From a virus (lineage: Duplodnaviria; Caudoviricetes), in the IMG/VR virus record IMGVR_UViG_3300005805_000232, positions 1 to 36,010 of that record: 36,010 nucleotides of DNA. One strand, written 5' to 3'. This document shows, one piece after another, positions 1 through 36,010 of the stretch. The notes below the pieces were generated by a model. The model saw only the letters and a list, made by a program, of their open reading frames with translations, was not told where the DNA came from and did no database searches. Within the stretch, counting starts at the first letter, position 1. Each line of letters opens with the position of its first letter. The position numbers were made by a program, and so were the translations under genes.

Positions 1-11
1 GGTAAACGAAA

Positions 12-752
12 ATGAGATTAGGCGAAATACAACGAACCCCTACAGAAAAACCCGAGGCCGGCGCAGGTCAAAATGCGGAGAAAGGTATTCCTCGAGGTGT
101 AAAACCAGTTCCCGGAGCACCAGATTTAGGATACCTTTTAGCAGGCGGTCGAGGTCAGATTATGAGTATGTTTACTGGTGCAAGTTATGTGTTATCCTTG
201 TATGATCTTAAACGATCTGCTCCTATAGGTTGGTTAGCACTTCGTGATACTATTTTTCCATTGCCTAATTCTAAGCAGGTTGCAAATGCCATAATATACC
301 CCGAATATCGTGGCCAAGGACTTGGGCAAAGTTTATATGGCGTAGCAACTAAAGTTTTAGGCATGACCATTGTAGCCGACGATACACAAACACCTGAGGC
401 TCGTAGATTATGGGCCAATCTATACAACATTCCCGGAGTTAGTGTGCGTGGTTGGATAAACTTCTCGAGTTCAGATGTAGATCCTTCCAATGATCTTTTT
501 GGCAATGCTCAACCTAATCTAAGAAGAATAGCTAGATTGCAAGGTTTGCCCAAAGGACAAACCCCTCGCCCATTAGGTAAGTCCAGTAAACGTGACGATT
601 TTGTTTACTTTGATTTTCCCGTCCAGTCAGGTCCTGGTGGACAAGAATTACAGGCAGCAGAAAAACTTGCTGCCATATATACCAGCTATCATCCAGAAGA
701 TAATCGCAGAGATTATGATGTTGGACTCTACGCAAGGTGGACAGGACAATGA
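12..752 (+). CDS. GNAT-fold acetyltransferase-like protein
   Basis: Acetyl-CoA binding motif A (IYPEYRGQGLGQSLY) followed by QTPEARRLW; N-terminus MRLGEI. Confidence 0.65.
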   Translation: MRLGEIQRTPTEKPEAGAGQNAEKGIPRGVKPVPGAPDLGYLLAGGRGQIMSMFTGASYVLSLYDLKRSAPIGWLALRDTIFPLPNSKQVANAIIYPEYRGQGLGQSLYGVATKVLGMTIVADDTQTPEARRLWANLYNIPGVSVRGWINFSSSDVDPSNDLFGNAQPNLRRIARLQGLPKGQTPRPLGKSSKRDDFVYFDFPVQSGPGGQELQAAEKLAAIYTSYHPEDNRRDYDVGLYARWTGQ

Positions 753-1318
753 GAGCTAGGGAATTTATTACTGAACTCAAACTTCCAAAAAATAGTTGGG
801 TAGTGTTACTAACATCGGATGCTAAAGAAGAAGCTGGCACAGAATTAATAGACTTAGTACAACGTGCGTATTCAGCCACTTCACAGGGTAGTTTTGTTAA
901 TAGTATTAGGGATGTAATACCCAGTGACTGGAGTGTTATCGACTTTGATGATGATCCGGATATAGACGGTTGTGTTTTTTATAGATATCCAAGATCCGGT
1001 GAATTATGGCAAGGACAAAAAATACAAGGAATAGGACACGACGGAACAACTTTAAGTAAACAGAAAACTATACAGAAAACAGTAGAGTTATTATCTAAAC
1101 CAGGATATTGGATAGAAAGCAGCGATGCTATGCGAGCAGTGCTAAAGAAATTAAATGTACCTGCAGTAACTAATGTAGATATCTTAAAAAAATTATTTCG
1201 CGATCCAACCTTGAAAATGATATCTGATGATACATATATAAGGATTTTGCCGACAGGACGAACTATCACTGAAACTGTATTTGGAAATCCTGTAGTGATT
1301 GATGGAAAAGAAATATGA
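749..1318 (+). CDS. Hypothetical protein with capsid-targeting-like leader (MRAREFITE)
   Basis: ATG 749 overlaps the upstream TGA (ATGA) and has AGGTGG upstream, so it is preferred over the 737 start; no family recognised. Confidence 0.7.
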   Translation: MRAREFITELKLPKNSWVVLLTSDAKEEAGTELIDLVQRAYSATSQGSFVNSIRDVIPSDWSVIDFDDDPDIDGCVFYRYPRSGELWQGQKIQGIGHDGTTLSKQKTIQKTVELLSKPGYWIESSDAMRAVLKKLNVPAVTNVDILKKLFRDPTLKMISDDTYIRILPTGRTITETVFGNPVVIDGKEI

Positions 1319-3198
1319 GAGCACAAGAATTTGAATCATTAAAAAATTCTGGAGAAATTGAAGAAGCCCGCATGGGTGCTAGCGACTTCGACACAGCAGT
1401 TACACAGGGCACTGCAAAAGGAGTTTTAGTTGGTTTCGAATTCGAAGTTTTAGTTCCCAAGCAAACTGTTGATCAATTTAAACAATCCGCTGTAAAGAGT
1501 ATCACTGCAGAGCAAATTGCAAAGATAATGTATGAAAACGATGATTTCAATCAATTTGGTCTTGATGATCTTACCCCTAGTAGGTTTGATACTCTTTTTA
1601 AATTGAAAACTGATCAAGCCGGAAACGCAGCATATCCTAATGCTGTCACTGCGTTTGACGCTTATAAGCAACATACCTTAGATAAAGCTAAAACCATATT
1701 CAATGAAATTCCTGAAAAAGTAAGAGCAAAATTTATTCCTGATTTAAAAAATGAACTTGCTCGTGGATACACACGCAGAATGAATATAATTGACAAACAG
1801 ATACTATTTGCATATAGATTAGGCAGTTCGCTTTATTACAGTTCGGGAAAAGGTAAGATAGAAAAATTAGGGATACAATTAATGAGCACTGCCGAACCGT
1901 CATGGAAAAAATTATTTCAATTTTGGTTAAAAATGAATGACAAAGTAGTTGCAAAAAATCTTAATAATATTTTTGATTATGATCCGTCTGCAGTTTACAA
2001 AGAGTTGGACATGGGCAGAGATGACGATGACGAAGATGAATACCGAGAATATGATTATAAAGGTGCAGCAAGAGTTTTAGAACCTTCGGTAGCTAAATTT
2101 TTTAACAGTGAGGTGCATGTTTTTGGTAGTTATCATCAATCTAAAAAGAATCTTACTGATTGGTATATAGAACCAGATGGTAGCTTAAAACCAACAAACT
2201 TTGATGATGGAGCTGCAGAAATTGTTAGCCCACCTTTACCTGCAGTACAGGCATTAGATGCATTGAAAAACTTCTATGCAATGTCCCAACAGTTAAAATT
2301 GTATACTAATAATAGTACAGGTTTACATATTAATGTTAGTATTCCAGAACAAATAGATGTTTTAAAGTTAGCTTTATTCCTAGGCGATCAATATGTATTA
2401 CAGCAATTCGGACGCCAAAACAGTGAATACGCGAAAAGCAGTCAACGCAGTATTGAACAAGATGCTCCAGGACAAATTAGTAAAAAGGGTGAAATAAAAC
2501 TTAAAACTCTACAAAAAATTGCACAATCTGCGACCGGGCAACACACAGCCAGCATTAGTCGAAGTGGCAAATACATAAGTTTTAGACATGCAGGTGGCAA
2601 CTATCTGGCTGATTATGTAAAAATTGTTGCCACAGTGGGAAGATTCATTCGTGCAATGTTGATAGCAGCAGATCCAAATGCCTATGCTAACGAATACAAA
2701 ACTAAATTAGCTAAGATTATCCAAGAACCTAATGTTAGTTCTCAAGATTACATAATGAATATTCGCACAAATGGGTTGCCAATTTATACTATAAGTATAT
2801 GGAAATTAATGGGTTCTGTGCATGTGAGAACCATAGTTACATCATTGCAATTTCCATGGCAAAAATCAAATTTAAGTATGTATAGCATTCAAGATGTAGA
2901 GATGAATAGCGAGCAAGCAAAACAAAATCTACTTAATAATTTAAGAAATCCAAAATTAAAGGATAAGGCCACTCAAACTCCGGTTGATAAATTTATATTA
3001 ATTAATCTTGTTCCAAATAGTCATGAGGCTATTCAGGATATTATGAACACTGCCGAAAGAGGGGTACAAATTGCAGATAATAGAAGTTACAATGCTTTAG
3101 GTTATGCTTTAGTACGTAAAACCGTGTTACCTCCCAATCACCCTACAGTACAAAATACACTAAAGACAATTTTGCGTAATCAATTGGGAAAAAAATAA
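1315..3198 (+). CDS. Putative amidoligase (COOH-NH2 ligase type 2 / Amidoligase_2-like), copy 1
   Basis: Motifs GFEFE, WYIEPDGSL, EIVSPPL, TNNSTGLHINVS, ISFRHAGG. Confidence 0.75.
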   Translation: MRAQEFESLKNSGEIEEARMGASDFDTAVTQGTAKGVLVGFEFEVLVPKQTVDQFKQSAVKSITAEQIAKIMYENDDFNQFGLDDLTPSRFDTLFKLKTDQAGNAAYPNAVTAFDAYKQHTLDKAKTIFNEIPEKVRAKFIPDLKNELARGYTRRMNIIDKQILFAYRLGSSLYYSSGKGKIEKLGIQLMSTAEPSWKKLFQFWLKMNDKVVAKNLNNIFDYDPSAVYKELDMGRDDDDEDEYREYDYKGAARVLEPSVAKFFNSEVHVFGSYHQSKKNLTDWYIEPDGSLKPTNFDDGAAEIVSPPLPAVQALDALKNFYAMSQQLKLYTNNSTGLHINVSIPEQIDVLKLALFLGDQYVLQQFGRQNSEYAKSSQRSIEQDAPGQISKKGEIKLKTLQKIAQSATGQHTASISRSGKYISFRHAGGNYLADYVKIVATVGRFIRAMLIAADPNAYANEYKTKLAKIIQEPNVSSQDYIMNIRTNGLPIYTISIWKLMGSVHVRTIVTSLQFPWQKSNLSMYSIQDVEMNSEQAKQNLLNNLRNPKLKDKATQTPVDKFILINLVPNSHEAIQDIMNTAERGVQIADNRSYNALGYALVRKTVLPPNHPTVQNTLKTILRNQLGKK

Positions 3199-3272
3199 AA
3201 CAGATATAGTTTTTAAAAATTAAGATAACCCGGATTAGTAATTTGACGCTAAATTAGACAGGTACAAATTAA

Positions 3273-3278
3273 TAAATA
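3273..3278 (+). promoter_or_regulatory. T4-like late promoter core TAAATA
   Basis: TAAATA 7 nt before ATG 3286; no SD. Confidence 0.55.
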
Positions 3279-3285
3279 TATAATA

Positions 3286-6021
3286 ATGAAATTTAATGAA
3301 TTAAAAATAGAAAAATTAGACGAAGTAGTAATGAAGCCCTCTCGTCTGGCCCAAATGGCGGATAAAATAGATGCATTAATCGGTATAGAATATGAAATGG
3401 TTGTACCTGTATCAGGTAGTGTATTTGATGAACCTGAAATGCAACCGGACTACGATGATGATCCCGGAACTTACGATATACGGAACATAGCAGATTTTTT
3501 TAATGATGGTGATTTCAATAGCAGGAATGAAATTAGAAGACTAGAACAAGATCTGCAAACTGATTTCTTAGAATGGCGAGACGAACAATTTTATTCACGG
3601 TGGGATGCAGATCAGGCAGAATTTATTTATGATTATGTTGTAGAGAATCTATCTCCTGAAGAAATAGCAGATATTTTAGATTTAGATCTCGAAAAAGTAG
3701 ATGGATTTACTAAGGATCAAATTAATCAAGCAGTAGAGTTAATTATTTCAAATTCAGAATATTCAGGATATGTTGAAAGCGCACAAGAAGCAGCTAGAGA
3801 AAATTTTGATGAAAACGCAGACGAATCCGAATGGTTAGATGATAGAGGTTGGAATAATATGTCGGATATTGCTAATAATTTTTCTATTACCTGGCCTCAT
3901 TGGACGACGACTAATAGCGATAGCGAAGATGATCAAATAAAACTTATAGCAGATGAATTTAGCCAAGCAATTAAAAGACCAGTAAAAGTAAGCACAAGAT
4001 ATCATGGAACTAGTAGAGAACCTGGAAAATATACAATAGAACCAGACTCTAGTATTGATGCAGTCGACGGTGAAAGTATAGGATTGGAATTTATAAGTCC
4101 ACCCTTGTCAATTAAAGATACTATAACGGATTTAGAAAAAATTAAAGTGTGGGCTAAAAATACAGGAGCCTACACAAATAAATCAACTGGTCTACACATG
4201 AATGTTAGTATACCAAATTATTCTGTACTCCAATTAGATTTTGTAAAATTAGCACTATTAATAGGTGATCAATATGTACTAGAACAGTTTGGTAGATTAG
4301 CTAATACATATTGTCAGAGTGCAGTAGAAAAAATTAAAACAAATATAAAAAGTAAAGGATTAGAAAATAGTGAACAAGTATTGCAATCATTTAAATCTGG
4401 ACTAGCTAATTTAGCCAGTAGAGTAATTCAAGATACACAAGTAGGAAAATATACAAGTATAAATCCCCAAAGTAATAGAGTTGAATTCCGCAGTCCAGGT
4501 GGCGATTATTTAGAAGAAGATCCTAAAACCTTAATTAACACCTTGCGTAGATTTATTGTAGGACTTGATGCTGCAATGGATCCCACCAAGTTTAAAGAAG
4601 ATTATTACAAAAAGTTTTATAAATTAGTTAAACCTTCTTTAGAACAAGATAATGAATTACAAAAAGTTTTAAGTCTATATGTATCTGGTGATAAAGAACA
4701 AGCACTAACAAAAGCAAAAACATTACGAGTTCAGAAACAGGCTAAACGAGGGTTGGTGCCTGGGCAAAAATATGAATGGGAAGTAATGAAGATCGCTGAC
4801 AAAGGTAGGAATAGTTACTACAGTGTTCGTGTAATTGCAACTACCGAAAAGGAAGCTATCAGTAAAGGTATGGCAGCTGGAGGTATACCGTTTAATAATA
4901 TAGATCCAGCTCAACTTATGGCAATACCAATCAGTAAAGCTGAAACAGATACTACTTCAAAAGACAAACCTACTACAGCAACATTAAATGATCGTCCTAG
5001 TAATCCCGATGGCAGCTGGGTAATCATTGATGCAGATACCGACGAAGTAGCATACAGATTTATGGCTGCTAACGTTACTGATGCTGCTAGTGTATTGGGT
5101 CAATGGCGTGCACAAAATGCAGGACGAAATTGGACTATAGATTATGACCCAGAAGCGCAAAGAGGCCAACCTAGACAGGCACAAACAGCTGAACCCATTG
5201 GCAGAGTCCATGTTGCCGGTCCATCACAACCGGCTTGGCGGGCTCCAAGAGCAGGTGAACCACAAGGACAAGAAACAATTGAACGATTATTAGGTATGGC
5301 TGATCAAACCGCAGATGCCAATTATGAAATAGTACGTCGTGATAATTACCGGCCTGTATTTTTGTTCATCGCCAATACTCCACAAGACGCATCCAGAGTA
5401 CTAGAACGTTATTTAGAAGTATTAGGTTTAGATCAAGACAGTGAAGATTTTGGATTTAGAGAACGTGCTCTTCCAGGTTCGACTTTAGATTTACAAAGAC
5501 AAAGAGTAGCTCGACAAGCGGCCCAAACAGCAGCTGATCAGAGACAATGGTCTATTGTAAATTACCGCACCAGAGAAGAAATAGAGCGATATCAGGGAAC
5601 ACGCGACGAAGCATTTGATTATGCTATTGATCGTTATGGCAGTAATCAACACATTGACGTTGTTCCAGCTTCAGATAACCAGACCGATCAGTCTACGCAA
5701 GAACGCAGCGTTCAATGGCGCATTCTTGTTGCCGGCGAAGAAGTGCATAGATTCTGGAATCGTGCTAATCAAGGCGAAGCCAATACAGCGGCTAGCCAAT
5801 GGGTACGAGATCAAATAAGACGTGGATTGTTGAGCCCAGCAGAAGGTGCCGATGTCGAAGTAGTACCAGTTACAACAAATGAATCTGTTACAGATCTCAA
5901 GGAAACTGTGGCATTATTAAAAGAAAAATGGAGTAGTAAATATAAACGTTCCATAAACTGTGCAGCTCCAAAAGGATTTAGTCAACGGGCCCACTGTCAA
6001 GGCAGAAAAAAACATAAGTAA
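3286..6021 (+). CDS. Putative amidoligase, copy 2, with long repeat-containing C-terminal extension
   Basis: Motifs GIEYE, YTIEPDSSI, LEFISPPL, TNKSTGLHMNVS, VEFRSPGGDY; acidic insertion; basic Cys/His C-terminal peptide. Confidence 0.8.
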   Translation: MKFNELKIEKLDEVVMKPSRLAQMADKIDALIGIEYEMVVPVSGSVFDEPEMQPDYDDDPGTYDIRNIADFFNDGDFNSRNEIRRLEQDLQTDFLEWRDEQFYSRWDADQAEFIYDYVVENLSPEEIADILDLDLEKVDGFTKDQINQAVELIISNSEYSGYVESAQEAARENFDENADESEWLDDRGWNNMSDIANNFSITWPHWTTTNSDSEDDQIKLIADEFSQAIKRPVKVSTRYHGTSREPGKYTIEPDSSIDAVDGESIGLEFISPPLSIKDTITDLEKIKVWAKNTGAYTNKSTGLHMNVSIPNYSVLQLDFVKLALLIGDQYVLEQFGRLANTYCQSAVEKIKTNIKSKGLENSEQVLQSFKSGLANLASRVIQDTQVGKYTSINPQSNRVEFRSPGGDYLEEDPKTLINTLRRFIVGLDAAMDPTKFKEDYYKKFYKLVKPSLEQDNELQKVLSLYVSGDKEQALTKAKTLRVQKQAKRGLVPGQKYEWEVMKIADKGRNSYYSVRVIATTEKEAISKGMAAGGIPFNNIDPAQLMAIPISKAETDTTSKDKPTTATLNDRPSNPDGSWVIIDADTDEVAYRFMAANVTDAASVLGQWRAQNAGRNWTIDYDPEAQRGQPRQAQTAEPIGRVHVAGPSQPAWRAPRAGEPQGQETIERLLGMADQTADANYEIVRRDNYRPVFLFIANTPQDASRVLERYLEVLGLDQDSEDFGFRERALPGSTLDLQRQRVARQAAQTAADQRQWSIVNYRTREEIERYQGTRDEAFDYAIDRYGSNQHIDVVPASDNQTDQSTQERSVQWRILVAGEEVHRFWNRANQGEANTAASQWVRDQIRRGLLSPAEGADVEVVPVTTNESVTDLKETVALLKEKWSSKYKRSINCAAPKGFSQRAHCQGRKKHK

Positions 6022-6040
6022 CATATAACGGAATACAGTT

Positions 6041-6601
6041 ATGAAAACCAAGGAAATTATAAATGAGGGTATGAGTTTTCATGCAGTAAAACAGGAAGAT
6101 CATCCTAAATTTGGCAAGGTATGGTCATCTAAAGCATTTGAAATTAATCAGATGGTACGATGTTGGCTTTGTCATGGAAAAGGCAAAGATCAAGAGGGCA
6201 ATCAATGTGATGTTTGCGATGGTAAAAAATTCATAAAAGAACCTAAATCAAGAGGGCCTGAACTAAATGTTTCTAATAGTAATGGATATCTTATTCAAAA
6301 AATGTTAGGATTAGAACCAGACTATTCGGGTATAATTACACATGACAAATTACCAACAATAATGCAGCAACTGATAAGATTAAAAAATTCAAATCAATCA
6401 CAATATGTTCAAGATCCAACGACATCACAACCTAAAATGAGAGTATCTAAAGATCCAGAAACAGGTTTGACTAAAATTGGAAAAGGACCTACAATGATAG
6501 ATATGGGCGTAAGTGAAAATCAAATAGCTCGATATATTGATACTCTAATAGATTTGGTAAAATTTGCACAACAGAATGATGCTAGTATTGGTTGGAGTTA
6601 A
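6041..6601 (+). CDS. Protein with DnaJ-type zinc-finger motifs
   Basis: CWLCHGKG and CDVCDGKK; leader MKTKEIINE. Confidence 0.65.
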   Translation: MKTKEIINEGMSFHAVKQEDHPKFGKVWSSKAFEINQMVRCWLCHGKGKDQEGNQCDVCDGKKFIKEPKSRGPELNVSNSNGYLIQKMLGLEPDYSGIITHDKLPTIMQQLIRLKNSNQSQYVQDPTTSQPKMRVSKDPETGLTKIGKGPTMIDMGVSENQIARYIDTLIDLVKFAQQNDASIGWS

Positions 6602-6619
6602 CTTAAAAGTGAGATCATT

Positions 6620-6937
6620 ATGAGACTGAAAGAAATTGTAAAAGAAAACATAGATGCAGACATTTTAAAAAATGTAGATCAAGGATATTATGCCGTTATG
6701 AACAATGATATTGAAAAAATTTCTACAAACGCATATGATCAATATCTAGAGAATATATCAGCCTATCCCAATTTAGTTCTATACAGAATAGATAGTTTTG
6801 GAAATAATCAGCAAAGAAATATAAAAGTTGATGATAAAGATTTTACTCACTACATTGAATTAGCACGTGCCAAAGAAAAATGGAGAATCGTTCGACATAA
6901 TATAGATCAACAACAGAATCAAAAATTATTGAAATAA
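6620..6937 (+). CDS. Hypothetical protein (leader MRLKEIVKE)
   Basis: 105-aa ORF in operon with GAG upstream; shares the leader motif. Confidence 0.7.
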   Translation: MRLKEIVKENIDADILKNVDQGYYAVMNNDIEKISTNAYDQYLENISAYPNLVLYRIDSFGNNQQRNIKVDDKDFTHYIELARAKEKWRIVRHNIDQQQNQKLLK

Positions 6938-6940
6938 ATA
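6935..6940 (+). promoter_or_regulatory. Late promoter core TAAATA
   Basis: TAAATA 4 nt before ATG 6945. Confidence 0.5.
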
Positions 6941-6944
6941 TACG

Positions 6945-8489
6945 ATGCGTAATTTTATTAATGTTGTCCATGATTTAGTTTTTGAAAGTAGAGGACTCGG
7001 AGCACGTAGATCTGGAGAAGAATTTGTAAATAATTCTAATCCCGAAGACAAAATCTATGTAGATCGAGTTACATTTTATCCTATTGGAAAAACTGAATAT
7101 TCCAGTTACGAAGAAATGGTAAATGAATTACAATCTATTGTGACTAGCTACAAAGGAAATATTAATCTTATTAAGAAATTTATGCCCACTGACAGAGCTT
7201 TTGGAATAGCAGAATTTCTAAGAGCCGATGGACAAGATAAATTAGCTTGGGTAAAACCCTATAAAATTATAAAGTTAGATCCAACCCAAAATGACTGGAA
7301 TAATCAAACTGGTATTCCTGGTTATAGATATAACAGTCGAGCAGCAGCTAAAACACAGGCAGGCTTAACTCCACAGGATATTCTCAGTCAACCAAGCAAC
7401 TTAAACAAACAGGATATTATTAATCAAATAGCAGCTAAATTTGGCAATGAAAATAGTTTAACAAAATTAGCACAAGCAATAGCCAGAGGACAAAAATTTC
7501 CTATTACAATAGATGCACCTGCAGATATCGAATTTACTGCGTTCAGAGATTATTTTTGTGAATTACTTCATCCCATTGCTTTACAAACAGGACAATATAA
7601 AGGCAATGCAGGAGATGCAGCAGCACGATTCCTTGGTCAGGGCGGCTTTGCGGCTTGTAGTATTAACTTTGGAGTAGATAAAACAGAAGGGCTTAGTGAT
7701 AGTATAATGATAAGCCCCGATGGTCGAAAAATAAAAGTTAGCAGTAAAGGAGCACAGGGCGCAGAAGCAAGTGCAAAAAATCTATTAGATAGTATAAATG
7801 AATTAAAAAATTCTAATCCAAAATTAGCAAAAAAACATGAAAACATTATACGTATAATCGATAAAGTAGTCAAAGGTGGGCAGGCAGGAGCACCGTTATT
7901 GCTGGGAGAAGACTATAATATTATCGATTCGGATGATGCAGCAAAAATTAGATCATTTAAAAGTATGGCACCGATAAATTTAGATAGATTAGATAGTCTA
8001 AATTTAAGTCCTAAATTAGCTAAACTTATACGCGAACGCACAACTAAAAATACTGCTAGTGTAAATCTTTATTTTCATAGTATGGCGGCAGTGGCACATA
8101 AAGTGGCAGAGCACATAAATGATAGTACTAATTTTAGTCAAGCTGCTAGTGAAATTCTTAATAATGCTGCATTAGTTCAGGTATATACTTCTGCAACGGA
8201 ATCGGGTGCGAAATGGACACTAACACAATTTGATACTAAATGGCCCAGCGGAACAACCACGGGAGTAAAATTTAGTGCTAGTAAAACCTATTATAGCACT
8301 GATATAAAAGGAAATTTTACATTTAAAATCCTACGTAATGGTGCTATCGATATTAAAGACGAAACAGATCAACTCGCTGATGTAACCGCTAACAGAGCCG
8401 ATGATAGACAGTCAGAACCAGTTGATCTACGTCCCACTGCAGTACAAATAAAAACTAAAACTAGTAAAGTTGGAAGGGAAAAAAGATAA
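6945..8489 (+). CDS. Hypothetical protein, possible PD-(D/E)xK nuclease-like fold
   Basis: 514-aa ORF; DYFCELL ... GLSDSIMISPDGRKIKVSSKG resembles the E / D / xSxK layout of restriction-like nucleases; function tentative. Confidence 0.45.
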   Translation: MRNFINVVHDLVFESRGLGARRSGEEFVNNSNPEDKIYVDRVTFYPIGKTEYSSYEEMVNELQSIVTSYKGNINLIKKFMPTDRAFGIAEFLRADGQDKLAWVKPYKIIKLDPTQNDWNNQTGIPGYRYNSRAAAKTQAGLTPQDILSQPSNLNKQDIINQIAAKFGNENSLTKLAQAIARGQKFPITIDAPADIEFTAFRDYFCELLHPIALQTGQYKGNAGDAAARFLGQGGFAACSINFGVDKTEGLSDSIMISPDGRKIKVSSKGAQGAEASAKNLLDSINELKNSNPKLAKKHENIIRIIDKVVKGGQAGAPLLLGEDYNIIDSDDAAKIRSFKSMAPINLDRLDSLNLSPKLAKLIRERTTKNTASVNLYFHSMAAVAHKVAEHINDSTNFSQAASEILNNAALVQVYTSATESGAKWTLTQFDTKWPSGTTTGVKFSASKTYYSTDIKGNFTFKILRNGAIDIKDETDQLADVTANRADDRQSEPVDLRPTAVQIKTKTSKVGREKR

Positions 8490-8560
8490 TGTTCTTGGAT
8501 ATTTTTATATATTTTACTCTTTTTACTATTTTTTATCCTTTTTCATTAATTGGTTAACTG

Positions 8561-9079
8561 CTACCATTTTCCTGCTTTTGCCCCTGTATCATAAAACCAT
8601 ATGGCTAATTTTATGCCTACAGTTACTACTAATACTAAAAGTGAATACCAAAATACTGCTTCTATAAAATTCTTTCGTCTTTTTGCTTGATCACGAATCA
8701 TTCTTTCTCTTTTTTCTCTCACTTCTCTGCGTATCTGATTAAATTGACTGTATCCTTCCATACCTAGGTGTTGAAGTTCACCGTAGATAAACATAAGACG
8801 TATTTCTTCTTCCATTTCCCGTAATCGCATCTGTGCAGCAAATATATCAAATGCCTCCGATGTTTCGCTCTGTTTAAATCCTATTTTTTCAAATAGTCCT
8901 AATTTACGCTGACCTTGATCTCCCCTGTTATTGTTAATTAACTCTTGTAGTTGTCCTGCGGCATCTGCCCATTTAGTTAATTGTTGAAATACACCTTCGA
9001 CTTCTTTTCCAATGGCCACAGCATTTTTAATGCCATTGAATGCAGCAGATGCAGCAGCTAATAATGTAACAGGATCCAT
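8561..9079 (-). CDS. Helical protein with C-terminal transmembrane segment
   Basis: MDPVTLLAAASAAF start, charged helical middle, hydrophobic VFWYSLLVLVVTVGIKLAIWF. Confidence 0.75.
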   Translation of the reverse strand: MDPVTLLAAASAAFNGIKNAVAIGKEVEGVFQQLTKWADAAGQLQELINNNRGDQGQRKLGLFEKIGFKQSETSEAFDIFAAQMRLREMEEEIRLMFIYGELQHLGMEGYSQFNQIRREVREKRERMIRDQAKRRKNFIEAVFWYSLLVLVVTVGIKLAIWFYDTGAKAGKW

Positions 9080-9213
9080 TAGTTGGCTTCTTCTTTTGCT
9101 TCATTGATTACCACTGTGCTATCAATTGCCTTTTGTATTTTGCCTGCTGTCCACCATCCAAATGAAGTACAAAACCCCAAAACAAAGGCCATTGTATAAA
9201 TGCTAGATAACAT
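9079..9213 (-). CDS. 44-aa small membrane protein (not in ORF track)
   Basis: MLSSIYTMAFVLGFCTSFGWWTAGKIQKAIDSTVVINEAKEEAN; fills the gap exactly and its TAA overlaps the next ATG (TAATG). Confidence 0.7.
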   Translation of the reverse strand: MLSSIYTMAFVLGFCTSFGWWTAGKIQKAIDSTVVINEAKEEAN

Positions 9214-9215
9214 AA

Positions 9216-9845
9216 TTAGTTTGCTAATGGGTTATCTAAAGCTTTCTTAATCTTATCGTCTACTTCTCTCCGAATAGTTCTTAGCTCTGCAGAAGTTTCA
9301 CGTTCTATACGATTAACTCTTTCGTTAACATTTTGAACAGTTGAATCTACCTGTTTTTGCATTTCTCTTACTTGCGAATCAGTGTTTTTGCGAATCTCTT
9401 TTATTTCCGCGTCAAGTTGTTTTCGAATATCTGCAATATCCTTTTCTACCTCGCGTTGTGAAATTTTGCCACTGCGTTCAACATTTTCTAATACAGTTTC
9501 ATTTCTACGTATATCACTTTTGAGATTCGTATTAATGTCTCTGGTATAACCCACTACTTTTTCGCTATTTTCCTCTAATTTTATAATACGTAGTTCATAT
9601 TCGCTGAAATCTGGACTTACATATTCAGCAATACGTTTTTTCATACTCATATAGTCTTTATATGCTTCAAAAACTCCATAGAGACCTCCAATAGTTGAAC
9701 TAACTATTCCTGCAGCAATCATCAATTTTGCAGGAGTAAAACTATAGCCGCCGATACTGATTACAGTATCTTTACTGGCATATTGTTTCATAGCATCCTG
9801 TAGTTGATCTACTTTTTTATCAATATTTTTGTCTTCCGTACTCAT
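9216..9845 (-). CDS. Membrane-anchored coiled-coil protein
   Basis: AGGAGA SD; hydrophobic LMIAAGIVSSTIGGLYGVF, then long heptad-rich region ending KALDNPLAN. Confidence 0.75.
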   Translation of the reverse strand: MSTEDKNIDKKVDQLQDAMKQYASKDTVISIGGYSFTPAKLMIAAGIVSSTIGGLYGVFEAYKDYMSMKKRIAEYVSPDFSEYELRIIKLEENSEKVVGYTRDINTNLKSDIRRNETVLENVERSGKISQREVEKDIADIRKQLDAEIKEIRKNTDSQVREMQKQVDSTVQNVNERVNRIERETSAELRTIRREVDDKIKKALDNPLAN

Positions 9846-9871
9846 TATAAAATCTCCTATTATTTTTATTT

Positions 9872-11956
9872 TTATTTTGCTAGGTTATATTGAGAATTTA
9901 CCATTTCCTGATGTATTCTGTCCGACCTTTCACTTAATGCACGTTGTGCTCTACGATTGTCGGATAAAGTAACATTTCGATAAATATCTCTGGTTTTGTA
10001 AAATACCGCATCTGGTATACTTGCAGATTGATAGGCATCGAACCCCGGAATAGTTCCCATACTATTAATGATAGATTCTTGTTGTCGAGCTTGATTGTCT
10101 TTTACTTGATTTTCAGCTCTTGATGCCGTGTTTAACGCTTCTCTTCTACTTTGTTCTCTTACTGTTCCTGCACTAGTTCTAGATCTACTAGGCTGCAACA
10201 CTCCTGGAATAGATAATCCAGGCACAGTTAATCCTGTGCCTAGTTGTGGTTGATTACTAATAGTACTTGTAGGACTTATAGGGTTGGTCTGACTGGTAAT
10301 AGATGTTGTAGTTGACAAATTTTGATTTATTATTGGGTCAGTTACTAAAGCAACCTCTGTGACAGATTGCACAGATTCATTTACGCTAGTAACTGCTAAA
10401 GTATTTGTAGTTTGTTTATATCCCGGGCATTGAGAATTTATTTGCGGATTAGCTTGACAACTATCATTAAATAATTTATTCTTATATGCTTCGGCATAAT
10501 TTGTGCAAGAGCTACTAAACAAAGGATTAGCCGAACACTGTTGATTTAAATAGGCTTGGTCATACCCGGGACAACTTTTATTATAAAGTACATTATTATT
10601 ACATTGTTGAGCAAAAAAAGCTGTTTGGTATCCGGGACAACTTACATTATATAAAGGATTAGCAGTGCATTGTTGATTAAAATAAGCAGTCTGATAACCT
10701 ATACATTGATTATTATATAAAGGATTAGCCTGACATTGCTGCAAGAAAAATGCCTGCTGATAACCATTACATTTTGTATCGTACAAAGAATTTAAAGAGC
10801 ATTGTTCATTAAAGTAGGCCTGAGCATACCCAGGGCAATCTTTGTTAAACAAAGCATTCGCGGTACATTTTTGACCAAATATTGCTGCAGCATATCCTGG
10901 ACATTGTTCGCTATATAATGAGTTTAATGTACATTGTTGTGTTAAAAATGCCTGTTGATATCCCGGACAACCTATATTATAAAGTGCACTTGTAGTGCAT
11001 TGTAAATCAAAATTTGCTTTTTCATATCCCGGACATTCTTTACTAAACAAAGGATTTGCTGTACAGTTTTGATTAAATACCGCCTGAACATACCCAGGAC
11101 AATCTTTGTTATATAAAGGATTTTCGCTGCACATTAAATTAAATTGTGCCTGAGCATACCCAGGGCAAAGCACATTAGATAAGGGATTAGCATTACATTG
11201 TTGATCAAACAATGCTGCAGCATATCCGGGACAGGTTGCATCAAATAGTGGATTAGCCGCACATTGTTGTGCTTTTATTGCAGAAGCATAGTTAGGACAA
11301 CTAGTATCAATTAGTGGGTTTATTGCACATTGTTGTGCCTTAAAGGCAGCGGCATAACCCGGACAATCAGCAGATGACAGAGGATTAATTGCACATTGAT
11401 CAGGAATATATTGTAAAGCAAAGTTAATATTTCTAATTTGTGGACCATAGTACCCTGCCCAATATCTATCATCTTTGCCAGAAACCTCTAAGGTATATTT
11501 ACTGAGATTGGCTAATTGATAAGGATTTTGATAAACTTTGACCCCTGCAGCAGTTACCCACCCGGATGTTTGTACCAATGCATACACATCTTTATGAATC
11601 AATGATCCATCCTTGGCAAATAAATTCACATCTAAATTAGCAGTTCCACGATTAATTCCATTGTTAATATAATCTAATGAATATTTGTATCCCGTGATTT
11701 GTATATTTGCACCACTATTTTCGAATACTTTATTAAGTTCAATTTGTTGTAGCATACGTCCCTGTGTATAGCCAAACAAAATGGTATTAGTAGAGGGGTT
11801 ATATGCAGGTTGATTACCACCTACCACACCTCCAGGAACATAATTTCCGGTTAAGCCTCCGGTCCAACTATTAGTGATCAGATTAGCTGTCTGCTGTTTG
11901 TCTTGTGCATTAGAGTAAGATAAGCAGTAAAACAATAAACCCAAACACAGGACCAT
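9872..11956 (-). CDS. Secreted Cys-repeat protein
   Basis: Signal-peptide-like MVLCLGLLFYCLSYSNA at ATG 11956 (preferred to 12058); beta-rich N domain, 15 Cys repeats, S/T-rich linker, helical tail. Confidence 0.75.
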   Translation of the reverse strand: MVLCLGLLFYCLSYSNAQDKQQTANLITNSWTGGLTGNYVPGGVVGGNQPAYNPSTNTILFGYTQGRMLQQIELNKVFENSGANIQITGYKYSLDYINNGINRGTANLDVNLFAKDGSLIHKDVYALVQTSGWVTAAGVKVYQNPYQLANLSKYTLEVSGKDDRYWAGYYGPQIRNINFALQYIPDQCAINPLSSADCPGYAAAFKAQQCAINPLIDTSCPNYASAIKAQQCAANPLFDATCPGYAAALFDQQCNANPLSNVLCPGYAQAQFNLMCSENPLYNKDCPGYVQAVFNQNCTANPLFSKECPGYEKANFDLQCTTSALYNIGCPGYQQAFLTQQCTLNSLYSEQCPGYAAAIFGQKCTANALFNKDCPGYAQAYFNEQCSLNSLYDTKCNGYQQAFFLQQCQANPLYNNQCIGYQTAYFNQQCTANPLYNVSCPGYQTAFFAQQCNNNVLYNKSCPGYDQAYLNQQCSANPLFSSSCTNYAEAYKNKLFNDSCQANPQINSQCPGYKQTTNTLAVTSVNESVQSVTEVALVTDPIINQNLSTTTSITSQTNPISPTSTISNQPQLGTGLTVPGLSIPGVLQPSRSRTSAGTVREQSRREALNTASRAENQVKDNQARQQESIINSMGTIPGFDAYQSASIPDAVFYKTRDIYRNVTLSDNRRAQRALSERSDRIHQEMVNSQYNLAK
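10418..11404 (-). repeat. 15 tandem 66-bp (22-aa) coding repeats, consensus QQCxxNPLYxxxCPGYxxAxF
   Basis: Counted from the translation; two invariant Cys per unit, 10 residues apart. Confidence 0.95.
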
Positions 11957-12452
11957 ATTTTTCAAAAATGCTTTCACTTGTATTATCCTTAGAATTTTGT
12001 GGTTGACGTTCGGGATTAGTTTCCCATATCTTTTGAGCTTCGACACCAATTTTGCCATCTACTGGGCAAGGTGTACCTGCATTGCTCATTGCTGTGAAAA
12101 CTCTTTCATCTTGACACAGTGTGGCCACTGCTGCTACTTTCATGCCCATGTCATACAAGTTTTTAGCTAGTTTAATTCTTTCACAGTTCATATCTCTAAC
12201 TGTAGTTCCACCACTTATACCTAAGATCTGTGTTTGTACTGCTCCAGCAATACCAACAGTACAAAGGTCATTATTAATCACAGTAACTCCTGGACTAATC
12301 GCACTAGGTGGGGGACTTTTTACTGTGGTCTCATTTTGATTTATACTGTTTACTGTACTGCTGCTGGTGCTTTCTGTTATAATTCTTTCTTGTGCAGTTG
12401 CAACTGACAGCGTAAAATAGCTTAAAAGTAAAATTATTATTGTAGTTTTCAT
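11910..12452 (-). CDS. Secreted, C-terminally anchored Cys-containing protein
   Basis: AAGGGA SD before ATG 12452; signal peptide MKTTIIILLLSYFTLSVATA; PPPSAISP, 4 Cys; terminal hydrophobic VFGFIVLLLILL. Confidence 0.8.
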   Translation of the reverse strand: MKTTIIILLLSYFTLSVATAQERIITESTSSSTVNSINQNETTVKSPPPSAISPGVTVINNDLCTVGIAGAVQTQILGISGGTTVRDMNCERIKLAKNLYDMGMKVAAVATLCQDERVFTAMSNAGTPCPVDGKIGVEAQKIWETNPERQPQNSKDNTSESIFEKYGPVFGFIVLLLILL

Positions 12453-12534
12453 TTCGATCCCTTTTACAAGCACTAATAGATCGAAAAAATAAAAATTAGA
12501 AAATCAATTAGCTCTAATACTAGTGCTACAAATA

Positions 12535-12540
12535 TATTTA
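12535..12540 (-). promoter_or_regulatory. Late promoter core TAAATA for the minus-strand operon
   Basis: CCAATAAATATAT on minus strand, same context as 20383-20395. Confidence 0.55.
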
Positions 12541-12568
12541 TTGGTTTTTACTGGTACTTATCTACCGT

Positions 12569-12620
12569 TATAAATAAACTTGTAATCAATCTTGCTATAC
12601 ACGGAAAAAACCTGTATAGT
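12569..12620 (+). promoter_or_regulatory. Tandem late (TATAAATA) and sigma70-like (TTGCTA-17-TATAGT) promoters
   Basis: TATAAATA 12569-12576; -35 at 12592-12597; -10 at 12615-12620. Confidence 0.55.
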
Positions 12621-12638
12621 ATATTCTAGGAGATAAAT

Positions 12639-13883
12639 GTGAAAAAAATTGGATTCATTGGAATTGGAAAATTAGGTTTATCATGTGCACAGGTTATGGC
12701 ACAGGCAGGTCACGAAGTCACTGGCTATGATATTATTCCAAGAAATAGCAGCAGCATCAAAATTGCACCAACTTTAAAAGAAGCAGTAGAAAATAAAGAC
12801 ATTATTTTTATTGCAGTTCAAACACCACATGATCCGATTTATGATGGCAGTCAACCAATAACTCATTTAAAAAACAAAGATTTCGATTATACTATTGCTA
12901 AAGATGTATTATCCGCTGTTAACAAACATGTCAAAGCAGAGCAAATGGTTGTGCTAATTAGTACAGTGCTGCCGGGTACAACAAGACGTGATCTACGTAA
13001 AAATATTACCAATGCCAGGTTTGTTTATAATCCATACCTTATTGCTATGGGTAGCGTAGAATGGGATATGGTCAATCCTGAAATGGTAATTATTGGCACC
13101 GAAGATGGCAGCGAAACTGGTGATGCCAAAGAGCTAATAGATTTTTATCGAGGTTTTATGCAAAACGATCCCAGATATGTTGTGGGCACCTGGGATGAAG
13201 CAGAATGTATTAAAATATTTTACAATACATTTATTAGTGCAAAAGTGGGGTTAGTTAATATGATACAAGATGTAGCTATTAAAAATGGCAACATTGATGT
13301 TGATGTTGTAACTAATGCTCTTGCATCTAGCAATATGCGTATCATGGGCCCAAAATATATGATAGCTGGTATGGGGGACGCTGGTCCCTGTCATCCTAGA
13401 GATAATATTGCACTACGGTGGTTAGCTAACAAACTTGAGTTAGGTTATGACCTATTTGATGCAATCATGCATGCCAGAGAGAAACAGGCTAAATTATTGG
13501 CAGAATGTCTTGTTGCTCAAGCTAAGAAGACAAATTTGCCAATTTATATTCACGGCAAGGCCTACAAACCCAATGTACACTATGTAGATGGCAGTTACAG
13601 TTTATTAGTGGGTTGGTACTGTGAAGAACTGGGTATCGAACCACATTATATAGATCCTATGACAGAATTTCATGTACCTGAAAGTGTTAAAGGTGTTGTA
13701 TTATTAGCACATAACCAGAAAGTTACTTATGGGTATAGTGGAGTAGAGGAAGATCAACCTCTTTACTGTAAGATTGAACCTGGCAGTGTAATTGTAGATC
13801 CATGGCGTAAATTCCCGCGAAATATTAATGGCGTCAAAGTCATACACTACGGTAACACCAGAACATCAGATCTTACACGATAA
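12639..13883 (+). CDS. UDP-glucose/GDP-mannose dehydrogenase family protein
   Basis: GIGKLG Rossmann motif, IAVQTP, STVLPGTT, AECIKIFYNTF, GPCHPRD, GKAYKPN; AGGAGA SD with GTG start. Confidence 0.92.
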   Translation: MKKIGFIGIGKLGLSCAQVMAQAGHEVTGYDIIPRNSSSIKIAPTLKEAVENKDIIFIAVQTPHDPIYDGSQPITHLKNKDFDYTIAKDVLSAVNKHVKAEQMVVLISTVLPGTTRRDLRKNITNARFVYNPYLIAMGSVEWDMVNPEMVIIGTEDGSETGDAKELIDFYRGFMQNDPRYVVGTWDEAECIKIFYNTFISAKVGLVNMIQDVAIKNGNIDVDVVTNALASSNMRIMGPKYMIAGMGDAGPCHPRDNIALRWLANKLELGYDLFDAIMHAREKQAKLLAECLVAQAKKTNLPIYIHGKAYKPNVHYVDGSYSLLVGWYCEELGIEPHYIDPMTEFHVPESVKGVVLLAHNQKVTYGYSGVEEDQPLYCKIEPGSVIVDPWRKFPRNINGVKVIHYGNTRTSDLTR

Positions 13884-13897
13884 CAAAATTTACATGA

Positions 13898-13920
13898 TAT
13901 CCACTAAATAATAGTGGATA
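13898..13920 (+). promoter_or_regulatory. Late promoter TAAATA inside an RBS-occluding hairpin
   Basis: TATCCACTA-AATAA-TAGTGGATA perfect 9-bp stem; TAAATA 13905-13910. Confidence 0.65.
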
Positions 13921-14645
13921 ATGTAACTATGACTGCATTTGCAAACTATAACAATTCAGTGGTATCGGCTTTTACCAATCATCCTAAACCCGCGGATATA
14001 ATTGGTAGAAAAGTAGAAATATTAGACAGATTATCCGAATATTATAATAGATCTTTTAACAGTATTTTATTTGTAGGTTTTAATCCTGCTATTACAAATA
14101 TAAAACAATCTAATATCTACTGTACTGAAATTAGTGAGCAGACCAAAGATACAATAAAGTCAATTAATAATGATATTATTTTCTTAGATACAATTAACAG
14201 AAAATTTGATCTTGTTATAACAGGAGACGAATTTTTTACCTTTGCTGATAGTGAAGATCAACAGCGTAATGCAATTAAAAAATATTGTGAAATTACTGAA
14301 GGAGTTTTAATTACTACCCTACGTGATTATAAAAATTTGGATTTCAGAAATAGAGAATACAGTGAACCTGCTATTATTAAAAATAACGATTTGATCGATG
14401 TCTATACAGAAATTCATTCGTGGGATACAATTGATAGATATAGTTTTCAAACTTATCTATATCATATGAATAATATTGATGCTACCTTTATGGGACGATA
14501 TAATAGAAGAACACTATTTTTTAAACAATTAGCCAAAATTAGCAGTGATGCAGGTGCGTTAAACTTTGTTGTTCATAAAAACCTCATGTACAAAAGTTTA
14601 TTGAAAAAAAATTATGAGCATGTGATAACTATTGAATTCAATTAA
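13914..14645 (+). CDS. Hypothetical protein, degenerate class I methyltransferase-like fold (start GTG 13914 or ATG 13929)
   Basis: SILFVGF, KFDLVIT and GVLITT segments follow methyltransferase motif order, but GxG is lacking. Confidence 0.45.
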   Translation: MDNVTMTAFANYNNSVVSAFTNHPKPADIIGRKVEILDRLSEYYNRSFNSILFVGFNPAITNIKQSNIYCTEISEQTKDTIKSINNDIIFLDTINRKFDLVITGDEFFTFADSEDQQRNAIKKYCEITEGVLITTLRDYKNLDFRNREYSEPAIIKNNDLIDVYTEIHSWDTIDRYSFQTYLYHMNNIDATFMGRYNRRTLFFKQLAKISSDAGALNFVVHKNLMYKSLLKKNYEHVITIEFN

Positions 14646-14646
14646 T

Positions 14647-14675
14647 TTGACTTAATTAAATGATTATCATATTAT
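14647..14675 (+). promoter_or_regulatory. sigma70-like promoter
   Basis: TTGACT-17-TATTAT. Confidence 0.6.
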
Positions 14676-14684
14676 ATTGTTATT

Positions 14685-14870
14685 ATGAATGACAAAACCT
14701 TAAAAAATATTTCTTGGACAGTGAATGTAGAAGAGGATCCGGAATCTGGTGAACTGCTTTTACCACTACCCGCTGATTTTTTACTCATGCAGGGATGGGT
14801 AGAGGGTGATACCTTAGAATGGATAGATAACAAAGACGGTTCATGGACACTACAAAAAATCGAAAAATAA
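14685..14870 (+). CDS. AbrB/MazE-like swapped-hairpin DNA-binding protein
   Basis: GELLLPLPADFLLMQGWVEGDTLEW pattern. Confidence 0.7.
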   Translation: MNDKTLKNISWTVNVEEDPESGELLLPLPADFLLMQGWVEGDTLEWIDNKDGSWTLQKIEK

Positions 14871-14906
14871 GCATAAATTGGGTGAGTTAGGCCTGAACTA
14901 CCTATT

Positions 14907-15743
14907 ATGAAAACAATTCTTATTACAGGGAACAGTGGTTATATAGGTAGTCACTTAACAAAATGTCTTAAAGAAGAATATAAAATAATTGGACTAGATT
15001 TAGCTACACCAAAAGCAAACGTTTGGGATCATATACAAGTTGATATTCGATCTTTAGCGGCTCCAATAAATTACCAAATCGACACAGTAATTCATCTTGC
15101 AGCTAAAGTAAAAGTTAACGAAAGTGTCTTAGATCCCATTGACTACTATTCAACTAATCTTAATGGTACATTAAATTTATTAGAAAAAATAAAATGCAAA
15201 AATTTTATTTTTGCCAGTACAGGAAGTGCAGAATACTGTAATAATCCCTATGGAATTAGTAAACGTGCCGCAGAAGACTGTGTGCAGCAGTTTTGTAAAA
15301 CCAATGGTATTCCATTTACAATTTTTAGATTTTATAATGTGATAGGATCAAGTGGATTTGCTCCTACTAATCCGGATGGGTTATTTTATAATTTGATTAA
15401 AGCAGTGACCAGTGGTAATTTTACTATTTACGGGCATGATTATAATACAGAGGACGGAACCGCAGTTCGCGATTATGTTCATGTAGACGAAATTTGTAGT
15501 GCCATTACTAACGCAATTGATGCTCCAGCATTTAATGTTGAAAACTTAGGACATGGTCAGGGCTACACAGTAAAACAAATTACTGAATTATTTCAATCAG
15601 TGAATAACGTTAGTTTTCAAATTAATTATGGTCCTAGACGAGCAGGGGATTTAGAACGTAGTGTTTTAAGTAATCCCAGTCTATATCTTCCAAAAACTTA
15701 TAATATTCAAAATCTTTTACAAATACCAAAAAGTATTGTATAA
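14907..15743 (+). CDS. NAD-dependent epimerase/dehydratase (GalE-like)
   Basis: TGNSGYIGSH, HLAA, FASTG, YGISK, RFYNV, DGTAVRDYVHV, RRAGD. Confidence 0.9.
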   Translation: MKTILITGNSGYIGSHLTKCLKEEYKIIGLDLATPKANVWDHIQVDIRSLAAPINYQIDTVIHLAAKVKVNESVLDPIDYYSTNLNGTLNLLEKIKCKNFIFASTGSAEYCNNPYGISKRAAEDCVQQFCKTNGIPFTIFRFYNVIGSSGFAPTNPDGLFYNLIKAVTSGNFTIYGHDYNTEDGTAVRDYVHVDEICSAITNAIDAPAFNVENLGHGQGYTVKQITELFQSVNNVSFQINYGPRRAGDLERSVLSNPSLYLPKTYNIQNLLQIPKSIV

Positions 15744-15751
15744 TAGAAAAA

Positions 15752-16003
15752 ATGAATACATTTAGACCTCAACAATATAACAAACAACGCCGATTAGTCT
15801 GGTGGAGAGAATTTAGAGAATACGTAGGTGATTTAAATTGGAAAACTAATTATACTGTTAAAATATTTAAACAACAAAAATGGCCAAGAGTATATAAAAT
15901 AGGACAGCATCTGCATTATTTGGCTTGCCATGCTCCCCAATCAGTGAACAAGAAATATTATCAAGCTTGGTGTCGCTTTTACAAAAAGTATAGAAAGTTT
16001 TAA
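15752..16003 (+). CDS. Small basic, aromatic-rich hypothetical protein
   Basis: 83-aa ORF 8 nt after the epimerase stop. Confidence 0.55.
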   Translation: MNTFRPQQYNKQRRLVWWREFREYVGDLNWKTNYTVKIFKQQKWPRVYKIGQHLHYLACHAPQSVNKKYYQAWCRFYKKYRKF

Positions 16004-16118
16004 ATGGAAAATTTAAATTTTTGTTTTTTACATTTTATTTCTGTCTAAGTATCAATCTCGTTTATTAAAATTTACACAACTAAAATAATTGATGTGTATT
16101 CTTGTAACTGGATAATTA

Positions 16119-17141
16119 ATGACAATTAAACGTATAGGTTTCGCCTGCAAATGGATAGATCATCCTGAACAAATGGATGGTATTAAACCTAAAGATGCAG
16201 CCAAAAAATACAACACTGGTAAGACAACTATAACTTGGCTTAATAGACAAAGTCGTGCTGCTGCAGAACAACGACTATGGGATTTAATGAAGCAAAACAT
16301 TGAATCAACTAGACAACTTGTAACTAAAATTGGAGATTTACAACATGAACTTAGAATGGTTCGTCTTTCAAGTGATATTTTGCCTGCTTTTACTGAGCCT
16401 AGTTGGCGTTACTTTTGGCAGTTACCTGATGTACAAAGATATGCAGAAAGAGCATTCGCTGAGGTCGGAAGGGTGGCTCGTGATCGTAATGTTCGGCTTA
16501 GCTTTCATCCTGGCCAGTTCACTGTGCTTGCTAGCGATAACCCTGAGATTGTTGAACGTTCTATAGAGGAGTTTGAATACCATGCTACAATGGCCGCTTG
16601 GATGGGGTTTGCCCAGAGATTTCAAGACTTTAAAATCAACGTCCACATCGCGGGTCGAGCCGGTCCACAAGGTATCAGATCGGCCTATCAAAAGCTCTCA
16701 CCAGAAGCAAGAAACTGCCTTACCATCGAAAACGAAGAAATAAGTTATGGATTGGATGATTGTCTTAGCATTAGTGATCTTGTGCCTATCGTGCTCGATG
16801 TACATCATAATTGGGTGCGTGAAGGGGTATACATTGACCCAACTAGTGACAGCGTTAAAAGAGTGGTGGACAGTTGGCGCGGTGTTCGTCCTGCTATGCA
16901 TTATAGTGTCAGTAGGGAAGACCTTTTGACTGATCATTGTACACAAACCTTACCAGATTATCAGCAATTAATTGGTAAAGGATATAAAAAACAAAAACTT
17001 AGAGCACATTCTGATTTTTACTGGAATATGGCAGTTAACAAATGGGCCCTTAGTTTCCTAGATCAATTTGATATTATGTGCGAATGCAAATCAAAAAATC
17101 TAGGTGCACACGCTTTATATCAATTAACTAAATCCGATTAG
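16119..17141 (+). CDS. uvsE: UV damage endonuclease
   Basis: RIGFAC, RLSSD, RLSFHPGQFTVLAS, TIENEE, LDVHH, HYS, RAHSD, DIMCECKSK. Confidence 0.95.
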   Translation: MTIKRIGFACKWIDHPEQMDGIKPKDAAKKYNTGKTTITWLNRQSRAAAEQRLWDLMKQNIESTRQLVTKIGDLQHELRMVRLSSDILPAFTEPSWRYFWQLPDVQRYAERAFAEVGRVARDRNVRLSFHPGQFTVLASDNPEIVERSIEEFEYHATMAAWMGFAQRFQDFKINVHIAGRAGPQGIRSAYQKLSPEARNCLTIENEEISYGLDDCLSISDLVPIVLDVHHNWVREGVYIDPTSDSVKRVVDSWRGVRPAMHYSVSREDLLTDHCTQTLPDYQQLIGKGYKKQKLRAHSDFYWNMAVNKWALSFLDQFDIMCECKSKNLGAHALYQLTKSD

Positions 17142-17500
17142 TCTGTAGTTTTTTTAGCAGTAGGCTTCTTTGGTTTGGCGGCTGCTTTTTTTGCTACTGC
17201 TTTTGGAGCAACTGCTTTAGGTGCTGGATCTTTTTTTGCTCTAGTTTTTTTTGGTGGTTCTGCTGCGGGTGCTTCAACTGCTGGTGCTGATGTTTTAGGC
17301 ATGATAGCTTCCTTTTCGGTAGGGTGTAAATTTGTTGCTGTCACTGCTGCAGGTGCGACGTGCACTGGAGGTGCTGCAGGTTCTATTTTGTATGGTGCAT
17401 TCATCTCTTGCACTTTACGATCTACATAGTCCAATGGATGCTTGTCAGATTTGGGTTTTAAACCAGTTATAAATTCTGAAATCTTACTTAGTAACCACAT
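17138..17500 (-). CDS. Protein with amphipathic N-terminus and Lys/Ala/Pro-rich histone-H1-like tail
   Basis: GAGGA SD before ATG 17500; tail PKAVAPKAVAKKAAAKPKKPTAKK. Confidence 0.75.
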   Translation of the reverse strand: MWLLSKISEFITGLKPKSDKHPLDYVDRKVQEMNAPYKIEPAAPPVHVAPAAVTATNLHPTEKEAIMPKTSAPAVEAPAAEPPKKTRAKKDPAPKAVAPKAVAKKAAAKPKKPTAKKTTD

Positions 17501-17526
17501 GATAATTCCTCTCATTGATATAGAAA

Positions 17527-17532
17527 TATTTA
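17527..17532 (-). promoter_or_regulatory. Late promoter core TAAATA
   Basis: GATAAATA on minus strand 26 nt upstream of ATG 17500. Confidence 0.5.
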
Positions 17533-17569
17533 TCGGATCAGTTAATTCGGTAGAAAAAGTATTTTAAAT

Positions 17570-17600
17570 TGTTGCACTGCAGCATAAATAATGTTATAAT
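17570..17600 (+). promoter_or_regulatory. sigma70 promoter overlapped by a PhaR-like palindrome, with TAAATA in the spacer
   Basis: TGTTGCACTGCAGCA 17570-17584; TTGCAC-17-TATAAT with TG extension; TAAATA 17585-17590. Confidence 0.6.
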
Positions 17601-17621
17601 TATTTTTTAAGGAGAGCTTAA

Positions 17622-17909
17622 ATGTTCACATTTGATCCTATTATTGATGCAGTACAAAACGGTAAAAAGCAATTTGTAAAAACTTTTGTAACAAATGGAA
17701 AAATTGCAGATTCCATGAATACCTTCATCGATACACAAACAACGTATACCAAGGAAGCCAGTAAGGCCAGTTTAAATATGTATACAGATGTAATGAATGA
17801 AATGATTAAAAATAGCCAAGAAACTCTTAAATTTGATTACACAAAGTTTGGCGAGGGGATCATGAAGGCCTATTACAGTCAAATGAACAAACCCAAATCT
17901 AACGGTTGA
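17622..17909 (+). CDS. Small amphipathic helical protein, possibly phasin-like
   Basis: TAAGGAG SD; helical pattern, no Cys or Trp; phasin assignment rests mainly on the upstream operator. Confidence 0.45.
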   Translation: MFTFDPIIDAVQNGKKQFVKTFVTNGKIADSMNTFIDTQTTYTKEASKASLNMYTDVMNEMIKNSQETLKFDYTKFGEGIMKAYYSQMNKPKSNG

Positions 17910-17934
17910 CAATAAATTTGTATATCAATATAAT
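17906..17934 (+). promoter_or_regulatory. Consensus sigma70 early promoter
   Basis: TTGACA-17-TATAAT. Confidence 0.85.
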
Positions 17935-17965
17935 AGCGTTCAATTTAGTTAATTTGGAGCGTGAA

Positions 17966-18178
17966 ATGGCTTTTCGAGTGTTAGGATTAACAGAACAGGT
18001 TCTTGGCGGTTATAGTTCACGTAAAGGACTAGAAGGACCTTTTCCATATCCTAACGGCAAAGTTCTTTATTATGATCCCAAAGAAGGCAAGTATTGGGAT
18101 CCAACCACAGATTTTTATTTAGATAATGCAGAAATAGATGTTTTAAATCAAGATCTAGTAAAAACTTTGTCGAGATAA
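17966..18178 (+). CDS. Hypothetical phage protein (GLEGPF...YYDPKEGKYWDP)
   Basis: GGAG SD before ATG 17966; the 17906 TTG is the -35 box. Confidence 0.75.
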   Translation: MAFRVLGLTEQVLGGYSSRKGLEGPFPYPNGKVLYYDPKEGKYWDPTTDFYLDNAEIDVLNQDLVKTLSR

Positions 18179-18182
18179 AGCT

Positions 18183-18392
18183 ATGTCCAATACTGAAACT
18201 TTACTTAAATTTCATATCATGCAACATACAGAAAATGGTATACAAAAATTATCAGATTGTCCCAGTTTACTGCAGGCTTCTATTATTGCAGATGAACAAT
18301 ACAGGCAGTCGGGCTACAAGAATTCGATTGTTATCGAATACGATGGCGATATAATCTATCGCGCTAAACGTCGTCCTTTGTTCTCTTTTTAA
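18183..18392 (+). CDS. Hypothetical protein
   Basis: 69-aa ORF in operon. Confidence 0.6.
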   Translation: MSNTETLLKFHIMQHTENGIQKLSDCPSLLQASIIADEQYRQSGYKNSIVIEYDGDIIYRAKRRPLFSF

Positions 18393-18403
18393 TAGGAAAT
18401 ATA

Positions 18404-18565
18404 ATGAAATCTGAAGTAATCGACCGAGCAAGTGAAGCAGTATTTTATTTTCAATATCCCACTAAGACCGCTGTGGATTATGTAGTAAAAAATGCTAACA
18501 CTGATTTTAAAACTGCGAAACAGGCACTTACGCATGTCATGACTGCTTACAAATCAAAAATCTAG
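18404..18565 (+). CDS. 53-aa hypothetical protein (not in ORF track)
   Basis: AGGA SD; MKSEVIDRASEAVFYFQYPTKTAVDYVVKNANTDFKTAKQALTHVMTAYKSKI. Confidence 0.7.
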   Translation: MKSEVIDRASEAVFYFQYPTKTAVDYVVKNANTDFKTAKQALTHVMTAYKSKI

Positions 18566-18574
18566 CGTAGTGTA

Positions 18575-18600
18575 TCTCTCTTAGTAAATACTAGGGGAGA
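18575..18600 (+). promoter_or_regulatory. Late promoter TAAATA inside an RBS-occluding hairpin
   Basis: TCTCTCTTAGT-AAAT-ACTAGGGGAGA 11-bp stem with 2 G-U pairs; SD GGGGAG in the 3' arm. Confidence 0.75.
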
Positions 18601-18605
18601 ACGCT

Positions 18606-19064
18606 ATGTCTAGGCCAAATCCGTTAAGGCGTCTCATGAAGACGCCTTTACCATCTATACAGTTACAACGTCAAAAACTCTATCGACCTAATATTAGAGA
18701 AGTCAGAGAAATCTATGATCTAATTAATCGTTATGTGTTTCGAAATCAATTAATACGACCTCCTATCCTATTAGGTCCATGGAGAGGATATTGGGGTATG
18801 TGTTTAGGTAGTATCTATCCAGTAAAAAGAGGTACAAGATGTACAATTAAATTAGTTGATAGATATTTTTGTGTACAGTGGTTTGTCTGTACCTTGGCTC
18901 ACGAAATGGTTCATCAATATGAATGGGATATATTAGAAAAAGAGATGACGCATAGGCAAAGTTTTTTTGATTGGAAAGATATGTTAGAGTATTATGATAT
19001 CCCACTAAAAAGTTGGCATAAAACCGGAGAATGGTTCAAATATCAAAACATTTACAGATGCTAA
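18606..19064 (+). CDS. SprT-like zinc metalloprotease
   Basis: INRYVF, TLAHEMVHQY, downstream H..SF..W. Confidence 0.8.
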   Translation: MSRPNPLRRLMKTPLPSIQLQRQKLYRPNIREVREIYDLINRYVFRNQLIRPPILLGPWRGYWGMCLGSIYPVKRGTRCTIKLVDRYFCVQWFVCTLAHEMVHQYEWDILEKEMTHRQSFFDWKDMLEYYDIPLKSWHKTGEWFKYQNIYRC

Positions 19065-19085
19065 AAAAGCTATTTTTTAAGTTGT

Positions 19086-19110
19086 TTTTTTGATAAATAT
19101 TATCAAAGGA
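19086..19110 (+). promoter_or_regulatory. Late promoter TAAATA inside an RBS-occluding hairpin
   Basis: TTTTTTGATA-AATAT-TATCAAAGGA; TAAATA 19094-19099; SD AAGGA in the 3' arm. Confidence 0.65.
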
Positions 19111-19118
19111 ATAACATT

Positions 19119-19556
19119 ATGATTAAATTATTAACCATATTTTTACTTACTGTATTTACATCTATCGCCTACGCTCAAAAAACTCCTCAAGGTGTAATTT
19201 ATGACGCAACAATAGTAAGAATTAATGATGGAGACACTGTAGTTATCGCTGCCCCATTTCTCCCAGCACCTCTTAAACCAGAGTTGGCAGTCAGAGTGTT
19301 TGGCGTCGATACTCCAGAAAAAAATCACCTTGCCAAATGCGAATCAGAAAAACAACGTGGATTGGCAGCAACAGAATTTACAAAAAAAATGGTCGCTGCA
19401 AGTCAAAAGAGACAGGTCGTACTTTATTCCTGGGATAAGTTCGGCGGGCGTGTACTTGGTGATTTACTATTAAACGGACAAAGTCTACGTGCAATGCTAA
19501 TTCAAAATGGATTTGCTAGAGAATACTTTGGCGAAGCAAAAACAAGTTGGTGTTAA
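19119..19556 (+). CDS. Secreted thermonuclease (SNase-like)
   Basis: Signal peptide; RINDGDT, VRVFGVDTPE, DKFGGRVLG, LIQNGFA. Confidence 0.9.
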   Translation: MIKLLTIFLLTVFTSIAYAQKTPQGVIYDATIVRINDGDTVVIAAPFLPAPLKPELAVRVFGVDTPEKNHLAKCESEKQRGLAATEFTKKMVAASQKRQVVLYSWDKFGGRVLGDLLLNGQSLRAMLIQNGFAREYFGEAKTSWC

Positions 19557-19580
19557 AATAAATTTAAAGAGGAAGTTAAA

Positions 19581-20360
19581 ATGGGATGGAATCCTTTCAA
19601 GAAAAAAACATGGACAGACGCTGGTAAAACAATTAGCAAAGGCGTAAGTTATACTACAAATACTGTAACAAAAACAGTTACAGATACTGCTAATACCGTG
19701 GCGAAAGAAACCACAAACATCTATAATACCACAAAAGATTTTGCTGTCAGTCTAGCTAATGATACAGCAAAAGCAGTAGAACATACTACCGCAGTCTGCG
19801 TTAAAAACTCGGAGGTATATGCTAAACAGGGCTTTGATGTGACATCGGACACATGGAAGCAGGGCACAAATCAAGTTATTCAATACGCAAGTCAAGGTGT
19901 TGAATATGTAGAATATGCTGCAACAGAAGCATATAAATGGGCAGATGCTAATGCCTGTTATATTGGTCTAAATATGGCCTTGACTACTGGTTGTGTTTTA
20001 TATTTTACTCCAAAACCCGATCCCGCTGAACCAGGCACTGTTACTAGCACTGCAATCAGCACTACCTATTTGGGATATATTGCAGCAAAAGGAGCAAATA
20101 CTGCAATGGCCATGGCTATCGGCGAAATCATTACAAAGTCTATTCTTTTAATTCCTGGTGTAAAAGGCAATGTTAATGAACAACTATTGAATAGAGTTAT
20201 AGTAAATGCAATTGCAACCTGTAATCCTGCAGTCTTAGCAGTAAGCCTTGCAACACCCGCAGGTGTAGGAATTTTCATTGGTTCTGTAATTTCCCCAATA
20301 GTAGCTCAATTAGTATGCGAAAAAACTGCTCCTAAAGGTCTAACAAAGGCAATTGCCTAA
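19581..20360 (+). CDS. Hypothetical protein with Thr/Ala-rich amphipathic N half and hydrophobic C half
   Basis: GAGGA SD; MGWNPFKK start; several small-residue hydrophobic helices. Confidence 0.7.
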   Translation: MGWNPFKKKTWTDAGKTISKGVSYTTNTVTKTVTDTANTVAKETTNIYNTTKDFAVSLANDTAKAVEHTTAVCVKNSEVYAKQGFDVTSDTWKQGTNQVIQYASQGVEYVEYAATEAYKWADANACYIGLNMALTTGCVLYFTPKPDPAEPGTVTSTAISTTYLGYIAAKGANTAMAMAIGEIITKSILLIPGVKGNVNEQLLNRVIVNAIATCNPAVLAVSLATPAGVGIFIGSVISPIVAQLVCEKTAPKGLTKAIA

Positions 20361-20386
20361 TACATTATAAATTAACACGGCTCCAA

Positions 20387-20480
20387 TAAATATATAATAC
20401 GCCTTAGGACCGTTAAACTTTGGGCGTAGGCGGCTGCTGCCAGTGTATTATTATCGCCATTCTAATACCAAAGTGAGCAA
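20387..20480 (+). ncRNA. Candidate structured RNA downstream of late promoter TAAATA
   Basis: GC-rich island with three stems (20398-20428, 20429-20441, 20445-20468) and loop-tail complementarity TGCT/AGCA. Confidence 0.5.
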
Positions 20481-20499
20481 TTTTTAAGGATGTGCCACT

Positions 20500-20817
20500 A
20501 TGGTAAGATTAATTGCAGTGGCGTTCCTATTTTGCGCAAGCACCATAGCCAACGCCCAAAGTGAATTTCGTAATATTCCTAAAACTGTCTTATGTGGGCC
20601 TGCAGATGGGGTATTTAAAGCATTGGCAGACCCAGAAATAAATGAAAAACCAGTCTGGTTAGGTAAAGAAGATAATAAAACTACTGATTATGCCTTATTT
20701 GTTAATCAACAAATGGGCACTTTTACTATTATACAATTCGCAAAAAATATGGCCTGTATAATAGGCATCGGCAATCAAAGTAATCTTTTACCAGAAAAAT
20801 CAGCTGATGTAAAATGA
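20500..20817 (+). CDS. Secreted hypothetical protein with two mature-region Cys
   Basis: TAAGGA SD; signal peptide ending ANA; VLCG ... MACIIGIG. Confidence 0.75.
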   Translation: MVRLIAVAFLFCASTIANAQSEFRNIPKTVLCGPADGVFKALADPEINEKPVWLGKEDNKTTDYALFVNQQMGTFTIIQFAKNMACIIGIGNQSNLLPEKSADVK

Positions 20818-21381
20818 ATTATAAATCTGTGCCCAACTAGTTACACGTTTTATTCTCGTATTTCTATATTCTTCATTATATACATGATGCATAAGAAATG
20901 AAGTTAGCCCGATAGCTAATCCGGCCTCTGCATTAGCAGGTTTGTCTTCAATCCATGCATAACCAGTATTTGCATATTCTGCTAGTACAGCGTCTTTATC
21001 ATTTCCAGTATCTTCAAAAAGAAAACGCTCGAATACATGTTCACCGAATATGCTTTTCAAATTTTGAATACGCAATTTTTGCGCACTAGGATCCGAACTT
21101 AAGCTTGTAATAGAATGAAACACAAACCCATGTTCTTCATGAAATCTTTTAATATAATAGACACTGTCTCTAAATGGTTTTAAATAAGCAATTTTTGCTG
21201 ATTCGTTGAATTGTCTGACAAGCTTTTTACTGTCAGCTTTGTCTATGCCAAATCTTACGTGTATGTGATAAGCATCTTTATCGTAGATATGCATACCCAT
21301 TGATTGCATCCATTGATTAAATGAATCTTCCCAATTTAATACGACTCCATCTATATCAGTTAATATTATACGTTTTTTCAT
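20800..21381 (-). CDS. HAD-family hydrolase / 5'-nucleotidase-like (T4 gp30.2-like)
   Basis: ILTDIDGVVLNW, ITSLS, DK, WIEDKPANA; start at ATG 21381. Confidence 0.85.
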   Translation of the reverse strand: MKKRIILTDIDGVVLNWEDSFNQWMQSMGMHIYDKDAYHIHVRFGIDKADSKKLVRQFNESAKIAYLKPFRDSVYYIKRFHEEHGFVFHSITSLSSDPSAQKLRIQNLKSIFGEHVFERFLFEDTGNDKDAVLAEYANTGYAWIEDKPANAEAGLAIGLTSFLMHHVYNEEYRNTRIKRVTSWAQIYNSFYIS

Positions 21382-21392
21382 TTTAATTGATC

Positions 21393-21400
21393 TATAAATA
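21393..21400 (+). promoter_or_regulatory. Full T4 late promoter TATAAATA
   Basis: 4 nt before ATG 21405; no SD. Confidence 0.6.
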
Positions 21401-21404
21401 AACA

Positions 21405-22115
21405 ATGATACTTGAATTTCTTTATGCAATTATAGCTACACATATAACCATTATTTGTGTAACCCTTTATTTACATCGGTCTCAAGCACATCGATCATGT
21501 GTATTTAATCCTGTAGTCAGTCATTGTATGCGTTTTTGGCTTTGGCTTACAACTGGTATGAACACCAAAGAATGGGTTGCAGTACATAGACTACATCATC
21601 AAAAGTGTGATACAGCCGAAGACCCACATAGCCCAAAATTTTATGGTATTTATAAAGTATTATTTGGTGGCGTATTGCTGTATTATAAGGCAGCAAAAAA
21701 CTTAAACAATATCAATAAGTTAGGATATGGTACGCCCAATGATTGGATAGAAAAAAAATTGTATACACCATTTTCTTGGTTAGGTGTAATGTTGCTGTTC
21801 TTAATTAATATATGGTTATTCGGATGGTCAGGTGTTGTAATTTGGTTAGTTCAAATGATATGGATACCATTTTGGGCAGCTGGTGTTATCAACGGTATAG
21901 GTCATTGGTGTGGTTATCGTAATGGCAGCACCAGAGATAATAGTCGCAACATTGTCCCCTGGGGTATTGTTGTTGGAGGTGAGGAATTACACAATGCACA
22001 TCATTTAGATCCAGCCAGTCCTAAATTAAGTATGCATTGGTGGGAATTTGACATCGGTTGGATGTATCTATGTATACTACGCTACTTTGGTCTTGCTAAA
22101 GTCCGATCTGAATAA
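21405..22115 (+). CDS. Delta-9-type membrane fatty acid desaturase
   Basis: His boxes HRSQAH, HRLHH, HNAHH; EDPHSP; WWEFDIGW. Confidence 0.93.
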   Translation: MILEFLYAIIATHITIICVTLYLHRSQAHRSCVFNPVVSHCMRFWLWLTTGMNTKEWVAVHRLHHQKCDTAEDPHSPKFYGIYKVLFGGVLLYYKAAKNLNNINKLGYGTPNDWIEKKLYTPFSWLGVMLLFLINIWLFGWSGVVIWLVQMIWIPFWAAGVINGIGHWCGYRNGSTRDNSRNIVPWGIVVGGEELHNAHHLDPASPKLSMHWWEFDIGWMYLCILRYFGLAKVRSE

Positions 22116-22174
22116 ACTAATAATTATTTTTGTGCGATCTTTTGTAACGAAGTTCATATAAAATTAGAAATCGG

Positions 22175-22203
22175 TTGACAATAATTCATTATAGCTTTAT
22201 ATT
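22175..22203 (+). promoter_or_regulatory. sigma70-like early promoter
   Basis: CGG-TTGACA-17-TATATT. Confidence 0.7.
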
Positions 22204-22250
22204 ACCCAGTGTTGTTATTACAAACTTTCAACTAACTGTTAAGCACTATA

Positions 22251-23357
22251 ATGGCCAAAATTAGCAAAACCAAACTGAAAGAACAACGAATCGCTAATTT
22301 TCTTTCAAACTTCGAAGTGCAGTTTGAAATGAGCGATTCAGCTATTGATCTTAGAACTATGGCAGAAAACTATACCGACGGTATCATCCCCAATAAAGAT
22401 ATTGGCGAAGCCGTAGAGGCAATTCTTGGCCCATCACCTATGCCTCGACTAAGTGTTGATCCAAGAAAACTTAATGTTCCTAAATTTACTTGGGCGCCAA
22501 TGGATGATTGTGCGATTAATCCTATCTTTCAACGTGATCTTATGCCCAATCATGTAGGTAATATTGAACCAAAGTTTAAGGCAGATACCATTATTGTTCC
22601 ATGTGCAGTAAAAGATCCAGTGAGTGGCAAATTTCTACTTTGGGATGGTCATCATACAACAAGGGTCTGTGAACGTCAAGGGTGGACTCATATGCCGGTA
22701 TGGTATACAGAAGCTATGATCGACGACAGCCACAGTCTTGAACAAGCAACTAAAATTCTTATTAGTCATGCTGGTAATAGCATGATTACTATCAATAAGA
22801 GTGGCAAGCGTCAACTAAGTCGCTACGATGAACATATGATTGCAGTGGAATGTGGACACTCTGAACCTGTAATTGTGCAAAACATCTGCGACGCTAATAA
22901 GGTTCGTGTGCGTAGGCAAAGCACCAAAGCCGGAGACATTAGTCATATCGAGCACCTATATGGCGCCTATAATCTTGTCCAAGCGTCCAGCGGTATAAAA
23001 GGAATTTATCTTTCTCGAGCATTGAACTTCTGCCGTACCACTTGGCCCAAAGAAGAAATTCGCGCGATTGTAATGTTGGGTATGGCCAGACTGTATCAAC
23101 AGACTGAAACCCAGACTGGTGTGCTATTGCCGCCGACTTTTGATACAGAATTAGGTGCAATTCTTAAAAAACTTTATGGCCCTGCCGAAGCAGTGCATGA
23201 TGAAACTAGCGGCTTCAAGGCACAATTCGTTGCTCATTTTGGTTCTCTTGCAGGTCATCCCGAAGTGGTTACTAGTGGATTGGTATTGACTTATCTTAAA
23301 CACGGTAAAGGTGGATTTAAGTTAGCACAGCCTGAAACTTCTTATCCTGTAAAATGA
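22251..23357 (+). CDS. ParB/Sulfiredoxin-like domain protein
   Basis: INPIFQRDL and FLLWDGHHTTR match the QR ... DGxHx pattern; later IN..KRQLS. Confidence 0.6.
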   Translation: MAKISKTKLKEQRIANFLSNFEVQFEMSDSAIDLRTMAENYTDGIIPNKDIGEAVEAILGPSPMPRLSVDPRKLNVPKFTWAPMDDCAINPIFQRDLMPNHVGNIEPKFKADTIIVPCAVKDPVSGKFLLWDGHHTTRVCERQGWTHMPVWYTEAMIDDSHSLEQATKILISHAGNSMITINKSGKRQLSRYDEHMIAVECGHSEPVIVQNICDANKVRVRRQSTKAGDISHIEHLYGAYNLVQASSGIKGIYLSRALNFCRTTWPKEEIRAIVMLGMARLYQQTETQTGVLLPPTFDTELGAILKKLYGPAEAVHDETSGFKAQFVAHFGSLAGHPEVVTSGLVLTYLKHGKGGFKLAQPETSYPVK

Positions 23358-23788
23358 TAGAAATTCGAGATTATATTCTTTACTTTAAGAAATGTCCTGG
23401 GGTTACAGATCCGCAACATTTCAAAGTAGGAATTGCGCAATTGACTACAGCACGAAGTAGGCTGGCCACTTATCAAAATGCAGTGGGACCAGTATATGAA
23501 GAAAGTTTTATCCGTGTATGGGTAGGTGATGAGAACCAGATTAGACTAGCGGAAAAGTCCTTCAAAAGAATCTTTAAAGAAAAAATTCAAAGTGCTGAAG
23601 CAGGTTTAAGTGAATGGATATGTAATGTAACTTTACAAGAACTTTTGGACTTTATTGTAGAGCTAAGGGAAGAACATTTTTTAAAATTCCATGATGTTCC
23701 CCGGGAATTTCTACCATTGACCATGCCATTATGCGAAGATTTGCAAGAATGGTTCGAAGAATTTTCCAAAAAATCAGATCGGGAATAA
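23354..23788 (+). CDS. GIY-YIG-like (T5orf172-type) domain protein
   Basis: ILYF, FKVGI, RSRLATYQNA, AEKSF, SEW; ATGA-coupled to the upstream gene. Confidence 0.6.
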   Translation: MIEIRDYILYFKKCPGVTDPQHFKVGIAQLTTARSRLATYQNAVGPVYEESFIRVWVGDENQIRLAEKSFKRIFKEKIQSAEAGLSEWICNVTLQELLDFIVELREEHFLKFHDVPREFLPLTMPLCEDLQEWFEEFSKKSDRE

Positions 23789-23810
23789 TAATTAACAAAT
23801 GAAATTTTAG

Positions 23811-23839
23811 TTGACAAATATTCAATATTTCAGTATAAT
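23811..23839 (+). promoter_or_regulatory. Consensus sigma70 early promoter heading the cassette array
   Basis: TTGACA-17-TATAAT. Confidence 0.85.
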
Positions 23840-23868
23840 TACTTTATAGTAAAACGTTGGAGAACAAG

Positions 23869-24132
23869 ATGTACGTAGTTTTTCACCATAAGTTTCCGCA
23901 CGAGGACAAGCGGTATTTTAAAACTCTAGCAGGGGCCAAACGTAGTGCAACCTGTCAAAATCGTAATTTTGGACGTAAAATCTATGATGTTATGGAAGAA
24001 ACTTTCTTTCTTCTAAAGTACCCAGTGGGTATGAAGGTTGTTAAAAACCTTATGACTGGTCAGGATATTATAATTGCTGAAGATACCCCCTATTGCTGCG
24101 ATCCTTCTCAAGAACGCTATTGGAGTATGTAA
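23869..24132 (+). CDS. Hypothetical phage protein (KNLMTG...DTPYCCDPSQERYWSM)
   Basis: GGAG SD before ATG 23869. Confidence 0.75.
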   Translation: MYVVFHHKFPHEDKRYFKTLAGAKRSATCQNRNFGRKIYDVMEETFFLLKYPVGMKVVKNLMTGQDIIIAEDTPYCCDPSQERYWSM

Positions 24133-24133
24133 G

Positions 24134-24349
24134 ATGAACGAACAAATCCTAAAACTTCTGAAACAGTCCGGACTTCAACCTTACTATGATGCTCAAGAAG
24201 CACAGATTGAAAAGTTCGCCGAGTTGATTGTTCGTCAATGTGGATACTATGCTGATATATTTGAATCTGCTGGGTGTCCAGTTGATATGGACCCAACTGA
24301 AACTAAACCCAGCGATTATATAAAGAAACATTTCGGAGTTGAAGAATGA
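24134..24349 (+). CDS. HFGVEE-family paralog 1
   Basis: MNEQI...EKFAELIVRQC...IKKHFGVEE; GGAG SD before ATG 24134. Confidence 0.8.
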   Translation: MNEQILKLLKQSGLQPYYDAQEAQIEKFAELIVRQCGYYADIFESAGCPVDMDPTETKPSDYIKKHFGVEE

Positions 24350-24663
24350 TTGGATATTCCCGAGCATTTAATGAGTTGTATGGTCCTAAACCTATTGAAG
24401 GAAAATCTAAAATGAACGAACGAATTCGAGAACTATCCTTTGAAGCACAACGATATGCTTTGGATAATACTACAGGACCAGATTTGGCTAGTCTGCATGA
24501 ATTGTGGCAAGAAAAGTTCGCCGAGTTGTTGATTAGGGAATGTGCTGATATGTGTGAACGAATTGCTAAAGTTCATTTAGAAGAGGAAAGCCCTATTGCT
24601 TATGTTTATGGTTCAAGACAATGTAGAGATACAATTAAACAATATTTCGGAGTTGAAGAATGA
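24346..24663 (+). CDS. HFGVEE-family paralog 2 with 22-aa N-terminal extension (internal ATG 24412)
   Basis: MIGYSRAF...SK-MNERIREL...EKFAELLIREC...YFGVEE. Confidence 0.8.
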   Translation: MIGYSRAFNELYGPKPIEGKSKMNERIRELSFEAQRYALDNTTGPDLASLHELWQEKFAELLIRECADMCERIAKVHLEEESPIAYVYGSRQCRDTIKQYFGVEE

Positions 24664-24992
24664 GACTAATGCTTGGAAGCAGTAAAGAAAACCCGTGGCT
24701 GCTTGTTGATATTAATACACCCTACGATCCTTTTAATTTTGACTTTTGGGTAGTTAATGGTGGCTGGTTCGGAAGACTTATCAACGACCAAGTGTATGTA
24801 GAAAAAGAAACTGAACCATCCCACAATGGAGATAGAGTGTACATCTTATGCAGTGATCAAAAAGTGCTGTGGAATGGTGACTACAATAAAGTATTTGAGA
24901 CTTATGCAAAATGGGTACGATGTGAAGTTATTGAATACGACTCTTTGCCACAAAACAAACTGCATTATCTATATGATGACATTCCTTTTTAA
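24660..24992 (+). CDS. Hypothetical cargo protein
   Basis: Starts in the ATGA of the repeat; FWVVNGGW; ends DDIPF. Confidence 0.7.
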   Translation: MRLMLGSSKENPWLLVDINTPYDPFNFDFWVVNGGWFGRLINDQVYVEKETEPSHNGDRVYILCSDQKVLWNGDYNKVFETYAKWVRCEVIEYDSLPQNKLHYLYDDIPF

Positions 24993-25001
24993 GGATAAAG
25001 A

Positions 25002-25187
25002 ATGAAAGATCGAATTAAAGAACTTGAGAAACAGTCTGTGTTCTATAACGAAGAAGAGGGGATCTGGGAACTTGACCATATAAAGTTCGCCGAGTTGATT
25101 GTTCGTGAGATTTGTGATATTGTAGAAGAAGATGGCAGTGCTGTTCTACCTTTGGTGATTAAACGACATTTCGGAGTTGAAGAATGA
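25002..25187 (+). CDS. HFGVEE-family paralog 3
   Basis: TAAGGA SD; MKDRIKEL...KFAELIVREIC...IKRHFGVEE. Confidence 0.8.
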   Translation: MKDRIKELEKQSVFYNEEEGIWELDHIKFAELIVREICDIVEEDGSAVLPLVIKRHFGVEE

Positions 25188-25432
25188 AAAATCGTTACGG
25201 TGATGAGTACAGTTTTGAGAAAGTCAGCGAAGGTATCTACACTATTGTTGGCGATCTCAAATACTGGCGTTACGGTGGCCGCGAAGGGCAAGAACGTATG
25301 GACTTTTCTGATCTAGGATTTGTTGATCCTAGTGGCGGTCCTTTTATTGAAATTGGTATGAAAATTGAAGGTCGAAAGATCAACAAAATTTCTGTAACTG
25401 CTGATGACAAGATTTACTTTGAGGTAGAATAA
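25184..25432 (+). CDS. Hypothetical cargo protein (FVDPSGGPFI motif)
   Basis: Starts in the ATGA of the repeat. Confidence 0.75.
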   Translation: MKNRYGDEYSFEKVSEGIYTIVGDLKYWRYGGREGQERMDFSDLGFVDPSGGPFIEIGMKIEGRKINKISVTADDKIYFEVE

Positions 25433-25635
25433 TGACAGATTTGGAAAAACTTGAAGCACGTATCGAAGCGGTTGATACTGCAATTGCTAATGTAAAAATG
25501 GCTATGAGTGTGGACCGTAAAATGAGTAATGACAAGCATGTCAACGGACACTTTACTAAAGCATTGCAAGAATTAACCAGTATCCAAGCACAGTTGAACG
25601 CCCTTAAAGTTCGAATGGAAACTGTAGGACGTTGA
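25432..25635 (+). CDS. Small coiled-coil hypothetical protein
   Basis: GAGG SD, TAATG overlap. Confidence 0.7.
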   Translation: MTDLEKLEARIEAVDTAIANVKMAMSVDRKMSNDKHVNGHFTKALQELTSIQAQLNALKVRMETVGR

Positions 25636-25636
25636 T

Positions 25637-25819
25637 ATGACACCTGAGTTTATTGAACGTGTTAAACGTGACTATGACAAAGAGCCCAACAAGCCAGACT
25701 GGGCTAGTTATCTCGCCGGTTATTGGGCGGCTGTAAAACGCTTTGGAGAGAAGCGTGAAAGTCGCAGAGAAACAAGAAGTAAACTCGGCTACGCAAGAAT
25801 CGGAAGGAACAATGTATGA
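25637..25819 (+). CDS. Hypothetical protein
   Basis: AGGA SD; 60 aa. Confidence 0.65.
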   Translation: MTPEFIERVKRDYDKEPNKPDWASYLAGYWAAVKRFGEKRESRRETRSKLGYARIGRNNV

Positions 25820-26010
25820 ACCTACGTATTAAAGAACTCATCAAACAAGCAGATGAAAAATTCTCCTGTGAATACAATGGCGACTATACAGTATTCAATA
25901 AAGAAAAGTTCGCCGAGTTGATTGTTCGGGAATGTGCCAAGCGTTCAGCGGAACTAGGGAATCCGGAGGTGGGTCAAGGACTTATGAAACATTTCGGAGT
26001 TGAACTATGA
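25816..26010 (+). CDS. HFGVEE-family paralog 4
   Basis: MNLRIKEL...EKFAELIVRECA...MKHFGVEL. Confidence 0.8.
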   Translation: MNLRIKELIKQADEKFSCEYNGDYTVFNKEKFAELIVRECAKRSAELGNPEVGQGLMKHFGVEL

Positions 26011-26189
26011 ACTGGATACTGATACTATTTGTGCATGCGGGAGTGACCTCAAACGCGGACAGTATGGCTATTACCAATGTTCCAAACTTTCGCACTGAGG
26101 CAGCGTGTTTGCAAGCCGGTGCTCGTGCTGAAGAACTCGTGAAACGAACTACAAAAAGTGTCCGTTATGTTTGCGTAAAGCAAGAATGA
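26007..26189 (+). CDS. Small two-Cys cargo protein
   Basis: MNWILILF...FRTEAAC...YVCVK; starts in the ATGA of the repeat. Confidence 0.7.
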   Translation: MNWILILFVHAGVTSNADSMAITNVPNFRTEAACLQAGARAEELVKRTTKSVRYVCVKQE

Positions 26190-26213
26190 GAATGACTAGA
26201 TAGAAATTCAACA

Positions 26214-26393
26214 ATGGATAAAAAGATTGTAGGATATACTGAGATAGATGGTAGATTCGATCCAATCTATCCACCAGATCGTGGAACTATTGTCACACGG
26301 GCTTTCATTCTGTGTAAATACTGTCGTGGCAACGTATACCATTGTGAGTGGATCGGTGGAAACATTCTAACCCACTTCGGAGTTGACGAATGA
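26214..26393 (+). CDS. 59-aa chimeric ORF ending in HFGVDE (not in ORF track)
   Basis: MDKKIVGYTEIDGRFDPIYPPDRGTIVTRAFILCKYCRGNVYHCEWIGGNILTHFGVDE. Confidence 0.65.
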   Translation: MDKKIVGYTEIDGRFDPIYPPDRGTIVTRAFILCKYCRGNVYHCEWIGGNILTHFGVDE

Positions 26394-26707
26394 TTGGGTA
26401 TTCCCGAGCATTCAATGAGTTATATGGTCCGAAACCCATCGAAGGAAAATCTAAAATGAACCAACGAATTCAAGAACTGGCCTACGAGGCTGAAGATTAT
26501 GCTGATTCTATCGTAGATCAAGGTGGTGAGTTCCACCCAGCATATACAAAAAAGTTCGCTGAGCTAATCGTCCGGGATTGTATTGCTATTGTTGCACCAA
26601 GCAGCTATCGTCGAGCATACCCAGAAAATTATCGAGGCGGTATAGATTGTCTGGACACTTTAGATGAGCGAGTGGGTGCAATTAAAGACCATTTTGGAAT
26701 TGAATAA
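26390..26707 (+). CDS. HFGVEE-family paralog 5 with the same 22-aa extension (internal ATG 26456)
   Basis: MIGYSRAF...SK-MNQRIQEL...KKFAELIVRDC...IKDHFGIE. Confidence 0.8.
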   Translation: MIGYSRAFNELYGPKPIEGKSKMNQRIQELAYEAEDYADSIVDQGGEFHPAYTKKFAELIVRDCIAIVAPSSYRRAYPENYRGGIDCLDTLDERVGAIKDHFGIE

Positions 26708-27078
26708 TGGGCACTAATTACTACGTTGCGACCAATCACTGCGAATGCTGCGACCGATATGATGAGGAATATCATATCGGCAAATCTTCTATGGGCTGGG
26801 CTTTTAGCTTTCGTGGGTATCCGTCTGAACGATTGGAATCATGGAAACAGTGGAAAGAGTTTCTAAAAGATCAAATCATCATGGATGAGTACCATGAGCG
26901 TATCGCCTATGATTCGTTTGTTCAGATGATTGAGACACACAAAGCGCCTGGGTATATCCGTGAAAATGGGCATAAGAATCTAACTCATAATACTGCTGAT
27001 GATGGAGAATGGTTCAACCCAGAGTATGATTGGGATGACCCTGATGGGTACAGTTTTACTCTTCGAGAATTTTCATGA
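26707..27078 (+). CDS. Hypothetical phage protein (MGTNYY...HIGKSSMGWAFSF type)
   Basis: TAATG-coupled; CECC motif. Confidence 0.75.
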   Translation: MGTNYYVATNHCECCDRYDEEYHIGKSSMGWAFSFRGYPSERLESWKQWKEFLKDQIIMDEYHERIAYDSFVQMIETHKAPGYIRENGHKNLTHNTADDGEWFNPEYDWDDPDGYSFTLREFS

Positions 27079-27302
27079 ACGAACGAATTAGAGAACTTTG
27101 GCTTAAAGCAGCTAGAGAAGATTCTGGTGATAAATGGGACAGCCAAACAGAATTTATTGAGAGATTTGCTAAGTTGATTGTTAGGGAATGTGCTGATATT
27201 TGTAATGAGATTTATTTTGATCGTTATCCTGCTGCAGAGGAATTTGAAAGAAGCGAAGAAGGCGACGCAATAAAGAAACATTTTGGACTGAAAAATGACT
27301 AA
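27075..27302 (+). CDS. HFGVEE-family paralog 6
   Basis: MNERIREL...ERFAKLIVRECA...IKKHFGLK. Confidence 0.8.
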   Translation: MNERIRELWLKAAREDSGDKWDSQTEFIERFAKLIVRECADICNEIYFDRYPAAEEFERSEEGDAIKKHFGLKND

Positions 27303-27729
27303 TATCATTGAAGATACAATCAGCAGAAATAGAAAATTTCAAGAAGAAAGAAAATTGAGGGTAAAACGTTTACAAGAACTAAAAGCTCCCGATTTCATAA
27401 TCGAAAATGAGGAAATGATTGCAAAAATGACGTTAGCAGAATATGAAATATATTGCAATCAAGTTGAAGACGAATCTAAAAAAATTAAGTTAGAATATGC
27501 CAAAAATAATCCTATTCAAAAATCTGTAGTGGATCAAATTTATATTAAGGAAAGTAAGCTAGAATACGACTATTTTACTTATTCGTCAGATTTGCATTTA
27601 ATAATGGCTATCGATCCTTTAAGTTTTATGAGTAAAGACGATTACGAAAACGATTTGTATATAACTTTTTTGGAACATGCAAAAGAAATTTATAGAAATA
27701 GGTTTGAAAAACAACACAAAGTTGCATAA
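27295..27729 (+). CDS. AT-rich helical hypothetical protein
   Basis: Starts within the end of paralog 6. Confidence 0.7.
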   Translation: MTNIIEDTISRNRKFQEERKLRVKRLQELKAPDFIIENEEMIAKMTLAEYEIYCNQVEDESKKIKLEYAKNNPIQKSVVDQIYIKESKLEYDYFTYSSDLHLIMAIDPLSFMSKDDYENDLYITFLEHAKEIYRNRFEKQHKVA

Positions 27730-27772
27730 TTACGTCTAAGGCTTGACTAACAGAGGTACGTTTACTAGTAAA

Positions 27773-27830
27773 TTGTTGCTTAAAAACAACAAAAATTTCG
27801 GTTGACCAATATTCATTTTGGTTATATAAT
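27773..27830 (+). promoter_or_regulatory. Palindrome TTGTTG-N8-CAACAA plus sigma70 promoter
   Basis: Palindrome 27773-27792; TTGACC-17-TATAAT 27802-27830; ATG only 6 nt after the -10 box. Confidence 0.75.
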
Positions 27831-27836
27831 ACTAAA

Positions 27837-28151
27837 ATGATAAAGCGTAAACGTCGTCAAGATTCCAAACATGTTATATACTGTATAACCAATACAGTTA
27901 CCCAAGAGCAGTATGTGGGTATTACTGTATGCGGGCAACAGGTAAAACATGCCCTTAAAATTCGTATGCAAAAACATCTACGTCGTGCACTAACAGAAAA
28001 CAAAAATTGGGGAATTTGTCGCAGTCTTCGCGAGTTTGGTGCAGAGTCTCATATTTTTGGTATATTAGAAATTATTCGTGGACGTAAACCTGCTCACGCA
28101 AGAGAGCGCGAATTGATCCGTGCCTTTAACCCTAGCCTCAACACGGTATGA
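27837..28151 (+). CDS. Stand-alone GIY-YIG nuclease domain protein
   Basis: VIYCITNTVTQEQYVGIT, IRMQKH, RERELI, PSLN. Confidence 0.75.
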   Translation: MIKRKRRQDSKHVIYCITNTVTQEQYVGITVCGQQVKHALKIRMQKHLRRALTENKNWGICRSLREFGAESHIFGILEIIRGRKPAHARERELIRAFNPSLNTV

Positions 28152-28456
28152 CTACTTTACAAAATGTCACTGCATTCGCCTACGATAAACGAGGCCGACT
28201 GCTCAGTATAGGACGCAATAGCTATATTAAAACTCACCCTTTACAGGCAAAGATAGCAAAGTCGGTAGGAGAAAATCATAAAATTTTTTTACATGCTGAA
28301 GTAGCAGCATTAGTCAAGATTAAACAATGGAACCGAGTTCACAAACTGGTAGTAACTAGATATAGTAAAACCGGAGAACCTATGTTGGCTAAACCCTGTA
28401 AGGTCTGTCAACAAGTAATTAAAATGGCACGTATCGCTCATATAGAGCACACATAA
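28148..28456 (+). CDS. Zinc-dependent cytidine/dCMP deaminase-like protein
   Basis: GRN, LHAE, KPCKVC. Confidence 0.8.
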   Translation: MTTLQNVTAFAYDKRGRLLSIGRNSYIKTHPLQAKIAKSVGENHKIFLHAEVAALVKIKQWNRVHKLVVTRYSKTGEPMLAKPCKVCQQVIKMARIAHIEHT

Positions 28457-28463
28457 TCAAAAT

Positions 28464-28492
28464 TTGACAATAAATTCAAAGTTTGCTATAAT
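28464..28492 (+). promoter_or_regulatory. Consensus sigma70 early promoter
   Basis: TTGACA-17-TATAAT with TG extension. Confidence 0.85.
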
Positions 28493-28516
28493 TTATCAAC
28501 ACTAAGGAAAACGGCA

Positions 28517-28720
28517 ATGAATAATCTGACATTTGAAGTAAATTATTCTATCCTTGTTGAAGAAAGAACTGATACCTATATGGGATCCAGTCGCAGTGAT
28601 ATGCAATATCTCCGTACTACGGTTCAAGCACCCAGCGTGGGTCAAGCACAGGCCATAGTTGAAGCCCAATTTGGCGGATCGCGTCGTGTAGTTGTACATG
28701 GCGTTCGTCAAGTTTGGTAA
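28517..28720 (+). CDS. Hypothetical protein
   Basis: TAAGGA SD; TTVQAPSVGQAQAIVEAQFGG. Confidence 0.75.
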   Translation: MNNLTFEVNYSILVEERTDTYMGSSRSDMQYLRTTVQAPSVGQAQAIVEAQFGGSRRVVVHGVRQVW

Positions 28721-28738
28721 ACCAAATTCAAAATATAA

Positions 28739-28791
28739 TTGACTTATATTCCAGGTTCAATTATTATTTGAATATGCTGAATGGTTCAGCA
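28739..28791 (+). promoter_or_regulatory. sigma70-like promoter followed by a 5' hairpin
   Basis: TTGACT-17-TATTAT; TGCTGAA-TGG-TTCAGCA 28775-28791. Confidence 0.65.
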
Positions 28792-28835
28792 AAGTTGTTT
28801 TTCAATCAATCTTGTTTTTTCAATTAGGAGTTTAT

Positions 28836-29159
28836 ATGTTCAAAGTAGCTGGTGTCAGTCGTCTTAATGGTGTTGTAAAAGTACGTTTTGCCAATGATAT
28901 GACTCGTGTTAAGGTTCTTGCTAAAAACGGTCATACCGATGTGGAACTTATGGAACTACCAAGTTCAATGGATAAGGCTGCGGTAATCGCGTTTCTTAAA
29001 ACTACCGAGCTTTATCTTAAACCTGAGTATCAGGCTGTTATTGATGGTGCTGCAGCAAAATATGCTGCAGATGAAACTGTCAAAGTTACGGTTAAGCCAC
29101 AGTCTAAAAAAACTAGTTCATCGGCTAAATCTGTGGAATCACAAACAGAAGCAGCCTAA
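28836..29159 (+). CDS. Hypothetical phage protein (VAGVS...KVRFAND...GHTDVEL)
   Basis: AGGAG SD before ATG 28836. Confidence 0.8.
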   Translation: MFKVAGVSRLNGVVKVRFANDMTRVKVLAKNGHTDVELMELPSSMDKAAVIAFLKTTELYLKPEYQAVIDGAAAKYAADETVKVTVKPQSKKTSSSAKSVESQTEAA

Positions 29160-29169
29160 GGAGACAGTG

Positions 29170-29568
29170 ATGGGTCTACAGTTTGCTCTCCCCCAAGTAG
29201 GTAGTCAAGTTCGCGTAACAACACGACATAGAAACTATAATCTATTAATTACTGGTGAACATGTAGACTTTACCTACGAGGGCACTGTAGGCCCATCACA
29301 CAAATTTTTAGCCACTGACAGTTTTGTTTTAAATACGCCCAGTTCACCCCAGTTCAATAAACGCGAAATACATATCGGACATGTTGTCAAGTTAGAATAC
29401 TTAGATGGTAGAACTGCAACTAAAACTCTCAGCAGTAATCATACATGGACTGTAAAAGGCAGCAAGGGCGATGTTTATACTGTAACTAAAATCGGTACAA
29501 CAGTGACTTGCAACTGCACTGGATTTCAATTTCGTCGTAAATGTAAACATTTAGATATTGCAAAATGA
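29170..29568 (+). CDS. SWIM zinc-finger protein
   Basis: VKGSKGDVYTV...CNCTGFQFRRKCKH; TAAGGAG SD near GTG 29167 / ATG 29170. Confidence 0.8.
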   Translation: MGLQFALPQVGSQVRVTTRHRNYNLLITGEHVDFTYEGTVGPSHKFLATDSFVLNTPSSPQFNKREIHIGHVVKLEYLDGRTATKTLSSNHTWTVKGSKGDVYTVTKIGTTVTCNCTGFQFRRKCKHLDIAK

Positions 29569-29981
29569 AAAATAGAATCAGGAAGATCGATCAATTTGGC
29601 AGTGAATTAGTTGGACTATTTCATAGATTAGCCCTGTTTTCAATTGGAGCAGCTACCGTCTATGCTGCAGGTTGGACTTTTTTCGATCTGTTTAATAAGC
29701 ATCATGCTAGTATTCAGGATCTTCTATTGTTGTTTATCTATCTAGAAATCGGCGCTATGGTCGGAATTTATTTTCAAACTAACCATATGCCAGTAAGATT
29801 TTTGCTCTATATTGCGGTTACTGCAATTACGAGATATATTATAGACTTAGTAGCAGCACATGATAAGCTTTGGGAAATAGTTGCAATGAGCAGCAGCATT
29901 TTTGTATTAGCTGCAAGTGTGCTTATAGTAAGATTTAGTAGTCATCGTTACCCCAGTCACACAAACAGTGAGGAAACTTAA
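29565..29981 (+). CDS. psiE: Phosphate-starvation-inducible PsiE-family membrane protein
   Basis: DLLLLFIYLEIGAMVGIYF, HMPVRFLLYIAVTAITR; four hydrophobic helices. Confidence 0.85.
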   Translation: MKNRIRKIDQFGSELVGLFHRLALFSIGAATVYAAGWTFFDLFNKHHASIQDLLLLFIYLEIGAMVGIYFQTNHMPVRFLLYIAVTAITRYIIDLVAAHDKLWEIVAMSSSIFVLAASVLIVRFSSHRYPSHTNSEET

Positions 29982-30245
29982 TTGGACACTGTACTCTGTA
30001 AAGATTGTAAATATTCGAATCATAGTATACTGAACAATCTATCTATATTTTCTAAATTAATGGAATGTAGACATCCTTCGAGTTTTATTCCAGGAGTAAA
30101 AAGTGTAGTTACAGGAAAAACCTCTAAGGGCCAGTATCAATCCTGTTCAGAAGCAAGATTATCTCGTGGCATATGCCAACCCGACGCTAAATTATGGTTA
30201 CCAAAAAAATCAAAACATCTATTTCTATTTCTTAAAAGAGTATAA
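29982..30245 (+). CDS. Cys-rich hypothetical protein
   Basis: GAGGA SD with TTG start; LCKDCKY, ECRHP, CSEAR, CQPDAKLW. Confidence 0.7.
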   Translation: MDTVLCKDCKYSNHSILNNLSIFSKLMECRHPSSFIPGVKSVVTGKTSKGQYQSCSEARLSRGICQPDAKLWLPKKSKHLFLFLKRV

Positions 30246-30247
30246 CA

Positions 30248-30502
30248 ATGAAAGACTTTAAACAAACATTAGTTGATCTACTTAAAGCCAATATTATTGA
30301 AGTAACTTTTAAAAAAGTTAACGGTGATCTACGAGTCATGCCCTGTACATTAAAAGCCGATATTCTTCCTGCTATGCCTTTAAAAGAACAAACTAATCGT
30401 CGAGTCAACGATGATACCCTTAGCGTTTGGTGCACAGACAAAAATGAATGGCGTAGTTTTCGTATTGCCAATGTTACCAAATTTGAAATTTTGAACAAAT
30501 AA
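30248..30502 (+). CDS. SH3-like beta-barrel protein (WYL_2/DUF2693-like)
   Basis: VTFKKVNGDLRVMPCTL...VWCTDKNEWRSFRIANV. Confidence 0.75.
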   Translation: MKDFKQTLVDLLKANIIEVTFKKVNGDLRVMPCTLKADILPAMPLKEQTNRRVNDDTLSVWCTDKNEWRSFRIANVTKFEILNK

Positions 30503-30506
30503 CATC

Positions 30507-30557
30507 TTGCTATTGTCTTGGCAAACTGTTATTATTATGCATACTGTTAAACACAGT
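30507..30557 (+). promoter_or_regulatory. sigma70-like promoter with short 5' hairpin
   Basis: TTGCTA-17-TATTAT with TG extension; ACTGT-TAAAC-ACAGT 30543-30557. Confidence 0.55.
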
Positions 30558-30580
30558 TTTTTTACTTAAGGATAATAAAA

Positions 30581-30844
30581 ATGATGTTTTCAACTGAAAC
30601 CAAAACCGGCAAACTACTATCTGCTCTACGTGCCGGAGAGCAACTTACTGCAGGTCAGATTCGTCAACGTTTTAGTCTAAAGAATCCACGTGCCAGTATT
30701 AGTGATCTACGTTATATGGGTTTTGCAATTTATGCAAATACCAGTGTGGATACCAAGGGGCGTAGTTCTACTAAATATCGATTGGGTACGCCAAGTCGTG
30801 AGCTTGTAGCTGCAGGCTATCGTGCTCTTTCTCTAGGTCTATAA
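30581..30844 (+). CDS. Winged helix-turn-helix DNA-binding protein
   Basis: LLSALRAGEQLTAGQIRQRF...ASISDLRYMGFAI...KYRLG; TAAGGA SD. Confidence 0.75.
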   Translation: MMFSTETKTGKLLSALRAGEQLTAGQIRQRFSLKNPRASISDLRYMGFAIYANTSVDTKGRSSTKYRLGTPSRELVAAGYRALSLGL

Positions 30845-30859
30845 GTTTCAAGCAATATG

Positions 30860-30886
30860 AAAAAGGGCCTAATAGGCCCTTTTTTT
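30860..30886 (+). terminator. Intrinsic terminator (possibly bidirectional)
   Basis: AAAAAGGGCCT-AAT-AGGCCCTTTTTTT. Confidence 0.9.
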
Positions 30887-30903
30887 ATAACTAAGGAATA
30901 CAA

Positions 30904-31734
30904 ATGCAAGTTGCAGTGATGTCCGATTTACATTTAGAATTTGCCGACCTCGAACTGCCGGGCGGAGATATTCTTATACTTAGCGGTGATGTCTGCGAAG
31001 CTAAAAACGTAAAGCCTGAAACCTATGATTCAAATGGTGTGATCTTTGCATTTGAAAGACAAGACCGTAGACCTGACAGGTATTATAAGTTTTTTAAAGA
31101 GGAATGCAGTAAGTATAGGCATGTAATCTATGTTATGGGCAATCACGAACACTACGGTTTTAGATTTGATAAAACATATCAACATCTTAAGGATATGTTA
31201 CCCGAAAATATTATATTGCTGGAAAATGAAACAGTTCTATTAGATGACGTAGTTTTTTTAGGTGCTACACTATGGACCGATTGTAACAACAAAGATCCAC
31301 TTACCATGCTGACTCTTAAAAATAATATGAATGACTATAGAGTTATTACAAATTTTTATAGTGACAGTGGACAATATTTTAAGCTGATTCCAGAGTATAC
31401 CTATCAGGTGCACAAAAGCACACTTGAGTTTTTCTCGGAACAATTAGCGAAATTCGAAGATAAAAAGGTAGTCGTTGTCACACATCATAGCCCTAGTAGA
31501 CAAAGCACTAAACCCAAATACGAAAATGATTATCACTTAAATGGCGGATACAGCAGTAATCTAGAACAATTTATTTTAGATCATCCACAAATTAAATACT
31601 GGACTCATGGACACACACATGATACTTTTCAATATCAAATAGGCCAGTGTAATATAGTATGCAATCCACGTGGATATGCAGGATACGAAACACAGGCCAA
31701 TATATTTGATCCTACCGTGGGATTTACACTATGA
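30904..31734 (+). CDS. Calcineurin-like metallophosphoesterase
   Basis: SDLHLE, LSGD, GNHE, GATLWTD, THHSP, HGHTH, CNPRGY. Confidence 0.93.
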   Translation: MQVAVMSDLHLEFADLELPGGDILILSGDVCEAKNVKPETYDSNGVIFAFERQDRRPDRYYKFFKEECSKYRHVIYVMGNHEHYGFRFDKTYQHLKDMLPENIILLENETVLLDDVVFLGATLWTDCNNKDPLTMLTLKNNMNDYRVITNFYSDSGQYFKLIPEYTYQVHKSTLEFFSEQLAKFEDKKVVVVTHHSPSRQSTKPKYENDYHLNGGYSSNLEQFILDHPQIKYWTHGHTHDTFQYQIGQCNIVCNPRGYAGYETQANIFDPTVGFTL

Positions 31735-32210
31735 CACAATCAACTTTAGCAAATACAATACCAATCTTTTCTCTTACTACAGGTTCCAGTAGTTCTAATG
31801 AAATTTCTTCCCAATCAGGCACAATTGATCTTAATAGCTTACAGATTGATAGTATCGATCTGACTAATCCTTACTACAAAACATTTGATTTAAACAATAT
31901 TGCAGCAATTCCTGGCATATCGCAAAATCAATATTCATCATTGACTACTGCTGGAACAATCGCCACTCATGCTCCAATTATGCTGAATAACAAGGGTATT
32001 TCAATGGACGAAACATGCGATATACAAATTGGAAATTGGAGCCTTAAAGATAGTTTGGAACGTATCGAACACAGACTAGGATTACTGCAAGTTAATCCTC
32101 AATTAGAACAAGAATGGGAAGAGCTTAAAGAACTCGGTTCTCGTTATCGTGCATTAGAAGCAGACATCATTGAAAAAATGAAAGTCTGGAATATTATGCG
32201 TAAAGAGTAA
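31731..32210 (+). CDS. Hypothetical protein with low-complexity N half and coiled-coil C-terminus
   Basis: S/T/N-rich start; SLKDSLERIEHRL...EWEELKELG. Confidence 0.7.
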   Translation: MTQSTLANTIPIFSLTTGSSSSNEISSQSGTIDLNSLQIDSIDLTNPYYKTFDLNNIAAIPGISQNQYSSLTTAGTIATHAPIMLNNKGISMDETCDIQIGNWSLKDSLERIEHRLGLLQVNPQLEQEWEELKELGSRYRALEADIIEKMKVWNIMRKE

Positions 32211-32211
32211 A

Positions 32212-32240
32212 TTGACAACAAATATAAAATAACATACAAT
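32212..32240 (+). promoter_or_regulatory. sigma70 promoter, probably leaderless transcript
   Basis: TTGACA-17-TACAAT; ATG 6 nt downstream. Confidence 0.75.
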
Positions 32241-32246
32241 GTTACA

Positions 32247-32417
32247 ATGCAAACTATAATCTTAGATTCTCAAAATGTATTATCTGCAATGTGTTGGTTA
32301 GAACAAAATAACTATATAGACAAAGTAGAAGTTATCAGTTCATGGCCAGGAACCAGTTGGCAATTTAAATTTAGTGATCCTGATATAGTCAGTTTATTTT
32401 TATTAAAATGGAGATAG
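32247..32417 (+). CDS. 56-aa F-x-L-[KR]-W family protein (not in ORF track)
   Basis: MQTIILDSQNVLSAMCWLEQN...WQFKFSDPDIVSLFLLKWR. Confidence 0.75.
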   Translation: MQTIILDSQNVLSAMCWLEQNNYIDKVEVISSWPGTSWQFKFSDPDIVSLFLLKWR

Positions 32418-32421
32418 TATA

Positions 32422-32637
32422 TTGCCTTACTTTACTGTAGATATAAGTGATTTTGATAGCGATGATATCATTGAAGAAGTGAGCCGTAGAAACTTAGAAA
32501 AAGAAATATGTAAATGTGAGATCGACGAAGGCACTGCAGATCTCATTCAAAAAATCTATGAGCTTAGACGCACTAATCAAAATTATGATAGTGCACTAGA
32601 TGAGCTAATTTATTTGACTATAGGAAAAATTTTATGA
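32422..32637 (+). CDS. Acidic hypothetical protein
   Basis: GGAGA SD with TTG start; VDISDFDSDDIIEEVSRR. Confidence 0.7.
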   Translation: MPYFTVDISDFDSDDIIEEVSRRNLEKEICKCEIDEGTADLIQKIYELRRTNQNYDSALDELIYLTIGKIL

Positions 32638-33161
32638 TTACTCTTGCACAATTTTTAGAAACAATTAATTTTCAAATTACTGATGGTTCCGACTATCTAT
32701 GGGAATGTTTCGGAAGTAATGCCTATAGACTGGAATCTTGGAGTGGAACCACTGGTGATTCAGATAAGTACAGTATAGGCATAGTGTTTGATAAAAATGA
32801 TCAGACTGTCTATCAAACAGAAGCACATGACTATAAAAACAAAGTAAGTTATCGTTGGACTAATCCATTGTATAGCAAAGCATATAAAGATGAGGTTAAG
32901 CAAAAATTAAGCAGTGTCCATGCTGACGTAGCCTATGATGATGTTAAATTCACTGATCTAGAAATTGTAAAGGATTGGTTAGTAAAAGCTCGAGCAATTT
33001 TCTTAGGTGAGCCTTATGACAATAGAGTCAGCGTTCCTATCGATTTAGAAGACAGTGAACTATTTCATTTAATGAAGATTGCTCACAATAAAGATATTAC
33101 TCTAAATAAACTAGTTGAAGAAATTTTACAAGCAGCAATAGATAAGGACTCTGCATCATGA
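32634..33161 (+). CDS. Hypothetical protein with C-terminal ribbon-helix-helix-like segment
   Basis: VSVPIDLEDSELFHLMKIAHNKDITLNKLVEEIL. Confidence 0.65.
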   Translation: MITLAQFLETINFQITDGSDYLWECFGSNAYRLESWSGTTGDSDKYSIGIVFDKNDQTVYQTEAHDYKNKVSYRWTNPLYSKAYKDEVKQKLSSVHADVAYDDVKFTDLEIVKDWLVKARAIFLGEPYDNRVSVPIDLEDSELFHLMKIAHNKDITLNKLVEEILQAAIDKDSAS

Positions 33162-33349
33162 CTACTATTACATTAAATCGAAAACAAATAGAGGATCTAG
33201 CAAAAATTAAGGATCATTTCAATGAAGTCGAACAATTTCGTTTATGTGTTGATAGCAGTAATGGTATCGGGCCTGTAGTTCATGTAAAGTTTACGCTATT
33301 TGATTCAAATTCTACTAGTGTGGACATTACTGATGTTTCCGACTGGTAA
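33158..33349 (+). CDS. Hypothetical protein
   Basis: TAAGGA SD, ATGA overlap; SSNGIGP...DITDVSDW. Confidence 0.7.
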   Translation: MTTITLNRKQIEDLAKIKDHFNEVEQFRLCVDSSNGIGPVVHVKFTLFDSNSTSVDITDVSDW

Positions 33350-33357
33350 TTGTTACA

Positions 33358-33615
33358 ATGACAAAAAATATTAATGAAATAAAAATATTTTTATCGTCTA
33401 GTAAAACCCCAGATCTATTTCGAACATTTCAAAAAGCTGCTATCTATGTAATGGACCGGTCTAACACCTCTGATTGGGATATTAATAAAAGGCTTTTTGA
33501 ACAGGAATTTAGTGTAAGAGTAAAAGAAAGTATAGATATGACTGGAGATCATAGCTATGAGATAGCATTTCATACTGAACTAGACTACACATTATTTTTA
33601 ATGAAATGGCTATGA
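33358..33615 (+). CDS. F-x-L-[KR]-W family protein
   Basis: Ends IAFHTELDYTLFLMKWL. Confidence 0.75.
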   Translation: MTKNINEIKIFLSSSKTPDLFRTFQKAAIYVMDRSNTSDWDINKRLFEQEFSVRVKESIDMTGDHSYEIAFHTELDYTLFLMKWL

Positions 33616-33884
33616 TAGAAATTATCTTAGATAAAACAAAGTTTCCTTTACAACAGGAAATGATAACATGGTGTTATAGAACTGTTGGATTAGGCGGAAT
33701 AATATCAGACAATTTTATACCAATTGCGAAAAAAGCAATATTGTTACCAGATGATTGGCATAAAAAAGGATATGTTTGGGCGTTAAGCACAAATTTAGGG
33801 CAAAGTCATTTTTATTTTACTAGTGATAAAGATGCAGTCCTGTTTACCTTAAAATGGTTAACTGATGATATCGCCCACAACTAA
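33612..33884 (+). CDS. F-x-L-[KR]-W family protein
   Basis: EMITWC...FYFTSDKDAVLFTLKW; ATGA start 33612. Confidence 0.75.
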   Translation: MIEIILDKTKFPLQQEMITWCYRTVGLGGIISDNFIPIAKKAILLPDDWHKKGYVWALSTNLGQSHFYFTSDKDAVLFTLKWLTDDIAHN

Positions 33885-33973
33885 TGCTAAAAATTGCCTT
33901 AGGGACGAAATTGTGTACTAAGATTTATAGGGTTTCAGTAGCTATAGACATCCAGTTACAATATAAAATAAGC

Positions 33974-34354
33974 ATGAGTAAGTTAGAAATTAAAAATTTT
34001 TTTTGTTTCCCGTCAGGTAGATACATGCCCTGTGGGCTAAACATTTATCAAAAAATTTGGTGGAGATTTGTGCCTGGTGAAATAATAAATGTACGCTGGC
34101 CCAGTGGAAATATAGTAGTGGATCATAATCATCCCAAATGGCAAGATATGGGTGGTGCAGTGTGGGTTGATCTAGGATTTAGTGCTGATCCAAATGACCA
34201 TTACAGACCTGAGTTAGAAGAATTAGTTGGTCGTCAAGGACGTCATTGGAATTGGGGCATAGCCAACAATGATGTTGTAGAAAATCGGTTAACTATAAAG
34301 ATCGTTCGCAGTCGAGCAAAGTATGCTAGTTATTTGGCAATAAAATGGGCATAG
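33974..34354 (+). CDS. Divergent F-x-L-[KR]-W family protein, paralog of the ORF at 35805
   Basis: Start 33974 aligns with the paralog start; SADPNDHYRPELE; ends YLAIKWA. Confidence 0.7.
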   Translation: MSKLEIKNFFCFPSGRYMPCGLNIYQKIWWRFVPGEIINVRWPSGNIVVDHNHPKWQDMGGAVWVDLGFSADPNDHYRPELEELVGRQGRHWNWGIANNDVVENRLTIKIVRSRAKYASYLAIKWA

Positions 34355-34545
34355 AAAAATATAATTATTCTTTTGATATAAATCCTCCTAGGAATTCCAA
34401 AGAAGAAAGTATTATGCACGACTGGTGTGTACAAAATATAGGAAGATATGACATAGGTTGGTCCTCTTATTACAGTAACGGGTTAGTGAGAATTTATTTC
34501 ACTAACGAAAAAGATTTAATGTTATTTGCTTTGAGGTTTGCATAG
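34345..34545 (+). CDS. F-x-L-[KR]-W family protein
   Basis: MHDWCVQNIG...IYFTNEKDLMLFALRFA. Confidence 0.75.
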   Translation: MGIEKYNYSFDINPPRNSKEESIMHDWCVQNIGRYDIGWSSYYSNGLVRIYFTNEKDLMLFALRFA

Positions 34546-34790
34546 TGTGGCAGTTGACTTATCATAAGAGTTTAAAATTGGAATTGGGCGATCATTTATA
34601 CCTAGGAACAGTCACCGCAGTGGAACATGATTGGGTTCGAACTTTTGTTTTTTTGCCACACAGAACCGTCAGTGGACGTTGGGTTTGGTTAAAAAAGATT
34701 TACATTCGTAGAGTTTGGGTGTATACTGGCTTTATCGATGAACCTGAAACGCAGTATGGCGATATCTTTGATGTTTTAAATAACAAATAA
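34545..34790 (+). CDS. Hypothetical protein (FVFLPHRTVSGRWVWLKKIY)
   Basis: GTG start overlapping TAG with GAGG SD; start uncertain. Confidence 0.6.
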   Translation: MWQLTYHKSLKLELGDHLYLGTVTAVEHDWVRTFVFLPHRTVSGRWVWLKKIYIRRVWVYTGFIDEPETQYGDIFDVLNNK

Positions 34791-34791
34791 A

Positions 34792-34992
34792 ATGAAAAAT
34801 AATTATTGTGATCTGTTAGTTCCGGTTGCTTTTCCTGGCTGCAAAAATGAATATGAGCCATTAAGATGGGCTAAGAAATTTTGTCCTAGTTATATAACCA
34901 ATGATGCAATACAAAAGAATGGTGATTACTACTATCGTTTTTATTTTAGCCGACAAGAAGATTTAACTGCATTCATTCTTAGATGGCTATGA
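34792..34992 (+). CDS. F-x-L-[KR]-W family protein
   Basis: LRWAKKFCP...FYFSRQEDLTAFILRWL. Confidence 0.75.
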   Translation: MKNNYCDLLVPVAFPGCKNEYEPLRWAKKFCPSYITNDAIQKNGDYYYRFYFSRQEDLTAFILRWL

Positions 34993-35195
34993 GAGAACTT
35001 AAAAAAAAATTTTGGCCTTATAGGGTTGTAGTTAACAGCGATCTTAAAAAAGACATCACACCAATGGAGCTCTGGTTAGGGGAACAACTTGGCACTTTTA
35101 AAGGTCGATGGAATGTTGTTTACCAATATAATTCCACTGACTTTTATTTCAAAAATTCAGCAGATGCGGTTATGTTTTCGTTGAGGTGGTCGTGA
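34989..35195 (+). CDS. F-x-L-[KR]-W family protein
   Basis: MELWLGEQLG...FYFKNSADAVMFSLRWS; ATGA start. Confidence 0.75.
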   Translation: MRELKKKFWPYRVVVNSDLKKDITPMELWLGEQLGTFKGRWNVVYQYNSTDFYFKNSADAVMFSLRWS

Positions 35196-35413
35196 CAGTA
35201 TCTTATAAATCATTAAAAATGTTTCCTGAAATACTAACTCCTGTGTTACATAAAGTTATGTATGATACCAGTGCCGAGGATTATCAAGTAAATATGTGGT
35301 TAAAGGAAAATTGTAAGGGCTATTACTACCACAGTCCTGGATGGATGAAGGAAAAGTTTATTCAATTTGAAGATGAACATGATGCTTTATTGTTCTTGTT
35401 GAGGTGGTCATGA
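35192..35413 (+). CDS. F-x-L-[KR]-W family protein
   Basis: VNMWLKENC...IQFEDEHDALLFLLRWS; GTGA start 35192 or ATG 35219. Confidence 0.7.
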   Translation: MTVSYKSLKMFPEILTPVLHKVMYDTSAEDYQVNMWLKENCKGYYYHSPGWMKEKFIQFEDEHDALLFLLRWS

Positions 35414-35808
35414 ATCTTAAAGAACGAATCGTAGATTGGTATCTTACTCGCAAAACAGGTAAAACAAAAGCGGAGCGTGAGTATTTGGTATGGTACGAAC
35501 AAACGATCAACGTCCGAGCTACACGTATTATAGACATGTTTGCAAATTTTCGATATGTTATTGTGGTCGATCCTGAAAAGTTTTTTTCTTTTGATCCGTT
35601 TGCATGGGTGGTAACAAAAGACGCCCAACATTATTTTTGGCCCAAATGCCCTATGGCCGAAAGTGCAGTTTGGAGATGTGAACGAGTAATAAATTATGCA
35701 TCTACGACATGGGAATGGGAAGTAAATGAGTTAGGTGGGGAGGACACCGTTTTTGTAGCAACTAATAATGAAAGAGATGCTGTAATGATAGCATTGAGGT
35801 GGGCATGA
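35410..35808 (+). CDS. F-x-L-[KR]-W family protein (long form)
   Basis: Ends VFVATNNERDAVMIALRWA; ATGA start with GAGG SD. Confidence 0.75.
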   Translation: MNLKERIVDWYLTRKTGKTKAEREYLVWYEQTINVRATRIIDMFANFRYVIVVDPEKFFSFDPFAWVVTKDAQHYFWPKCPMAESAVWRCERVINYASTTWEWEVNELGGEDTVFVATNNERDAVMIALRWA

Positions 35809-36010
35809 AACTAGAAATTAAAGGTCTATTTCGATTCCCATCAGGCAGATATATGCCCTGTGGGCTAAACATTTGGCAGAAACTTTGGTGGAGATTGGTG
35901 CCTGGTGAGGTCATCAATGTGCGTTGGCCTGTAGGTGATATTATCATTACAGAAGATGATCCACGATGGGATTGGACTATTGGGCCATCACAGTATATTG
36001 TAGAAAGTGC
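35805..36010 (+). CDS. Partial ORF, paralog of 33974-34354 (runs off window)
   Basis: MKLEIKGLFRFPSGRYMPCGLNIWQKLWWRLVPGEVINVRWP. Confidence 0.8.
   Translation, partial: MKLEIKGLFRFPSGRYMPCGLNIWQKLWWRLVPGEVINVRWPVGDIIITEDDPRWDWTIGPSQYIVES

Follow-up and report, generated by a model that had tools for sequence, protein, structure and literature searches.

Organization of the locus

The window, i.e., the whole stretch of DNA analyzed here, is a 36-kb virus record (36,010 nt) carrying genes of the jumbo-phage type, such as those for a UV-damage endonuclease, sugar enzymes, a nuclease, and a desaturase. Upstream of the region of interest lie an ORF on the minus strand (17141-17515) for a Lys/Ala/Pro-rich tail protein and a 95-aa ORF on the plus strand (17622-17909); neither has a convincing Pfam match, and we take the first to be histone-H1-like and the second to be phasin-like. 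The element described in this work lies in a gap of 139 nt, flanked by a 259-aa ORF that ends at 20360 and a 105-aa ORF with its start at 20500. All of the parts that an earlier note on this DNA had pointed out, i.e., a TAAATA hexamer, hairpin P1, a GGC/GCC stem (P2) around GGCTGCT, hairpin P3, a 3′ tail, and a Shine-Dalgarno-like (SD-like) sequence behind it, are present in the sequence (Table 1), and the stretch is the GC-rich island that it was said to be (47.6% compared to 36.0% for the window).

Table 1. Positions of the element, its parts, and the flanking genes in the window
Feature	Position	Strand	Remark
Nuclease gene	19119..19556	+	PHROG endonuclease family, SNase-like; loose end at 19553 in run X2
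259-aa ORF	19581-20360		Separates the RNA from the nuclease gene; matches no PHROG or Pfam family
TAAATA	20387..20392	+	Likely late promoter of the window copy (putative role)
P1 hairpin	20398..20428	+	Arms 20398-20408/20418-20428; -9.7 kcal/mol; 5′ arm and loop carry guide 1
Guide 1	20402..20415	+	14 nt exactly antisense to E. coli 23S rRNA 1917-1930
P2	20429..20441	+	GGC/GCC; 3 bp in the window, 4 in most relatives
Loop 2	20432-20438	+	GGCTGCT; 5′ strand of the pseudoknot
P3 hairpin	20445..20468	+	Arms 20445-20450/20463-20468; bears loop 3
Guide 2	20455..20462	+	Minority type; 8 nt antisense to 23S rRNA 1968-1975
3′ tail	20470..20479	+	AGC (20476-20478) and a preceding G pair with loop 2
105-aa ORF	20500..20817	+	No family; homolog (38% identity) after the RNA in L068

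Five bases separate TAAATA from P1, a hairpin that contains two G.U pairs and one U.U mismatch in the window and in which part of guide 1 is base paired. Loop 2 and the tail form an H-type pseudoknot into which P3 is inserted. The earlier note saw no U-tract after a stem, but an A and five T (20480-20485) directly follow the pseudoknot strand and lead into the purine-rich SD-like run, which starts at 20486. The fold energy of the window copy is no better than that of shuffled sequences (z = -0.03; 97 of 200 shuffles were equally good), so any claim about structure had to rest on relatives. No Rfam family matched the window at the gathering score or the gap at E ≤ 10, and ARAGORN found no tRNA.

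Distribution of the element among jumbo phages

A gapped pattern built from two motifs of the element retrieved at least 119 loci in IMG/VR, from which we estimate about 310 stored stretches. Patterns in which other parts were left free gave IMG/VR estimates of about 450, 980, 200, 180, 340, and 810 stored stretches, and metagenome contigs gave about 1,100, all of these figures being counts of stored stretches and not of genomes. One further pattern yielded 44 matches, few of which were the true motif. The element usually occurs once per genome: of 10 large records searched with a sequence-only model, 9 had a single strong copy, while the complete genome G006 (353 kb) had two. The second G006 copy (L256 1455-1553, or G006:C1 about 76,920-77,016) has kept the pseudoknot and loop 3, with 10 nt of antisense sequence, and has lost the loop-1 motif, while a 7-nt word antisense to the loop of helix 69 lies upstream of it. 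Other copies deviate in different ways. L1007 has both guides but seemingly no pseudoknot tail, whereas in L613 and L679 the pseudoknot is present and P3 is short and contains neither loop-3 guide.

The possibility of bacterial copies was considered and dropped. In GTDB, 12 stretches fit the pattern and only one is the real motif (L249, NZ_JBBAKG010000001.1), which sits amid phage-type genes on a 183-kb contig of a Haliscomenobacter MAG; this contig is likely a binned jumbo phage and gives no evidence on the host. The distribution of the element is phage-only, and the family is common in lake jumbo phages. The comparison with Rfam that the earlier note had called for turned up no known family. 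Against Rfam 15, 20 homolog loci gave five weak matches, none covering the core of the element, and no family match was found for it in seven loci of 20 kb. The window thus carries a copy of a folded RNA element that is widespread among giant bacterial viruses and lies outside the Rfam families.

Cultured carriers were reached through the G006 terminase, which shares 54% identity with the terminases of Pseudomonas phages PA5oct and Paride. A blastn search of the window's element or of a typical one against cultured phages gave no match. The model found one match in each of these two phages (E = 2e-5; in PA5oct in the region 115,474-115,560 of NC_071039), with the exact 11-mer of loop 1 present. 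In both, 11 and 9 nt of exact antisense sequence are kept and loop 2 and the stems are rewritten, with the rewritten loop 2 still pairing with the tail. The start of this copy coincides with the stop codon of the gene upstream, and a hairpin and a T-run come after it. Eleven records of this Pseudomonas phage genus hold the element at 99-100%, unannotated. In the accessible part of the PA5oct study (Lood 2020, PMC7318152), table S3 places a promoter before the upstream gene, facing the same way as the element, and the four ncRNAs reported from RNA-seq do not include the element; phage-gene counts for gp189 were not found in the supplement. The model found no copy in Phosso, Atu_ph07, pEa_SNUABM_35, 121Q, GAP32, RaK2, or 2.275.O, so the element is not universal among cultured jumbo phages.

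Covariation defines a pseudoknotted scaffold

In an alignment of 76 sequences, 90.5% of the cells pair and the covariation score is 0.497, compared to 0.148 ± 0.011 for shuffled alignments. None of 500 shuffles reached the score of the alignment, and sliding the partners reduced pairing to 30-44%. P2 and P3 show compensatory changes across relatives. When each arm was folded with its own or with a swapped partner in 120 of the 224 nonredundant copies, P1 gave -6.1 versus -4.4 kcal/mol and P3 gave -7.6 versus -3.1 kcal/mol. P1 itself is as short as 4 bp in some copies, and in others it is long and contains an inserted hairpin.

The earlier note had proposed that loop 2 pairs with the tail. The partners covary as it predicted, although in another register than the UGCU/AGCA that it gave: the joint changes of loop 2 and the tail establish GCU/AGC plus a C-G pair, which in the window places GCT (20433-35) on AGC (20476-78) and C20437 on a tail G. 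Copies with an A at position 5 of loop 2 carry a G-U-R-G-Y tail in 13 of 18 cases, versus none of the 192 copies with G. When only loops 1 and 3 were held constant, loop 2 differed in 25 of 108 copies among the matches listed, and the tail changed along with it, e.g., in 10 of 10 copies with a C>G/G>C swap. Three tail pairs could be formed in 99 of 101 copies, a count that is biased high because the tail triplet was chosen as the best-pairing candidate; the double swaps themselves are clear. The last A of the tail varies in 37 of the 192 copies of the commonest loop type. A further suggestion, that CCG or TCGCC pairs with GGCGG, did not hold: the first bases of GGCGG are part of P2 and switch to CC/GC in 27 of 90 copies.

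Taken together, the scaffold (P1, P2, P3, and the pseudoknot) is free in sequence and two loops are fixed. With relatives in IMG/VR, a covariation score far above that of shuffled alignments, and no Rfam match, the checks that the earlier note had proposed support a novel, conserved, pseudoknotted small RNA.

The loops are complementary to the helix-69 region of 23S rRNA

The two fixed loops were compared to rRNA using E. coli rrlB as the antisense test target. Across the family, loop 1 is antisense to 23S positions 1920-1930, an 11-nt core that guide 1 of the window extends; the predicted target of guide 1 is the 3′ strand of helix 69 and the loop after it. Loop 3 is antisense to 1930-1937 in most relatives and falls within 1964-1976 in a minority that includes the window. 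Among the 294 matches listed, 252 have the main version of loop 3, 13 the type aimed at 1968-76, 26 the type aimed at 1964-71, and 3 are unassigned; more closely, the minor types are antisense to 1966/68-1976 and 1964-1969/71. The three versions are mutually unrelated in sequence, yet all are aimed at the same part of 23S rRNA. In the 23S secondary structure, the 1964-1976 segments presumably border the same junction as the main targets.

With a pattern lacking the guide-1 motif, the 11-mer was exact in 160 of the 217 copies listed and within two changes in all 217. With loop 1 unselected, at least 11 nt of exact antisense sequence were present in 92 of 108 copies among the matches listed, and bases outside the search pattern also followed the antisense sequence (CC in 96 of 96). 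Shuffled loop 1 matched either strand of 16S or 23S rRNA with P = 0.0023, and shuffled versions of both loops did so within 60 nt of each other, on either strand of 16S or 23S rRNA, with P of about 8e-6. Guide 2 of the window alone gave a shuffle P of 0.011, and two relatives of the same type gave 0.0007-0.003. The common 1964-69 type of loop 3 has a match of 6 nt only (P = 0.21), one copy having 8 nt (P = 0.013). Taken alone, the 14-nt match of the window is within chance, and a 13-nt match also occurs in an ORF at 19854. Wobble-compatible changes in guide 1 were about as frequent as internal mismatches (15 versus 16 copies of 217). The exchange of one guide for another aimed at a neighboring site lends indirect support to covariation of guide and target, the latter being invariant in the likely hosts.

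The optional hairpin inserted in P1 carries words antisense to 23S 1908-1916, the loop of helix 69. At least 5 nt antisense to helix 69 were found in 157 of 198 unique P1 inserts, compared to 21 (maximum, 31) for shuffled inserts, the relatives not being independent of each other. The target is identical in the 39 Pseudomonadota genomes with a match, the other 22 of 61 being unmatched at two mismatches, probably because of missing rRNA sequence. It is also identical in the 13 Bacteroidota genomes with a match (of 31) and differs in one Actinomycetota genome, in the stem of helix 69. The predicted duplex has an energy of -24.5 kcal/mol, versus -9.7 for P1 and -6.4 kcal/mol for helix 69. When the window RNA was cofolded with 100 rRNA tiles, the tile 1850-1935 ranked first (-21.3) and an unrelated tile second (-19.9).

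Loop 2 was also considered as a third guide and rejected, as loop 2 and the tail are rewritten together in divergent copies and in PA5oct. Its region (window 20430-20439) has 10 nt exactly antisense to 16S 519-528 in the 530 loop, a match common to the commonest form of the family and lost in divergent copies. Loop 2 also pairs, with wobbles, to 23S 1902-1911, and loop 2 plus the tail match 23S 1070-76 and 1099-1105. None of these matches is therefore required, and they may be chance or a lineage-specific extra. We consider it probable that pairing with rRNA is the function of the element. The earlier note came closest with its small-RNA reading and missed the antisense nature of the loops.

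Orientation, transcription, and gene context

The strand on which the element acts was examined from its base pairs. On the plus strand, P2 has 24 G.U pairs versus one A.C, and the pseudoknot variants use U.G pairs, which would be A.C on the opposite strand. The signal of P3 is weak (75 G.U and 53 A.C), and the energies of whole elements favor neither strand (the plus strand was better in 73 of 167). These data bear on a rival reading in which the functional entity would be the minus strand or the DNA, with rRNA words serving as a decoy for proteins of helices 69-70 or for an I-CeuI-type homing endonuclease, which has its site in this 23S region. The reverse complement does spell 23S 1908-1937, and folding energy is without strand preference as just noted. 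However, the words come as split and permuted pieces, so there is no contiguous DNA site, and the excess of G.U in P2, the U.G pairs of the pseudoknot, and the co-orientation of genes, promoter, and terminator with the element all point to the plus-strand RNA. We regard such a decoy as very improbable.

The element follows closely on genes. In 106 of the 129 nonredundant copies listed, a same-strand ORF ends in the interval that runs from 16 nt ahead of the loop-1 motif to 3 nt within it, and in 32 of the 129 the UAG of that motif is itself the stop codon of the upstream ORF. In several loci (L001, L011, L032, L047, L097, and others), ORFs of one family, 80-110 aa long, extend into the RNA; as these ORFs stop at the UAG of the element, their last codons double as P1 and guide 1. 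In the window, transcription from a late promoter had been proposed in the earlier note. TAAATA, which we take to be a late promoter from its role in T4-like phages, occurs 26 times on the plus strand and 14 times on the minus strand of the window, several times immediately before ORF starts, but lies upstream of only 9 of the 127 relatives listed. As most relatives lack their own promoter and start at the upstream stop codon, the hexamer is a trait of the window copy and not of the family. In close relatives, i.e., in L068 and in a contig of run X2 (which may be the source sample), the RNA comes directly after the nuclease gene, so that the 259-aa ORF and TAAATA look like a later insertion in the window. 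The single RNA run, X1 (small share), gave one contig of 133 nt covering the downstream ORF only and not the element.

Of the 127 relatives listed, 33 have TAAATA in the 45 nt behind the tail and 43 have a TTGAC-like word there (counts for which no background was computed), and in 22 of 127 a U4 run lies no more than 2 nt from the tail. The downstream gene starts 1-148 nt after the tail. We scanned 78 downstream proteins, i.e., 77 of the 118 found plus that of the window, the omitted ones being mostly repeats of an 86-aa gene and short fragments. A Pfam family was assigned to 29 of 78, over 15 kinds, and the products are mutually unrelated (terminase, desaturase, ferritin, nuclease, isocitrate lyase, and others). 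Genes for S-adenosylhomocysteine hydrolase, terminase, or isocitrate lyase come right after the RNA in L122, L276, L128, L315, and L130, and many radical SAM and desaturase genes lie near the RNA in carrier phages. Within 10 kb, replication genes are the commonest neighbors; 40 of 69 loci have a family B DNA polymerase at this distance. An association with tRNA genes was dropped, as none was found in 54 loci of 6-20 kb. The changing neighbors and the position after ORF ends argue that the element is a single-locus RNA gene that closes a transcription unit and not a leader.

The same context weighs against the riboswitch reading of the earlier note, e.g., a SAM/SAH-like sensor acting on the downstream gene. 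The commonest loop 2 and tail do resemble the SAM/SAH core as given in the accessible text of PMC6411933: both form an H-type pseudoknot with a C-G closing pair (C8:G17), a GCU/AGC core (G10-C11-U12), a looped-out base 13, and U16, and 9 of the 78 downstream proteins are radical SAM or AhcY. Compared to that riboswitch, however, the element is one pair shorter, has Watson-Crick pairs in place of A6.C19 and A7.A18, and presents two additional conserved loops. The strictly conserved 14-nt loop with A6.C19, A7.A18, U16, and looped-out 13 described in the same text was not found, nor was a position in the 5′ UTR of metK with the tail as ribosome binding site (0 of 78 downstream proteins). The other downstream genes are unrelated, promoter-like motifs often lie between the tail and the gene, core nucleotides are replaced in divergent copies, many of which lack the looped-out base, and no Rfam riboswitch family matched. 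A SAM/SAH-like pocket was dropped on the gene context and this changed core, and we hold a riboswitch of any kind to be extremely improbable.

Comparison with known RNAs

Bacterial antisense RNAs that present their recognition bases in loops include CopA/CopT of plasmid R1, RNA I/RNA II of ColE1, and the two-loop OxyS-fhlA pair. Like these, the element has its recognition bases in hairpin loops and contains a conserved loop complementary to a putative target RNA. It likewise has two loops for one target and would likely start from a loop toehold and proceed by strand displacement. It differs in that the predicted pairing is with host rRNA and not with an mRNA or primer, that it is encoded by a virus and would act in trans, that its scaffold is a pseudoknot, and that no sequence relation exists. 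A peptide nucleic acid against helix 69 (described in the available text of PMC12828698) is antisense like the element but synthetic, and the phage RNA would be its several-armed natural counterpart.

Short antisense arms to conserved rRNA are also found in the C/D and H/ACA guides and U3-type chaperones of archaea and eukaryotes. Archaeal guide RNAs target helix 69 too, and in them, as in the element, a guide can be replaced by one aimed at a site close by. The element could thus be a guide or scaffold that brings a modifying enzyme or nuclease of the phage or host to domain IV of 23S rRNA, in the manner of C/D or H/ACA RNAs. Its two short guides, its protein-sized scaffold, the richness of the carriers in radical SAM and AhcY genes, and the modified bases of the region (1911, 1915, 1917, 1939, and 1962) count for this proposal. 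On the other hand, box C/D and H/ACA motifs were not seen in the alignment, the element has no gene linked to it, and the host is bacterial. The box motifs and cognate proteins of TIGR, C/D, and H/ACA guides were absent: five large carriers had no RluD-type pseudouridine synthase (PF00849, 0 of 5), FtsJ-type, or RNase III family, and six carriers including PA5oct had no Nop (PF01798, 0 of 6), RlmD/TrmA-type, or RlmH-type family. The 5′ guide of the element would also pair 5′ of its 3′ guide, the reverse of an H/ACA pocket. An enzyme of the host, or one of an unrecognized kind, may still be the partner, but we consider a guide RNA unlikely.

A ribozyme of a new class, cleaving itself or, with the loops as substrate arms for 23S rRNA, cleaving in trans, would fit an RNA that is compact, pseudoknotted, variable in its stems, placed in varied gene contexts, and located at transcript ends. 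Yet no Rfam family of the HDV-like/theta, twister, twister sister, pistol, hatchet, or hammerhead ribozymes matched the element. The HDV fold has a nested order of helices that differs from the order P1-P2-P3-tail, and theta ribozymes differ by their neighboring tRNA genes. Apart from the guides, little fixed sequence is available for a catalytic core, since divergent copies have a different loop 2 and tail, and cleavage 5′ of the UAG in copies where it is the upstream stop would yield a nonstop mRNA. A ribozyme is in our opinion improbable.

Proposed activity on the ribosome

We slightly favor the view that the element is a multiarmed, protein-free RNA with which jumbo phages invade helix 69 and the helix-70 junction of the host 50S subunit and seize the ribosome pool, i.e., a natural antisense RNA against rRNA, and possibly part of the means by which carriers like Paride mobilize ribosomes or their nucleotides in slow-growing and dormant cells. 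The plus-strand RNA would be made from its own promoter in the window and elsewhere as the 3′ end of the upstream mRNA. The exposed bases of loop 1 would serve as a toehold from which strand displacement opens the weak extension of P1 and the stem of helix 69, with loop 3 and the optional hairpin as added anchors. The pseudoknot may provide a rigid, exonuclease-resistant platform for the two loops that protects the RNA end. A bound subunit would be blocked from maturing or from joining the small subunit, and the outcome would be a halt of new ribosome assembly or a decay of subunits that releases nucleotides for a 300-kb genome.

Published data, as far as the accessible text of each source goes, describe helices 67-71 as flexible in late 50S intermediates (PMC3737534) and loop 70 as single stranded and cut by MazF toxins (PMC5408214), and a peptide nucleic acid against helix 69 (Kulik 2017, cited in PMC12828698) is reported to block translation and growth of E. 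coli. Because the region is flexible and accessible and an antisense molecule has this effect, we commit to inhibitory binding of free or immature 50S subunits, counterintuitive as an inhibitor is for a lytic phage that needs ribosomes. For the whole chain, from binding of the free or maturing 50S subunit through the unzipping of helix 69 to inhibition, the chances appear about even.

The same complementarity could instead be helpful, the RNA splitting idle or hibernating ribosomes, chaperoning helices 69-71, or shielding them from toxins that cut loop 70. A phage requires working ribosomes, and the carrier Paride replicates in deep-dormant cells (PMC10761892), which may be linked to ribosomes; the main text of that paper, in its accessible part, makes no mention of them. 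Guide 2 ends two bases before UUCCU, the cut site of MazF-mt3/mt6 in the available text of PMC5408214, although this leaves the site outside the guide. A duplex of 20-30 bp through helix 69 is also hard to square with an active bridge B2a. We find a helpful role rather unlikely.

As for precedent, we know of no bacterial or phage RNA that acts by pairing with rRNA. The full-text literature, with subscription papers mostly outside it, yielded no description of the motif or of a phage RNA antisense to 23S rRNA or helix 69. The element is not mentioned in the accessible parts of the PhageExpressionAtlas preprint or of the Paride paper (PMC10761892). Motif words are absent from four supplementary tables of Fremin 2023 (PMC10690425), tables that come without alignments, so that the motif may be among the unnamed candidates there.

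Bridge B2a is made by helix 69, which is the last to mature, so its opening by an RNA would represent a new viral control of translation, ribosome assembly, or rRNA turnover. The carriers include the model phage PA5oct, with public RNA-seq (GSE130190), and the dormancy-killing phage Paride, which makes the proposal testable at once. If true, the element would also offer a design, shaped by evolution, for antisense antibacterials directed at a site that is conserved universally.
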